DNA of 64,000 bases from Paraspadella gotoi (lineage: Eukaryota > Animalia > Chaetognatha), in the NCBI GenBank assembly GCA_051294375.1, contig CM119267.1:22631486-22695485 (forward strand). Reading direction: 5' to 3'. Below the pieces are notes generated by a model. That model made no database searches, was not told where the DNA came from, and saw only the letters and a program-made list of their open reading frames with translations. Numbering within the stretch: the stretch's first letter is position 1; every line of letters starts with the position of its first letter. Shown here piece after piece: positions 1 to 64,000 of the stretch. Both the position numbers and the translations under genes were made by a program.

Positions 1-899
1 TATCAAAATGAAGCCATAATCTTAGGGCACATACAAATACAATTTTAGATATTTTTGCTGAAACCTTTACAGAGTGAGTGTCAAATTATAATTAATTTTA
101 AAACTAATGATACCCCATAAAAATAAATGAAAATTAAATTTTCTTTTAATGATTCTGAAAGAAAAAAGGCTAAATTGTAAACTAGTAAAAATTTAGTTTT
201 TGGATAAAGAAAATTTTTTTTTCAATTAAATATTTACTTGTCTGATTTTATAAGCATGCTTACAAAATTCTACAAAATATTTTTCGCCCCGTCACAGCCT
301 AAGTATTTACCTTTTTTTTCCACCAGCAAAAAGTAAACATTATTTTATGTTAGAGAACAGGGATGTTTACTGAAAGGAGCTGGATGACGTTCAACTCTTC
401 ACTTTGATGTTATTTTCAATAATAAATTGGCGAATTTTTTAATTATTTAGCTCTCACAGGCTTCAAAAGACATTACATTTTCATAATATCCCAATGTTAA
501 TGTAATTCATTATATTTTTTTATGAAGGAAAAAAAACTAGTGGAAAAAAAAATTAGAGTGGGTACATGCTCAATCAAAAAATGTTAAATTCTTAATTATA
601 CTTTCATATTTTTTTAAATTTTAAAATCAAATTAAAATAGCTGATAAAAACCTGTCTACACAAAAATAATTTTTTTAAAATGTTTTTATTTTAAGGAGGT
701 TAAAAATAAGAAAAACTACAAAATAATTATACTAATTATATTTCTTGTTAACATTTTATTTTCTATCAGAATCCATCAAAAAAAAATTTAAAATTAATTT
801 TTTTTTCTATATAGTAATATAATAATTTTAATTAGTAGTAACCCTCAGAAGAAAGCATTTTGACAAAAATATATTTTAACACTAAATAGCATTTAAATT

Positions 900-3800
900 T
901 CATCGGCTATGGGTAATACAAATTCAATATCTTTCATCTAACCCGGAATGGATGCGCACGAAAATTTCGACAAAAAGGAGAAAATACAGCAGACAAAGAA
1001 AGGTATAGTAAGTGGCGTCTGTATAATCAGTGGCCGTAAAGCGAACACCCTTCTTCCGACTGAAACCTAAGGAAATGACCTTAAAAAAATTGGGAAATAA
1101 CTGTCATTAAAGCAAATATTAATGTATTAATATCAAAATATTAATATTGCAAAAAGCCGATGAACGTTTCCTAAACTAACCAACATGTGGGTGGCGAGCC
1201 AAACCACGACTTTAATCATGGCGGTCAACGTAAGGAAGACGCCGATGCCAGTATGAGTCGGATCAAAGATTCTTCGTTCCGTCACGAAGCGACGATAGCA
1301 GCCGACATTTTTGTCAAATTCAGTCCCCGATCCTAATAGCATCCAAAGATTGCGCGATTTCCGGGCAGAAATTCTATTAGTTGGACGAAATACTTCATTT
1401 AAAATAGGGGTAGCCCCACTCAATGGGGTGAGTCAAAAATTTATAATAATTACATGCTCAAACGAAATTTTATACATTTAGCTCATAAAAAGTTGTCTAC
1501 ACAAAGTATAATTCTTTTTTAAATATTTTCATGATAAGTGAGTCAAAAATAAGAAAAACCGTAAAAATTCATCATCATCTTTCGATGATTTTATCATTTT
1601 TTTAATATTTTCACACACACTTTTTATGCTCTATCAGAATCCATCAAAAAATTTTAAGATTTCCAAAAAAAAAATTTTATAATGTAAAAAACTAATATTT
1701 AATGTATTAAACAAGACGTATAATGTAAATTTTTTTGGAAAATGATTGCTTAAATATTTAGTCAAGACAACTAAAAATACTTTGCTAATAGTCGAAATTT
1801 TATATTATCTCTGGAGTTGGTCCCTATTTAAACGACCTTTGGAATGTATTTGATTAAAAACAAAGATCGTGATTCCATAACGAATCGTTCAGCACACCTA
1901 ACTTGAATGCGAAGAAAATTAAAAATAGGCGCAGAACTTATTCCAAGACGCCATTGCAACAAGTTTAGCTGGTTCTTTGGTAGCAAAAGAAAAGTGCATT
2001 GTTGCCGTGCAATAAGGGTGCCTCGCCAAATATCAAGGGTTACAGGGTTCAAGTTTTTTGTGCCGAACCAAGAGCCCGGCCAAAAGATAAAATTTGCCAT
2101 GATGGGGGTGGACATTCTTCGATTCTCAAACTTCTGACTACTCCGAGGTGCGAGTCTGTCAGAAAATTAAAAGAAAAATCTAACATCAAGGCTTTATTTT
2201 TCCTTGCTCTAAATGGAACCAAAAAACTAAACTTTAAAATCATCTAAAATTTCCACCTACTTGAATTTTTTTAGGTTTGATATCATTAAACTTCCCTCCA
2301 CTAGTAGCACTACTTCGTCCACAAGGTCGAAATCCTTGTAAAGATTATCTCCTCTAGGAGTTATACGGATGTCCATACATTCTGCTAAAACTTTTAGATC
2401 AGCTCTATCTAAAAATTTTGCCAAATGAAATTTTTGAAACCATTCTTCAAACATATGATATTTTATTTCCATAAATAATGACTCGGGAATGTTCTCGCGC
2501 TCCTGCAAAATATGATTCAAGAACCATTTTAAAATCTAGTTGAAGTTTGTATACAAGTATAAATAAGTATATTCAAATAGGTTTTTTAATAAAAAACTTT
2601 CGATTATCTCCATTTTTTAAAATAATTAAATCAATTTACAATTGCAGTTACCGCGATGTTATTTCTTTTGTTGGCCAAAATTGTTTCTCCGTAATAAGTA
2701 ACACGTTGAGCCAAATTTTTTCGTAGATGATATGATTTCAAACAACTTTTCTGATTTTTTATTTGTTCAATTGCTGTCCATTCTTCAGGGTCAAACGATA
2801 TCCAAAGTCCAACAATTGTAGTAGAAGTATATAATCTTTAATTAAAAATGGTAAAAACCATCAACATACGATTTTTTTTAGTAAATTTTTTCAGTCATAA
2901 ACTAATTTTTTTGTTGGAATTGACATTTAATCTAAAAGAATTATTATAGATAACAGTAAAGATCTATAATTGCATTAAATATTTTTTAGTTAATAAAAAT
3001 ATTTTATATAAAATACGAATGCCAATAAAATGTTTGTTTAATGCTGTTCCTATTAAAAACCATGAATATTGCATAACTTTTAATTAGTTTTCAATTATGA
3101 TAGATGATGATAAATTTATATTACTTGTGAAGAACACTGAAGAAGTAAATAATACTGGATATAACGACATCATTTACAGATTTTTGACTGATTTCTCCCA
3201 ATCCCAAACCAGTAAACCACTGTAAAGACAAATAAATATAAGTAATATAATAAGAAAAAAAATCTACAAATTCTGTAGATATAAACAGGTGTGTTAATGC
3301 TTCTCCACTTTTTAAAATTGTAGGACCAATTCCAATATATCTGATAATGAACATAAAAAATATTTATTTGAGTTAAAGACAAATTAAAGCACTTTGGCCT
3401 ACCGTTTAGTTATACGATCCCATTGAATTTTATTCATTTCTGGCGATGTTGAAATTGTGGTTAAAAATCTAACGGGCAGATCTTTAACAAATTGTAGATG
3501 ATTCAGCCTCTTCTCCGGAAACATTAAAAACCAATCAGGGTTGGAACATTTCCAATACGTTTTCAATGCAACTGGTTTGCATTCCATGTGAAACAAAAGA
3601 ATTGCCAACAAATGGATATGCATGATAGCTCCGATTAATATAACAAAGAATATGATCTTATTTATTACAAATGGATTTCCCTTGCAAAGAAAATGAGCAC
3701 GTCGAAATACTTCAAAAATGCGGAAAAGTCTGAAAATTCAAAAAGTGAAATGACCGAGAGGAGAGAGGGTCGCTATGTCTCTCTGTGAGTGTGGATAGCC

Positions 3801-6800
3801 CCCATTTAGTGTGCCCAATGGGTATGGGATATTTTTCCGTCAGTTGCCTTGCTTTCCAGAACTTTGGTTCCGGCGATAGGATTAACCGGCCCGTCATTCT
3901 TTTTGCAAGAAGCCGTGACCATTGGGTTCGGAGATGAAGTTTAAGCCCAGTGCGTTATTACGGCGCTGATAGAAGGAACAGTCGTATCCTGAAAATACAG
4001 ATCTGCTCAAAAAAAAGTTTAAACTTTGAACCCCCTACTATCTTGCTTGTCCGTCGTCCTATTAATTAAAACTTGGGTTCATTTGAAAGCCAAGACAAAG
4101 ATCTTTCATTCGAGCCCATAAGGTTTTTAGGCTAAATATTATAGAAGCTGTGCTAAAATAAAATTATTATAAAATAGTAAATTTTAAAAATATTTTTTTA
4201 AAAACTTATATTAAAGATTCAGATTCTTTTATAAAAAGTTGAATCAAAATATAAAACATGTTATTAAAAATTCTGTTATCTTCAGCATTTAAAGCGGGAA
4301 AAAAAGTGAAAATTTTTGAATTTTTATTCTCTGAAGTAGAAATTTATATATGTTAAAACGTTTTAGTTATTTTTTGCGATCCAAACATAAAAATATCATA
4401 TAACATATTTTATAAAAGTTTTTTAGTTTTTTATAGCAAATCCATATCCATATCTGTTCTAAAAATTTTTTTTAAAAATATCTTTAAATTTAACAATTTT
4501 ATAAGTATATTACTACATAAATAATTAAATTTACTATACTGTTATGCTAAAAATATTTTTAAAAGGATTTAAAATTCATTAATTACATATCCATAGGTAG
4601 CAAAAAAATAATGTTCAATCACTCAATCTTTTCATCACTCCACCCTAATGTCCACAGAGAGCAAGGATGACGACCTAAAAAGTCTCGTAATTCAAGACCG
4701 TAAGGCTTCTGCAAACTAGTTGAGAAAAAAATAGAGAGAAGAAAAAGGAATTGTTACCAGTCATTTAACAATGAATAAGCGGTTTTTCATGGAGGATGGA
4801 GCTCCTGGATTCAAAGTCAAAGCCACTCAAAAATGTCATGAGGAAAACAGGATTGAGGTGCTCGAAGGTTGGCCCAGAAACTCTCCTTACTGCAACATAA
4901 TCCAAAATGTCTGGTCAAGGATAAAAAGGGAAATTTTGCAGTACAATGCCACGATAGTTGATAAAATCAAAAAAATTGTAAAACGCATTTGGCTGGAGCT
5001 GAACCCTTCATATTTGCGCAGCCCCTACGACTTTCTCCCTTGTCGCATGGAAGCGGTGCTGGAAGCAAATAGTGGTTCGACAATGTATTAATTAACTGAG
5101 TTCTAAAAAGTATTGTTTACCTTCAAATAACAAAAAAAAAGCTTTTATCATAACTATTAAACTTTTTTTGGACCAGATCTGTATCACTGTTTAAAAACCA
5201 TGGGCACTCTATTCTGAAAGTGCCCCATTCCTGTTCCCAAATCACTAACTTTAATCGCTAAAGTTCACACTTAGCCCAAGTTGATAGCCTAATCTTTAAA
5301 TTAATCCCTCACTTAATCTGTAACCTTCACCTTTAACCTAACTTTTAACCTAATTCTGTACTTTTTAAGATTTAGGAAAATAAATAAATAAATAAATTTT
5401 AAAATAGACTATTTAGAAATATTATGTCTTTCGATTTTTAAAACTTTTAAGCACTACCGCATTTAGATCATTCAATTCTGGCTCGGGGTCAACCTATCTC
5501 CCACTGATCGTAGCTGACTGTAAGAGAAAACTAGACTCTCGTTTTTAGTCGGATCTGCTTTCAGCAGATCCCGACTCTATAATTCACTTTGTCAGTCCAT
5601 CGGTCCGCCCCCTTAATCTTGTCAGAACATCAAATTATGAAAAATTATGCAAAAAAAATGATATCCGTCTGTCTGTCTGTCTTTCTGTCTGTCTGTCCAT
5701 CCGTCTGTCCCACCTTAGCAAAAAGCTTCAATAACTCGTGATTGGGTGGTTAGATTGGAATGAAATTTTGTGTGTGGGTAGGAAAGTGTGTGATGAAGTT
5801 TCTATGGAATCGTGCGAGTGGAAATGAGTTTAAATGGAAAAAATATAAGTCGCATTTACTAAAATCTTTTTACTTATTTTAACTAATAATTACTCTAATT
5901 AATCATAATTGGATGGATAAATTGAGTTGAAATTTTGTGTATGGGTAGGAAAGTGTGTAACGAAGCTTGATATAAATAGAGTAGAAATGAGTTTAAATGG
6001 AAAAAATATAAGTCGCATTTACTAAAATCTTTTTACTTATTTTAAACCCATAATTACTCGAATTAATCATAATTGAATTAATAGATTGAGATGAAATTTT
6101 GTGTGCGGGTAGGAAAGTGTGTGAAGAAGCTAGATATAAAGTTTTGATGGAATTGTGCCAGTGGAAATGAGTTTAAATGGAAAAAACATATGTCACATTT
6201 ACTTGAATCTTTATTATTTATGATTAATAATAAATGTTTTAATTCATTAATTAATTAATATGAAAAAATGATGCAAGTTGAAAAAATGAATGCAAGTTAA
6301 AAAAAAGATGCAAGTTAAAAAAATGATGCAAGTTAAAAAAATGATGCAAATTGTAAAAATTATGCAAATTAAAAAAATGATGCGAGTTGAAAAAATGATG
6401 CGAGTTGAAAAAATGATGCGAGTTAAAAAATGATGCGAGTTGAAAAAATGATGCGAGTTGAAAAATGATGCGAGTTGAAAAATGATGCGAGTTGAAAAAA
6501 TTATGCGAGTTTAAAAAATTATGGGAGTTAAAAAAATGATGCGAGTTAACAAAAATTTTAAAAAATATTGTGATTTAACATCTGATTAGCTGATTACCGC
6601 TTAATTATTGTAGGCAGATCCGACATTGTTTGCTCAAACTTGTTAATATTACTAACCGTGTGCACCTCACTGAAAAAATTATACTTAAAGATATATTGAA
6701 TGGATACAAAATAACTTCCCATGGGAATCGCGATAATATAACCCAAAACAAATGTTTTTTCCAATATTTAATTAATTCCGGAGGGTCCTTTTATAAAAAA

Positions 6801-9800
6801 AAATAAAATAAATTGAATAAGAAACACGTGCTATATACAAAAACTCACCTTAACAAACTTTCCACTAGGAGAATAAAAAGAAAGATGAGCTATTAGATAG
6901 GTATCACAAGCAATGTACCCATCTAACACAGCGTTAAGACACCACATCCAGGTTTGGTTGATCATTATACCTGATTGCAATGTAGCAAAATATGCAGAGA
7001 GGAAGTAGCCAATGAGACTCAAGGTTAAATAAATATCTATCCCTGGTTTGATAACATAAAAGGTATGCAAAAGAAATATTTTTTCTATCCATTTCCACCC
7101 TTTCGTCGAGGCACCATGAAATCCAGGCTTCAAGGTTTGCGTCCTTCTCACAATGCGATTTACTTTCCCTTTAAAAGCCTTGTGTGGCAACCTTGAGGCT
7201 TGAACCTCCTCGAGAGCATATTCGATGGCTGGAGCGATCCTTACAAAGGATTTTTGCCAACAGCTTAGAATTCTAGAATTTTCAGAAATAATTTTTTCCA
7301 ATCGATTGTGGTTGATGACCTTGGCTTCGACATTTGTCAAGCTAATGACAGTTGAGAGTTGAAGCACTTCACAGAGGGGCAATCTGGGAACTTGGCCTCC
7401 GGCATTAATAAACTCTGTCACGCCTGTAACGTCCACGACAGCACATTGTCCACGAATGATTTTGTAGACGCAACTCGTATAAGAGTCCGCACAAGATAAG
7501 AAAACTCCTGGTGGGAAATGAAGCGTCCTTGCTCCATAGGAAGCCCGACTTATCAGGATCTCCATTTCCAGCATTCCCATGGTCCAGTAAGAAAGGTCGA
7601 AACGCTCAGGAACTACGGACATCTTTTTGATCGCCTTGGGTGTTTTCTCCAAAAGTCGGGCTTCTTCGGGGAGATAGACACAGTTTGTCGTTACCTTAAT
7701 GTGTATCACGTAGTCGTACAGGACCTTCTTCAAAAGAGGTGAGACGTGATAAAAGTTAAGTGTCTTGATCATGGAATCGATTTGACTTGTAAGGCGGATA
7801 AATGAATGGGAATTTCGCGCAGTGTCCGCTGAGAGTCGTCCAGACAAGGTACAGGTCAAAAGAATGGCGAACTGATTGTAAAATTTTAATATAATTGTGG
7901 CTTACCTATTTATATTATTTCTTGCTATATTCAAAATTAATGAAACAAATTTGTGCAAAATAGAACAGAAATACTCTTAATCTTTCATTTTTTCAATTAA
8001 TCAATAGACAATTACAGTCCAGTGCAAAAAAGAGGACACTCTTCAAACTTAAGTTGCGCTCGTTTTACGAATACATTATAAAAAATTATGAATGATAAAT
8101 ATAGATTTTAAAATAGGAAATCCATATGTGAAAGTTTAAAGAAAATCGGTGCAGTCATTCAAGAGCTTTAGCTTCCGAAAGATAAGTGGTCAAAAACGTT
8201 CATCATTTTAGTGACTACAAAAAATCATATTTGAAGATCTGCCAAAAACCGAAAATACTTTTTAGCCTTAATTTATCGGCAAAATAAATAAATAAATAAA
8301 AAAATAATTTAGAGATGAAACGAAAAATTCGTTGTAATAGCAATTTTTAACACTAAGAGTCGAAACATGTACATTAATAAAAATAAAAAAATTGCTATTA
8401 CAACGAATTTTTCGTTTCATCTCTAAACTATTTTAAATAGCAAAAAAGAAAGTCAAAATACAATAAATAAATAAATAAATAAATAAATACTTTTGAAAGA
8501 GGAATCCATATGTGTAACTTAAAAGAAAATTGGTCCAGTCATTTCAGAGCAACAGCTACCACAATAGGTTAAAAATACCTTAATTTTCTTCTGCTCTGAT
8601 ATTCTGTTTGAGTACCTAGTAGTTTTAACCTAGTAGTTATTTTGAAAAAAATTTCTGCTTCGTAACGGATAGCCACGAATTAACCAAATTTACACCAATA
8701 GTTCCTTTTTCCATGAATATTATTCAGTTATAATATCTTTCATTTTAAAAGAATCTAACTTTTCATAATTTTTTTGGTGTCCTCTTTTTTTTTTTGCACA
8801 CGTAGAATTATAGACAAATGTATTTGAAATTACATTGGCTGATAAAAAAAATAGTCACATCACTATTATTATTATTTTTATAAAAATAAAGATTTATCAA
8901 AATTGATTGAAGGAAACAAACAAAGCTAAAAAAAGTTAATTTGTTGTACCTGGATCCCTATTAAACTCACATAATGAATACCATCGTCAATAATTTCAAA
9001 AGTTCGTTTACATAGACCTATTGTAAGCATACTGTCTATCATTTTGAAAAACTGAAATATATAAAATTCATAGTTGAATAGCGAAAGATATTCTTTGCAA
9101 AGTCGACGATTGCTATTAGTCATAGCCAGAGCAGTAGTCATATAATCCACATAGCTACAAAGATAATGATAATTTAAATAATTTATAAACTTAATGATGT
9201 AACAACAATCAAGAAAAGTTGTAAAACAAAGAAGTATCCAGCATTCATTATCAGCCGCGGTGGCTCCAGTATCCACGCGACTAAAAATATAAGTCAAGCT
9301 TCCGAGGTGAGAAAAAGAAACGATAAAGATAAAGAAAGAAAAGCTTAGTAGAACAAGTTCATGGTAGGACAGGTAACTGGGAAAAAAAGAAGCAATCTGG
9401 AAGCGATACGAAAAGACTTGATGAAATTCGTAATTCTTTTACTGTATATTATTTTTATAACATTTATTAGTTTGAAAACTACTTGACGTTTATGTCGACC
9501 TAAAAAATGTTAATAAAAATTTATTAAAAAAATGTTATAAAAATAGAAGTTTTTAGAGATACAAAGTCAGTTTGGTGGTTTGTTATAATAAAAAAATTAT
9601 TATGTAAAACCTAACTTATTTACAATGGTAACTATTATTTATCAACAATAATTTTTTTTCCCCAAGCTGACATTTTTATTTTTAATAGATTATAAATGGA
9701 AAACGTGATGATTATTATTAGGAGTAGCCGCACTCAATGGGGTGATTCAAAAATTTATCATGAGTAGATGCTCAAACAAAAATTATACAATTTTAAGTAT

Positions 9801-12800
9801 ACTTTCAACGGACTATATTTTTTTATATGGCTCTATATCCTAGTAATTAATTTTTTAATATTTATTTATAAATAGGAAAGGCCAATTTTTGTTTTTTTAC
9901 AGGTGGGTTAAGCGCCCCGTCCCTCTTAACTGCTAAGCGACCACGGGGCTGGAACCCCGGACCTGGCGGAGGCTTAATTCTTTCTCTCTTGAGTCACCCA
10001 GCAAGTCAGAATTTTATTGTTGTAAAAGTAGCGTCGGGAAAAATGACCCTAATCCTTACCCGGCATTCCTGGAGATCAATGCCCTCTGGAGGCCTATGGG
10101 TAAACGAAGAGCAAGGTTTTTTCTTAAAGAATTAACGGAATAAAGAAGAACGAAATGGAACGGAGAGGATAACGTTTCGGGGAAAAAAATAAAGGAATTC
10201 AGATATCATAATTTTTTCTTTAATATTTTTATTTTTTACAATAAATATGGTTAAGAATAAATTAAGAATAAGTGTAAGTTAACTAGAAAAATAAGTTAAG
10301 GTAAAAATAAGTTAGGGGTAAGTTAGGGTTAGGGGTAAGTTAGGGTTAGGGGTAAGTTAGGGTTAGGGGTAAGTTAAGGGTAGAGGTAAGTTAGGGGTAG
10401 AGGTAAGTTTGGGTTAGGGGTAAGTTAGGGGTAAATTAGAGTTAAATTTAAAATTAAGTTTCGGCTTAAGCATAGGCCGGAACAGGTTGAAAACTAGAAG
10501 TTCTCTCAAATAAATAATGGTAAAGTGACTGTTAGAGAATATGAAAATAAAAATAATTTGAAAAAATTATTTCATTAATAAGCGCACGGAAGCCTTTAAG
10601 AAAAAGGGTCATTCAATTCAACTTCAAAATAGGCCAAAATGGAGTACAAATTCAGAAGGCTGAGCTCCTGCCATTCCGAAAATGTATTCACTTTAAACAT
10701 TTGATGCATTCTACGCCATTTTATATCGGTTTTAATTATAATATAAAATAAAAGAAACCTATCTGAAGAGTTGCAGGTCAAACGAAAAAGCCAATCCATC
10801 TGATATTTTTTATGAATTTTTTATTAGTGAATTCGAAAAATGTAATAGAGAGACATTTTTAAATTTCAACTTGTATCATTGAAAATGAAACATTTTTAAA
10901 CTTTAACCCTGAATTCTTCATAACTGGAACGCGTTTATCAAAATGTCTCTCTATTACATTTTTATAAATGTTTTTTAAGATTGCTAATCAAATTTTTAAA
11001 TCAATATTATTGCAGTCGTTTAGGCTGCAACTCTTCAATTCAGTATAGATTCACTGTAGTCAAAATTTCTTTACCATCATTTAACTGAAGATTTGTGTTC
11101 ATGACTGGAAAACCAACAGAGTAACAAGATTAATTGTTTAATTCCCCCTTCTAAATTATCCCTTACCGTGTTTTAACTTCTTACTTAGAATTTTTTAACA
11201 ATCAGATTGAAAAACTAATCTTTAAAAAATGTGCTACCCATTTAACTTAACAATTTTGTTATTTACCGATTTAAAAAAATGATTGAAAACAGAATGTTTA
11301 CATATAAATAAAAACTTCTTTTTTTTGTGATTACTGATGACTATAATGTATTTCTCGATGTATTAGCTCTAATACATCAAAGATTACGCATTGTTATGCT
11401 GAATGACCTTTCCTCTTAAAGATTATTTTATTACTATATAAAGTTAAAAATTTTTTTTGAATTTTTCAATTTTTTTTGATAGATTCTGATAGAGCTTTAA
11501 AAGTTAGATAAAGGTTATTAATACAAATTTTTAAAATTTTTTTGTTTTATTGATTGTATTTTTTCTCTCTTTTCGTTGTCTAAGTGAATATTAGGAATTG
11601 TTTATTGTTTGCCAATACAACAATTTTTATTGTCATAGAACATGTTTCGACTCTGTTGATTCGAGTCTCATCAGAGTCGAAACATGTTCTATGACAATAA
11701 AAATCGTTGTATTGGGCAAACAATAAACAATTCCTAATATGTTTTATTGATAAAAATTTTAAAAAACCATAAAATTCAGCAATGATGATGATGATGATGA
11801 TTTTTTAACGTTTTTTTTGTTTTTAAAAACGCAATTTCTTGTCAAAATTTAAAAAAAATGTAGTACTAAATTTCATTTAACTTTTCAAGCTCTATAGGAA
11901 TCCGTTCTTANNNNNNNNNNNNNNNNNNNNNNNNNNNNNNNNNNNNNNNNNNNNNNNNNNNNNNNNNNNNNNNNNNNNNNNNNNNNNNNNNNNNNNNNNN
12001 NNNNNNNNNNNNNNNNNNNNNNNNNNNNNNNNNNNNNNNNNNNNNNNNNNNNNNNNNNNNNNNNNNNNNNNNNNNNNNNNNNNNNNNNNNNNNNNNNNNN
12101 NNNNNNNNNNNNNNNNNNNNNNNNNNTAATTTAACTTTTCAAAAAATAATATTTAAATATTAATAACTTTATAAAAAATATAATGATAATATATATAAAG
12201 TAGCAGAGTTTTTATGATTACAATGATCATTTAATAATTCGGAGAGAGAGAGAAAGATATCAAGGTTAAAATTGCCTATCTCTCTATCTCTCAAAGTTAG
12301 TATCCAAATACTTATTAAAACTGTTAAAACTGGCTGATGAAGGTTCAAAAAACAATAACCAAAACATATCCGAATTATTAAATGATCGTGGTTATCACAA
12401 ATAAAAACTTTTATTTTGTAAATATCTATCAAAGGCAATGAAAAAAAGAAATATTATAATTACTAATATTTAAAAAACATTTTTTAAAAAATTAAAAAGA
12501 AATCCTTAGCTCGTGAAGCTTAAAAACATCTTTTAATATCATTGTTGTTATGGTCTTAAATTTTCTTTTCTGTAAAGAAACGAACTGAAGAGACAGTAAT
12601 TATTGATAAGTGTTAATGACAGAACCGTTCAATATAAGCAGTCCCTGAGCTTCGGATCAGGCCTGTAACACCATATTACAGGCGGGTTAAGCGCCCCGTC
12701 CCTCTTAACTGCCAGACGACCACCAGGCTAGAACCCGGACCTTTGGGTTGGGAGGCGAATGTCTTGCCTCCGGCACCAATGTCGCTGATGAACGGTTGGT

Positions 12801-15800
12801 GGATTTTAGTCCACCATACATCCCCCCTCCCGTAGGGAGAAGTCTGTTGCATCTCTTCAGTGAATTGTTGTTGTTGGTGGAAAGTTCGTCACCAAGTTGA
12901 CATGTCGCCTGATGTGTTGTGGGCGGAAAGTGCATCGCCAGGTTGAGCATGTCGCCTGAAAGTGTTGTTGTTGCTGTTGTGTTCGGAAGTCGGGCCTCAC
13001 CAATGAAGAGACAGTAATTATTGATAAGTGTTAATGACAGAACTGTTCAAATATAAGCAGTCCTGAGCTTCGGACCAGGCTGTAACACCATGTTACAGGC
13101 GGGTTAAGCGCCCGGTCCCTCTTAACTGCCAGACGACCACCGGGCTAGAACCCCGGACCTTTGGGTTTGGGAGGCGAATGTCTTGCCTCCGGCACCAATG
13201 GCCGCTGATGAACGGTTGGTGGATTTTAGTCCACCATAGAACTTTATTTTTCCTTCTTTCTCTTCGTTTTCCCAAAGCCCTTCCAGAGCGTATTCAACTC
13301 CGGGATCGCCCCCTTACCCTAATCTCAACCCTAATCCCTAACCCTAACCGTAAGCCCAACCCTAATCTCTAATATCTATCCTCTAAACTAACCTTATCCC
13401 TAACCGAACCCCTAAACAATTAATCCATCGTTCAAATTATCGTCGTCGTATTTGTCGATCCTGACTCTAAGTCATCCAGCCAGAGAGAGCGAGAGAGATT
13501 CGCTGCTCCGTCATACGGCAAGGGGGCATCCATGTTTGATAAGACCGACTTGCCTTCTGCACCAGTACCCTCAGAAGAAAACATTTTTGAAAAAAAAAAT
13601 TTAATCCCATAATCTATGATTATGATACATTATTTTAAGGCTGTATACATTAACATTTAAATTTTATCGGCTCTGGCAATTATTATTAAGTATTATTCAT
13701 ATTATAAAAAAAATTTGAAAAATATAAAAATAAAATTTTATTCTGGTTTGTGATACATTTACTACAGTATTTCCTTAAATGGTATCTTATTAATCATAAA
13801 AATGAAGCAATACAAAAATTCAATTGTTTTAATAGGAACTGACAGATTGATAGTATGATCCAATTTCAAAGTAAAATTTTATAAGTAAAAAATGCTTCTT
13901 CCGAAATTTACCCTCTGTGTAAAATGTTACGAATTGGTGGGGAAAAAAGTCAAATATTTTTTTATTAGTTTGAAAAATATTATAACCCGATTACAAGTAT
14001 ATTACAAGTTTTTTCGTATAAGTCTAGATTGAAGTCCCTGTTAACACAACTCACTTCTCTTCTACTCCGCGTCCAATGACTTCCCCTCTCAGCTCCACAG
14101 CTGTGGAAAGAGTGGAGAGATTCTCTTTGAAGTTAGCTCTCCATCCTGGAAAGGCGTCGGCACAGACAGTATCATTGAATAGGCGATTAGAGGCAGCAGC
14201 AATGGTGGAGCAGAGAGAATCTGAGCTTCTCCATACCATTGCCGCTATTCCGAAGCCTGTCCGAGCACTGTAGTGAGCCGCGGTAAAAATTACCATCAAG
14301 TACCCGATGACCATAATGAAGCTCTGAATATAGTGGTGGAGCCGGAGGGGTAGTAATTATAGTGAGAGCATGTATTAATTCTGTAGTAAAGATGAATAAG
14401 TTTTATTGTTTCACTTGTAATCTCCATGACAAGAAATTTTGGACGTAAAACACAAGGCGTAGGAACTTGAAGGCTGGCTTGAATATTGTAATAAATCGTA
14501 TGATAGTAACATAACCGCCCTAAGTGAATAATATGGTTATTGGTTAGAACTATCTTAATTATGATTAATAACTAAGCAAATCAGTAAAACACTAAATAAA
14601 TTATAAATGGGATAACAGAGAATTCTTTGTTAAATTGAATATCAATATCTATCAATCAATATTTAATATGCAATCAATCAAAAAACATAAACTAGCAAAC
14701 TGGAAAAGAATAAAGTTTGGCAACCGAGGGAAATCTATTTGACTGGCCCAAGGAGTTTGAGTGGTCATCTACTGTCACAGACCTGTTATGTATATTGCAA
14801 AATTACTTGTTTCACTATCTATAGTTTTTAGGTGGTAATTGGTAATATTCTTATTTTTACATTAATGCTTTATGAAATTGGTACAAGCCATATAAAAATT
14901 ATCCATTCAGCTATCTTGCTCCTGACTTTGAACAGGCTTTGGTGGTTTAAGGCATCCATCACTCTTACAAGATAATGACATAGCAGGCTCCTGCAAGCTT
15001 TCAATCAAGACTCTCTCACTCTCTCGTTTATTCACTCCCAAGGTACCTGGTAAAGAGACAGTAATTATTGTTATGTGTTAGTGATAGAACCTTTCAATAT
15101 AAGCAGTCCCTGAGCTTCGGATCAGGCTGTAACACCGATTTACAGGCGGGTTAAGCGCCCCGTCCCTCTTAACTGCCAGGCGACCACCGGGCTAAAACCC
15201 CGGACCTTTGGGTTGGGAGGCGAATGACTTGCCTCCGGCACCAATGGCCGCTGATGAACGGTTGGTGGATTTTAGTCCACCATACATCCCCCCTCCCATA
15301 GGGATAAGTCTGTTGCGTCTCTTCAGTGAATTGTTGTTGTTGGTGGAAAGTTCATCACCAAGTTGAGGCATGTCGCCTGATGTGTTGTGTGCAGAAAGTG
15401 CATCGCCAGGTTGAGGCATGTCGCCTGAAAGTGTTGTTGTTGCTGTTGTGTTCGGAAGTCAGGCTCACCAATAAAGAGACAGTAATTATTGTTAAGTGTT
15501 AATGACGAAACCGTTCAATATAAGCAGTCCCTGAGCTTCGGATCAGGCTGTAATACCGAGTTACAGGCGGGTTAAGCGCCCCGTCCCTCTTAACTGCCAG
15601 GCGACCACCGGGCTCGAACCCGGACCAATGGCCGCTGATGAACGGTTGGTGGATTTTAGTCCACCATACTGGCATCCCTATCAATGAAATGGTATAAAGT
15701 TTCAAAGAATGTTTCAATTATGTTATTTTTTGAATATTGGGAACCCAGACTAAAAAAAGCTCTCACTACGCAACTAAACTATGTATCAAACCTGCTCCAT

Positions 15801-18800
15801 CATCAACTTATAGCGGCAAGCTTTTCGCCCTGTCACTACTCCGTAAGGAGTGTGAATTCCCAGGCTGATCCAAATTAAAAAATCGGCAGTGAAAACCATC
15901 ACGAGAGGAATCCCAAAGACTTCGTCGGCAAGTATAGGGAGCCAAGATTTCTCCTGTCTCATCGGGATGACTTCAACGATAATTTCGAACCAGTTCAGTG
16001 GGTGGTAGTTGAAGAGAAAAACGGGAAAACCAATCAAAGCCAAAACAGAGAGCGTTATATTGAGTTGGTGAACCTCTGATGGAATCAAAAAAGAGATGAC
16101 CTTACATTAGTGAAAAATATTATTTTCTCAGTCTATTCTTAACTCTTCTATTGGAACATCTTTGTCAAAATATTTTATCTTGTTTAGTTAGTTGGTTTTT
16201 GTAAAAGTATTTAATCCTAAAAGTTATAAGACTAAATTGGGAAACCTTTTCGGTCCGTGTGCCACATGTTCTGATCACAACTACAGGTCTTTTTTTTTCC
16301 CTTTTCAGGTATTTCCAGTTGAAGGTAATCTACAGGGAAAGTTTGACTTGGCCCTTTCTCGAATTTCTTGAGCGCGAGAAGGAGTTGTGGCGAGGTTGTG
16401 GGCAGATTCTCGTTGTGGAAAAAGCAAGTGGAAGTGTGGACGATTGCGTGGTGATTAGACAAGATAATCTGTATTTATAAGAAAAAAACAAAACATGCAA
16501 TAACTAAAACTCTTAAACTCTATTCAAAAGTAGTCGTTTTATATTTTAAAAATTAAAATTCATTAATTCATACACTACTCTGCAAAGTTTAATTTCAAAC
16601 AACCCTAACACAAAATAAGCCGCATTTTATTTGTGATCACGTGACTGTAGTTTTTTGTGGTCACGTGATTACACAAGTGCACAACACATGCACAAGAATC
16701 ATTTAGTAATGTCTTACTAGTCTGCCAAGTATTAACTATTGAATATCTAAAATATCTTTTTTATGACATGCACTGTATCGAAATTTCATCTTTTATTCTT
16801 TATAGTAGTAGGATTTCCTGAAGGCGGCGCTAACAGTCTCTTAGATTTGAGGTTTTTCCTGTCTTATGAGGTTTTTCCTGAGTTATGAGCATCTTTAATG
16901 GACCGACGGACAGACATACCAACCGACCGACCAAAAAAGTGACTCAGAGTTGGTTTGCAAGTACTTGTGGCGTAACTAAAAACCTTCAATTTTTTTATAA
17001 TAAACCTTTTGATTCTTTTTTGAAAGTTTTTGGGCAATTTTCCGAAATTTCTCGTGCGACAGAACCCAAATCTCACAATCAGTGATAGCAACAAACAGGA
17101 TAGGACTTTGGAGATCATAAACGACTGTGATCTCACCTAACAGCGAAAACAGTTTAATCATATAGATCGAAGATGATACAGAAGCTGAATAGAAAAAGTA
17201 TGTATTTTGCATAGAACGTACCAAAAACGTCATTTTCCCCCAGTATCACCATTGAAGAGTTTTGCCCATCAAGACCAATAGCCGCTACATATCCTCTACG
17301 AATCATCATCAACCCTTAAAAATTAAAATTTTTGTTCTTTTTTCCGAGAGTGCCCCGTTTCTGTTCGTTTATCCCAGAATTTAATTTGAACTTCTATATT
17401 TATCCTTAACCCAAATCTCTAACCCTAATCTAATTCTGATCACTAACCCCTTATCCCTAATTTTTAACTCTATCCAGTAACCAAGTCCCTAACCTTAATC
17501 ACTAACCCTAACCTTTTTCCTAATCTTTAACTAAAACAAGTTTGAGCAAACAATGTCGGATCTGCCCACGATCATTAGCGGTAATTAATTAATTAATATA
17601 AATTAAAATAATAATTTAATCAATAAATTAAGTAATTTGATCCAAAATTTTTTTTTTAGGTCTTTTCGTTACTGACCACGACAAAAGCAACGACGACGAT
17701 GATGGCGACGACGACTATAATGCCGATAAAGATTGACTTGATTAATTGATTAAGTATTTTATTTATAAATAAATTGATTGATTGAATAATTAATTAATAG
17801 ATAACTAAATGAATTGATTGATTGAATAATTAATTATTTGATTAATTGAACGATTAATTAATTATTTATTAATTAATTGATTAATTAACTGATTAATTAT
17901 TTGATTAATTAATACATCTTGCATTTACATTTAATATAAAAAGAAAAAGAAGCTTAATCAATTAGTGAAACAGGTTTTTTTGTTTTTTTCATTTAAACTC
18001 ATTTCCACTCAGACGATTTTATCGAAACTTTATTTCTAGCTTAAACACACACTTTCCTACTCACAAAAATTCAAGTAAATCACCCCATCCACTTATGAGT
18101 AATTGGCGTTCAAATAGTGAAATAGATTTTTTTGTTTTTTCCATTTAAACTCATTTCCACTTGTACGATTCCATTGAAACTTAATATCTAATCTAATATC
18201 ATACACTTTCCTACCCACACACAAAATTTTATTCCAATTCATCATGATTAATTGGAGTTTAATGCTAAAGGGGGACGGACAGACAGACGGACGGAAGGAC
18301 ATCATTTTTTTTGCATTATTTTTCAAAATTCGAGTTTCTAATATTATAAAAATGATTTACCGACAAGATTTTGGGGTTGAACCGATGGACCGACAAAGTG
18401 AATTATAGAGTTCGAATCTGCTGATAAGTAGATGCGACTAAAAATTCCGAATGTTAAAAAGTTCAATACAAAATCTTTGGATTTAAGAAAAATCTTACCA
18501 GCCAAATTTGTGTTAGGCCTGGCTATGGGGTAGCCTTTTGTGTACAGTTCAGAGTGGCAAATTTTTGCAATGATCTTCAAAACCTTTGAATCGACGTCGC
18601 GAAAAATACGAAGTTGAGACAGAGTCTTCATACTTGTTTCTTCTATAATTAGATCCTTGAAATTAAAGTGAAGAGACAACAATTAAAAATGTTGAAAACG
18701 AATTCACGTATTAATATTTACCATGTAAGGATTCGGTAATCGTTTAAACATATCTTTATCCAATAAATCAAGATGCCAGAAATACTTCAAACTACAAAAT

Positions 18801-21800
18801 TTTTTAATGAGACTTGCTCTCTCTTCATCAACGTTTTTTAACTGTAAAAATAATCGATATCATCATAACTTTAGATGTTACATCATTTTTAACATCATTC
18901 TTCCTCTTACTCTTCTCTACTATCTAGGAAAAAAGTATATCACATAATTATTATTATAATAATTATTCAATAAAATATATAAAATAAAGGTAAAACATTA
19001 TCAATTTTTGGTATGCTTTCCCTCAGCATCAATTACTGACTACATTTATGAGGTGCAATGCCTTTAGCATTACCTATTTAAAAAAAATAACTAACTTTAT
19101 TTGAAATAAAAATAAATAACTAAATACAAAAAATGGTGAAAAACTAAACTCTGGGAGTTACTGAAAAAAAATTCAATGTAAATTCGGAAACATTCTGTTT
19201 TTTTTTAAATCAAACAAGTTTTTTAGTAGATATCCACGACAAAAAATGTGTTATACTTTTTTCCTAGATAGTAATAATTGCAATTTCTTTAAACGCCATC
19301 ACAAGGATGATATATAAGATGATTTATATTTCTGGTTTAATTGATCGATGTTAAACTTGACCTATCCCGGTCTGTCTCTTTCTCTCTCTTTCTGTCTTTC
19401 TCTGTTGCTGCTGATGATAGAATTCTATGATGTGAATCTTAATATGAAAATTTATCTCATACTAATAATCTAATTTTCATTCTTTCAATTCTGTATTTCA
19501 ACATTCAACTTTGGTATCTATGTAACATATCATCTTGATTAAAAAATGTTAAAGATGACTCCTTATTTTTTTTTGCTGTAAAAACATCAGCATATGATGG
19601 TCAGAAAAGATATTTTCTTTCAATGCACTAAGAGATAATGATAAACCTGGCAATATGTATTGACTATTTCCATTTGTCGGCTGAACTCCGCGAGTGGATG
19701 ATGCTTTGTCAAGTAATATGTGCTATAAATCGCAGCAATGTGTAGAGTATAACCAAAAGTGCCCAGCAGCATTGTGAGATTCAGGATCCATAACTCAAGG
19801 TAGTTCCTGTGATTAAATTCTCCATTAATTTGGGAAGTTAATGAGCACCCCATGTTAATTAGCAAATGAAATCGACAAATCTCCAATGTTGAAGTGGCAT
19901 ATTGGGTTTGGTATTAAAGCAATAGCCGTTTTCAAGCTTATATCTAAGTGGTAGTGATGTAACCTCAGATTTTGAATGACTGACTGCCTGGTTAGCCAAA
20001 AAATCTAAGAAATTCCAATCCTAGCCTTGAGGCCTTAAACCACCAAAGCCTGTTCAAAGTCAGGGGCAAGATAGCTTATTTATTAAATGAATGGATAATT
20101 TTTATATTGGTTGTAACAATTTCATAAAATTCAGCTCTTTGTATTTTGATGCTGGCGGAGTACAATATAGTATTCCCCAATCTAATACTTAAGGAGGTGG
20201 TCTTTTAATACAATTGAAACATTCTTTGAAATATTATACCACTTCATTGATAGGGAAGCCAGGTACTCTGGGAGTGAATAAACGAGACTGTTAGAGAGTC
20301 TTGATTGAAAGCTTGCAGGGACCTGCTATGGCATTTTCTTGTAAGAGTGATGGAGGCCTTAAACCACCAAAGCCTGTCCAAAGTCAGGGGCAAGATAGCT
20401 TATTTATTAAATGAATGGAGATTTTTTCTATCGGTTGTACCAATTTCATACAATGCATTATATTAAATACATTTTATCTACAGAAATCTGAACCCACTGA
20501 TTCTTCCCTGGGTAAGACTTCATCTGAGCCAATTTGTCTAGTCGCAATAAAGACGAAGTGTTGGGAGAGCATTGGCATCAGCGAAATTGAGGTTCGGCAG
20601 AAAGAAGCGAAACGTAAACTCGGGAGGGGAAACGCCCCAGTCCCCGGTCGTGGAGAAGTAGAAGAATTGATTGTGTTGAAAACGATCGGTACCACTGGAA
20701 GATTTTTGCTTTGATTGGGGGATAAAAATAAAGAGGAAAGTTAGGTTAAGACCTAAGACCTTTCATATTTAGTGTCTTGTAAGATTTGACAAGGGTTAGT
20801 GATATAGATATGAATTTTTGTATTCCAGTTTGTTATTTTTATTTCACGCTTTTTTTACTGGCAAAACAACGTTATTAGCTAGGTGACTCACACCAGGTGA
20901 ATGAACCACGTTCGCTTAAGACACTCCCCAAGATTGAGGCGAATCAGAGAGCATTTATCATTGACGCAGTCAATCACACGAAACTTCTCATCCGGCAACT
21001 TGAAGTAGCTTAAACACATGAGGAAAAAAGAAAGAATATTTGTAAGTTATAAATTATTTAATTCCTGACGTTCAGATCAGGCTGCACTGGCTGCAGCATT
21101 ACGCTATTGGAAGATTAATGGGCCCATCCCACTTATTTATGAGGCGGCTCTGCCTTTGGAACGCAGCAATGACAGGAGGCAAACATATTGAGTCTGAGAC
21201 CATTGCCGGCTGCGATCGGTTTTATGTCATTACAACATCTTTCAATACTTGTTTCCACAATAAATAAACGGGAGGGCCAGCCAGAAGGAGGCGTAGGCCT
21301 GCTCGAGAATGAATCCCCAGATCATAATGACAACAACGTTGAAGTGCTTCCCGAGGTACAACTTTAGGAAGACGGCATCACGAACAATGAAAAAGGCACG
21401 GAAAACCCCTTTGACAGTTGGAAAAAGAGGAGGGTTCAAGATTAACTCATATAATCAAACATCAAGATACTGTTTGATATAGTATTGTGCTCAATGTAAA
21501 AGCTAATATCAAGTTCAACTTGTTCACCTATGTAGTTAAAGAAATAACAAATTAAGTCCCCAATCCACTGTCCAAACAACGCATGAAGAATAGGCAAAAG
21601 AACTTGGTAGGGAAATGCAAGAAGTAGTGGCTTCCTATTAAATGACAGTTAGAGTTAAGAAACAAAGAAATAAATAGTAAAAGAATTTAGAATATCAATA
21701 AAACATAGGACAAATTTGTACAAAATCAAACATGTATATGTAATTTTTGTAATGTATTTATCACTTTTAACCACTATTTTAGAATGTAAGAAAGCTTATT

Positions 21801-22300
21801 TAAAAATTTAATTTTTTAAGCTGCCTATATCACCACCCACATTACTCACCACATGTTCCTCGTGACATCGGGAAGAACTCTTGTGCGATCGATTATTAAT
21901 TCCTCGTTTTCATAATATCCAACAAAGCAACTGAGCATCACCCGAATTACCATAGTCAGCTGTAATTTTATTGAATTTTATTGTGACCTTTCACTGAAGC
22001 GCATAGTCTCCGAATTTATTTGTCTGGTTTATCGACTTACCTGAAACCAAACCCCAATTGGCACACCCGGAATAATTTGTAATGTAATGCTACGTAAATT
22101 TTCTGGCCGCCTGTTGCCATCCCAAGTAACTTCCCAGGATGGTTGAGGTTCGTAGATGCTGAACAATGGGATTTGGGCTCAGAAATTCACAAAAATTTAA
22201 AAATAAAACTCTTGATACAAAACCTGAATTTTCTTTCGGTTTCCGTGAGAGGATTAAAGTACGGCGGTCCCTCTGGCAAGTTTTCCCATTGAACTTCAAA
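900..22300 (-). CDS. Multi-exon gene for a four-repeat (6TM + cyclic-nucleotide-binding domain) channel-like protein, CNGK-like; continues past the window's left edge; boundaries approximate
   Basis: Manually spliced exons repeat the CNG/HCN pattern. S2 ends: LSCFVGYYENEELIIDR (21850-21959), ISLGIHTPYGVV (~15790-16090), HLSFYSPSGKFVK|DP (6849), VRIHSG (~940). S3: LAFPYQVL (~21600), SRFPWEVI (~6720). Three CNBDs: 18499-18655 + ~17220-17315 + ~17005-17137 (GLMMIRRGYV..GENDVFGEITVV), 7250-7600, and 2260-2500 + ~1900-2110 (PGSWFGT..WRGT). GT-AG sites flank most exons. Confidence 0.8.
3998..5181 (+). mobile_element. Internally deleted Tc1/mariner DNA transposon with transposase remnant (4771-5091)
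   Basis: TA-flanked ~25-bp TIRs: cagatctgctcaaaaaaaagtttaa and ttaaactttttttggaccagatctg. ORF has FMEDGAPG...WPRNSPYCNIIQNVW, a degenerate Tc1 FQQDNAP..WPxxSPDLNPIENxW (catalytic E replaced by Q); N-terminal half missing. Confidence 0.88.
5542..6644 (+). mobile_element. DINE-1/HINE-like non-autonomous Helentron-type element, copy A
   Basis: Subterminal IR gtcggatctgc (5548) / gcagatccgac (6614), short 5' inverted repeat, GTCY microsatellite (~5665-5710), internal tandem repeats, small 3' hairpin gtttg-ct-caaac, T-rich insertion site; homologous to 17535-18444. Confidence 0.75.
6262..6548. repeat. ~18-19-bp minisatellite (aaaaaatgatgcRagttR)n inside the HINE, preceded by ~3 copies of a ~120-180-bp unit (5740-6210)
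   Basis: About 15 directly visible tandem units with variable A-run length. Confidence 0.9.
6849..7859 (-). CDS. Large exon of the CNGK-like gene: C-linker, CNBD2, and S1-S2 of repeat 3
   Basis: 342-aa ORF with C-linker (LLKKVLYDYVIH), CNBD beta-roll (HFPPGVFL..VYKIIRGQCAVV), then hydrophobic S1-S2; GTGAGT donor at 6848. Confidence 0.8.
8015..8800. mobile_element. Putative MITE with imperfect TIRs
   Basis: gtgcaaaaaagaggacac (~8022) versus gtgtcctc(t)ngcac (~8777-8799); internal direct repeat ggaatccatatgtg..aagaaaatYggt.cagtcatt at ~8116 and ~8500. Confidence 0.5.
8308..8427. repeat. 41-bp inverted repeat enclosing a hammerhead 3' half (GAGTCGAAACATGTA) and AATAAA; Penelope-like pLTR remnant
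   Basis: tttagagatgaaacgaaaaattcgttgtaatagcaattttt and its reverse complement; same gagtcgaaacatgt motif as 11588-11740. Confidence 0.55.
9897..9964 (-). mobile_element. Truncated fragment of the twister/tRNA LTR
   Basis: ttacaggtgggttaagcgccccgtccctcttaactgct..gcgaccacggggctggaaccccggacct aligns to the LTR core of 12586-13238. Confidence 0.85.
10305..10445. repeat. Telomere-like G-rich minisatellite (aagttagggttaggggt)n
   Basis: Tandem ~16-17-bp units containing TTAGGG; similar degenerate TAACCC/GGGTTA tracts at ~5245-5355, 13315-13415, 17400-17530, 28555-28600 and 44570-44890. Confidence 0.85.
11588..11740 (-). repeat. Near-perfect 68-bp palindrome with a minimal hammerhead core (Penelope-like inverted pLTR)
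   Basis: Arms 11588-11655 and 11672-11740, 16-nt spacer. Minus strand reads CUGAUGA-GACUC-gaaucaaca-GAGUC-GAAA-CAUGUU, followed by AAUAAA. Confidence 0.65.
12637..12713 (-). ncRNA. Predicted type-P5 twister ribozyme, copy A 3' LTR
   Basis: GGCAGUU(P5)-AA-GAGG(P2')-GACGGG-GCGCU-U^AA-CCC(P2)-GC(T2)-CUGUAA..UUACAG(P3)-CCUGA-UCCGAAGC-UCAGG(P4/L4)-GACUGCU(P5'); predicted cut between 12689 and 12688. Confidence 0.78.
13056..13130 (-). ncRNA. Predicted type-P5 twister ribozyme, copy A 5' LTR
   Basis: Same fold; P4 A-U replaced by G.U; one T1 mismatch (GACCG); predicted cut between 13106 and 13105. Confidence 0.7.
13133..13205 (-). promoter_or_regulatory. tRNA(Gly)-derived cassette (putative internal Pol III promoter) in the LTR; also ~12716-12785, 15180-15251 and a deleted copy at ~15601-15635
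   Basis: 72-73 nt; acceptor stem GCGGCCA/TGGTCGY; A-box-like TGGTGCCGGAGG; T-arm CCGGG..CCCGG with B-box-like GGTTCGAGCC/GGTTCTAGCC; ATTCGCCTCCCA resembles the tRNA-Gly(CCC) anticodon region but that stem is broken. Confidence 0.75.
15102..15177 (-). ncRNA. Predicted type-P5 twister ribozyme, copy B 3' LTR
   Basis: All core elements intact; differences confined to the P3 apex; predicted cut between 15153 and 15152. Confidence 0.8.
15523..15598 (-). ncRNA. Predicted type-P5 twister ribozyme, copy B 5' LTR
   Basis: All core elements intact; predicted cut between 15574 and 15573. Confidence 0.8.
17535..18444 (-). mobile_element. DINE-1/HINE-like element, copy B (inverted relative to copy A)
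   Basis: Begins aacaagtttgagcaaacaatgtcggatctgcc (reverse complement of copy A end); shares core gacaaagtgaattatagagt and catttaaactcatttccact units; different central filler (attg/atta repeats). Confidence 0.75.
20210..20460. repeat. Dispersed repeat, inverted paralogue of 14863-15050 + 15673-15720; partial local duplicate at ~20030-20130
   Basis: Its reverse complement aligns continuously across the insertion point of retroelement copy B. Confidence 0.88.
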
Positions 22301-22435
22301 AAAGCGGGATATATTTTTTTTTAAATATCATTTCTTCCGTGTGTTGCGCAGCAGTGACTGCCTTAACACGTGTATTTCTCATAACATGACATGACATGAT
22401 GTGATATGACGTGATATGAACTTTCTTAGCCCATG

Positions 22436-22690
22436 TATTTATAAGACACACATTGTATAGAAATTACATCTTTTGTTCTTTATAGTTTTAGGATTTCCTG
22501 AAGACGGCGCTAGCAGTCCCTTAAATTTGAAGTTTTTTCTTGTCAGAACAAATGAGCAAGTAACTATAGGGGAATTATATGCAATTTTAATGTAAATGGG
22601 ACAGACCAACAGACAGACATACCGACGGACCAACCGACCGAAAAGTGACTTATAGAGTTGCTCCGCGAGTACTCGCGGCGCAACTAAAAA
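22436..22690 (-). mobile_element. Short HINE-like family; related copies at ~16735-16982 (-) and ~22916-23010 (+)
   Basis: Shared actctataagtcact core, GTCY repeats, ggatttcctgaagRcggcgcta motif, and terminal inverted repeat agttgctccgcgagtactcgcggcgcaact. Confidence 0.6.
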
Positions 22691-23415
22691 TCCGCGCCCT
22701 AAAAACCTTTGAGCAAGATAATGTAATAAGCCACGTGCAATGGAATATCGAGCATTCGGACGAGCTCCACGCCGCTCGACGACGGAACCAGGCAGCGCAA
22801 CAGTGTGGATCGCCGGATTCTAACATTAAACAATAATTTATTAATCTACTGATTTAATTTTATATCATTCGCGCGTGAGTCTTCCAAATCCTAGACTAGT
22901 AGAAGTTCTTAAGTTTGTTAGTTACAACTCTATAAGTCACTGTCGGTCTGGCGGTCGGTCGGTCGGTATGTCTGTCCATCAGTCAGTCCCACTTACGTTA
23001 GAAATGCTCATAACTCGCCTCATATATTTTCCGTTATTTTGCTTAAGAGTAGATCAAATAATTTTAAACTCTCACGCGATTGTACAAAACGCCAACTTAG
23101 TTTCTGCCATAAAGATATTATCAAAAATTCCACATCATTTCAAAATCGACTCATACCCGCTTTTCTTTCTTTTTTTCTTTTCGAATCTTTTCGTTTGGCT
23201 TTTACTAAGGTTAACTGATTTGTTATTCATTTTATAGCTATCTCTCCCCATTTCATTAATCACGGGAAGTTCAAGAAAATTCTTCGCTCTGAATAAAAAT
23301 GCAAGATGGCCGCGCCCGCGATCTTCGCAATCTTTGGCGGAAATTTAAGACGGTAAATCGAATTTTTATCGTTTTTATGTTTGGCTGCAACTCGGGGTCC
23401 CTCGCGAGACGGAAT

Positions 23416-23474
<59 letters not shown>

Positions 23475-23791
23475 TCTCTGTCTCTCTCTCTTTCATTTGT
23501 ATGCAAAGAAAAATCCAGAACAAAGTATAAATCAAATTGGCGCCTAATATGCTGAAACCTCTGAAAGATACTGCGCATAAAGTCTCGTGATTTTTTTTCT
23601 TTTGTTGATCACTCGTTTCCTTTCCGCTTTCACCAAATTTGTTGGTTCGGTTTCTGACTGTCGCGACGACTGTTGTTTTGTTGTTTCGTCCGCTTCGAAA
23701 ATCCGAAAGCAATTGAGGCGGAATTTTTTGAATTACTTCTCCCGGAAGAGTAACTGTGATTATGAAAATGCGGACGAAGCAAGTTAAGGAA

Positions 23792-23884
<93 letters not shown>

Positions 23885-25055
23885 GAATGACCGTTTTTGA
23901 CAGAGACGTCCCTTTCTTTAAATTGTCGCCGGAACTTATGTCTATGCTCCAGCTGAGCCCGAATCGCTAAAGGCAGCACTCCCGTCATGCCACCCCGCAC
24001 CCCCCAGTTTCTGCTTCTCCTCCGCCAATTTGAGATTCCAATTCGTTTTTTTCTGTCTTTCTGTCATTTTGTTCTATCCTCTCACCATTTCACGCGTTCT
24101 TTTTTTTGCTCGAGGGGGAAACTTCCTCAATGTTAAAAATGACTTCTGGACATTTTTCATAAACTGTTTTGAATTTTGAAATAAAGGAATTTAAAATAAC
24201 GAAGGTCTTTTGTAAAGGCACGAATAATTTTCGAAATATTATAACTTTCTTTCTTACAATTGAATAAGTTTTAAGTAAGATATGTATTGTATTTCCCCTA
24301 TCGGCATTTCGATATTGATGGCTATCCTTTCCGCGAGTCGAGATCCGATCGACGAGAATGAATCGTCGATCCTCAACAATTTTCACTTTTCGAAAAGGAT
24401 CCGGAAATTCACTTCACGCCAAATCCCTCGTGGAGTTATTAGGACTCTAATATGTAAATTAGATTTAGCCTACGTATATTTTTTGTTCCTGAAAAGACTT
24501 CTTTCTGGGGAAAGGGGTTGCTAGGATTAGATTGTGAGTTTATCAATACAATATAAAATAAGTAGGGTGGTTAAATTGGGTATATGTAGTTCTGCATAAT
24601 ACTTTTCCACGTGGCGACATATCGAAGTGTGACGCTCTGAAGTCAGTCATGAAATTCGGATTTCGATGACCCGATCTCGACATTCTCTATCCAAACGCCA
24701 AGCAATAATTCCCATTCTTCGCCGTCAAAGCTTTACGTTTTACTGTTGACCCCTGACTCTAGTACACCTTTGGTCCCGCTATATATGCTATTTCACTATT
24801 TTGAAAATCTACCACTTTCCATACAATTTCTTTTGAAGTTTTTTTTTTTCTTCTTAATATCAACCCCTCTCGTCTTTCTACTCCACTCAACTTCAGTCGA
24901 CTCCACTCTCCCCTCGCCCGACTCCACTCCACTCCAGCCACCCTCTCTCTCCCCTCGCTCCAGCAAACCCGCCCTTCCGTCCGTCCGACGCCCGAAGCCA
25001 TAAAATCTCGTGTGTCGCCGGAAGAAAGCAGGGGGAGGTAACGTAACAGTCCGTG

Positions 25056-26800
25056 TAAGAAATCCTAGAGAAGAAGAAAAAGGGGAGGGAGGAAAGTGGA
25101 CCACAGAGGAGGAGGAGGGAGGTCAAAGGTGAGGAGGGGGGACGGAAGAGAGGAGGGGGAGGTGTAGAAATCGGAAGAAAATCCTGGCAGGAGACAAAAA
25201 ATGGCCGGAGGAGAAAAGGGGAACGCCTCTAGGAGGAGGAGGGTAGGAAAGCGGAGGCAGGGGCGGACGGAAGAGAAGGAACGCGGGGAGGCCTAAAGAA
25301 AGTCGGAAGAAATCCTAGGAGAAGAAGAAAAGGGAGGGAGGAAAGGGAAGAGGGAGGAGGAGGGAAGGAACGGGAAGAGGAGGAGGAGTGAGGAAGGGAG
25401 GAGGGGACGGACAGAGAGAAGGGGGAGGTCAAGAAAGTCGAGAGAAATCCCTAGGAGGCAATGAAGAAAAGGGGCAGGGACGGAAAAGGAAGAGGAGGAA
25501 GACGGAAGGAAAGAGGAGGAGAGGCCAGGAGAGGAGGGAGAGAAAGGAGAGGGGACGAAGGAGAAGGGGAGGTAAGAAGTTCGGAGAAGAAAGTCCTAGG
25601 AGGAAGAAGAAAAGGGAGGGAAAAGGAGAGGAGGCAGGAGGGAGGAAGGAGGGTGCACGGTTAAGAGAACCAACCCATAAGGAGGCCGCACGGTAAGGAA
25701 AGAGGGAATAAACGCGAGAGAGCGAGAAGAAATCCTAGGAGGAGAGAAGAAGGGGAAGGGAGAGAGGGAAAGAGAGGAGAGGAGAGAGGAGAGGAGAGGA
25801 GGGAGAGAGGAGACACGGAGAGAGAGAGGAGGGAAGGTAAGGAAAGAGAGAAAGAAGCCAGAGAGACAGAGAGAGGGGAAAAGCCGAGAGCGGTGGAGGA
25901 AAGCGGGAAGACGAGCTATAATCCTGGTTGGTTAATTAGAGAAAATTCCATTTAGGATTATATATTGCACCAATGTGACAAAGATCAAAAGGGGGAGGCA
26001 TTGTTGTAGATCGTTATGTTGAATATACTCGCGGTAAGAGCAGGAAGTCCATGGGAATACGGTCAATAGCGGAGGGACACCAGTCTCTCATGCTCGTCCC
26101 GGACTCGCGAAGAAGAGGAGGGTGTGCAGGTACACGAAAGGAGCGGAGGAAAAGAGATGGAGAGGGGAGAGGAAGGAAAAGCAAAGGTTCAAGGAGGAAG
26201 GAAGGGTTAAGAAGGCGGGACACACTATAGAAATGAAGGAAAGTAGGCGCNNNNNNNNNNNNNNNNNNNNNNNNNTCCTAGGAGGAGAAGAAAAGGTGAG
26301 GAGGAAAGGGAAAGAGGCAGGAGGAGGGAGGGATAAGGGAGGAGGGGGGACGGAAGAGAGGAGGGGGTAGGTAAGAAAGTCGGAAGAAATCCTAGGAGGA
26401 AGAAGAAAAGGGAGGGAGGAAAGGGAAGAGGAGGAGGAGGGAGGAGGAAGGGAGGAGGAGGAGGGAAGGAGGAGGGGACGGAAGAGAGGAGGGGGAGGTA
26501 AGAAAGTCGGAAGAAATCCTAGGAGAGAGAAGGAGGGAGAAGGGAAGAGAGGAGGAGGGAAGGAAAGGGAAGGAGGAGGAGGAGGGAGCGAAAAGGGACG
26601 GAGGGGGGCGGAAGAGAAGGAGGGGGAGGTAAGAAAGTCGGAAGAAATCCTAGGCAGGAAAGAGCAGAAAAGGGGCAAGGGAGAAAGGGAAGAGAGAGAC
26701 GAAGCGGTAGGCAAAGGGCGAGGCAGGGACGGGAAGACGGAGAGGAAGGGGGAGGTGAAGAAAGTCGGAAGAGAATCCTAGGGAGGAAGGAAGAAAGAGG
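25056..26800. repeat. Degenerate ~120-140-bp polypurine minisatellite
   Basis: About 11 recurrences of the anchor aagaaagtcggaagaaatcctagg separated by almost pure A/G sequence; interrupted at ~25920-26275 by unique sequence and a gap. Confidence 0.85.
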
Positions 26801-27186
26801 GGAGGGAGGAAAGGAGAGAGGAGGAGGGAGAAAGCGGAAGCAGTCAGGAGCGAGGAGGAAAGAGGACTCCGGAGCAAGAGGCAGGGGAATCTCTCTCTCA
26901 GGTGAGAGAAGGGTAAGTTTGAAGGGATTACGAGAGGACAAGACAATTGGGAGGAATGAGTCGAGGTTTTAAAACAGGGGAAAGTGAATGAAGGAACAAA
27001 GAGAACTCCTTGGATCAAATTGAGAATTCATAGCGTCAGGTAAATTTGGAACAGGTAGAGAAATAAAGACATAAAAGGATAAAGAAGGGAAAGGAAAATA
27101 AAAAGAAGGAAAAAAGAAATACAGGAACAAAATAAAAATAAAATGGACGATAGGAGAATGAGTCCATCGACGCTGGCGACCTGGGG

Positions 27187-27253
<67 letters not shown>

Positions 27254-27560
27254 AGAACGTTTACAACGGCAATAAAGAGAGAGTTAAACCAAAATAAAAA
27301 AGGAATATGTTACAGATGAAATGCTGGAAACAACTTTAAAAGCACAAAGGACAAAACAGGAAAAAATTATCGTACCTGTGGCTGTGTTAGGTTAAAATTT
27401 GGGGAAGTTTATTATTAAAAATATGTTAATAAATGCCTATCAATAAAAATAAAATGCAAAATAAAAACCACGTGAAAAAAGTAGAAAGAGAAAAAAAAGA
27501 GATAGAAAAGAGTGTTTGTGAGGAGAGCGAGAGAGAGAGAGAGAAAGAGGAGAGAAGAAG

Positions 27561-27601
<41 letters not shown>

Positions 27602-29531
27602 GAGAAGAGGGATGGAGGTGGCGGCAGTCAGCAATAGATCGGTCAAGAAAGAGGATAATAGGATGGAGATAAGGCGGAAATAAAATGGTGCGGTAAAGGG
27701 AGTATGAAGAGGAAGAGAGAGAGAGAGAGAGAGGAGAGAGAGGAGAGAGAGAGAGAGGAAGAGAGGGAAAGAGAGAGAGAGAAAGAAAAGAGAGAGAGAG
27801 AGAGAGAAAGAGAGAAAGAGAAAGAGAGAGAAGGATGAATGGCGTGGGAGGAGGGAACCAAATGAGGCGAGTAAACGTGAGTTTCGTCCAAACGGAAGAA
27901 AAAAGGGAAAAAATCCTGCGATGCGGAAAAAACTATGAGGCGAAAATTGACCCTTCGTTTCGTCGTCGTGGTCGTCATTGTCGTCGTCGTCGTCGTCGTG
28001 TACAATCGTGGCGTCGGACTTCTCGTCTCTTTTTGTCCGGGATCCTCGTCAAGACTAAAAAAATTTTGGCCTCCGGACCGGGTACAAGTTTCTGAGAAAG
28101 TTGGAAAGCTGACCGGCCAGTCTGGGTTCGCTACTGAGCCAAGAGTTAAAAAATATAGGATAATAAACGAACCGCCGCGCTCCCGGTTGAGAAAGCCATA
28201 CACTGTGCTTTGCGTGGCACAGTGTATAAAAAAATAGTGTGAGGGGAATGGAAAATGGGGAGAAGGGGAAAGGAAAACGTATTTGGTAACTTACTCTGGA
28301 TTATTAATTTTCAATAACGTACTTATTTATTTAGGCAATTAAGATTTTTAAAAGTGTTCGAAAAAAGAAAATCGATTAATTAATTAGTTACTTGTTCAAA
28401 AATAAATCATTTATTATATTCTATATTTCATCCTTGAAGTTTAAAAATTAAGATTCAGATATTGGCGACAAAAACGAATGTGAAACTGAATAGTTTGGGA
28501 CAGAAGATTGGTGAACAGGGCAAGTGACGATTGGTCACAGAAAAATAGTCTCTCTATCCTAATCCTAACCTCTAACCTCATCTTTAACTCAAAAAATGAA
28601 CCTAATTCAGAACTTAGGATAAAATGGGGCGTTCAGGGATAATAGGGCCGCTTGAAGAAACCTGGAAGCGAAAATGGGAGAACTCAACTCTCAAGGAAGA
28701 GATAAGAGAAAGAGTTGAGTGTAAAGCTCAGAAAATTTGGGTTTGAATGACGGAAGGAGGTCAACGACCTGGAAGAACAGACGAATCCAATCCAGACGGA
28801 CGGACAAGATGGATGCCGTTTGATTTTGACGAATCGTCGGGTAAGGTATAATTCTTCCATGCTATATCATAACTGACGAGACATAGTTTATTTACGAGAC
28901 GGTACTTCCTGGATTTAGAAACCGAGAAATTAAAATCTAAAGAAATAAATATTTTTCGGAGAAAAAAAACTGAACGAAAGTAAACGAAGTTTTGTAGCAG
29001 GTTTGTTGCAGGTTTGCGGCAAGTTTGTGGCAGGTGCGAGCGAGAAAATTAAATCGGGGCTTGGGGAGGTGGAGGAAGAAAGGGTTAAGAAAATTCCCAT
29101 GTCCTGATCTCTCCCCTCGGACGGCCCGGCGGAGCGAGACGAGATCGAAGTCGAGAGAGAGAGAGAGAAGAGACGAGAGAGCGACGGAGAGAGATGAAGA
29201 GAGACGAGAGAGATAACGGGCAAGCCAGCAGTGGAGCCCTCGAGAGAAGGGGAGAGAGGAAGGAGAGAGAGAGAGATTTTTGAAGAGGGGATAGGCCAAC
29301 CAGGAGCCCCAAGCCATCTTAACGCAACCTGAGGATGATGGTTGTCAACTCTAACNNNNNNNNNNNNNNNNNNNNNNNNNNNNNNNNNNNNNNNNNNNNN
29401 NNNNNNNNNNNNNNNNNNNNNNNNNNNGAGAGAGTAAGACGGAACCGGAGAAGAAAAATTCTTTTCAATCTGGGATTTTCTCTTTGAGACTCAGTTCGTC
29501 ACCTCTTTGTCGCCGGCGAAGCGACGATATT

Positions 29532-29643
29532 TTCAATTCCTTCTTCCCACATGAACCCATGGTGTTTCTCTTTCTCAATCCTTCTTTCCAATTCCTTCTT
29601 CCCACATGAACCCATGGTGTTTCTCTTTCTCAATCCTTCTTTC
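29532..29643. repeat. 55-bp tandem duplication
   Basis: caattccttcttcccacatgaacccatggtgtttctctttctcaatccttcttt occurs twice. Confidence 0.85.
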
Positions 29644-31274
29644 AAAATCCTTCTTTCTAAATCCTTCTTTCCAATTTCTTCCCTTAATTTTCTCTTTCCA
29701 TTTCTGGACAATTTCTCCCATAAAATTCTCGTTTCTAATTTTTCAGCTATTTCTTTTTATTAATTCCTTGCTTCCTTTTTTTTCATATTTTTTTCCCTTA
29801 TTTTAAATTCTTTTTAATTTTTCCTTTTTACTTCAATTTCTTTTTGTCTTCTTTGTCAGTTTCGAGTTCCTCCCTCTCAGACTGGGTCCCCGCCTCGGGC
29901 CTGCTCGGTCACGCCCTCTTCGGTCCATAATCTTCCTCAACGCACCTCAACGATGTCGCCCTTGCGCCTTCTGCTNNNNNNNNNNNNNNNNNNNNNNNNN
30001 NNNNNNNNNNNNNNNNNNNNNNNNNNNNNNNNNNNNNNNNNNNNNNNNNNNNNNNNNNNNNNNNNNNNNNNNNNNNNNNNNNNNNNNNNNNNNNNNNNNN
30101 NNNNNNNNNNNNNNNNNNNNNNNNNNNNNNNNNNNTTTAATATCAACTTTAATCTTAACTTTACTTTAACTTTAGCTTTACTTTAACTTTACTTAACTTT
30201 AATCTTGCAACCGTTGTAACAAGCTCTATTTAATTACGTACCAATATCCAATTGACTAACTGTTATACTAATTAAATGAAGAGATCTGTTTATGCCCACG
30301 TTGACCCATAATAGCAAACATAAGCTTCGCTCGTCCAACATCTGCTTTACTTCTCTTTCCATTCATCGACGAGAATAATTATCGGTCGGACTCACGAAAG
30401 CCGCGGGCATTTTCCAAAATAGGCTTTGCCTTTCTCTGCCAAATTATAGGTGTTTCAGGAATTACTATATCCCTATACAGTCCCTATACGGTCCTCTGTC
30501 CAATTTCACAGTCAGTTAAGAATATTCAAACAATTTGTTTTCGGTTGTCGTCTGTTTCTCGATCTCCGTCACAACGCAGAATGGGCGTGGCCCGATGACG
30601 GAGACATCTTTCGGTGAAATTTAAATCTTTAGAACTGAATGCTCTTGTGTTTTCTTCGGTTTCGTAGAAAATGGAAAAAGAAGGAGGTGACCCTGAAAGC
30701 GGATTTGAAAACAAAAGGGAAAGTCCGGCGTTGGAGAAAGTGAGAACAGGAATTCGCGACACNNNNNNNNNNNNNNNNNNNNNNNNNNNNNNNNNNNNNN
30801 NNNNNNNNNNNNNNNNNNNNNNNNNNNNNNNNNNNNNNNNNNNNNNNNNNNNNNNNNNNNNNNNNNNNNNNNNNNNNNNNNNNNNNNNNNNNNNNNNNNN
30901 NNNNNNNNNNNNNNNNNNNNNNNNNNNNNNNNNNNNNNNNNNNNNNNNNNNNNNNNNNNNNNNNNNNNNNNNNNNNNNNNNNNNNNNNNNNNNNNNNNNN
31001 NNNNNNNNNNNNNNNNNNNNNNNNNNNNNNNNNNNNNNNNNNNNNNNNNNNNNNNNNNNNNNNNNNNNNNNNNNNNNNNNNNNNNNNNNNNNNNNNNNNN
31101 NNNNNNNNNNNNNNNNNNNNNNNNNNNNNNNNNNNNNNNNNNNNNNNNNNNNNNNNNNNNNNNNNNNNNNNNNNNNNNNNNNNNNNNNNNNNNNNNNNNN
31201 NNNNNNNNNNNNNNNNNNNNNNNNNNNNNNNNNNNNNNNNNNNNNNNNNNNNNNNNNNNNNNNNNNNNNNNNNG

Positions 31275-31306
<32 letters not shown>

Positions 31307-34300
31307 GTCCAGGGTGGATGAAAAACGAATGAATCCACTCGATGGACAGAGTTAATCTCTTCCAGTGAGGAAAAAAGGTCTGGAAAAGTGGGTGCGTGGC
31401 GTGGGAGATTGAGAGAAAGAAAAAGAAAGAAAGATAAAAAATGAAAGAATATGAAAGAAGATGCGAAGATAAAGTAAAATAGAAAGGTGATCCATTAAAA
31501 ATAGAAAGGTTAAATTCAATGATAAAGATGTTTTAAAGAAAGAGAGAAAGAGAGAGAGAAAAAAATAGAAAGACAAATGCTTTAGATTTTGCCTTAGAAC
31601 TGACATGTCTTTAAATTCTTTAATTAAAAAAAAAATTTTAAAATATAGTTGGCAATATAATCGAAATAGTTGTGAAATAATAATACAGTTTTAATAGCGT
31701 GGATGAGAGGAGCGGGGGACCGATTAGTGGAGCGAGGAAAAGAAAATAACTACATACAAGGAGAGAAGATGGAATGAGTTTATAGGAGTCGAGATATGAT
31801 GATCGATTCTGTGTCTAATGAGATCGAGGAAAGACAAGTGGTAAAGAAGAAACGAAATGAGAGGAAAGGAAAGGGAGAAATGACGAGAAGATAGGAAAAA
31901 GTAAAGTAAATCCACGGAAATAAATTCATACAATTCTTGAGAATGAATGAAACCTCGCATTATTTAAAAACTATTAATATTAAATGTATGTATATAACTT
32001 TATTTTAACTCTGTTCGTCTTATGTTTAAAAATTCATAAGGCAGTTTTGTTTCGAAAACGAATGGGGAAATGGAGGAATGCAATGCGGAAGAAATAGGTT
32101 ACGCTATTACTTATGATTAATCTACTTACGGTTCGGTTAAGGTGGATTAAAAATCTCCTTTTAAATGCACACAAACCGGTTTTGGAAACCGCGAGGAAAT
32201 TATTATTTTGCCAGTTAAACGTTGTTATATAATAGAAATGAGACGCCCCGTCGCCGAGTGATCACTCAGAGCCACTTCATCTGCGAAGGGCGCAGGCGAC
32301 TTTCCGGAAGTATTGAGAAGATACTTCTAGCCATTTTATTGGATACGAAAAAAATTATATTTTCTCAACTTTACTTTTGACAGTCCATTTAGATATTCCA
32401 AGGAGGAATACTTTCCAAAACTGCACTATGCAAATTGAATTAATATTTTGGAATGACTGCACGATTTGAAAGAGAGAGAGAGAAAAGAGAGACGACGATG
32501 AGGAGGAGAGATGAGAAGAGAGGAGGAGAGAGAGAGGAAGAGAGAGAGATGAGAGAGGAGAGAGAGAGATGAGAGAGAGAGAGACAGAGACAGAGACACT
32601 CACTAGACTAGACTGATAAGTTCCACTACATCCCACAATAAACCTCCCGCGGATTTCCCACCAGTTATCACTGCGTAGGCAAACAGAGGGAGAGAAGATT
32701 AGCGCGAGACTCGAAAGGATTTTTTGTTTGTTGTGAGGATCGAGATTCGTGTCGACGCAAAGAATCCGATCGTGACATTCCTTGCCAGTTGCCACTCAGT
32801 GCCAGTCGATGGCGGAAGGAGGAGGCGGATTTTTTCGGTCTCCAGGGGAAAAAGCGGAAACGGGCGAGTGGAAACGCCATTGCTGATTGTGTAGATGGCG
32901 TTAGCGATGCCATTGCTGATAGTTTTGATTTTTTTTTTCCAGTCGGCTGTCAATTCCCTAACTGATTGGGTTGACGGAGTGGGCAATGCCACTGCATTGT
33001 GTTATTGATGCCATTACTGAAGAAGGCTCGGCGAATCCGGTGACTGTCCGTGGCGATATAAAAAGTAAATGATAGGCATGATTGACGAATATCATCGATG
33101 AATATCATTGATGAATGATGAGTGATGACAGTGGGGATGCTATTATTAAGTTGTTATTTATGGTTTAAAATTTAACGATGTTTATACTTGGGAGCTTAAT
33201 GCCGAAAGGGATCGTGAGCATTTAATGTTGACGATACGAGGACGAGTAATTTTTAATGATGAAATCGATTTCGTTCTTGAAAGTCAGCGAGTGAGTGAGT
33301 GAGTCTTCTTTCTTCCTCCTCATTCCTCATTCCTCTTAATAATTCCCTTCTCTCCCCTGGATCCTTTCCTCTGCTCCCCTTTCCCTCTTTCCTCCCCCAC
33401 CCCCACCCCGATGGAAACTCCATCAATCTTTCTACTCTTCGCTTGATTATTCGAACTTTCGACCTCATCGGGTGTCGGGCAGAGGGCGTCGGGTGTCGGG
33501 CGCCTCGAAAAGTCGACTTGACCGACAGGGACGACGACGATGACGACGACGACGATGACGACGATAGAAGCGACGTGGGAAGTCGGTTATGGATCATCGG
33601 AATTAAAAGAGTGACTGAGTAAGTGGATCCATAGTCGACGGAGAATGTTAAAAAAATATTTTAAATAAAGGAAAAATAATAATTGCGTATTTTCTCTATA
33701 TTTTGATTCAAATTTTAAGATCCACGTTACCTTTTATCATTATTATTTTACCTCTCGCCCCTTTTTTTTCAACTCATTTTGCAGACTTATGTATGTATGT
33801 TTTGTTTGTTTTCTGTACTGAATCAACCTTGTTGCATTCGAAGAAAACGCTTGTATTTGAAACCTGCCGTTAGAAGGAAATTTCCCTTATGGAAACACGT
33901 AGTTTTTAGTATTTTTNNNNNNNNNNTAAGATCCACGTTAGTTTTGACCATTTGAAACTTGCCGTTAGAGGGAAATTTTCTTAATGGAAACACGAAGTTT
34001 TTAGTATTTTTGAATATGTAAACAGAAAATCAATAATAATCAAGAATAAGTTAAGTTCCAACGACCTCGGTCTTCTAAGAGATTGCAGACATAACAACAA
34101 CAGCAACAACAACAACAACTAGACTTAAAGACTCTCGCGACTTCGATTATGAATTTTAACGTTGGCGAGCGAGGAAGGGGGGAGGTGGGGGGAGAGAAAG
34201 AGAGGGTAAGGGAATAGGGATGAAGAAAGCTAAGCGGGGCGAGGGTCTTTCCTTTTTCTTTCTTTTTGTCTCGACTTTCGTTTTTGTTAAAAACTAAATC

Positions 34301-35099
34301 TATAAACAATTTTAATTTCCTTTGTTTTTCGAAATAAAACTAAAGTAAAAAAAAAATTCAAGTTGATAAAAATATTGAAAAGAATAGAAATTAACCGGCA
34401 GACAGTGAAATTAAATTACGAACAATTAAAAATAAAACAAGAATTACAATGTTGAGAACGTTTATTGTAAGAAAAATTGAAGACGCAATTTGCTACGACG
34501 ATAAGACATAATAGTAATAAAGGGACCTTAAAACTAAGATCATAATTCCGACGACAAATGAAACATAAAAGCTGAAGACGAGAACAATGGCCGATTTCTC
34601 CATCCCCATTTTTCCTCAGCAACGCTTCCCCATTTCTCACGCTTCTTCTTTTTTTTATAATATTTTCTTTGTTTTTTTCATTTTTTGTAAACTTTTTTTT
34701 CATGCTTGATTTTATCTCTTTTCCGCGCCGGCGACTTTTTAGCCTTTTGTTTCGGATCTTGTTTCGCCATTTTTTCCCCCTTTTGTTACTGTTTATTCGC
34801 TTCTTCGCTTCTTTTAATCTTCTTGTTTTTTTTTTAAATTTTTTCCTTTTTTTGTTGCTTTATATTTCTTGTATTTTTTGCTGGTTTTTTTCCCAGCTAT
34901 TATGTGTTTCGAGAAAAAAAATGGGTAAATATGAAAAGAGGGATGTTCGTGTGGGAAGAGAGAAGAAGAGAGGGAAAATATGAAAAAGAAAGGGAGAGGA
35001 TGAAAGGAGGTAAGGAAGGAAAAATAAAGTGAGATGGAAAAAAAATGGGAAGAGAAAAAAAAAGGAAAAAAGCAGAGGATATAAAAAAAAAAAAAGAAA

Positions 35100-35136
<37 letters not shown>

Positions 35137-35145
35137 AGAAGAGGA

Positions 35146-35176
<31 letters not shown>

Positions 35177-35736
35177 CGACAAGTTATTACCGTGGAGCAA
35201 AAACCAAAGCCGAGAAAAGGAGAGAGACGAAGCCCAAGTTAAAGATCCTTTGTTGATTATAAATAAGTCTCGGACGTATAATTATCCCGGCTTCTCCTTT
35301 TTTTAGCGAATGCTTTGGAATGCGTCCAGTTTTCTCTGTTTCGAAATTTATGTCTTCTCGTCGCTAGTAAAGAAAACAAAACTTGGTGAAACTTAAAGTA
35401 AAGAAAGTAAAGATTTGAAAACAAAATAAAATAAAATTATTAACCATTTATAACAAGTGAACAAAAAAAGACGCATCATCGACGTTTTATTTTCTGACTC
35501 GGCACCGACGCGACATCTCTCGTCAAACAATAAAATATGACGAAACAACGGAGCATCAAGCAGCAGAGTCAGATCCTGTAGTCTTGCAAAGTGCTATAAT
35601 CTTTGACGTTTTGGGATGAAATGAGGCGCAAATTGAGGGAATATAAACTCAAATACCGAAACACGACGTAATTGTTTGGAAGGAATAAATTCGGGCGGAT
35701 TATATTGGAGAATATATTTTCTTTCTTTCTCTCTCT

Positions 35737-35813
<77 letters not shown>

Positions 35814-36642
35814 AAAACTAAACGAAATCGAATCTCCTTTTTTTTTTCTCCGCGGAGAAAGAAAAATGTAAAAACCCGGGAAAATCGTCTGAGAGAAAAG
35901 AATAAGTTTTGTGGCAAAATAAAGAGGAAAAAGAAAAGGAAAGAAAGAGCGTAACGAGAGACGTTTCCGCCATTTTGAAAAAAAAACTAATGGAAGATGA
36001 GGGGAGGCAGAGGGGGAGAGAGAGATAGGGAGGAAAGGGAAGGAGGAAAGGGAGGAAAGCGAGAGGAAGGGAGCAGGAGTGGAAGGGAAAAGAAAGGAAG
36101 GAAGAAAAGGGGAAAGGGAGGAAAAAAAAGAAAAAGAAAAGAGGAGAAAGGAAGGGAAAACGGGAAAAAGAAAGGAGGAAGGGAGGGAGGAAGAGAAGAA
36201 GAGAGAAGTTGGAAGAAAGTGAAGGGAGGAAGAAGGAGGAAGGAAAGGTGGTTGAAGAGGAACAATGGGAAATCAGAAGATAAAAAGGGGAAGTTTGAGG
36301 AAGAAAGGAAAATAAAAATTTTAACTTTAAAAGGTAAACGGGCCAAAAGAAAAAGTGGAAAGGATGAAAAGGATTTTCGAAATTTGAATTGAAAACTTGA
36401 AACCCGAAAAGGAAAATTAAAAAGATTGAAAAATATACAACGAAATGTTTTGAAATGACTGAAGGAGGGAAATTGAAACTGATGAAGAGTTAGAAAGAAA
36501 AGTAGAGAATAGAAAGATATATAAAGAGAGAGTAGAAGATAGAAAAGAAAGAAAAATGAGAGGGAGGGAGAGAGAGAGAGAGAGAGAGAGAGTTCCGTTG
36601 GGAGACGCAGTAATGATAAAAAAATAAAGGGCGAACATAATG

Positions 36643-36694
36643 GATGGAGACCCGATTGGAGACCCGGATGAAGACCCGGATGGAGACCCGGATG
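36643..36694. repeat. 12-bp tandem repeat (gatggagacccg) x4
   Basis: Directly visible, 1-2 mismatches per unit. Confidence 0.8.
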
Positions 36695-36839
36695 TTTGAA
36701 AACAAAATAGCTAGATGAGAATGAGCGATCAACATCTCCTTTTTTCAGACAAAGATCGAAAAAATATAGTTAGGGTTTTTGTTTTATTTTTTAATCGAAA
36801 GTAAGAATGAAAGGGAGGAGAGAGAGAGAGAGAGAGAAG

Positions 36840-36879
<40 letters not shown>

Positions 36880-36957
36880 AGAGAGGAGAGAGAGCGTTGG
36901 TGCGTCAGTGTGAGAATCAAAGGCTTAACAGGTAAAGAAAACGAAACTAATCAAGGT

Positions 36958-37042
<85 letters not shown>

Positions 37043-38649
37043 TTTCATTCATCGATCGATATGGGAGGGAGATTAAATCTTTTTCTCTCTTCGTCTCCCA
37101 CGAGGAAATTTTCTCACTTTTCTCATTCGTTTTTTATTGTTCCACTTTTTTTTTTCAAAGCTTCACGTGATTGTTCCACTTACTTTGTTTATACCTGAAG
37201 CGTCGTGCCTCCTTTTTTATTTCATTGTCTTTGAGATTTATTTACGACTTTCCCCACGATTGCCTTCGCCGTTGTCTTTTACAGTTTCCGTTGCTGTTGG
37301 ATTGTTTGTTGGCGTGAGTGTCTCTTCTGTCTTTATGTGCTTGCCGACTATTCTTAATCCTGGCGTCAGAAACTCTACATTTTCTTTTAATTATATCGTT
37401 TTAATTTACAAGATAACTAATCCGTTATAAACCTTAAGGTTTGTAATGAACTGGGAAAATTCACACTGTGACTACTTTTTTCTGATCCGCTCAACTTTAG
37501 AATCACAAGTTCTAACCGCCTTAAATATCATTCTAAAATTTTTCTTTTTTTTTCCTGGGTATTATTTCAAAATCTAAATATATAACCTCAAAACTTATAT
37601 CTTATTGTTATATATTTACATTTATTTAAATGAATCTCTGCTCCTCTTAACTTCTTTAAATCCTGCTCCATTTCTCGCAATCGCTCCCGTCCCAAGATTG
37701 ATTATTAATCGATCCGAGAGCTTCTTCCTCGTCTACTCAGTTTCCTCGCTCTAGATTCTTTTCGTTCCTCCCACCGTTTCGCCTTCCTTCCTCCCCCTCT
37801 CCCTCTCTCTCTTCCTCCCCTTCTCCCTCTCTCCTACTTTATAATTCCCATATGACGCGTGGGCGACTGAGGGAAATGACGCGAGGAGCCAGACCATAAC
37901 GACGTTGTCGTTGTCGTCGTTATAATTGTCGTCGTTGTTGTCGTATGAAAAAAAAAGTGCTTCAATTCGATTTTTTTCCAAGGCTCGAACTCGAGAACTT
38001 CCGGCAGAGAGAAAAGGTTTCAAACGCGTTACGCAATACAAAGAAAAATGCTGATGGTTATTTGTCGTTGAATTTATAATATTCTTCGTCCTGACTTCCT
38101 GTTGGCGACAATTGCCTTCATTTCCATGAAATCTTTCTCAGAAAGTATTGTGTTGCTGTCTGGCCGTCTGCTGCTTTCTCCTCCCGTCCATCACCAAATA
38201 CATAATATTTGTCGACCCATTTTTCGGGTCAGCGAGCAAATCCGGATGATTACTTGATAATAATACTAAAGCTAGAAGAATTTGCCATGCTCCCCTTAAG
38301 TAAGAATGGAAATTCTGATGGTAAAACTTCTTCCAAAAGGGAAACAGTTGGTTTAGTTTGTTAAATTTTCAATAGATGTCAGAAGCGTTCAGCTTATTTC
38401 GAGAAACAAAGGAGCATCTTGATAATTGTCGCAAGTGTTCGGCGCGCGACATTGAACTTCAATTTTCACTTTGAAGAGCTTTCGCTCAGATTGATACAGC
38501 GAAGTTGCTAATGACTCCGATGACTTTAAAACAGTACGATACTGACAAAACGAATTCAAAGCTAAAAAAAAACCAAAAAACTGTATTTGACTAAAAGTAA
38601 CACAAATCAAGTCCTAAAAGCAAAACAAAAAAACTGCCTACGACGAATT

Positions 38650-41600
38650 TTACTTTTTTCTCTTCATCGAATCAACTCGTTTGACGCTTGGCTGCTGAAA
38701 GCTTCTTTGCCGAGGGATGCCCTTTTGCTGGTCTCCGTTCTTTGGTTGTAAGAAACTATTTTGAAGTTCAACGTTTTTCACTTGAGACTGTTGATCGACG
38801 TTTCGCTGCTGAATTCCCGTTTGCTTTTCGACGTTAATTGACTGTTGATTCCTTTTCTTTTCTTCCTCCATCGTTTCCTCCGTCTCCGCTGCAGAAATGT
38901 CGTCGCTGCTGGCGGCGGCGATTTTCACTGATTTCAGGTCGTCGAAGTTAATTATCAGAACCGTGATGTTGTCGATGGCGCCTTTAGAAATAAAAATTAA
39001 TTGCTTAGTTTACTTTCTTCTAATCCCGCTCCCCTTAAATCTCAATCGACATCCTGACCTTGCTTGTAAACGTGGCGAACCAAGCTCCTCGCCCCGAATT
39101 GAGGCTCGTCTAGTCGCTGCTTGATAAAGTCGACTGCGTCTTGGTTGGAGATGCAGTCCCAAAGCCCGTCGGTCGCCATGATCATGAATCTGGTTGGTAG
39201 ACGATTATTAACTCGTTTTAAAATTGTTATCCATTTCAAAGTATTTGGTGACAAAGCATAACTTTCATGCATAAGGTTTAATTTTATATCATTAACTCTC
39301 TTTACTTTGGATTGAGTTCCCCCAATGCGAAGCTCCTGACGTCGGGATCAGCGACGATGAGATTCTTTTGTTTGAGATTTAAATCTCCGAGCGCCCGCGA
39401 GGTGGCGAGGACGCCGCCCACTCGCCAGACTCCGTGAAAAGATATAAAACCGCCGGCGGCTTTGATTCGCTTTCGTTCGGACAACTGTGGATCAAATTGG
39501 GACGATGTTAAGATTTAATGTCCATTCAACTCCTCGCACCCGCTTTGTGGACCTGCTGCGGTTTGTGATCGACTGTGAGGGCGATGGCTTCGCCGCTTCC
39601 GTCACAGACGACGCTTCTCGAGTCGCCGACGTTCGCGACGTGGAGCGTCTCGCCTCGAATCAGCGAGACCAAACAGGTGGTGCCGCCTGTAGGGCCGGCG
39701 GTGATCTTGGCGATAGAGAGAAGTTGTTCGTCCAGGCTGAAGATTGGGGAATAGGGAGAGAGGAGGGTACCACTCCATAACGAGGCTCTGGTTTTCAACG
39801 ACTTTATCGTCCCGATCTAATCGTCACCTCAGGATGGAGTCCCTCAAGATGAGGCCGAAGTCAGCGTCGGCGCCGCTGAGGGCCGATTTGAGAATCCGCA
39901 CCATGATGGACTTGAATAGAGTTTTCTCCACGAAGTCGGCGGCGAACTGTTGGTATGATTTGGGATAAAAAGTCTACTTTAAAGAAAATCAAGGTCGCAT
40001 ATCGATTCTATATTATTGTTTTAGTTTTTTACGTTGTACATAAACGTATATTGATTAAGTTCTAAATTTATTTACGTATTAAATTCAGCTCTATCTATAG
40101 TATAAATATTTTTTTGATAATAAAATAATCCCAATGTTATTTTACGTACTAATGTTTCTTCGAATAATAAAAGTATTATCCCTTTGCCTCGGCTGTACTG
40201 CACTGAAAATATAGATGGTCTTTTGTTTATAAAGTGAGCCTCACTTCCAAGGCTCATTTACATAGAATCAGTTTTGTGTTTTGACTGGAGTAGAAACGTT
40301 AAAATTTTAATTAATAAATAATACTTTTAATTGTAAATAATCCTAATTATTATAATTACCCTTATTATACACTTTAGTATTATAGAATTTATTAGTTTCT
40401 GGAATAAAATTTTCTCTATTTCACCTTGAAATACTTCAATTCGTTTAAATAATCATAGGAGGTCCTCACGCTACCAAATTGGAAAAAAGTATGAGGAGAA
40501 AATTTTTGCGCCCCTTCGGCATACTTACCTGGCTCAGGGGATACCTTGATCAGCAAGGAGGTTCCCCCAGGGCGAGGCCCTTCCATTGCACTACGGTTGG
40601 GCTGACCCTTGCGATTTCCCCAAATGTGGGAAACTCGGGAGCATAATTTGTGATAGTGGGGTCTGCGTTCGCGCTAACCCCTTATAATTGGCAGTTCTCT
40701 CTAAATATAGTTTGCTTTCATATGCACTTGGGTTAAACATTTTGATTTTTACCTCTCCACCGTGCCCGTCGAAAATCCCACACAGCGTCGTGCCCGTGTG
40801 TTCGTTCTCCAACAAAATAGAAAATCGATCCTCCATCTTGGGACGACGTCCCTGAGGAAATGGGAGATGGTGGTGAGAGAGAAAGGAAAATATCAGGGAC
40901 TAAAAATAGAAGAGATGAAGAAAGGAGAAATAGAAATTGGACGAAACTCGAACCAAAAAAGGAAGACACAAATTAGCAAATATGTGAGATGAGATCAGTG
41001 ACGATGAGAGCGGAAGTGAAGTGAAGACGAAGACAGAAGTCTTCGAAGTACTGTGCTATTTAATCATGAATAAATTATTATTTCTACTAAGTATGCAAAG
41101 ACCGAATAAATTCTCAGCTATCATTTAAGTCATTAACAGTGAAAAGATCCCGGACCGACCTGCAATGCGTAGACGGCGACGCTTCCTTTTCTCATGCTCC
41201 ACGATCTACCGTCGTCTTCTACATCAGCGACTAATAAAAAAATAAATAAATAAATAAATTATCACAGATTCTACGAAGAAATTAGCAAAAATTTTTTGTT
41301 AACTCGCGGGCGACAATTTAAGCTTTTGTCGTGAAATTTTGAAATAAATTAATTTCCCCCTTTGTTTATGACTGCGAAATATACATGAAAAATAAAAAGC
41401 TTGCTGTACTTGCTGTGCCTGTTTCCCGGTCATTTTAAAAATTGATTTCTGTTTAAATTTATTGTAACCAAAAAATCTACAGGGTGATTAACAAGAAGAA
41501 TAAGATCGGCGCACCCGTGTTTGATTTAGAGGCAACTTCATCATCCACGTTACTCTTCTTTCCGCCGACGAAAATGTTGAAGACGGCACCGACGAAGCGT

Positions 41601-41950
41601 TTGAGCCTCAAGTAGATCGTCCACCAGGGCTCCACTTGGAACACGCAGCTGGGGAGTTTCATTGGGGGGAGGGGGTGGAGAAAAAGTTTATTTCTAGGCA
41701 CCTGGTAATGCGAGACAGCCTAATCGAAATAAAGATCGGAAGTTTTAACTTGATCCATAAGAACGTATAAGCCTAGCAGTTTGCTCGGATGTTATTTTTT
41801 TGTACGCGTTACTTTAGTTATTTTGACTTTACTTTAAGCTTTCGATCTCACGGGATGAAAATAAATAAAGGTTAAAAGAGACAGCAGCAGCTGCAGAACG
41901 CAGTAGCATTTGCAGACGAATAGATCAATAGATAGAATCGTCGTTGTCAT
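38650..41950 (-). CDS. PPM1L: Protein phosphatase 1L-like (PP2C/PPM family), ~9-10 exons; start uncertain
   Basis: Spliced motifs SWSMRKGSVAVYALQ|GRRPKMEDRF, GIFDGHGG, GGTTC, VANVGDSR, DHKP, WRVGGVLATSRALGD, MATDGLWD, DNITV. The VAVYxxQGRR..MEDRF context and hydrophobic N-terminus resemble PPM1L. Confidence 0.9.
40521..40682 (+). ncRNA. U1: U1 spliceosomal snRNA
   Basis: 5' ATACTTACCTGG, U1A loop ATTGCAC, SL3 tttccccaaatgtgggaaa, Sm site AATTTGTG, SL4 with TTCG loop; ~162 nt. Confidence 0.97.
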
Positions 41951-43562
41951 TGTCGCAACAAAAAAAATAAAATAAAAATAAAAAGTTGCCCGAGGGTCTT
42001 GTGCGCGGAATCCTTCCATCGATCCGTCTAAAAATAGAAAAACAAACAAACGAACATCTTTTTTTGAAAGCGACATACTCCGATTGTCCGCGAGACATCG
42101 TCTTCGTTTTGAGAGTGATTTTTAAAAAAAATTTCGTGAGTCGATTCGAATCCAGAAATGATTGTGAGGTCGTTGACCAACCAGTTGGTAAAAGAAAAAG
42201 GAAAGGCTCTTCCTTGGCGATGAGAGTCAGTAAAAGTCTGGCTGCATCTCTATTGATTGATCTCTATTTGATCTCTATTTGGGTCAATCGGTCAGTTCGT
42301 CCCTCCATCCGTCCGTATCTTTCTTACCTACCGTTTGACATACCCAATTTTTATTTTATTTTAACCAGGCTAATTGAATTTCTTGTTAAATTTTTAAATA
42401 TCTCAACAAAAAGTTTTGCAGCATCAAATTGGAACTCTTTGTTTTGTCCGAGCATGACTTTCATTTAAACTAAAAAAAATAAAGATCCTGTGAAACATAA
42501 AAAAATCAGTGACTTTCAAAACAAAACAAAACAAAAAATCTTCAAGTTTCGATCGAGAAAGATTGGGTAGTTGAATTCTGAATAACGTACGCGCGTTTAC
42601 TTCCTATTACTTTCAATAACATTCTTTAACAAAAAAAAATATATTCTCTCTCTTTTCTTTTTTAAAACGATGTTTAGGCTAAATTTCGACGTTAATTCAC
42701 CCATTTTCATCTCAGCGGGGGGCATCCCCTTTGCTCAGACAAAAGGCATTTTTGCAGATTGATCATTGATCCTGACATTTGCGATACCCCACTTCACGGA
42801 GTTAGTCTATTAACCTACCTTTTTTTTTATTTTTTTGTATTTTGTATTCAGCTCATCCATCAATTATTCGATTATTACTGAAGCTCTGTCAACCACTTTT
42901 TCGACAATTTTTGCTCAAGACTCAGTCACACAAACAGCTCACCCGTTCGTTGTTAACAGTTCTAACAGCTCTCATCAAGGCCGTTGTTTTCATTCAACAG
43001 CTATGAAACAACTAAAATCAAAGTAGAACAATCATCCGATAAAAAACAACAACGAGGTCGACAACAACCGATGAATCTGTGAAAAGTTGATTATCACCTG
43101 AACAAAAACAGAGATGTGAATCCTAGAATCCAGAGCTCCGGACAGAGCGCTATCTTCCGGCCCAAAAAACCCAGAAAGTCTAAAGCTTTAGACATTTTCT
43201 ATTTTTTCTTCGCTGTTTTGTTCTTTGTTTTCTATATCCGTTTTTTTTTTATAGAAACCTCGCGTTTGGCCAGAATTCGATTGTTTTTGTTTACGTTTCT
43301 TTTTATTTTTTTGTAGAAAAAATAAAGGCCGTTGTTGACCTGCGAAATTAAATCCTAAGAAATTCTCGAGATCGGAGATGCTCTTTTGGCTTTTTTTTTT
43401 TTAAGTTAAAAAAACGTGTAAGTCGAGTTGTGTACTTTCTTCTCCAAAACTAATTTTCGAAGGAAATTTTTTTGTTTATTATCAGAAAAATTATATTTTT
43501 CGTTTTCGCTTTTTAAAAATTGTGCACGAATCGATTTCGATAGAAGCCGGGGCGAGGAGAAG

Positions 43563-43645
<83 letters not shown>

Positions 43646-43746
43646 GAAAATATGAATTGTAGGAGGATTACCAACAGTTGCACATGGGATTAAACAAGAA
43701 AAAAACTTTAGGCAGACGAGTGATCGACTCTCGCTCATCCGCCCAT

Positions 43747-43819
<73 letters not shown>

Positions 43820-44772
43820 CCCATAAAAAATGAACTTTTGAGGTGGAGGGGGTGCGAATCTTTTGAGTAAAAAAAAATCGTACCAAGTCTAGTTTTAAAA
43901 GACAGTGAGAAATCGAGTTAGTTCGAGAGAGAGAGATAGAGACAGACGAAGGGATAGTCAAGAGATAGAGAGAGAGAGGCACGTTAATAATTTATGGATA
44001 AAGAATGAGTGAAGAGAGGGTCCAAGACGAATCGGACTTGAGCGGTTTTTGATCAGTGGAGAAATCAAGATCTCGGACGATTCGTCGGGATCTCATCACC
44101 GCAGTGGCTGAGAGAGTGAAATACGATAGAGCTGTGGACGATGACGACGACGACTGTCAACAACGACGAAGAGGATGACATCGACGACTGACGACGACAT
44201 GGTCCTGACAAATGACTCAGTGATAAGTATGAAAGACAAAAAAAAACGAAGCTAAAAAAAAAAACCAATACGGGTTTCACTTCAAAACGGAAATGACGCT
44301 AATATAAAAAACGAACACGAAATCGAGGCTGCAATCATAATTGTATTTAGATATCGAGACAATCGAACGAAAGTAAATCAGAGAGAATCGAAGAATTGGA
44401 AATGCTTTTTTTCGTCACAAAGATGTTCCTGAAGACGACGATGACTATTAAGATCGGCGAAGTAGTATCGGTGTTGGTTTTTAGAATTCCGGCCTTACTT
44501 TCCAAGAACGCCCCTTTTCATCTTAAATTCGGAATTAGATAAATTTTTTAGTTAAAAAATAAATATATGGTTAGGGTTAAAGATTAAGTTAAAGATTAGG
44601 CTAGTGATTATGGTTAGGGATTAGATTAGTGATTAGGGTTAAGGGTTAGGGTTAGAAATTAAGGATAAAAAATTAGGGTTAAGGTTCAGGATTGGGTTAT
44701 GGATCAGGGTTAAGGATTAGGTTTTAAGTATAAAAATATGTTTTTAAAGTGAAATATTAAAGTTAAAGGCAT

Positions 44773-44976
44773 AATTTTACTTTCGCCGACCGGGGTTAGG
44801 GGGGGTTTAGGGTTAAGTGTAATTTAAGGGTAGTTTAGGGTTAGGGGTAGTTAGGGTTAAAAGGTTTGAGGGTTAGGGTAATTAGGTAATAATTTTTGTA
44901 AAATTTTTGTTTAAAAATGAATATTTTTAAGTAGTTTTTAAAAGACGCCAAAACCCTGGTCGGCGAAAGTAAAATT
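44773..44976. mobile_element. MITE with 24-bp TIRs nested in a larger GGGTTA-rich repeat (~44490-45040)
   Basis: aattttactttcgccgaccggggt / accctggtcggcgaaagtaaaatt (1 mismatch). Confidence 0.75.
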
Positions 44977-45413
44977 TTACCAAGTTAAAATGATATTACG
45001 GAAAAAGGAACCGACATGAGGCGCTCTAGGAAAAGAGTACTCAAGATCGATTAGGACATTGAGAGAAATTTCGAGAATTAACATTGTGAACTCTCCAGAG
45101 AAAAAAAACTGAGGAAGAATTTGACGTTAATTATAGCTTAATAATCAATTAGAAATACAATTGATGGACGAACTTTGAACTTAAAAGGCAAAAAGCATCG
45201 GAGATTTATTTCATAACGAGTTCACAACTGTTCACATCCGTTTTATAAATGATTAAATAGGTGTTGATTCAGAAAAGATCGATTTGGAAGAAGATGGAGG
45301 AGAAAGAAGGCGACGACGACGACGACGACGACGACGGAAACCAAGATGTTTAATACGAATAAGTAGGTCAACGGACGGGACGACGACGACCACGAAGAAT
45401 AGGAACTGAGGAC

Positions 45414-45444
<31 letters not shown>

Positions 45445-45542
45445 ATTTAAGATGATTTTGATGTTTAACAAGAACTGGACGAAGGTAGGAAGGTTCACGA
45501 TTATATTACGTGAATTTTTGTGTCCCGCTTCGTACTGGTGGT

Positions 45543-45623
<81 letters not shown>

Positions 45624-46277
45624 GTGACCGATATGAAGGAGGTATTTGGAGAAAGGCCGTATCAGTCTCTAAAGTTTAAAGCATCGAAATCTTTTTGAAC
45701 CGAAAGAGATGGAACGAATGAAGATGAGAAGGGGGGGGTTGTGGGGGTGGGCCGGGTAAAGGATGGTTTGATCTAGGACGGTTAAATCATAATTCACGGA
45801 TATGATTAAGATGGAAGGGAAACTTTGGTCGGACATCGATAGATGAAATCATTCCGGACCTCGGATTACAGTTTTTAACTGACGGACTCTTTATCGACAA
45901 TTATTTATTGATTGAAAAAAATAATTATAAAATAAATGGATATTTTTTATCATAACTATACCATTTTCATAGTAACAAGATCCACGTGAAACGTTCTTTA
46001 GTCGCTTATGTTGAGATTTTAAACTAATTTTAAACTAATTCTTTGTACCTGATGTTTGATAACCAACTAATTTCACCTGATTTTTCTAGTTTTCTCGCGA
46101 AGCCAATATCAAAGTCATGTTCAAAATTTGAATTTTGAAATCAATACAAAGAGCCCAAAACATTACTCAGTTTTATTCAGCCAAATGAAACGGCAGTGTT
46201 CAACTATTCCACAAACGAAGAGAAAAAAAAATCTTTAAAAATCTACACCGACAACAAATAGACAAAAGAGTTCTGTT

Positions 46278-49200
46278 TCATTCAACCTTGACCCTCTCCA
46301 CCAACTCGCCCGCGTCGATCTCCACGATCATCTTCGGATGCAGCAAGTTGGTGTCCACGAGTCCGCCGATGAGGAAGAGACGCTTCGACGCGGGCACGCC
46401 CACCGTCTGGTGCTCGCTCAACCCCCTCGCCTCGCCCTCTCCCCCTTCCTCCTCTCCCATCTTCCTCGCGGGCGAGACGCTCCGAAATCTCTCCCTCTCC
46501 TCCTCCTCTTCCTCTCCCGCCTCCTCCTCTTCCTCGTCCAGCGCGGGCAGGTCGCGAAGGCGGCGCCACTTGAGGTCGTCGACGGAGAAGTGGAAGCACT
46601 CCTTGCGGGCGGAGCGGCCGTCGTAGCCGCCGCAGAGGACGAGGGATGTGGAGGATGTGGAGGATGGGGCGTTGAGAGACTCCGCTTCCTCGAGGGGTTC
46701 TTCCTTTGAGAAAGGCGGGTCGTCTTTATCAGGTTCGAGGGTCTGAGTTGGAAAGGGTCGTTGATTAGACGTGATTGGTTTGGTCGGTTTCGCTGATTGG
46801 CTGTTTTGGTTTGGTTGGTAGATTGCTGAGTGGGTGGTTAGCGTGTTTTGATTGATTGGTGGACGTGAGCGATTCATAAGAAAAGTTTGTTGGATTTTAT
46901 TGTAAAATTAAGTTTCTTTTGACTACTTTGTTTGACCGCTTGATGAATTTGGTTGGTTAGGGATCGATTGATTTACTGGTTCAATTAATGAAGAACTTCA
47001 TAACTCATATCAATCACTCCACAAAACACTCCATCAACCAATCAACCCCACCTCTTCCCCCCACAACGCCGTCAACGACGTGTAGGTGAGTCTCGGCGGG
47101 ACGGCGCCGCCCACGTCGAACCGGCGCCACTGGAGAGAGACGAGGCAAAGGCAGTGGAGGTCGGTCAGTCGGCGTCTTTTGGCGTCGTAGCCGCCGAAGA
47201 GGAAGACACGCCCATCTGGCGTCGTCGCGTGGGAGGCGTGAGATCGTGGGGAAGGACGGAAACTGTCGTTAGGGGGGGGGGAAAGAGGGGGAGTTCAAAG
47301 GGACACTGGACCTGGAAATGGGACATTTTTTGTAAACATGCAGCGAGATATTCATTATTCAACCGAGCCTTCTCCAGTAGTGGACAAGCTATTGAATATA
47401 AATCAATAGCGAGAAAGCTCAGGGAACTCAGAGACATTCAGAGGTGTAGACAATTCCCAAAGGAAGAGAAGTTTGATTTTTTTTTTCGAGGTTTTTCGAC
47501 TTTGCTTTATACTCACGACCCAGTGGTAGTGACGCTTTCAAATTTCATTCAAAACTGATAACCCTTCAATATTTACCAAGCACAGACTCACTCTCACTCA
47601 AAACTCACCCCGAAGTGGCCACTCTTTTCAAACTTACCCAGCACTGACCTACTCTCTCTTCAAAACTTACCCCGAAGTGGCCACTCTCTTCAAACTTACC
47701 CAGCACTGACCTCTTACTTTCAAAACTTACCCCGCGCTGGCCACTCTCTTCAAACTTACCCAGCACAAAACTCACCCCGTAGTGGCCACGCTCTCCCAGA
47801 TTCTCGTATCGACGTTGAAGGCGATGAGTTGATTGTTGACGCCGTTCTTGAAGGCGCCGTCGGTGGCGATGTATTCGTCACGTGACGTCAAAGGGTCGCC
47901 GCATCCGCCGAACGCGAAGAGACGCCGACCCCACGCCCACCCGCAGTGGCGCCATCTCGGGCTTGGGACTTTGGATAGGGCGGGGACGAGGCGCCATCTG
48001 TTTGTGTGTAGTATGTATGACAATTTATAAAGACTAAACCTACGGAAAGTTGATTATTAATATTATTATTTATTATTCTTTGTAACATTTAATTTGCTGC
48101 GTTTAGCCATTCCGTCCCTCTGACCAAAAGATCGAAAAATCACTCACTTGATCGTCTGCAGATCGAGTCGATTTACGACATTGGAGGGAACGCCCTCCAC
48201 GCATCCGCCAAAGACGAAGAGGGCGTCGTCGATCACCGCGGACGAGCATTTCGAGGTCGGCGGCGGAACCTCGCCCGTAGTCACCTGTTCAGTTTCTGAT
48301 TATTATGCTTTAACATGGATATGAAATGGTCTTGATTATACAAATTTCAGTTTCTGATTATTATGCTTTAACATGGATATGAAATGGTCTTGATTATACA
48401 AATTTAATAACGGTTAAAGAAACGAAAAATCGAAAACCTTTGTGCAAACGCATGCACCCTGGCGGAAACAGGGAGCAATCAAATAACAGACAGCTTGCCT
48501 TTCTTTCACCTCCGCCAAGCATTGAATCCAATGGGTCACTAAACCTTTCACCTACCCCCGTACACCTACCCATCTCATTCACACCCTCACGCCTTCCAAC
48601 CTCACTTCTCTCCGTCACTCACCTCCCGGTCGAACTCCCTCGACTCCGGATCCAATCGCCAGACGACGTTGGGCGGAAGATCAAACCATTTTCCTTTTCG
48701 CATTTGACGCCCGCCCCAAATCCAGATGACGCCCTCGTAGAGAAACGCCACGTGGGCCGCGCCCACCGGCCACGTCTAGGATCGTGAATGGGATTTTAGT
48801 GGTATTTTCAAGACGGACTGTTTAGTTAATTAATCTGGTTAATGAAAATACTTAACTTACCGGATTATGAAAGGAATGACAGAATTGAATTTAAATTATT
48901 GAATGATTGAATGAATGAATGACAAAATGAGTAAATAACAGACTGATTAATAACAATCTAATGAATAAATGAAAAAAGTGACAGAATGAATGAACATTCA
49001 ATAATTATTAAATAAATCTTGAAATCTCTGAAAAAAAACCAACCTTAGCTGGCGGAACTTGTAAAGGCTGAAGCGGCGGACAGCGGATGAGTATCATGGG
49101 CAAATCCATAAATTCTGGGTAAATTTTTTATAAATTGATTAATAAATTATACATAAAAAAAAAACCCATCATTCATTGAACAACGAACCTTTTTCGTCTT

Positions 49201-49307
49201 CTTCCTCTTCTTTGTCATGAGAGTTCGTTCTGTTCGTCAGACTTGAAACTGATTGTCGTTGCGCTTCTTTGAGGCGCTTTCGATCTTTGGTGCAGGGACG
49301 ACGAACT

Positions 49308-49385
<78 letters not shown>

Positions 49386-50398
49386 TTTTTATTCCTTGGG
49401 AAATCAAAGACTTCAACAGCGCCACCTCTGGGCGAAGAAAGCGGCGTTCTCACGGCGGCGTCGTGGTTCGTTTCGGCGTCGTTGGTGTCAATTCCGGCGA
49501 CGCGCGTTTTCTCGTTTTCGTCTTTGGTTTCGTCGATCGATTCGGATTTGACGAGAAATTCTCCGCTGATGTCTCCCTCGCCGTTACTGTGGCACTCGCT
49601 ATTGCTGTGGCACTCGCTATTGCTGTGGCCGTCGCCATTGCTGTGGCCCTCGCTATTGCTGTGGCCCTCGCTATTGCTGTGGCCGTCGCCATTGCTGTGG
49701 TCGTGGTCTTTGCCGTCTCCATAGCTATGAGCGTCGCCATTGCTGTGGCCAGAGCTGTGGTCTTGGCCGTCACCATTGCTGCTGTCGTGGTCGTGGACGC
49801 AATCGGACTGCGGATCTTTGTCGGCGTCGACTTCACCAGCAGGAGATATTTTCTGCTTCAAGTAATCCAGAATGAACGGTCGACGCGCCGCTGAAAGATA
49901 TCAATAATTCATCAAATGCATTAAACCATCACTTTTCTTAATATTTATTTCATCTTGACTATATCTTTTCTTATCTTTTATAATAGTAGTACATTACTTA
50001 GTAACTTACCTCTAGCGGGAGTTTCTTTTGTCGCAACATCTTCAGCCGTCGTCGTCGTCGGTTGAGGCGCTTCTTCGGGAGACGCTCCATTGACCGCCTC
50101 CTCCGGATCCTTCTTTACGCCAGGGGACAATCCATCGTCCACGGACGCCACCGACTGCGCTAATTCGTCGTCCGGGGCTGTCCTCGCCCCAGTCGTTGCT
50201 GGTTTCGTTTTGTCTTCGAAGCTTTCTCCTCTCCCTCCTCCTCCACCTCCGAGCTCGTTCAAAGGCGCCTCCACCGATTCCAGTCTCGTTTTCTCCTTCA
50301 ACTCAGCAGCGGCCGGCAGCTTTCGTGGCGACGGAACCCCGTCGCAACGGCGCCGCTCGAGGCTGCCCTTCCGCTCGGCGCCGTCGGAGTAGAAGGCC
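46278..50398 (-). CDS. Low-complexity/His-rich linker exons plus a six-bladed Kelch propeller (KLHDC1/2-like); probably the 3' half of the kinase-KEN gene
   Basis: Kelch blades HVAFLYEGVIWIWGG, SSAVIDDALFVFGG, PSPRWRHCGWAWGRRLFAFGG, PSPRSHASHATTPDGRVFLFGG, SLVLCGG, HQTVGVPASKRLFLIGG; stop at 46278; splice phases compatible except the last junction (ambiguous). Confidence 0.85.
47600..47790. repeat. Intronic ~60-bp tandem repeat x3 derived from an exon end and 5' splice site
   Basis: aaaactYaccccgaagtggccactctcttcaaacttacccagcac repeats and matches the true junction aaaactcaccccgtagtggccac (~47767-47789). Confidence 0.8.
48289..48404. repeat. Perfect 58-bp tandem duplication in an intron
   Basis: tcagtttctgattattatgctttaacatggatatgaaatggtcttgattatacaaatt x2. 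Confidence 0.85.
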
Positions 50399-50778
50399 TG
50401 GTAAAAAAAACACGCGAAGACAGTTGATAATTTTACTCAAAATTAAAGAGTCAACTGTCTAATTTTTTTGGCTTTTCATTCGTTCGATCAAATATAACGG
50501 CCCGTTAGCTGTTTTTTTTTCGATATCTTCCGTCTTATATTTTCTCTCTCTCTCTCTCGTTCGCTCGCTCGCTCGCTCTTTCGCACTTGCTCTCACTCTC
50601 AGGCATTTTCTCTCTTTCTCTTTCTCTCACGCCGCTAACATTTATTTTCTCCCTTTCTTTAATTATTATTGCTTTAATTTCTTCTATTTTATTTTAAATA
50701 ATCTTAAAAAACTATTAACATTCAAAAATCTAAAAAAAAAAAGTGAATAAAATATAATCTATTCTCACTCGATCTTAC

Positions 50779-51683
50779 CTCGTCCCTCTCAGCGACGCCG
50801 GGCGACGTCCGCCTAGAACCCGGGACCGGGCGCCCTCCTTTTCTCGAAGACCGACGCCGCGCGTACCTCTCCAAGCCTCGCAGCGGCGTCGCGCGCCGCG
50901 AAGGCACCGGCGTCGCCATGGTCTCCATAAACTCGCGATGCGCATGCGCGAAGTTGATGTGATAACGCTTCACGCAGGACAGCGACGGAAAATGATTTTT
51001 GGCGAAAGCGTAGACGTGGTTGAGAAATCCGGGAAAACGTGAGATCAAGTCCGACAGGAGGTCGTCCTCTGACGGGAAATGGCCGAAGGAAGAGGCGAGG
51101 GCGGATTCGTGGCCGTGGGTCTGTTGTTGGTATAGGAAAAGGTTGAATGAGGGAAGATGAAGGAAGGGAGAGAAAAGAGAAGAAAAGGGGCATGGAATTA
51201 AATGCTTTAACAGTTTAAACTTTAAACTCTTTATTCTTTTGCACGAGTACGGAGTTTTAAATTATGGGTCCCAATAGTGTAACCAATATATTCCTTCGTA
51301 AACAATTAGAAATGCTCAAAAACAAAAAATTGCGAACTTTAACAATCCAACTTGCGATAAAACAAAACTCAAATTTAAGCTTGTTGAGAAGCCCCTTAAA
51401 AAACGACATCGATTCCCCGAAACGTCCGTCATCTATCGGCACAATATTTTTTAAAAAATGCCAAAAACCTGCGTCAAAAAGTCTTTGGCGTAAAAGAGCA
51501 ACCCGGCGGCGGAGTCGTCGTAAAATTCGTCGTCACCGCTCGCTCGACAGTGCGAGTCTAATACGGAAGAGTCGACGGCCTGGCGCCAATCTTCATCCGG
51601 GGAGAAGAGGTGAAGCATGTAGCTTCGAATTCGGCGGCGACTGAGGGATCGAGGGAAGGATCGAGGAAGCAGTCCGAGATCTG

Positions 51684-51772
<89 letters not shown>

Positions 51773-54307
51773 GAAGAGGGTGGAAGACAGAGAAACAGAA
51801 GAGGTGGTAATCGATAATGCCTTTTATTTTTCCTCTCTCTCTCTCTCTTCTCTCTCTCTTTCTCTCTCTCTCTTTTCTCTCTCTCTCTGTCTCTTTTCCC
51901 ATAGATAGTGCGAGAGATGTAGGAAAATGAATTGCATAATACATAATGAGAGTTATGGAGAGAAAAAGAGAGTCACAGTAGACAGAGAGACGCAAAACCT
52001 GAATGATCGCGTGAATATGCGCCTCGGCGGACCCGAAAAGAGGATGTCCCTCCACTTCCTCCATGGTGACCCTCTTGGAGGCCTCCGCCTGCGTCAGCGT
52101 CCACACCAAGTTCCTCGCCAACTCTCCGCATTTCGAGGTGAGGAGTTTCGGTCGGACGCCGTCCTCGATGTTGCGTTGGGTCAGGCGGTTCGTGCGGCGA
52201 CGGCCTATGAAAGGTTTGGAGGATGACGAAGACGATTACAATGACGAGGATCTTAACAATGACGATAACGATTACGCTGACAAAGACAACAACGATGACG
52301 ATAAAAGTTACGAAAACGATAAAAACGACGAGAACAATGACAAAGAAAGAGAAAATGACAACAAGGATGACAACGAGAGTGAAAATGACCAAACGATTAT
52401 GATAGTAACAACGACCTTCGAAGGGATGTTCGCCCGAGAGGATCTCGTGAAGGACGATTCCAAAGGCGAAGACGTCGCTGAGAATGTACGAGGACGAGGA
52501 CATCTCCGTCGCCGACGAATCCATCATGAACAACTCGGGCGCCATGTAGAGGGGCGTGCCCTGGAGGGAGAAGATAACTGGACGGTAATTTAATACTTTA
52601 ATCTGGACGAATTACTAGCGTTAATCATAATGGAGTAATACAAAAATCACTATTCGGCGTTAAATTCGATGCTCTTCTGTTGAGCCTAAAGTCAAATCGC
52701 GATTTGTTTTTAATGACATCTGGTGCGGTTTCTAAAAAGCATAAAGAATTAAACAGACCAACAGATAGACAATCAGACTGTGACTGTCAATTCTACTAAT
52801 GGAAAAAAGTCCCTTGCTACCTGAATATTTAGCGGATATGCATAAATGTCCTTATATTGGCAAAAATATAAGCCCTATAAGTTCACTAAGTAATCTGCCG
52901 ATTCTTTACGATTGATTAATGATTAATTCTCAGTCTCTGTATGAATTATTCACGTTGAGCGTATTTGCAGGATCCCGGGATTCGTATCATTCAAAAAGAG
53001 AAAGCGAAAGATAAAGATTAACTAATTAACGATTTAATAATTGGTTTCCTTTCGTGACTGTATTTGTGATTATTTATATTACAGCGGCCCATGGTCTTCG
53101 GACCTGCATTCTGAAATAAAACAAATTACAAATTCTAACCTGCAGCAAATTCGTCTTGGTGGAAGTGCGACTCAAGTCGATGACTTTTGCGATCTCGAAA
53201 TCCGACAGTTTGAAAGTAATTTCGCCTCGCAAGTCCTCGTGGATGAGAATGTTTGCTGGCATTAAATAAATTAAAAAAAGCAAAATAAATAAATAAATCT
53301 ATAAATTATAAAATGGGAACGATCAATCTCTGAGATAAAAAATGACCCCATTCATCAAATCAATAACATCAATCAAAAACACCTAAGCTTGAAGTCACGA
53401 TGCACGATCTGGTGGATGCCGCTGTATCGTCCGTGGACGTACTTCAGCGACGCCGCCACGCGACCCACGATCTCCTTCCGGAGAAACCTGGACAAGACGC
53501 GCTTGGACAGCGCCGTCATCTCAGGGTCGCCCGGATCCGGCGACAAGACGTCGCTCATGGATCCGCTGCAGCGCTGCAGCACGATTATTATCTGGTTTCC
53601 GCGGTCGACGCAGCCATAGTATTTGACGACGTGCTCCGTCTCGCGAGTTCCTTACCATTTTAAAAGACGGGGTGAGTTTATCTTGATTCGTTTAAGTAAA
53701 CAAAGAAAAAAGTTTCGATACTGGAGAGATATAATTTTTATTAAAATTTTCAACTTTTCAACTTTTAAACTTTATTGCACTTTATGAAATTGTTACAAGT
53801 TACAACCTATATAAAAATTATCCAATCGTGAAATAGATAAACTATATTCCCTTTTATCATTTGGCCAATCTAGGTAAAAAAAAATAGAAATTAATTAACA
53901 TGCTTTGGTGTTAAAAATATTTTTCGCGCTAAAATGATTCACCTTATAAATCTGCGCCTCCTTAACGATCTGACTCCTCAGAAAGGCGTCCTGTCCGTAA
54001 GCGAACCACCTTCGCCGCCGCCTCCACGTCTCTCCCGCCGGCGTCGTCGCGCAACGAAGCGCCGCGTGGATGGTGGAGCCGCTGGCCACGCCCTGGCGGC
54101 GCCGGTCGAGACGCGAGTCAAAGTCGATGGAGACCTGAGCGGACGCAGAGGCAGAGGCGTAATATGAGGAGATTCAAACTTTGATATCAGTTAATCATTT
54201 TTTGGGTTTAGTTTTAGTAAAAATCATTAATTAACACAACGCTTATATTTAAAATAAAAAAGTAGTGTTCGCTAGTTTTTACTTGAGCTGCGAGAATTGA
54301 AGTCCAT
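50779..54307 (-). CDS. IRE1/RNase L-like protein kinase plus KEN-like domain, no luminal/TM region seen; several 1-nt frameshifts (assembly errors or pseudogene); start uncertain
   Basis: AAAKVV, IVKE, HVVKYYG, IVHRDFK, NILI..KLSDFEIAK, GTPLYMAPE, SDVFAFG..LSGEHPF, KRVTMEEVEGHPLF; KEN-like ISD..DWRQAVD..Y..SAAGLL..LISRFPGFLNHVY. Confidence 0.8.
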
Positions 54308-54589
54308 GTTTAGAAAGGTAAGTATTTTGTTCCTTCGTTAAAATGAAGGGTAAGCCTTTCGCCTTGTCTCAAAAATCCAAAGCAAAGCGGCCGTCCATGG
54401 CGACCATCTAAATCTATCGTTGTCGTTGCCGTCGTCGATATTTTTTCGTTGTCTCGTTGACTTGACTGACTCCATCTCTGTCAAGGTTGGCCATTCGTCG
54501 ATGAGTCAATGCGTAACTAAAATCAACATTAGTTTTAAAGAAGAGAATGAGGATGAGAGAGATGAAGACGAGAGAGAGCAGAGAGAGAG

Positions 54590-54632
<43 letters not shown>

Positions 54633-56628
54633 GAGAGGAGGAGAGAGAAGAAGAAATATATTTGAAAGACGCCATGAGATTTTGTTGGAGAGTTACGTTT
54701 AAATGATGTAAGAGAATGGATAAACGGAGTTAATTTTTTTTTTTCGTGTCAATTTTTTTTTGGAAGAAAAATAGAGATAACAATGATGACTATAACTACG
54801 GGATCAACATCGCAAACTTATTTTATAAGAGTAGACATTAATACTAATTTCATACTTAGTAGAAATTAATGCAAAAAATTCGGTTCCAAATTTCGTGTTA
54901 GGTTGCGACAGATAACGATTGATATGGGCTTGAGAAAATTGTTGTCTTTTGTTTACGTCTTCGAATCTCATAAAGAGTCGTTTTACTTTTCGAAAGATAT
55001 TTACGTTTGATTTAAAATACTGCAATATTCAAATTTATTTGCGGGAGGATTTAGTTTGAAAGAGATACAGGTGATTAATGAATTTTGAAAATCTATTAAA
55101 CTTCAAGAAACTCAAGAGCAAATAATGCCATGAACTAATGGAGATACAATAGAAAATTGTACTTCGGACATTGTTCATTTATTGAAACTTAGTCGCAGCA
55201 AAAGAATTCTCTCTGTTATCGTTTGATTTAGGTTAAATAAAAGACGTTCGTTTAGAAGGATATTACTTTGCCGTAAGCTTTAAATGTGTTACGTACATAA
55301 AATAACTTTTTTCCCCGTTTCCATCTGTAGCAGAGTGGTTCCTCTTTTTAACGCCCTCTTCGAAAATGTAAATAATAAAGTAAACTAATAAGACCCTCAT
55401 GTAAATGACCATACAATGTAAACTATAATAACCTTAATATCGATTACACAATACACCTAAATTATATTTCAGATAACATTTTTGAAATTTATCGTTTGAA
55501 AATTTGATCATAAACGAAAACGGAGTAAATTAATGTGGCACCTCGTAAAATCGGAATCTTTGACGTCTTTATTTTATTTTAATCTGCCGCCCTTATCTTC
55601 ATATCGAAAATTTAGTTTTTAAACTGACACCAAACGTGTTAATATCACGAGCAAATAAAGCTCCTAGAATCCAAATAAACTTCAATTGCTTTTATACGTA
55701 TTACTCTGGAAGCGACCACAATGGGTCAATGCCAGTCACTGAAAGAGAAAAACATTTTTGACCAATTTTTTGTTTACAACAGACATACTTGAAAAAAAAA
55801 TAGAGTAAGACAAATCTTCATTTTTATTTTATTACTGTACAGTGTACAATGCATTCTAATAAAGATAAACTTTTTACATCAAATGAAATCTCTTGTTCAA
55901 TAAAATTGATAAATACAATTTAGAATCACATCTCGGAGGCGGGGCCACTGGCTTTTTTTTTCTAACGACACCTTTCGACCCTTCGCTCTCAACGGGTCCG
56001 ACCTAAGACTTGAGGCTTAGCTTAATCGGGTCCAATTCTTCGGAGGGTAAATGAAGAAAAACGATTCGTCGGCCGGTTGTACTCTGATTCATCCGCCTTC
56101 TTTTCTTTTTCTGTTTTCTGTGCGCGGGGTGAAAAATGCCCCGAAAAGGGCGCGATGCAGCCGGGAGCACCTACTTATCGGCAGGGGATGGAAGGTCGTG
56201 TCTGTGTTCGTTGGGATTAAGACTAAATTAAACATAATAAAACTAAACGAGCAACGATTTTAGGGTGAAACCAAGACCTAATTTTGGTAGAGTTTTTTTT
56301 TTTATTGTCCCACTAGAAGTAAAACTTTGAATCTCGACATTTCAAAGGCGGCCCGGTTAAACCAAAGTTTCGCTCAAAGTAATTACTAAATAAAGTAAAT
56401 ATATATTTATATCGATGATCTTTACTCATCGAAAAACCGAAATTTCATTCAGAATAATTTTTTTTCCTTCTTTTAAATATGGTTCAGATAATTGAAAAAA
56501 ATGAAACCTCGTCAAAATTTATTAACATAAATGAGACATAAATTGAGCTCTGGGGAAAACTAATCGAGAGAGAAGGAAATTGTACCTCAGTTTGAACCCG
56601 AAATAAAGTTTTTTAAAAAATCCCTAAC

Positions 56629-56701
<73 letters not shown>

Positions 56702-56800
56702 GCTCTCTTTTACAGGATGACTAAAAGTAAAACTCTCTCACTCTCTCTCTCTCTCGTCATCGATTTCGGGAAATAAAAAAGAAGACCTAAAAACTTCTCA

Positions 56801-56852
<52 letters not shown>

Positions 56853-57005
56853 TGACGGGCGGTTTGGCGAGGACCGAGACGTGCGCCCATCGAACGCCGG
56901 GTCCATTGGCGTCGATTTAAGAGTCGATCATCGCGAATCGGACCGATGGCCACGCTGGCTCCTCCCACGCAAACGTCCATCGCTTCGTCAAACCAGGTAA
57001 AATGT

Positions 57006-57039
<34 letters not shown>

Positions 57040-58411
57040 CTCTCTCTCCTCGACCGAATTCCCTCTCCCGCGGCCGCAGTGACTTTGCAGCAGCCGCCGC
57101 CGCCGGCGACGCATTCCGAGGCAGCCGCGGGGGACAACGAGGGGGAAACAAGGCTCTTACTGCGTCGCCGCAGTCGGCGGCGGCGTTGTTGTTGTTGTTG
57201 TTGCCCGGTATGCATAAAGCTTTTTGACCAAAACGTTTAAAATTTTTTACTGTATTAAAAATTCATATATATTTTATGTACAATGTGACACACTGAAACC
57301 GTTTTAACTTTATAAACTTTTAAAAACGTTTATATAAAATAGCATTAATATTAATATCTTCTGAAAGCTATTGGAAATATAGAATATATATAAGAATATT
57401 GTAATATAAAAACTAGCTTAACCAGCTTTAATTTAATGAGGGTAATAAAAATTAAGATAGACTTTAAATAAAAAATAGCCAGGTAATAGCTCTCTTCGAA
57501 TTCGATCCCTACCAATACAAAACCATTTTGCTTGTTATTCTCCCCCCTACTCCAGCAGCGACGACAGCTGCTCAGGAGCGACGGCTGCTGTGGAATGACA
57601 GCTGCTGCGAAGCGGCGGGAGAAAGTCGAAGACGAAAAAAATAGAAGAGAATAAGAATGAGAAAAAAATTAAAGACGAATGAAAGGGGGGCGAAGGAGGG
57701 GGGGACAGGGGGGGACGATTTTGAAAGAGAATCGAATGCTTAAAAGGGGAAAAAAAAAGAAGGAAAGCGAATTCTATTCTTTCACATTTTTCGCTCTTAT
57801 TTTTTTCCGAGTTTTCGATCCACTCTCTCTCGTTCTATGGCGAATAGAGAAAAAGGTTCCATTTCTTTCTCTCTCTCTCTCTCTCTCTCGAAGGCCGACG
57901 AATCGCGAACACAACAATAGCCGGATTTCCTTCCATCATAATCTTCACCGCTCCCCCCATCAACACATTCCGCCCTCGGCGACCGTAGCTACCCCTAAGG
58001 AGAGGGATTAAGGACTATTTTTAGGAAGCGAACTTATTAAAAAGCTCGCTAATCTATCCCTTTCCAGTCCTCTTACAGTTTTAAGCCGGTCTTTCTTCTC
58101 CCCCGCTCCCTCTCTCTCTCGACGCCGCCGCCGCCGCCGCTCCCCCCCTTCCTCCTCAAGTTTGTGCGGCTGGATTCGATCTTTCGAGTCGTAGTATTAG
58201 TAATTTCTATTAAACGCTATAACCGGCACTCGTTCTCTCTCTCGTGCGTTCTTTCTCTCTCTCTATCACGCCATCCCTATCTTAGCTCTCTCTCTCTCTC
58301 TTTAGATCCTTACTCGTTACCCTATCTTTTCTCTCGATCATTTTCTTCGTTATTCAGCGCCACTACCACAACAATCGAGATCATTGCCATCACCGAAACA
58401 TCCTTCGTTGA

Positions 58412-58478
<67 letters not shown>

Positions 58479-58851
58479 AGCCTTCACATATTTCACGACG
58501 AAGAAGACGACGATGACGACGAATCGCTGGGCTCGACTTATCGGGGGTGTCTCCGCCGCCGCAGCCGAGCAGCAGCAGCAGTAGCCCTAGAAGAAGTTGT
58601 CGGTCCGTTCAGTAACGATCCAGAGAGAGAGAGAGAGAGAGAGAGATTTGGAATGTAGTTAAAAGATTGAGATAGAGAGGAAGAAAAATCGGTGAAGCGC
58701 AACAAGACGAAGAAGAGGGGAGTTATGATAAAGAAATATTTCGAGGACTCGGACGATCTCTCTCTCTCTCTCTTTTTTTTTCTTCTTTTTTTTTCCTTTT
58801 TTTTCCTTTTCCTTTCTTCTCCCTTTTCCTTTTTTTTCCTTTTTTATTTTT

Positions 58852-58882
<31 letters not shown>

Positions 58883-58928
58883 TCTTCTCTCTCTCTCGTA
58901 CTCACACAAACACTCGCCCTCGCCTGTT

Positions 58929-59018
<90 letters not shown>

Positions 59019-59186
59019 CTATCTCTCTCTCTCCCACGAAGTCGAGAGGGATTTTTCGTCGTAGTGTGCGCTGGTGAATTATTACGCTTTCATCGCTGGT
59101 TCTTATTCGAAAGGAGAGAAAGAAGGGGATGTGAAAAAAAAACTGGGTAATATTCTCTCTCTCTCTCTCTCTCTTCTCTCTCTTCT

Positions 59187-59228
<42 letters not shown>

Positions 59229-59876
59229 CCCGTTTCACTCTCATTCACTTTCTCTTCATAAACAGACGCCCATTCCTCGCTATTTTTTTTTCACCAAAAT
59301 TAATTTTCACAAAATTTTTGAAAAAAAATTAACCCCACCGAAAAAAGTCACTGAAACCATATTTTTTCTATTTTTTTTTCATATTTTCTCCATACTCGGG
59401 TTTTAATTTAAAGCTGGAAATTAAATTCAGACGTCACGACGGAGATTAATCCATCGAGAGCCATGGCGCGTCTCCTTCGCTGCCCCTCGTCTGCGACGTC
59501 CGATCATCCGAATCCTGATTCCGACTTCTCGTCCTCTTCGTCTTCGTCGTCGTCTTCGTCGTCGTCGTCGTTTTCTCTCGAGGGGGAAATAAAATATTTC
59601 CCTGGTTACATTTCCTCGTCGAACTAAAGCCCTTTCCAGAAAAAAAAAAGGAAAGCTAACGTCGCCTCTTCTTTTTCGATGTTCCCTTGAAAAGGATAAA
59701 AAGGAAAAGTCCTTGACGAAAAGAAAACAAGAAGACGCGCGGTTCGAAGGATGAAACGTCGTCGTCGACGGACGACGTTTTGACATCCGCCCACTCTTTT
59801 ATCGACAATCCCCCTATTACCGTTTTTTCTCTCGAGCGTCTCTCTTATCACTCGAGATCCCGCGTCGGCTGCGCCC

Positions 59877-61952
59877 ATGACCGAGTCGGGGTCGGCGCTC
59901 CAGGATCACGGAGGAGCCGTTCCGCCCTCGTGCCGCCTCGCCTCTCCATCGTCGTCGTCCTCTGCCGCCGCGGGATTAAATAATCATGAGACTTTGGAGC
60001 CTCCGACGACTTCAACGGCTCCTTCGTCGATCTGTCAATCTCGTCGCCGAGTTCCCGAGGACAAACCGCCGCTGAGTCCGCCAACCGTCGCCGTTTCGAC
60101 GTCGTCTTCACCGCGGGTCGCCGTGTCGTCAAGCTCCGCGGGCGCCGCGAAAACTAGACCGCCGATGGCGCCGTCGCCGTGCCAGCGTTCCGATGCCTCG
60201 GCGGACTGCGTGGAGCAACTCCACCGGATGCTGTTGGCGTTGGACGATCGGGGGAAGCGGTCTTCGTCGGAACCGCCGCCGCGAGGCCCGTCGGCCGCCG
60301 ATGAGGAATTAGACTCGCGATCGGCGAAGAAAATTCCCGTCTTTCAGGTAAATCTGACTTAAATGAAAAAAAAAGTGGTCGAATTAGTTTGTTAAAGGTT
60401 ACAAAAAAAGGTAAGCATTCTTATCTAATTATAGACAGTAATTAAACGACGGCAAAGATCACTTTTTCTCTCGTTTCCGATTCCTTTTTTTATTTCGGGG
60501 AGGCGGAGGTGAGATAGGTAAAAGAAAATAAAAGGTCAGACTCGAATTCCAGTGACTGAGTGCGAGAGAGCGGAGAAAAAAACTTTGGCTTTTTGACAAT
60601 TTTGATTCTTTAGCAGGAAAAGTAGTTACATTGATATACCTTCCTTTGAAACGCCTACACAGTAAAAAAAAAAAAGTAAGAACCCACGTCAAAAGAATAT
60701 ATATTCGAAGTTGGGAGTTCGATTAATTCGTTCGCGAAATGTTTTAAACTTTAAATTCGGCGGTAAGCGTGTGTCTGGCCTCGAGGAGTAATCATTTTCG
60801 GAGTTGTTTAAAATTGCCAGATCCGAGAACATGAGTTTTTTAAACTTTTTTTTAAAAAATTAACTAGAAGGGAAAACTGATGGGAAATGAGAAATGGCAC
60901 TTTACTCTATAACGTAAAACTTTTTTTTCATTTAACTGTTATTTCTACCGTTCTCAGTTGACGCCGCCTTCGACGCCGTTGGAACTCTCCCCACCTCCGA
61001 CCACGATGTCGGCGCCCGCATCAACTAAGTCTACCTCGTCTCCGGACGCCGAGGATCGTCAAAACTGTGACGTCGTTTCCTCCGGCGCCGGATCCCTCGG
61101 CTCCGCCTCAGTTCAACCCTCCCCGCCTCTGCCTTGTGAGGGCGCCTGCGGTCTTTCCCCGGACTCGCTCGATCAGCAACATCAGCAGCAATCCAACATG
61201 ATGGAGCACCTTCGCAACCTCATCCTGCTCATGGAGGAACTGAGCGCGTTGCGGCGGCAAAACAATCACCTCACGGAAAAAGTGGAGTACCTGGAAAACT
61301 CTCAGATGCTGCTCAGGTGCAAAGCGTCGATGCTTCAGGAAAACTGCAAGTGCCATAATCACTCTTTCGAGCTCGCCACGCTCAGCCGCAAGATGCAGCG
61401 TTCAAAGAAACTCAGCCGGAAATCCGGTTCGGACAAATCCTTGCACAAGGCAGGGCAATCGGTCGTGGACGGCGGCGCCCATGCGGTGGACCAAACGTCT
61501 TCGGGGATCACCAACCAAATCAAGGGAGCCACCATTTCCAAGTGGGGCAAGTTTTTTACCTCGAAAAAGCCCAAGGACCTCGCGGGCGGACACGCCCCTC
61601 CCTTGATCAGCGGACCCGTCAGCCCCGTGGATTATTTGGGCGGATTCAGCGGACCAGACGGAGGGTGGAATCAGTCGAACATTCCCGACAGTCACCTTCA
61701 AGCCCTCGGTCTGCCCACTTCCAGTACTCTTATTCCCACCAAAACTGTTCCTGTGATGCCTACTTCTATCGGGCTAGTTTCGAGGTGATTTCAAGTCTTG
61801 ATAGTTGTTGTTTGTTGTTAGTTAAAACCTAATTTATTCCGTTAGCCAAACGACTTGGAACAACCTTCCGACGCCTACCTCAACCGCCTCCCAGCAAACC
61901 GAGGATGCTGGTAATCCATCGCCAACACTCTCTACTAAAAGTGAACCGATTG
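59877..61952 (+). CDS. 5' exons (59877-60347, 60958-61784, 61846-61952) of an unidentified Ser/Pro-rich coiled-coil protein; continues downstream
   Basis: GC-rich open exons with phase-compatible GT-AG introns (phase 0, phase 2); heptad segment EHLRNLILLMEELSALRRQNNHLTEKVEYLENSQMLL. Confidence 0.75.
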
Positions 61953-64000
61953 GTAAGCAATAAAGGGAAAAAATGTGATTATTAACGCCGCGTTTTTTTG
62001 TAATCCTTGGTTTTTGAATCAGGGATGAATTTACTAGCTCGACCCCCTTGCATTCTTTAACATTTTGGTTAATCATTCTATTGTGTTCTTTCAATCTCTC
62101 ATAACCCTTTGGGCCTTTCTTAAATTTTTTCAATTATTTTTTACATATTCCACCACAAACAAAGATTTGTTTCTGTTAGCTTTTTAATTAGGTTTAGTAG
62201 AGAGCGAAGGAGAGATGCAGATGCTTGTTTTTCTAGTGGGAATTTCATAGCCGGGCGATTAAGACGAGCGTCCGAGATTGGTTGTTAAACCGCGATAAGA
62301 CCCGAATGTTTATGCTGGGGGAATGGGCCAAGAGTTGCTGAGAAACTATCTTATAATCTAAAATTTATTCGCTTTGAAACTTGAGGGGGGAGGGAAATTT
62401 AAAAAAAGAAACCTCTAGTGTTAGCGGCGGCTTTGGTCACGTTTACCAGGTTCTTTTTAACCTAGGATCTTCGTCACGTTTGCACCTCGCTTTAGGTACT
62501 TTTAACCAATGTTTATTTTTCAGTGCCGATTTTCTTCTTTTTCAATTACTTCGGCTGCCATGCCTATGGCTTAAGCACTAAGCCGACGCAGGTGGCCCGC
62601 CCGTTTCGCGGTTTTTTTTTTTTCTAAAATACGATAGAGACTGAGCGACGGAATCGCCGCGCTAATGTCGAGAGAAGAGAAAGGAAAGGGGCTGGGTCTC
62701 TGGTTCCTTTCCCTCGACTTTTCCGCCAGTAAAAACGCCAAAATATCAGCGGTTTAATATTCGATGAATTATCACAGACGGAAGTTACAAGAAAAAAAAA
62801 GTATAAAACTAGCGATATTATTAGGCCTGCGAAGACTTGCGAGAAGATAACTCGATCGAACTCGATCACGAAAATTAAATTTTCGAAACTGTCAGATTGT
62901 TCGGGCATGAAATATTTGGGAGAGAGAGAGACGAGGGGGGGGGGAAAGACCTTTTTTCTTCGATCGTTCCCAATCGAAAAGATCGTATCCTTGTTTTTTA
63001 ATAACATCCTGTATGATCTTTATTATTCAGCCTTAAGATTTAAAAGCGATTATGCAAATGGAGCAAATAAAGCGCTCCCAAAAGTTTTGGGGGTCTGGTT
63101 TTGGTGCTGTTTTCTTTCGTGATTTGGATATCTTTTTCCTGGCGAGAGTGGTCCCGAGGGTACCGTTTTAATATTTTCGTTATGCGGTTTCTATTCTAAA
63201 CAAACAGACTTGGATATTGTTCAAAACGGGATAAGCTGTTCAAACAGAGTAAGGAGCCGTTATCTGACCAGAGAATCGTCTCGTGACTGGGGACCGTGTT
63301 TGAGGTCTGGATCCCAGAAAGTCAAAGACTCGAACTCTGTTAATAATCCACCGTCCGTCATTTCGTCGCCCGTTTAGGTCACAGGAGGAGGGACAAACAA
63401 AGTCGTCTGGTCTTTCTCGTCTCGGGGGTCCAGCTCAATAACACCACGGGGGCGTTGGTAGTCGTCTTAAGCAAGAAGTCTTGACTCTTTGTGTGTGATA
63501 AAGTCTGCACCTAAAGAGTATTGTAAAAGTGGAAAACTGTTGCAAATTTAGTTTGGTTCCAATTCAGTTAATTAAGTTGACAAGTTTTTAAGTAATGAAG
63601 CAAGATTTACGTAAACAGAAGAATTTACGTTGTTCCTTTTCCTGCAGATCAGAAGAATGAAAACATAATTTTGTTCCTCCCCTGAAAAATCTTTATTAAT
63701 TATATATTAATATTTAAGCACTTTCTTACTCTAGCCTTGACTCTAGGCTTGAGTCTAGGTACATATTTATATATCATAAAAGAGGAACCAATGATATGAA
63801 AATTGCAAAATTACTTGTATAACTAAAGTTTTTTAGATTTTAAAATGCTTAATTATTTAATTAATTTAATTCTAATTTAATTAATACTGTTAATTTTTTT
63901 CCTTTTTAACCATATTTTAAGTTATAATATATCTAACTTCCGATCAAAACAAATTTTCTTTACACAGCATCTCATTCGGGATCCACGGGCGTGACTTCTT

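What the first reader, a model, noticed from the sequence alone, without database searches (positions are those of the whole stretch)
12586..15668. Candidate twister-ribozyme LTR retrozyme: a mini LTR element with a tRNA-derived promoter and a twister in each LTR
Seen: two independent ~620-650-bp insertions, each with ~234-bp LTRs, its own 4-bp TSD (GAAC, CTGG), a TGG-starting PBS, a PPT and no coding capacity; each LTR has a tRNA-like cassette followed 2-3 nt later by a twister fold. Established: plant LTR retrozymes carry hammerheads in their LTRs, have 4-bp TSDs, make circular RNAs and are thought to use Ty3/Gypsy enzymes; plant Cassandra TRIMs carry 5S-derived Pol III promoters; described animal retrozymes are mostly non-LTR hammerhead tandems; twister cleavage leaves 5'-OH and 2',3'-cyclic phosphate ends that RtcB ligates. 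Inference: Pol III transcribes from the 5' LTR, two cuts release a 417-nt (A) or 421-nt (B) monomer containing PBS, PPT and one permuted LTR, which circularises and is reverse transcribed in trans. I know of no description of this LTR + tRNA + twister combination in an animal, but could not search.
Basis: partly seen in the sequence, partly recalled or inferred. Interest (0 to 1): 0.95.

Follow-up and report, generated by a model that had tools for sequence, protein, structure and literature searches.

The report
Mini-retrotransposon with tRNA promoter and twister
A short, non-coding, multi-copy LTR retrotransposon of the known tRNA-carrying Helenus type has a predicted twister ribozyme in each terminal repeat, which likely cuts out a ~420-nt RNA that would circularise, a combination not found in the papers searched.

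Summary
The anatomy is real. Two non-coding LTR elements lie on the minus strand (A 12586-13238, B 15051-15668), with LTRs, PBS, PPT and 4-bp TSDs; B's TSD is confirmed by empty sites. Sequencing runs show many insertion sites. What Helenus is not reported to have is the ribozyme. Each LTR holds a type-P5 twister fold: 3 of 4 copies fit a full descriptor (1 of 5000 shuffles), and a second repeat in the window carries a related twister (Rfam Twister-P5, E 0.001, below gathering) with compensatory changes in both pseudoknots and P2. It is atypical: P1 cannot form in cis and P2 has a bulge. The P1 region is a palindrome in both repeats, so the two LTR copies may cleave as a domain-swapped dimer. 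Best reading: a Pol III LTR retrozyme releasing a 417/421-nt monomer that circularises; cleavage, transcription and circles are all untested. A published wasp Helenus carries an unremarked hammerhead in the same place (read by eye). New variant of a known kind; interest 0.72.

The parts
13239..13242 (.). Element A target-site duplication, 5' side (GAAC on +)
13004..13238 (-). Element A 5' LTR, 235 nt
13133..13205 (-). tRNA-like cassette, 73 nt; degenerate box A from 13197, box B from 13152
   Evidence: z -2.6; not called by ARAGORN
13057..13129 (-). Twister-like fold with a C.C mismatch in T1; predicted cut after 13106
   Evidence: fails the descriptor
12989..13002 (-). Element A primer-binding site, most like tRNA-Trp
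   Evidence: compared by eye with Fig. S2 of PMC10886601
12819..13003 (-). Element A internal region, 185 nt, non-coding
12819..12831 (-). Element A polypurine tract GGGAGGGGGGATG
12586..12818 (-). Element A 3' LTR, 233 nt
12716..12785 (-). tRNA-like cassette, 70 nt
   Evidence: z -1.1
12638..12712 (-). Type-P5 twister fold; predicted cut after 12689
12582..12585 (.). Element A target-site duplication, 3' side
15669..15672 (.). Element B target-site duplication, 5' side (CTGG on +)
   Evidence: single copy at empty sites
15472..15668 (-). Element B 5' LTR, 197 nt, with a 37-nt deletion in the tRNA-like cassette (remnant 15601-15635)
15524..15597 (-). Type-P5 twister fold; predicted cut after 15574
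15458..15470 (-). Element B primer-binding site, most like tRNA-Trp (11 of 13)
15285..15471 (-). Element B internal region, 187 nt, non-coding
15285..15297 (-). Element B polypurine tract
15051..15284 (-). Element B 3' LTR, 234 nt
15180..15251 (-). tRNA-like cassette, 72 nt
   Evidence: z -2.9
15103..15176 (-). Type-P5 twister fold; predicted cut after 15153
15047..15050 (.). Element B target-site duplication, 3' side
9897..9964 (-). LTR fragment of the same family (box B to the start of P3)
14873..15716 (-). Second repeat (T2, copy a) into which element B inserted; own twister at about 14912-14973, predicted cut after 14949
20215..20450 (+). Second repeat (T2, copy b), uninterrupted; empty-site paralogue for B; twister with predicted cut after 20360

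Best explanation
[quoted passage not shown] Shown in the sequence: LTRs, PBS, PPT, 4-bp TSDs, many insertion sites, a tRNA-like cassette, and a twister fold with covariation against a second repeat. Inferred: Pol III starts at the tRNA-like cassette of the 5' LTR and reads through, as the transcribed strand of A has no T4 run. Both twisters cut at U^A, most likely as a domain-swapped pair in which the palindromic G-GCGC-U segments of the two LTRs form one shared P1, so that cutting would wait until the 3' LTR is made. [quoted passage not shown] A tRNA-Trp-primed Ty3/Gypsy reverse transcriptase would copy the circle past one unit length, and the integrase would insert it with a 4-bp TSD.
For: Anatomy. 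Mobility: 24082, 4452, 1494 and 3 contigs laid from 4 runs; heterogeneous loose ends at both LTR termini (115, 63, 31 contigs at 15053; 130, 75, 22 at 15284; agreement 0.43-0.47). Exact 4-bp TSD for B: the paralogue near 20260 and 42, 28, 13 contigs carry a single CTGG. Twister: U^AA, GA, the L4 AA, T1, T2, P2, P4 and P5 are all present. Against T2b all 12 tabulated pairs are kept, four with changes on both sides (P2.1, T1.4, T2.1 and the inner palindrome pair), and P5 differs in sequence yet pairs. Rfam Twister-P5 matches T2b at 25.8 bits, E 0.001, placing P1 as AGG/CCU with a 0-nt loop. Of 40 variant rows shown (28 not shown), 7 fall in B's twisters: 6 in P3, where the common letters restore pairing or sit in the loop, and 1 in T1 at 3-15%. 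The T2 linker is palindromic in 97-99.9% of depth. Constrained folding favours the swapped pair over two monomers by 12.8 (A) and 16.4 (B) kcal/mol. Precedents: plant LTR retrozymes (PMC4918200), dimeric hammerheads and RtcB ligation in animal retrozymes (PMC7229834), Gypsy-type PBS use by animal Helenus (PMC10886601). A second Helenus, Helenus-2_SyJa/SyUm, has a type III hammerhead core just 3' of box B and a tRNA-Trp PBS (read by eye).
Against: No RNA evidence of any kind. The LTR twister scores under no Rfam model, and the T2 twister is below the gathering score of 37.6. P1 cannot form in cis, and P1-less twisters cleave inefficiently (PMC8501958). P2 has three nucleotides on its 5' strand and a bulged A, against four pairs in the Schistosoma table. 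Covariation rests on two families only, and the descriptor was written after seeing the sequence. The twister stretch alone folds no better than shuffles, and its minimum-energy fold is not the twister (z -0.3 and -0.1). The unconstrained transcript fold is 28 (A) and 16 (B) kcal/mol lower than the swapped model, pseudoknots not counted. The predicted circle is only 54-60% paired (z -2.2, -2.5), against over 70% reported for metazoan retrozymes (PMC4918200). Boxes A and B are off consensus (recalled consensus). These two copies are decayed: A's 5' twister has a T1 mismatch and B's 5' box A is deleted. A 4-nt palindrome has a chance of about 0.06 per family.
Confidence: 0.52

Rival explanations
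1. The twister is active but serves as a 3'-end maker in place of a Pol III terminator. The productive template is the linear RNA cut only in the 3' LTR, running from the tRNA-like start to the second U^A. It keeps about 100 nt of terminal redundancy and is reverse transcribed by ordinary strand transfer; circles are by-products or absent.
For: The first T4 run lies 60 (A) or 153 (B) nt past the element. The cut site is at LTR position 132-133 and the cassette starts at 34, which gives a usable R region. By eye most published animal Helenus LTRs have a T-rich run after the tRNA part where this one has the twister. A weak P1 would allow singly cut products.
Against: The two LTRs are the same sequence, so nothing obvious spares the 5' copy, and the swapped model builds both active sites at once. 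Absence of T4 runs is not significant by itself (P about 0.25). Plant LTR elements with ribozymes do accumulate circles (PMC4918200).
Confidence: 0.22
2. An ordinary Helenus-type TRIM that carries an inactive or passenger twister-like fold, picked up from another repeat such as T2 and used at most as a structural or packaging signal.
For: No cis P1, bulged P2, no Rfam hit on the LTR, competing folds, one broken copy of four.
Against: Catalytic positions and both pseudoknots are kept between two families whose P3 and P5 have diverged, with changes on both sides; common variants mostly avoid the core.
Confidence: 0.12
3. A twister retrozyme transcribed by read-through from host or Pol II promoters. 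The tRNA-like cassette is a relic or an RNase P/Z-type processing or folding signal rather than a promoter.
For: Degenerate boxes; the D and anticodon arms refold into another hairpin while the acceptor stem and T arm stay paired; a weak mascRNA-like hit on B's remnant (E 7.8); T2 has a twister and no tRNA part and is also abundant.
Against: Box spacing of 43-45 nt and a 72-73-nt length are those of a tRNA gene. Helenus cassettes are argued to be promoters, though untested (PMC10886601).
Confidence: 0.12

Closest known systems
Helenus / TRIMp3 (Kojima 2024, PMC10886601)
   Same: Non-coding TRIM of 311-1263 bp, tRNA-like sequence with boxes A and B in each LTR, PBS from a tRNA 3' end, PPT, 4-bp TSD in animals, presumed Gypsy helper.
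   Different: No ribozyme is reported ('twister' 0 and 'self-cleav' 0 occurrences in the main text). This LTR resembles none of the animal consensus sequences by eye, and its loop and cut-site motifs had 0 hits in the data file.
Plant LTR retrozymes (Cervera 2016, PMC4918200)
   Same: Ribozyme in each LTR, non-coding interior, PBS, PPT, 4-bp TSD; cut-to-cut monomer with one permuted LTR.
   Different: Type III hammerhead, tRNA-Met PBS, 600-1000-nt circles, no tRNA-derived promoter described; circles shown experimentally there and not here.
Metazoan non-LTR retrozymes, incl. amphibian dimeric hammerheads and Schistosoma tRNA-hammerhead repeats (PMC7229834, PMC4918200, PMC6765202)
   Same: Small ribozyme retroelement RNAs of similar size; a weak helix rescued by dimerisation; tRNA plus ribozyme in Schistosoma.
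   Different: Hammerheads in tandem repeats with no LTR, PBS or PPT, and longer TSDs.
Twisters of Perere-3 / RTE non-LTR retrotransposons (PMC8501958, PMC7761336)
   Same: Twister core with a reduced P1; the P3 stem starts with the same CUGUA letters.
   Different: Type-P1 topology at the 5' end of a coding LINE, one copy, P1 completed by the target site; here type P5, two copies, inside LTRs.
Helenus-2_SyJa / Helenus-2_SyUm (gall-wasp consensus sequences in the supplement of PMC10886601)
   Same: tRNA-like part followed by a self-cleaving-ribozyme-like motif in the LTR; tRNA-Trp PBS.
   Different: Hammerhead, not twister; read by eye only and not remarked on in the paper's main text.
Cassandra
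   Same: TRIM with a Pol III promoter inside the LTR (as described in PMC10886601).
   Different: 5S-derived, plants, no ribozyme described.

Membership tests
Helenus (TRIMp3) | Short non-coding element with two LTRs | tested here: met
   653 and 618 nt; longest ATG ORF 81 and 75 aa
Helenus (TRIMp3) | tRNA-like sequence with boxes A and B in each LTR | tested here: met
   70-73 nt, 7-bp acceptor stem, GGTTC box B in 3 of 4 LTRs, spacing 43-45 nt; box A is degenerate; no ARAGORN or Rfam tRNA call; deleted in B's 5' LTR
Helenus (TRIMp3) | PBS complementary to a tRNA 3' end, and PPT | tested here: met
   TGG-starting PBS, 11 of 13 (B) to the tRNA-Trp-CCA end printed in Fig. S2; host tRNA not available; PPT abuts the 3' LTR
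Helenus (TRIMp3) | 4-bp TSD (animal families) | tested here: met
   2 of 2 full copies; B confirmed by empty sites; no genome-wide tally
Helenus (TRIMp3) | Pol III transcription from the cassette | not testable with these tools
   Also unvalidated for Helenus itself (PMC10886601)
Helenus (TRIMp3) | Descent from a described Helenus family | tested here: inconclusive
   No likeness by eye or by short motifs; no alignment was run; the paper allows multiple origins
Twister ribozyme (type P5) | U^AA site, catalytic G, L1 and L4 adenines | tested here: met
   4 of 4 LTRs and 2 of 2 complete T2 copies
Twister ribozyme (type P5) | Two pseudoknots T1 and T2 | tested here: met
   Full pairing in 3 of 4 LTRs; compensatory changes against the T2 repeat
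Twister ribozyme (type P5) | Stems P2 and P4 | tested here: met
   P4 5 bp; P2 3 bp with a bulged A, atypical against the 4-bp P2
Twister ribozyme (type P5) | Stem P1 of at least 2 bp | tested here: inconclusive
   Not possible in cis (one G.U pair and a 4-nt loop); 6 bp as a self-duplex, -8.3 kcal/mol; P1 is reported dispensable (PMC6154101) but cleavage without it inefficient (PMC8501958)
Twister ribozyme (type P5) | Rfam gathering score | tested here: not met
   LTR: no hit; T2b 25.8 against 37.6 bits; the LTR's long P3 has no place in the 58-position model (inference)
Twister ribozyme (type P5) | Self-cleavage | not testable with these tools
   needs in vitro transcription
LTR retrozyme | Self-cleaving motif in both LTRs of a non-coding element with PBS, PPT and 4-bp TSD | tested here: met
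   (motif predicted)
LTR retrozyme | The motif is a hammerhead | tested here: not met
   no hammerhead hit; the fold is twister-type
LTR retrozyme | Abundant circular monomer RNA | not testable with these tools
   only contigs were available and none is on record as RNA; a circle junction equals the genomic LTR sequence
LTR retrozyme | Ty3/Gypsy helper sharing PBS, PPT and LTR ends | not testable with these tools
   no genome held

The most novel reading that the evidence does not exclude
A Pol III-driven LTR retrozyme whose twister works as a domain-swapped dimer: the two LTRs pair their palindromic P1 halves, so that the RNA is cut only when full length and the single-copy circle is protected from re-cutting. 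With the hammerhead-bearing wasp Helenus, it would define an unrecognised group of tRNA-promoter LTR retrozymes in which the ribozyme class is interchangeable.
Probability: 0.3. Interest if true: 0.88.

Novelty: new variant of a known kind. Interest (0 to 1): 0.72.

Why it matters
It would join two classes described separately, Pol III TRIMs and LTR retrozymes, and extend LTR retrozymes beyond plants and beyond hammerheads. It offers a testable answer to how a Pol III LTR element makes a complete reverse-transcription template. It would give twister a second role in retroelements besides 5'-end processing of RTE-type LINEs. A natural dimeric twister would be a new ribozyme architecture (none found) and a two-copy gate for making circular RNA. 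All key steps can be tested with short in vitro transcripts and a northern blot.

Tried and rejected
No genome is held, so paired and solo LTRs, TSD lengths and helper elements could not be tallied. No RNA holder was listed; run X9 is only guessed to be RNA, is contigs, and was not used as evidence of expression. Depth was not used as copy number. Run X10 (organism B) gave 3 contigs of 151 nt, too little to state a range. An exact 26-nt pattern found 0 matches in metagenomes. A degenerate pattern found 22 loci, of which 0 of 22 had the rest of the twister or any similarity beyond the pattern, so they are taken as chance; 0 matches in viral contigs. Absence of T4 runs was rejected as evidence (P 0.22-0.25 by shuffling; B has one in a mutated box B). 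The MAFFT alignment of six twisters misregistered P4, so pairs were tabulated by script. Two descriptor hits were dropped: 15563 (alternative register of B's 5' twister) and 53795 (AT-rich, treated as chance). A type-P1 reading was rejected: no GA plus T1 partner lies 3' of P4. The host was not placed: Atlas gave weak animal-leaning clusters and the homologue search found nothing. Earlier findings: none. The ATAT-like letters next to both termini in 3 runs may be a target preference but rest on low-agreement, AT-rich flanks, and neither window TSD fits.


Full report
Observation. The region holds two related insertions on the minus strand: A at 12586-13238 and B at 15051-15668, 88% identical. 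Each has two LTRs (235 and 233 nt in A; 197 and 234 nt in B), a 185- or 187-nt interior, a PBS starting T-TGG right after the 5' LTR, and the PPT GGGAGGGGGGATG right before the 3' LTR. LTR pairs differ at 6 (A) and 8 (B) positions apart from gaps. B's 5' LTR has lost 37 nt of the tRNA-like cassette. The longest ATG ORFs are 81 and 75 aa. The flanking repeats are GAAC and CTGG. B sits inside another repeat, here called T2; an uninterrupted copy near 20260 has a single CTGG at that point, and so do 42, 28 and 13 contigs in three runs. The TSD of B is therefore exactly 4 bp. A further LTR fragment lies at 9897-9964.

The family is abundant. Of 12 runs listed, 10 hold the stretch or part of it, from 4 studies, none on record as RNA. 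Four of them were laid on 14905-15705 and gave 24082, 4452, 1494 and 3 contigs. In the three large runs, loose ends pile up at both LTR termini with unrelated flanks (agreement 0.43-0.47), as expected for many insertion sites; their majority letters show that most copies end in CA, like A. No genome is held, so copies and TSDs could not be counted.

The tRNA-like cassette starts at LTR position 34, is 70-73 nt long, has a 7-bp acceptor stem and a T arm, and places box B 43-45 nt after box A. Its D and anticodon arms refold into a different hairpin. ARAGORN and Rfam do not call it. Box A lacks the usual A14 and box B usually has T at the purine position (consensus recalled; majority letter). 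It is a plausible but degenerate Pol III promoter, not a tRNA. The PBS matches the tRNA-Trp-CCA 3' end printed in Fig. S2 of PMC10886601 at 11 of 13 positions in B and with one extra base in A.

The twister begins 3 nt after the cassette. In order it has P5 (GCAGT), P2' G(A)GG, the catalytic GA, T1' CGGG, a linker GCGC-T, U^AA, P2 CCC, T2 GC, a P3 hairpin, P4 CCTGA/TCAGG around the loop TCCG-AA-GC, and ACTGC closing P5. This is the type-P5 permutation. Predicted cuts follow 13106, 12689, 15574 and 15153, giving monomers of 417 and 421 nt. Three of four LTRs satisfy the descriptor; A's 5' copy has a C.C mismatch in T1. One of 5000 shuffled LTRs matched and none with P5; the descriptor was written after seeing the sequence, and shuffled 64-kb windows give 0-4 hits, so a lone hit in a window would mean little. 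Rfam finds no twister in the LTR. The stronger support is comparative. T2 carries a related twister that Rfam Twister-P5 matches at 25.8 bits (E 0.001, gathering 37.6) and 20.3 bits (E 0.44). Between the LTR and T2b all 12 tabulated pairs are kept: P2.1 C-G to A-U, T1.4 G-C to A-U and T2.1 G-C to A-U change on both sides, P4 loses a whole pair, P3 shrinks to one pair, and P5 is replaced by another pairing sequence. T2a keeps 11 of 12. In the contigs, 7 of the 40 variant rows shown fall in B's twisters, 6 in P3 and 1 in T1 at 3-15%; 28 rows were not shown. This is two families only, but it is the pattern of a selected fold.

Two features are atypical. P2 has three nucleotides on the 5' strand and a bulged A, in both families, against four pairs in published Schistosoma twisters. 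P1 cannot form in cis: the segment between T1' and the cut is G-GCGC-U in the LTR and A-GGCC-U in T2, where 97-99.9% of depth has the palindromic form. Both are self-complementary (-8.3 and -9.1 kcal/mol as duplexes), and the inner pair is swapped between families. Two copies in one transcript can form a fully nested structure in which the palindromes make one shared 6-bp P1 and each active site is built from halves of different LTRs. Constrained folding prefers this to two monomers by 12.8 and 16.4 kcal/mol, but the unconstrained fold is lower still (by 28 and 16), with pseudoknots uncounted. The parallel is the dimeric hammerhead of amphibian retrozymes (PMC7229834). A palindrome has about a 0.06 chance per family, and P1-less twisters can cleave, though inefficiently (PMC6154101, PMC8501958), so the dimer is a hypothesis.

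Mechanism. Most likely (0.52) Pol III starts in the 5' LTR, both twisters cut, the monomer is ligated by an RtcB-type enzyme, and a tRNA-Trp-primed Gypsy machinery copies the circle and integrates it. The argument for the circle is that a doubly cut RNA has no terminal redundancy and could not otherwise be copied to full length. The main rival (0.22) is that the RNA cut only in the 3' LTR, which keeps about 100 nt of redundancy, is the template and the twister replaces a terminator. An inactive passenger fold (0.12) and a non-promoter role for the cassette (0.12) follow. Against the circle, the predicted monomer is only 54-60% paired (z -2.2 and -2.5). There is no RNA evidence either way. Neither window copy looks intact: A's 5' twister is mismatched and B's 5' box A is gone.

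Comparison. By its stated features the element is a Helenus: a TRIM with a tRNA-like LTR, PBS, PPT and 4-bp TSD (PMC10886601; main text parts 1-4 of 6 read; supplement parts 1 and 5-10 of 11 read; whole file searched for six motifs; the remaining fungal sequences in parts 2-4 were not read). That paper does not mention twisters or self-cleavage, and none of its animal sequences resembles this LTR by eye. It works like a plant LTR retrozyme but fails the hammerhead criterion. Known twisters in retroelements are type P1 at the 5' end of RTE/Perere-3 LINEs (PMC8501958, PMC7761336). Passages only were read from PMC7761336, PMC6765202, PMC6154101, PMC7229834, PMC4918200, PMC9695139, PMC13570524 and bioRxiv 10.1101/2022.07.19.500677, and passages plus one section from PMC8501958; other hits were seen as listings. 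Eight searches showed no twister-bearing LTR element and no natural dimeric twister. The library lacks most subscription papers, Repbase and Dfam could not be searched, and supplements other than Kojima's were not read, so prior description is not excluded.

One lead widens the picture. In Kojima's data file the LTRs of Helenus-2_SyJa and Helenus-2_SyUm carry, just 3' of box B, a CTGATGAG...GAAAC core with stems I-III and a 12-nt complementarity between loops I and II, that is a type III hammerhead by eye, and the PBS listed for Helenus-2_SyJa is tRNA-Trp. I did not test this with a tool. If right, tRNA plus ribozyme in an LTR has arisen more than once or has swapped ribozymes, and the group has gone unrecognised.

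Verdict. Observation confirmed with corrections; interpretation partly supported. It is a new variant that joins two known kinds, not a categorically new system. Interest 0.72; the dimeric-twister, Pol III retrozyme reading has probability about 0.3 and would merit 0.88.

Noticed in passing
window 14873-15716 (-, split by element B), 20215-20450 (+), 20029-20133 (+, partial): A second abundant ~234-nt repeat (T2) with its own type-P5 twister, ends TGAAA...TTTCA and no tRNA part. Copy b is flanked by TACAAT, readable as a 6-bp TSD or as a 4-bp TSD with shifted ends; copy a has no matching flanks. It may be a solo LTR of a sister family. The partial copy starts 7 nt before the predicted cut.
   Followed up: partly
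Supplement DataS1 of PMC10886601: Helenus-2_SyJa-LTR and Helenus-2_SyUm-LTR: A type III hammerhead core with loop-loop complementarity just 3' of box B, not remarked on in the paper's main text; read by eye only.
   Followed up: partly
window 40521-40683 (+): U1 spliceosomal RNA gene, 157.9 bits.
   Followed up: no
window 6831-7901 (-): 356-aa open frame resembling a cyclic-nucleotide-binding ion channel (Atlas 0.90-0.91); no homologue at E<=0.001 among longer proteins.
   Followed up: partly
window 13311-13415 and about 10300-10400: CCCTAA-like repeat tracts, each close to a copy or fragment of the LTR family; possibly parts of a Helitron-related or other non-autonomous element (recalled association).
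   Followed up: no
window 11588-11740: Long near-perfect inverted repeat (arms of 26 and 48 nt), MITE- or Helitron-like.
   Followed up: no
window 12900-12960 and 15368-15430: The interior of both elements holds a short internal duplication (CAGGCGACATG units about 48 nt apart).
   Followed up: no
window 13219-13236 (-) and equivalents: A GGTGGA/TCCACC hairpin at the very start of each LTR, upstream of the cassette; role unknown.
   Followed up: no
LTR termini: Flank majority letters read ATAT next to both ends in three runs, a possible weak target preference.
   Followed up: partly
window 51500-52600 (-) and 60913-61788 (+): Exon-like frames of a protein kinase (by eye) and of a coiled-coil protein with a weak DUF4657 likeness (0.87).
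   Followed up: no

What the first reader, a model, noticed from the sequence alone, without database searches (positions are those of the whole stretch)
15102..15177. Unusual P5-type twister: compensated T1 pseudoknot, almost no P1, bulged P2
Relative to canonical twisters (L4 UCCCAAGC with GAGGG), both T1 strands change together (UCCGAAGC with GACGG), while U^AA, the catalytic GA and T2 GC/GC are kept. Among the five copies, changes mostly fall in the P3 apex or preserve pairing (P4 A-U to G.U at ~13075; P5 G.U to A-U in the 9897 fragment). P1 is reduced to a 5-nt GCGCU connector and P2 is 3 bp with a bulged A in every copy, so this is not a sequencing error. It would be a natural analogue of engineered P1-less mini-twisters and could be missed by standard models.
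Basis: partly seen in the sequence, partly recalled or inferred. Interest (0 to 1): 0.8.

Follow-up and report, generated by a model that had tools for sequence, protein, structure and literature searches.

The report
Twister-ribozyme mini-retrotransposon, possibly cutting in pairs
The motif is a twister-type self-cleaving RNA sequence found in both terminal repeats of a small, high-copy, tRNA-headed LTR retrotransposon, where it likely cuts out a ~420-base RNA that would be circularised and copied back into DNA, and its missing stem is a palindrome that may form only when two copies pair.

Summary
Minus strand 15177-15102 carries every twister core element in type-P5 order: four full copies plus a fragment. 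The three oddities (swapped T1 pair, bulged P2, tiny P1) are each known to be tolerated in twisters, so they are not the news.

The context was missed. Each copy follows a tRNA-like Pol III promoter inside the 234-bp LTRs of a ~650-bp non-coding element with PBS-like site, PPT and 4-bp target duplications, inserted at many sites. This is a Helenus-type TRIM built like a plant LTR retrozyme, but with twister and probably in an animal. I found no such element in print.

The 'missing' P1 is a self-complementary connector in 4 of 4 independent lineages (GGCGCU, AGGCCU, CAAUUG, CGCG) and in 0 of 36 chance matches. Two copies may share a P1 and cleave as a strand-swapped pair, as Penelope hammerheads do.

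Against: P1 is dispensable in twisters; free folding of this family does not form the shared helix; no RNA data show expression, cleavage or circles.

The parts
15102..15177 (-). Type-P5 twister motif (family A) in the 3' LTR of element E1; predicted cut between U15153 and A15152
15154..15159 (-). Self-complementary 6-nt connector GGCGCU in place of the P1 hairpin; candidate shared P1 between two copies
15179..15251 (-). tRNA-Gly-like pseudo-tRNA with A box (15243-15232) and B box (15199-15190), ending just upstream of the twister; likely Pol III promoter
   Evidence: ARAGORN pseudogene at 80% threshold, where 37 calls appear in the window; not found by Rfam
15051..15284 (-). 3' LTR of E1, 234 bp, sense termini TA...(C/T)A
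   Evidence: contig loose ends at 15053 and 15284
15285..15471 (-). Internal non-coding region, 187 bp: PBS-like site from 15471 (T-TGGTGAG...), polypurine tract 15297-15287
15472..15668 (-). 5' LTR of E1, 197 bp (deletions remove the A box); contains a twister copy at 15523-15598, predicted cut after 15574
15047..15050 (-). 4-bp target-site duplication CCAG (second copy 15669-15672)
   Evidence: the uninterrupted site has one CCAG at 20259-20262
12586..13238 (-). Element E2, 653 bp, same anatomy, 4-bp TSD GTTC; twisters at 13055-13130 (T1 broken) and 12637-12713; unit between cut sites 417 nt
9896..9964 (-). Fragment of the LTR: tRNA T-arm plus 5' half of the twister
20335..20397 (+). Family B twister in an unrelated repeat: same build, T1 U-A, T2 AC/GU, connector AGGCCU; partial copy from 20029 (period 324)
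   Evidence: (Twister-P5 25.8 bits, below gathering 37.6)
14912..14974 (-). Decayed family B twister (connector AUGCCU, L4 UUC...) in the repeat copy 14863-15050 + 15669-15725 into which E1 inserted

Best explanation
The twister motif sits in both LTRs of a tRNA-headed, non-coding LTR retrotransposon and likely cuts its transcript twice to release a ~420-nt unit that would be circularised and reverse-transcribed, with the cut probably favoured when the two copies pair through their palindromic connectors. Shown: anatomy, copy number, covariation. Inferred steps: (1) Pol III transcribes from the tRNA-like head of the 5' LTR and reads through, as the sense strand has no T4 run in E2. (2) The 5' half of each twister pairs with the 3' half of the other, and the two GGCGCU connectors form one 6-bp P1 shared by both active sites; this arrangement is a fully nested secondary structure. 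(3) Both U^A sites are cut, giving a 417-421-nt RNA whose two ends lie in one ribozyme core. (4) A host ligase closes it; the circle has one twister without a partner and would re-cleave poorly. (5) A Gypsy-type helper primes at the PBS and PPT, rebuilds both LTRs from the circle and integrates with a 4-bp duplication.
For: Element anatomy and two 4-bp TSDs. Fixed ends at many sites: loose ends in 116 and 130 contigs of X1 at 15053 and 15284, also in X5 and X7, three studies. Tertiary pairs covary across lineages: T1 C-G, U-A, G-C; T2 G-C, A-U. Connector self-complementary in 4 of 4 lineages that also pair in P2/P4/P5, against 0 of 36 unstructured pattern matches with a 4- or 6-nt connector (Fisher p 1.1e-5); central pair alone 4 of 4 against 6 of 36 (p 0.002). 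All 3 connector pairs change on both sides, 0 of 500 shuffles reach the covariation score. Swapped dimer with shared P1 is 6.8-13.1 kcal/mol lower than two twister-shaped monomers for all 4 motifs; free cofolding pairs the connectors in B (0.99), L247 (0.75), L265 (0.99). The two outside examples fit a multi-copy setting: L247 is a 974-nt unit with a terminal repeat; L265 follows an RT ORF. Precedent: plant LTR retrozymes (PMC4918200); hammerheads with palindromic short stem III cleave as dimers (PMC6765202; PMC7229834).
Against: No RNA evidence: cleavage, expression and circles are untested. P1 is dispensable for twister (PMC5408937), so a monomer could cut. For family A itself, free folding gives connector-pair probability 0.0 in cofolded motifs and at most 0.001 in full transcripts, and both twister folds lie about 19-33 kcal/mol above the free ensemble (pseudoknots not scored); the dimer gains 7.3 kcal/mol in E1 but only 1.3 in E2. 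Four lineages is few, the search pattern was built from families A and B, and the palindrome idea came after seeing the data. A looser filter (T1+T2+P4 only) admits 2 more short-connector hits, L152 and L305, that are not palindromic (they lack P2 pairing). One of two family B full copies has a broken palindrome. An uncompensated-looking T1 change (C>T at 15118) reaches 12% of depth in X1. Neither window element is intact in both promoter and ribozymes. No helper Gypsy was found in the window (by eye).
Confidence: 0.5

Rival explanations
1. Same element and same circle-forming role, but each twister folds and cuts alone as a natural mini-twister; the connector is a 1-2 bp hairpin or loop.
For: P1 deletion keeps near wild-type rate; P1 imperfections do not lower cleavage in natural twisters; free folding of family A does not pair the connectors.
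Against: Does not explain Watson-Crick complementarity of the innermost connector pair, which cannot pair within one strand, in 4 of 4 lineages against 6 of 36 controls; the 1-bp P1 is predicted less stable than the open loop in 3 of 3 six-nt cases.
Confidence: 0.27
2. The twister acts mainly as a 3'-end processor replacing the Pol III terminator; transcripts cut only in the 3' LTR keep the tRNA head as R region and are reverse-transcribed as linear RNA.
For: Twister lies directly after the tRNA head, where most fungal Helenus LTRs shown have a T run (by eye); no T4 on the sense strand of E2.
Against: Both LTRs carry the same ribozyme, so selective cutting needs an extra mechanism; cyprinid Helenus LTRs shown have neither T run nor twister.
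Confidence: 0.13
3. The twister is an inactive passenger captured with a SINE or older repeat and plays no part in transposition.
For: Published Helenus need no ribozyme; family A misfolds in free folding; one of four copies is broken in T1.
Against: All catalytic and pseudoknot positions are intact and compensated in 3 of 4 copies; variants above 5% in 15127-15150 fall only in the P3 apex.
Confidence: 0.1

Closest known systems
Type-P5 twister ribozyme (Rfam RF02684)
   Same: Order and identity of core elements: AA, GANGG, U^AA, T2, P4/L4, open P5.
   Different: 3-nt P2 5' strand against GAGN; extra P3; P1 hairpin replaced by a 4-6-nt palindrome; family A scores no Rfam hit, B and L247 score 24-26 bits against gathering 37.6. 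A phage twister with a 3-nt P2 strand and normal P1 scores 54.7 (L065), so short P2 alone is ordinary.
Helenus TRIMs / TRIMp3 (PMC10886601)
   Same: Under 1 kb, two LTRs with tRNA-like sequence, PBS, PPT, 4-bp TSD as in animal Helenus; internal part starts T-TGG; TA...CA termini occur there too (Helenus-3_TheEle).
   Different: No ribozyme is described in Helenus: 'twister' 0 times in the text; exact L4 strings found no LTR twister in its consensus file (string search, line breaks can hide matches). No sequence match to this family's ends.
Plant LTR retrozymes (PMC4918200)
   Same: Ribozyme in each LTR, non-coding interior, PBS, PPT, 4-bp TSD, predicted unit-length RNA between cut sites.
   Different: Twister instead of type III hammerhead; tRNA-like Pol III head; 420 nt against 600-1000; probably animal, whereas described metazoan retrozymes lack LTR, PBS and PPT (PMC7761336; PMC7229834).
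Dimeric minimal hammerheads of Penelope elements and amphibian retrozymes
   Same: A stem too short to form, capped by a palindrome, in tandem or two-copy elements.
   Different: Different ribozyme class; dimer cleavage is shown for those and only inferred here.
Twister T-variants of Schistosoma Perere-3 (PMC8501958)
   Same: Twister with weak P1 serving a retrotransposon.
   Different: Those have an open P1 at the 5' end of a non-LTR element, partly supplied by the target site; here P1 is closed by a connector inside an LTR.

Membership tests
Twister ribozyme, type P5 | Conserved catalytic residues (U^AA, G-A before T1) and L4 core | tested here: met
Twister ribozyme, type P5 | Pseudoknots T1 and T2 pair, with covariation | tested here: met
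   T1 C-G/U-A/G-C and T2 G-C/A-U over 4 lineages; broken in 1 of 4 family A copies
Twister ribozyme, type P5 | Stems P2 and P4, termini in P5 | tested here: met
   P2 is 3 bp with bulge or mismatch
Twister ribozyme, type P5 | P1 closed as a hairpin | tested here: not met
   6-nt connector; 1-bp P1 less stable than open loop. P1 is dispensable
Twister ribozyme, type P5 | Rfam gathering score | tested here: not met
Twister ribozyme, type P5 | Self-cleavage at U^A | not testable with these tools
   only contigs were available
Helenus TRIM | Non-coding, under 1000 bp, two LTRs | tested here: met
   618 and 653 bp; LTR pairs 94.9% and 97.4% identical
Helenus TRIM | tRNA-like sequence with A and B boxes in the LTR | tested here: met
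   ARAGORN pseudo-tRNA-Gly in 3 of 3 intact LTRs given; B box GGTTC present; A box TGGTG departs from the TRGCY of most Helenus
Helenus TRIM | PPT before 3' LTR and 4-bp TSD | tested here: met
   2 of 2 insertions
Helenus TRIM | PBS complementary to a host tRNA 3' end | tested here: inconclusive
   TGG-starting site 1 nt after the 5' LTR; no host tRNA set held
LTR retrozyme | Self-cleaving ribozyme motif in each LTR, PBS, PPT, 4-bp TSD | tested here: met
LTR retrozyme | Ribozyme is a hammerhead | tested here: not met
   no hammerhead hit; it works like one, with twister
LTR retrozyme | Circular RNA of unit length accumulates | not testable with these tools
   no raw RNA reads offered; predicted circles fold with z -2.25 and -1.91 over 40 shuffles, 54-60% paired

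The most novel reading that the evidence does not exclude
A widespread class of minimal twister ribozymes that cleave as strand-swapped pairs through a palindromic shared P1, used by eukaryotic retroelements and circular RNAs; here it drives the first animal, Pol III-transcribed, twister-based LTR retrozyme, cutting only two-LTR transcripts and leaving the circle uncut.
Probability: 0.45. Interest if true: 0.86.

Novelty: new variant of a known kind. Interest (0 to 1): 0.74.

Why it matters
It would join three lines that are separate in the papers read: tRNA-promoter TRIMs, LTR retrozymes and twister ribozymes. It gives eukaryotic twisters a concrete job and answers how a Pol III LTR element gets matching ends. 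If the dimer holds, twister has converged on the double-hammerhead trick, current models miss a whole subclass, and a ribozyme that cuts only when two copies meet is a ready tool for making stable RNA circles. The dimer is testable with a few in vitro transcripts.

Tried and rejected
HDV-like ribozyme on the plus strand (considered by eye): rejected, because wobble changes favour the minus strand, the element's polarity is minus, and the J4/2-like stretch is the reverse of the tRNA T arm. Non-LTR tandem retrozyme or Penelope pseudo-LTR for family A: rejected by PBS-like site, PPT, fixed ends and 4-bp TSDs. No whole genome held, so no genome-wide copy alignment. No RNA holder listed; X5 is only guessed to be RNA and is contigs, so nothing is concluded on expression. 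One search listed variants only at 15127-15150 and seems to omit places near the ends, so the connector's variation among copies was not measured; variant tables are unphased. Collection scans: metagenome 2 structured of 42 hits; prokaryote genomes 0 of 3; eight viral scans gave one real twister, L065, two of them cut at 120 rows. One search had family A's P3 one base out of register; one search replaces it. Alignment A1 misaligned L265 and family B; A2 leaves L265 out and misaligns the 9897 fragment. L265's RT: only a weak RVT_1 hit and one unnamed homologue; Penelope-like is my reading from recalled motifs. L247 is not rod-like (z -1.23). Earlier findings of the scan: none. Roth 2014 and Lunse 2016 could not be read and the CHiTA supplement was unreadable; any of them could hold short-P1 type-P5 examples.

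Full report
1. Observation. The motif is on the minus strand, 15177 to 15102, and has all twister core elements in type-P5 order. A descriptor finds 5 matches in the window and none in 100 shuffles. There are four full copies and one fragment. Rfam misses this family in three scans. Among the four copies, differences from the 15102 copy are in the P3 apex, one inserted base at the P3/P4 junction, and, in the 13055 copy, a P4 wobble, an uncompensated T1 change and a 1-nt deletion. In sequencing runs, variants above 5% within 15127-15150 fall only at 15136-15139 region of the P3 apex; that table does not cover the connector.

2. [quoted passage not shown] McKinley et al. (PMC11662667, abstract, section 32 and passages; supplement not readable) find P1 and P2 imperfections well tolerated. 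A review (PMC5408937, passages) states P1 is dispensable. A phage type-P5 twister with a 3-nt P2 strand scores 54.7 bits (L065). So these features make activity plausible and are not surprising alone.

3. The host element. The copies lie in two elements, 15051-15668 and 12586-13238. Each has two LTRs of about 234 bp (one shortened by deletions), a 187-bp interior starting with a TGG primer-binding-like site and ending in a polypurine tract, and a 4-bp target duplication. E1 interrupts another repeat whose intact copy has the 4-bp site once. In public runs of organism A, contigs leave the element at 15053 (116 in X1, 31 in X5, 63 in X7) and 15284 (130, 22, 75) into unrelated flanks: many insertions with fixed ends. 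A tRNA-Gly-like pseudogene with A and B boxes ends immediately upstream of each twister; ARAGORN calls it only at a lowered threshold. The host is probably an animal (U1 snRNA at 40521, metazoan-like by recalled comparison). This matches Helenus TRIMs (PMC10886601; parts 1-4 of 6 read, supplement part 1 read and three string searches). That paper mentions no ribozyme in Helenus. It also matches plant LTR retrozymes (PMC4918200, passages), while described animal retrozymes lack LTR, PBS and PPT (PMC7761336 and PMC7229834, passages). The cut sites delimit 421 and 417 nt.

4. The connector. A second, unrelated repeat in the window (family B) has a twister of the same build. A metagenome scan gave 42 pattern hits, of which 2 pair in T1, T2, P4 and P5: L247 and L265. 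The connectors are GGCGCU, AGGCCU, CAAUUG and CGCG, each self-complementary (the first with G.U ends). Of 36 unstructured hits with a 4- or 6-nt connector, 0 are palindromes and 6 have a complementary central pair (Fisher p 1.1e-5 and 0.002). All three connector pairs change on both sides in alignment A2, 6 distinct rows, L265 left out. The innermost pair cannot form within one strand (steric knowledge). Two copies can swap halves and share one P1; that fold is 11.7, 13.1, 6.8 and 8.7 kcal/mol below two twister-shaped monomers for A, B, L247, L265, and free cofolding pairs the connectors for B, L247 and L265 but not A. Hammerheads of Penelope elements and amphibians have a palindromic short stem III and cleave as dimers (PMC6765202 and PMC7229834, passages). 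L247 is a 974-nt circular or tandem unit without a long ORF; L265 lies about 330 nt after an RT ORF, Penelope-like by recalled motifs only.

5. Against. The sample is four lineages, the pattern was built from A and B, and the idea followed the data. A looser filter admits L152 and L305, non-palindromic and without P2 pairing. In full transcripts of family A, free folding forms neither twister fold; the dimer beats two monomers by 7.3 kcal/mol in E1 and 1.3 in E2 (ensemble energies, pseudoknots unscored). One family B copy has a broken palindrome. Nothing here shows expression, cleavage or circles.

6. Mechanism and odds (my estimates). Element is a tRNA-headed TRIM: 0.95, shown. Motif is an active twister in some form: 0.85, inferred. 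Double cut and circle intermediate: 0.6, inferred by analogy. Cleavage helped by a shared P1: 0.5, inferred from covariation. In the swapped fold, the core made of the 3' half of copy 1 and the 5' half of copy 2 lies wholly within the released unit and holds both its ends, and the closed circle has one partnerless twister; this would favour ligation and stability (inference).

7. Novelty. Ten paper searches: twister with retrozyme, with Schistosoma variants, Helenus, with LTR retrotransposon, truncated RTE, dimer and palindrome, mini-twister, Penelope, retrozyme animal LTR Pol III, dimeric twister phrases (one irrelevant paper). None of the listings or passages read describes a twister in an LTR element or a dimeric twister. 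PMC8501958 (abstract, sections 17 and 19), PMC8216279, PMC5680766 and PMC13725137 (passages) place twisters in a non-LTR element, circular RNAs and RNA viruses. Subscription papers, Roth 2014 and Lunse 2016 were not seen. Verdict: new variant of known kinds, interest 0.74.

Noticed in passing
window 20029-20460 (+) and 14863-15050 + 15669-15725 (-): Second twister-bearing repeat (family B), tandem period 324 bp, older and AT-rich; element E1 inserted into one copy. Its class was not determined.
   Followed up: partly
L247:1-1097: 974-nt unit with 123-nt terminal repeat (circular RNA or tandem), no long ORF, with a palindromic-connector twister.
   Followed up: partly
L265:1-1203: RT ORF (weak RVT_1; one 824-aa unnamed homologue, P0001) followed by a twister with CGCG connector; possibly a Penelope-like element using twister in place of hammerhead.
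   Followed up: partly
L065:303-352: Phage type-P5 twister with a 3-nt P2 strand and a normal P1 hairpin, above Rfam gathering score.
   Followed up: yes
window 15263-15284: The LTR starts (sense) with a perfect hairpin GGUGGA-CUAAAA-UCCACC region just inside its TA terminus; role unknown.
   Followed up: no
window 15127 and 15145: The two partners of the first P3 pair each vary at about 1.2% of depth in X1 in the direction of a U-A pair; unphased, so compensation is not shown.
   Followed up: no
window 40521-40683 (+): U1 snRNA gene, 157.9 bits.
   Followed up: no
window 6831-7901 (-): Open frame with a weak cyclic-nucleotide-binding domain hit, probably an exon.
   Followed up: no
window 10283-10463 and 44784-44879: 17-bp tandem repeats containing TTAGGG.
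   Followed up: no
window 11588-11740, 8301-8434, 5542-6188 with 17981-18444: Long inverted repeats, possibly MITE-like elements.
   Followed up: no

What the first reader, a model, noticed from the sequence alone, without database searches (positions are those of the whole stretch)
46278..54307. IRE1/RNase L-like kinase-KEN module apparently fused to a Kelch propeller
After the KEN-like domain the frame stays open to a GTAAG donor (50778) and joins phase-compatible exons (approx. 50398-50010, 49891-49426, 49305-49189, 49115-49044, 48775-48623) into six Kelch blades. No signal peptide, luminal/TM region or ankyrin repeats are seen upstream. IRE1 uses a luminal sensor and RNase L uses ankyrins; a C-terminal KLHDC-like propeller (a family binding C-terminal degrons) would be a different sensor arrangement that I do not recognise.
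Basis: partly seen in the sequence, partly recalled or inferred. Interest (0 to 1): 0.7.

Follow-up and report, generated by a model that had tools for sequence, protein, structure and literature searches.

The report
IRE1-derived kinase fused to Kelch propeller
This spliced, expressed gene joins a kinase descended from the stress sensor IRE1, whose RNA-cutting domain has lost its catalytic residues and is likely dead, to a Kelch propeller that likely binds partner proteins in place of IRE1's membrane sensor.

Summary
The fusion is real. One RNA run splices 14 of 16 predicted junctions. Kinase, KEN and linker lie on one contig; depth sums place linker and first Kelch blade on the next. The break between them falls on a short repeat where DNA contigs also break.

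The read-corrected protein has 1243 residues and no membrane helix.

KEN homology is shown through six unnamed relatives: their profile hits yeast Ire1 across kinase and KEN, and their KEN-only profile hits this protein at 40 bits. But Ire1's catalytic Arg-Asn-His reads Lys-Asp-Gln here, so the RNase is likely dead. The propeller is KLHDC-type and has no BC-box.

Best reading: a cytosolic signalling kinase with a pseudo-RNase and a tethered protein-binding propeller. Function is untested. The scan earlier noted a similar sea-squirt IRE1-kinase-Kelch fusion, without KEN, on other DNA (e1-9597002). I found none in print.

The parts
54283..54480 (-). Exon 1: 5' untranslated part and first 8 codons (ATG at 54307)
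   Evidence: RNA contig of depth 2.9 covers 54480-54281; in-frame stop upstream of the ATG; junction to exon 2 not listed
53943..54134 (-). Exon 2: kinase N-lobe, degenerate glycine loop, beta-3 Lys49, alpha-C Glu66; three extra letters in the window shift the frame
   Evidence: (4 of 4 runs lack the three letters)
53383..53650 (-). Exon 3: kinase hinge to catalytic loop (HRD; Asp157, Lys159)
   Evidence: Pkinase E 2e-6; orthologous exon pieces P0001, P0005, P0006 at 69-70% identity, reading frames diverging right after the same catalytic-loop end
53140..53255 (-). Exon 4: Asn162 and the DFG site, which reads DFE
   Evidence: RNA joints on both sides
52416..52560 (-). Exon 5: activation segment end (APE) and helix F
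   Evidence: Pkinase E 2e-6; RNA joints
51999..52204 (-). Exon 6: kinase C-lobe end and first KEN helix
   Evidence: tblastn of unaltered relatives hits this exon, best E 1e-8; RNA contig
51469..51680 (-). Exon 7: first half of the KEN-like domain with Tyr370, Lys382, Asp383, Gln387
   Evidence: KEN-only profile alignment; missing letter at 51610 present in 4 of 4 runs
50779..51120 (-). Exon 8: second half of the KEN-like domain (His389) and basic start of the linker
   Evidence: tblastn of unaltered P0008 on the raw window, E 5e-10; RNA joints
50010..50397 (-). Exon 9: low-complexity linker
   Evidence: RNA joints 50778/50396 and 50010/49890 on the kinase contig; composition
49426..49890 (-). 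Exon 10: acidic linker with eight His-Ser hexapeptide repeats (18-nt tandem repeat 49575-49700)
   Evidence: the only exonic repeated 31-mers of the gene, at 49613-49700
49189..49305 (-). Exon 11: charged linker
   Evidence: RNA joint 49189/49114; depth sum 5.06 expected and observed
49044..49114 (-). Exon 12: linker end, possibly the strand that closes the propeller (inferred)
   Evidence: RNA joints on both sides
48623..48775 (-). Exon 13: Kelch blade 1
   Evidence: Kelch_6 E 0.005; KLHDC3 E 0.003; RNA joint 49044/48775
48148..48284 (-). Exon 14: Kelch blade 2
   Evidence: LZTR1 E 7e-15, FBXO42 2e-9, KLHDC2 7e-8
47776..47997 (-). Exon 15: Kelch blade 3 with a long loop
   Evidence: PF24681 E 1.5e-9; LZTR1 E 1e-7
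47052..47262 (-). Exon 16: Kelch blade 4 and start of blade 5 (Tyr1044, Arg1050, Thr1078)
   Evidence: KLHDC2 E 2.6e-15, collinear with its residues 208-276
46278..46742 (-). Exon 17: Kelch blades 5 and 6 with two acidic insertions; stop codon; no BC-box
   Evidence: Kelch_4 E 9e-4
46172..46177 (-). Candidate polyadenylation signal AATAAA
   Evidence: the RNA contig runs 34 letters past 46200 and ends near here

Best explanation
The gene encodes one 1243-residue protein without a membrane anchor: an IRE1-derived kinase, a KEN domain that lacks IRE1's catalytic residues and is likely a dead RNase, a long low-complexity linker, and a Kelch propeller that likely binds partner proteins and so likely positions or clusters the kinase. 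Shown: the spliced exon chain, the IRE1-type kinase-KEN homology, the replaced RNase residues, the KLHDC-type propeller and the missing BC-box. Inferred: the kinase is active (Lys49, Glu66, Asp157, Asn162 and Asp179 are kept; DFG reads DFE and the glycine loop is degenerate). Inferred: the propeller grips a partner's peptide, perhaps a free C-terminus, and the roughly 400-residue tether lets kinase domains meet, as luminal clustering does for IRE1 (recalled). Inferred: the output is phosphorylation or scaffolding, with KEN kept as a structural or dimer surface, not RNA cleavage or ubiquitylation.
For: Splicing across kinase, KEN and linker on one 2117-nt RNA contig; linker to Kelch by listed joints and depth sums; similar depths of 9.2, 8.6 and 7.9. 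Relatives' profile: best PDB hit is yeast Ire1, E 6e-22, aligned through KEN. Fold of relative P0010: the top 30 of 50 listed VIA rows are IRE1 (Z 22.2-24.0, rmsd 3.9-5.8, 307-355 aligned, model range to 444-447); other kinases reach at most Z 18.3 and stop at model residue 303-314. KEN-only profile against this protein: 40 bits, E 2e-14 for a one-sequence search; best of 1370 scored shuffles (2000 made) 6.4 bits. Gln at the His column in 5 of 5 alignments; His1061 loss costs Ire1 at least 3x10^5-fold (PMC3149027, passages). No Arg-x4-6-His at the site and no BC-box match. Orthologous exon pieces at 69-70% identity show the kinase exon is conserved in at least one other source.
Against: No activity, partner or localisation was tested. 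The RNA evidence is one run from one study, as contigs, with no single molecule spanning the gene. The protein itself could not be folded or searched as a whole; KEN identity rests on a two-step link through relatives that are only 25-28% identical. Only 2 of 6 relatives' KEN pieces hit PF06479 (best E 1.5e-5), and their KEN-only profile found 0 PDB hits. Lys382 and His389 form a Lys-x6-His spacing that could replace the motif. Only 35 of 52 kinase and 6 of 13 KEN columns invariant in the relatives are kept. The orthologous pieces cover exon 3 only, so conservation of the fusion is not shown.
Confidence: 0.5

Rival explanations
1. Pseudo-RNase regulator: the dead kinase-KEN module pairs with RNase-active paralogues and switches them on or off, with the propeller supplying the trigger.
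For: RNase-dead Ire1 H1061N activates wild-type Ire1 about tenfold in trans (PMC3149027, passages). A family of membrane-less kinase-KEN proteins exists, 4 of 6 with an intact Arg-Asn-x3-His motif.
Against: The relatives come from unnamed contigs and are not shown to be in this organism (no genome held). They are 25-28% identical to this protein and form their own clade (98/99).
Confidence: 0.2
2. Active propeller-triggered RNase: the KEN site works with a shifted Lys382-x6-His389 motif and cuts RNA when the propeller binds its ligand.
For: Tyr370 aligns with Ire1 Tyr1043 (numbering counted from the printed alignment); His389 lies within the Rx4-6H spacing described for HEPN RNases (PMC3710099, passages).
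Against: Arg, Asn and His are all replaced in the conserved register. His389 aligns with a non-catalytic Gly/Gln column of the relatives. Arg is reported as necessary in KEN.
Confidence: 0.12
3. Two genes, or mostly separate transcripts: a kinase-KEN gene and a KLHDC-type gene joined by an assembly error at the 18-nt repeat or by rare read-through.
For: No RNA or DNA contig listed spans 49613-49700; the exon 10-11 joint is not listed.
Against: The exact repeat is only 34 nt and explains the break in both RNA and DNA contigs. One open frame runs through exon 10. Depth sums match exactly in 4 of 5 bins; the fifth also holds two small junction contigs. Depths are alike on both sides.
Confidence: 0.07
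4. Cullin-2/5 substrate receptor of the KLHDC family that carries a kinase as an N-terminal extension and sends bound proteins for degradation.
For: Blades 2 and 4-5 match KLHDC2 in order; the acid-binding R236/S269/R241 map to Tyr1044/Thr1078/Arg1050, like the aromatic F-S-R variant of KLHDC10.
Against: No BC-box consensus in the last 400 residues; the protein ends 27 residues after the last GG motif.
Confidence: 0.05
5. Decaying pseudogene: the frameshifts in the window are real and the kinase half is no longer translated.
For: Six coding indels cluster in exons 2-7 and none was listed in the Kelch exons (the tables were cut).
Against: Laid runs from three studies carry the frame-keeping letters, the RNA contig gives an open frame, and an orthologous piece has the same in-frame exon start.
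Confidence: 0.03

Closest known systems
IRE1 (yeast Ire1p, human IRE1alpha/ERN1), cytoplasmic kinase-KEN module
   Same: Kinase directly followed by a KEN-fold domain; best sequence and fold match of the relatives' family.
   Different: No signal peptide, luminal domain or membrane helix; RNase Arg-Asn-His replaced; DFE for DFG; long linker and C-terminal Kelch propeller added.
RNase L
   Same: Cytosolic kinase-fold plus KEN protein that gained a repeat-protein sensor by fusion (PMC10400998, parts 1-2 of 6).
   Different: Here the repeat domain is a C-terminal beta-propeller, not N-terminal ankyrins. Kinase catalytic residues are kept and the RNase residues lost, the reverse of RNase L (pseudokinase, recalled).
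KLHDC1/2/3/10 C-degron receptors (PF24681 propeller)
   Same: Six-bladed Kelch propeller, closest overall to KLHDC2; two of three acid-anchoring positions kept or conservatively changed.
   Different: No BC-box; fused to a kinase; acidic insertions in blades 5 and 6; per-exon best hits also include LZTR1 and KLHDC3, so the subfamily is not fixed.
Unnamed membrane-less kinase-KEN proteins P0007-P0012 (ENA contigs)
   Same: Short N-terminus, same kinase-KEN arrangement, 25-28% identity over about 390-445 aligned columns.
   Different: They end in helical tails, not Kelch, and 4 of 6 keep the full RNase motif.

Membership tests
IRE1 | Ser/Thr kinase followed by a KEN domain | tested here: met
   through relatives; direct
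IRE1 | N-terminal luminal sensor and membrane helix | tested here: not met
   ATG 8 codons before the kinase exon, upstream in-frame stop, highest hydropathy 1.41; no extra RNA depth pointing to another first exon
IRE1 | RNase residues Tyr, Arg, Asn, His (yeast 1043, 1056, 1057, 1061) | tested here: not met
   Tyr kept; Lys, Asp, Gln at the other three (PMC3149027)
IRE1 | Back-to-back dimer and oligomer formation | not tested
IRE1 | Nesting of the kinase within IRE1 in a tree | not testable with these tools
   no IRE1 or RNase L sequence was held in the script box; the tree lacks them
RNase L | N-terminal ankyrin repeats | tested here: not met
   no room before the kinase; no ankyrin hit in 14 exon frames
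RNase L | Catalytic KEN histidine | tested here: not met
   Gln387
HEPN/KEN RNases | Rx4-6H motif | tested here: not met
   none at the site; a Lys-x6-His spacing and an unrelated Arg415-x6-His match exist
Active protein kinases | beta-3 Lys, alpha-C Glu, HRD Asp, Asn, DFG Asp, APE | tested here: met
   K49, E66, D157, N162, D179 (DFE), APE 206-208 in the read-corrected model; motif roles recalled
Active protein kinases | Measured phosphotransfer | not testable with these tools
   needs an assay
KLHDC C-degron E3 receptors | Six-bladed Kelch propeller | tested here: met
   six GG motifs; Pfam and PDB hits per exon; whole propeller not folded
KLHDC C-degron E3 receptors | BC-box (S/T/P)LxxxC/S/AxxxPhi | tested here: not met
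   0 matches after residue 840 (consensus in PMC12035522)
KLHDC C-degron E3 receptors | R/F-S-R carboxylate anchor | tested here: inconclusive
   Tyr1044, Thr1078, Arg1050 by one pairwise alignment to KLHDC2

The most novel reading that the evidence does not exclude
A third sensor design for the IRE1/RNase L scaffold: a degron-type Kelch pocket, freed from the ubiquitin ligase, detects cut or truncated protein ends in the cytosol and clusters an IRE1-derived kinase with a dead RNase, which then signals itself or fires RNase-active paralogues of an expanded immune family.
Probability: 0.2. Interest if true: 0.78.

Novelty: new variant of a known kind. Interest (0 to 1): 0.52.

Why it matters
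RNase L arose when an IRE1-like kinase-RNase gained ankyrin repeats (PMC10400998). This gene shows the same scaffold gaining a different repeat module at the other end, while the RNase site decayed and the kinase site was kept. If the propeller reads protein ends, it would link damaged or cleaved proteins to an IRE1-type signalling output outside the ER. It also gives a natural pseudo-RNase for testing the RNase-independent and trans-acting roles of IRE1-type modules. The interest is limited by the lack of any functional data and by a lineage range that could not be mapped.

Tried and rejected
No whole genome is held, so paralogues could not be counted. Pfam found no Ribonuc_2-5A hit on the window's own exon frames (0 of 14 frames; 0 of 3 trimmed pieces). 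PDB sequence searches with single KEN-region exons gave only chance hits. Homologue searches among longer proteins with exon 8 (480 candidates) and exon 15 (52 candidates) found none; this is weak evidence. The Atlas gave no usable hit for exon 8. A single-sequence fold of exon 8 was poor (pLDDT 58) and its fold search gave no Z of 5 or more. Locus searches for orthologues found nothing in metagenome contigs or viral contigs, so the Kelch half could not be checked in another species. RNase L was not among the listed fold or sequence matches; it is not excluded by that. The tree (12 rows) joins this kinase to the relatives' clade only weakly (61/50) and holds no IRE1. No listed run is on record as RNA; X9 is treated as RNA because it skips GT-AG introns that the DNA runs keep. 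Paper searches for the architecture: searches gave 0 papers; one search gave 2 virus reviews (listing only); two searches gave 1 paper each, neither with the word kelch in its main text. Their figures were not visible; the supplement of PMC10400998 could not be read and may show domain architectures that bear on novelty; the held supplement of PMC3710099 is only 4,325 characters.
Full report
Observation. The region 46278-54307 on the minus strand holds a 17-exon gene in a GA-repeat-rich, intron-bearing eukaryotic genome. All 16 introns have GT-AG ends. Exons are 46-66% GC; the 15 introns measured are 22-46%. The organism was not identified and no whole genome is held.

Transcript evidence. Nine public runs hold the stretch; I laid 4 of them and one again alone. 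Run X9 is only guessed to be RNA, but it skips GT-AG introns: 11 spliced joints listed are absent from 3 of 3 DNA runs. Over both of 16 junctions are listed as joints, and exons 6-7 are neighbouring pieces of one contig. That contig (2117 nt, depth 9.2) runs from 54130 in exon 2 through kinase, KEN, exon 9 and exon 10 down to 49637. Joints 49189/49114 and 49044/48775 have depth 8.57. Assuming one contig of that depth covers 49426-49558 and exons 11-13 reproduces the observed bin depths exactly in 4 of 5 bins; the fifth also holds two small contigs across the exon 13-14 junction. Those two have only 29-30 letters on the short side, just under the tool's bridging limit, but that junction lies inside the propeller. 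A third contig (depth 7.9) covers the last Kelch exons and ends near an AATAAA at 46177. The break between the first two contigs coincides with the only repeated 31-mers in any exon (49613-49700), and DNA contigs of X5 and X6 start or stop at 49642 and 49671 too. So one transcript is very likely, but it rests on one RNA run and no single molecule spans it.

Window errors. In the window's own letters the kinase and KEN frames are broken. Three extra letters in exon 2 and a missing letter in exon 7 are corrected in 4 of 4 runs. A missing letter at 53643 is corrected in 3 of 3 DNA runs. An extra letter at 53254 is corrected in X1, the only DNA run with depth there; the RNA joints agree at both places. 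An extra letter in exon 1 was shown for X9. With these, the frame is open for 1243 residues, with an in-frame stop upstream of the ATG. An orthologous piece (P0005) begins exon 3 in the same frame. I read the indels as assembly errors. The exon 1-2 junction is not listed, so the first 8 residues are less sure.

Kinase. Residues about 10-304. Lys49, Glu66, the HRD Asp157, Asn162, Asp179 and APE are present; DFG reads DFE and the glycine loop lacks the usual pattern (motif roles recalled). A search of 1.84 billion representatives with exon 3 gave 4 hits. The best, P0001, and its two cluster mates are 69-70% identical single-exon pieces from unnamed contigs.

KEN domain. Pfam does not see it in the window's exon frames. 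A profile of the exon-3 alignment found 6 longer relatives among 7988 scored candidates, all membrane-less kinases with a short N-terminus. Their profile's best PDB hit is yeast Ire1, aligned through the KEN domain, with the family's Arg-Asn-x3-His on Ire1's. The predicted fold of P0010 (pLDDT 64.8 overall, first 76 residues under 50) matched IRE1 in all 32 listed Foldseek rows and in the top 30 of 50 VIA rows, to the end of KEN. The Atlas placed P0010 with clusters in which 90-96% of members carry PF06479. Only 2 of 6 KEN pieces hit PF06479 on their own, and their profile found no PDB hit. A KEN-only profile of the six hits this protein at residues 309-439 with 40 bits, against at most 6.4 for shuffles. 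Unaltered P0008 also hits exon 8 of the raw window at E 5e-10. So the domain is a divergent KEN.

The RNase site. Tyr370 is kept, but Lys382, Asp383 and Gln387 stand at the Arg, Asn and His columns in 5 of 5 alignment settings. The RNA shows no other letter there. Of the six relatives, 6 keep the His and 4 keep all three. In Ire1, H1061N lowers the rate at least 3x10^5-fold yet still oligomerises and activates wild-type enzyme about tenfold (PMC3149027, passages). His389, six residues after Lys382, leaves a small chance of a shifted site, given the Rx4-6H spacing of HEPN RNases (PMC3710099, passages).

Linker and propeller. Residues 446-845 are low in hydrophobic residues (7-23%) and include eight His-Ser hexapeptide repeats; I infer disorder. 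Six GG motifs mark six blades. Exon 16 matches KLHDC2 best (E 2.6e-15). Exons 14 and 15 match LZTR1 best and exon 13 KLHDC3, with KLHDC2 collinear for blades 2 and 4-5. KLHDC2 anchors acids with R236, S269 and R241 (PMC11470957, one passage). Counting along the printed alignment, these map to Tyr1044, Thr1078 and Arg1050, which resembles the F-S-R variant of KLHDC10 (PMC11568203, passages). This rests on one pairwise alignment. The BC-box consensus (PMC12035522, passages) has no match after residue 840.

Mechanism. I favour a cytosolic signalling kinase with a pseudo-RNase and a tethered protein-binding propeller (0.5). The next rivals are a regulator of RNase-active paralogues (0.2) and an active RNase with a shifted motif (0.12). 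Separate genes (0.07), a ligase adaptor (0.05) and a pseudogene (0.03) follow. Architecture and residue states are shown; kinase activity, ligand binding and clustering are inferred.

Comparison and novelty. It is not IRE1 and not RNase L: both membership tests fail on the sensor and on the RNase residues. It likely works like their kinase half. RNase L arose by adding ankyrins to a kinase-RNase (PMC10400998, parts 1-2 of 6 and passages). KEN fusions listed in the HEPN survey are ankyrin, CCCH, UBI and BRCT, with solo expansions in Oikopleura and monocots. None of my ten paper searches turned up a kinase-KEN-Kelch protein; figures and one supplement could not be seen. An earlier AI note reports an IRE1-derived kinase-Kelch fusion without KEN in a sea-squirt genome; I could not check it, and sequence look-ups did not link it to this stretch. 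Verdict: new variant of a known kind, interest 0.52.

Noticed in passing
window 47564-47766: A 62-nt tandem repeat (3.3 copies) in the intron after exon 15 carries three further copies of a donor-like motif (47733, 47673, 47611); the RNA contig uses the first site.
   Followed up: partly
window 48288-48405: Exact 58-nt intronic duplication just upstream of exon 14; run X6 has a contig that skips one copy.
   Followed up: no
window 49575-49700: 18-nt coding repeat giving eight His-Ser hexapeptides in the linker, a possible metal-binding or low-complexity tract; the RNA contig has 8 other letters in this exon.
   Followed up: partly
window 59784-60362 and 60913-61788 (+): Two open frames of a likely divergently oriented neighbour gene about 5 kb upstream, one coiled-coil-like; no Pfam hit above cut-off.
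   Followed up: partly
window 6834-7901 (-): 356-codon open frame with a weak cyclic-nucleotide-binding hit, E 3e-4.
   Followed up: no
window 4735-5088 (+): DDE_3 transposase remnant, E 4e-5.
   Followed up: no
proteins P0007-P0012 (unnamed ENA contigs): A family of membrane-less IRE1-type kinase-KEN proteins with DFD for DFG and, in most, long helical tails; Pfam's precomputed table misses their KEN; 2 of 6 have also lost the motif's Arg.
   Followed up: partly
window 49850-54450 versus 46200-49300: Listed differences between the window and the laid runs cluster in the kinase half, while X1 matches 46200-49298 without change, suggesting a poorly polished or other-haplotype block (tables were cut). 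The window also holds 994 N elsewhere.
   Followed up: partly
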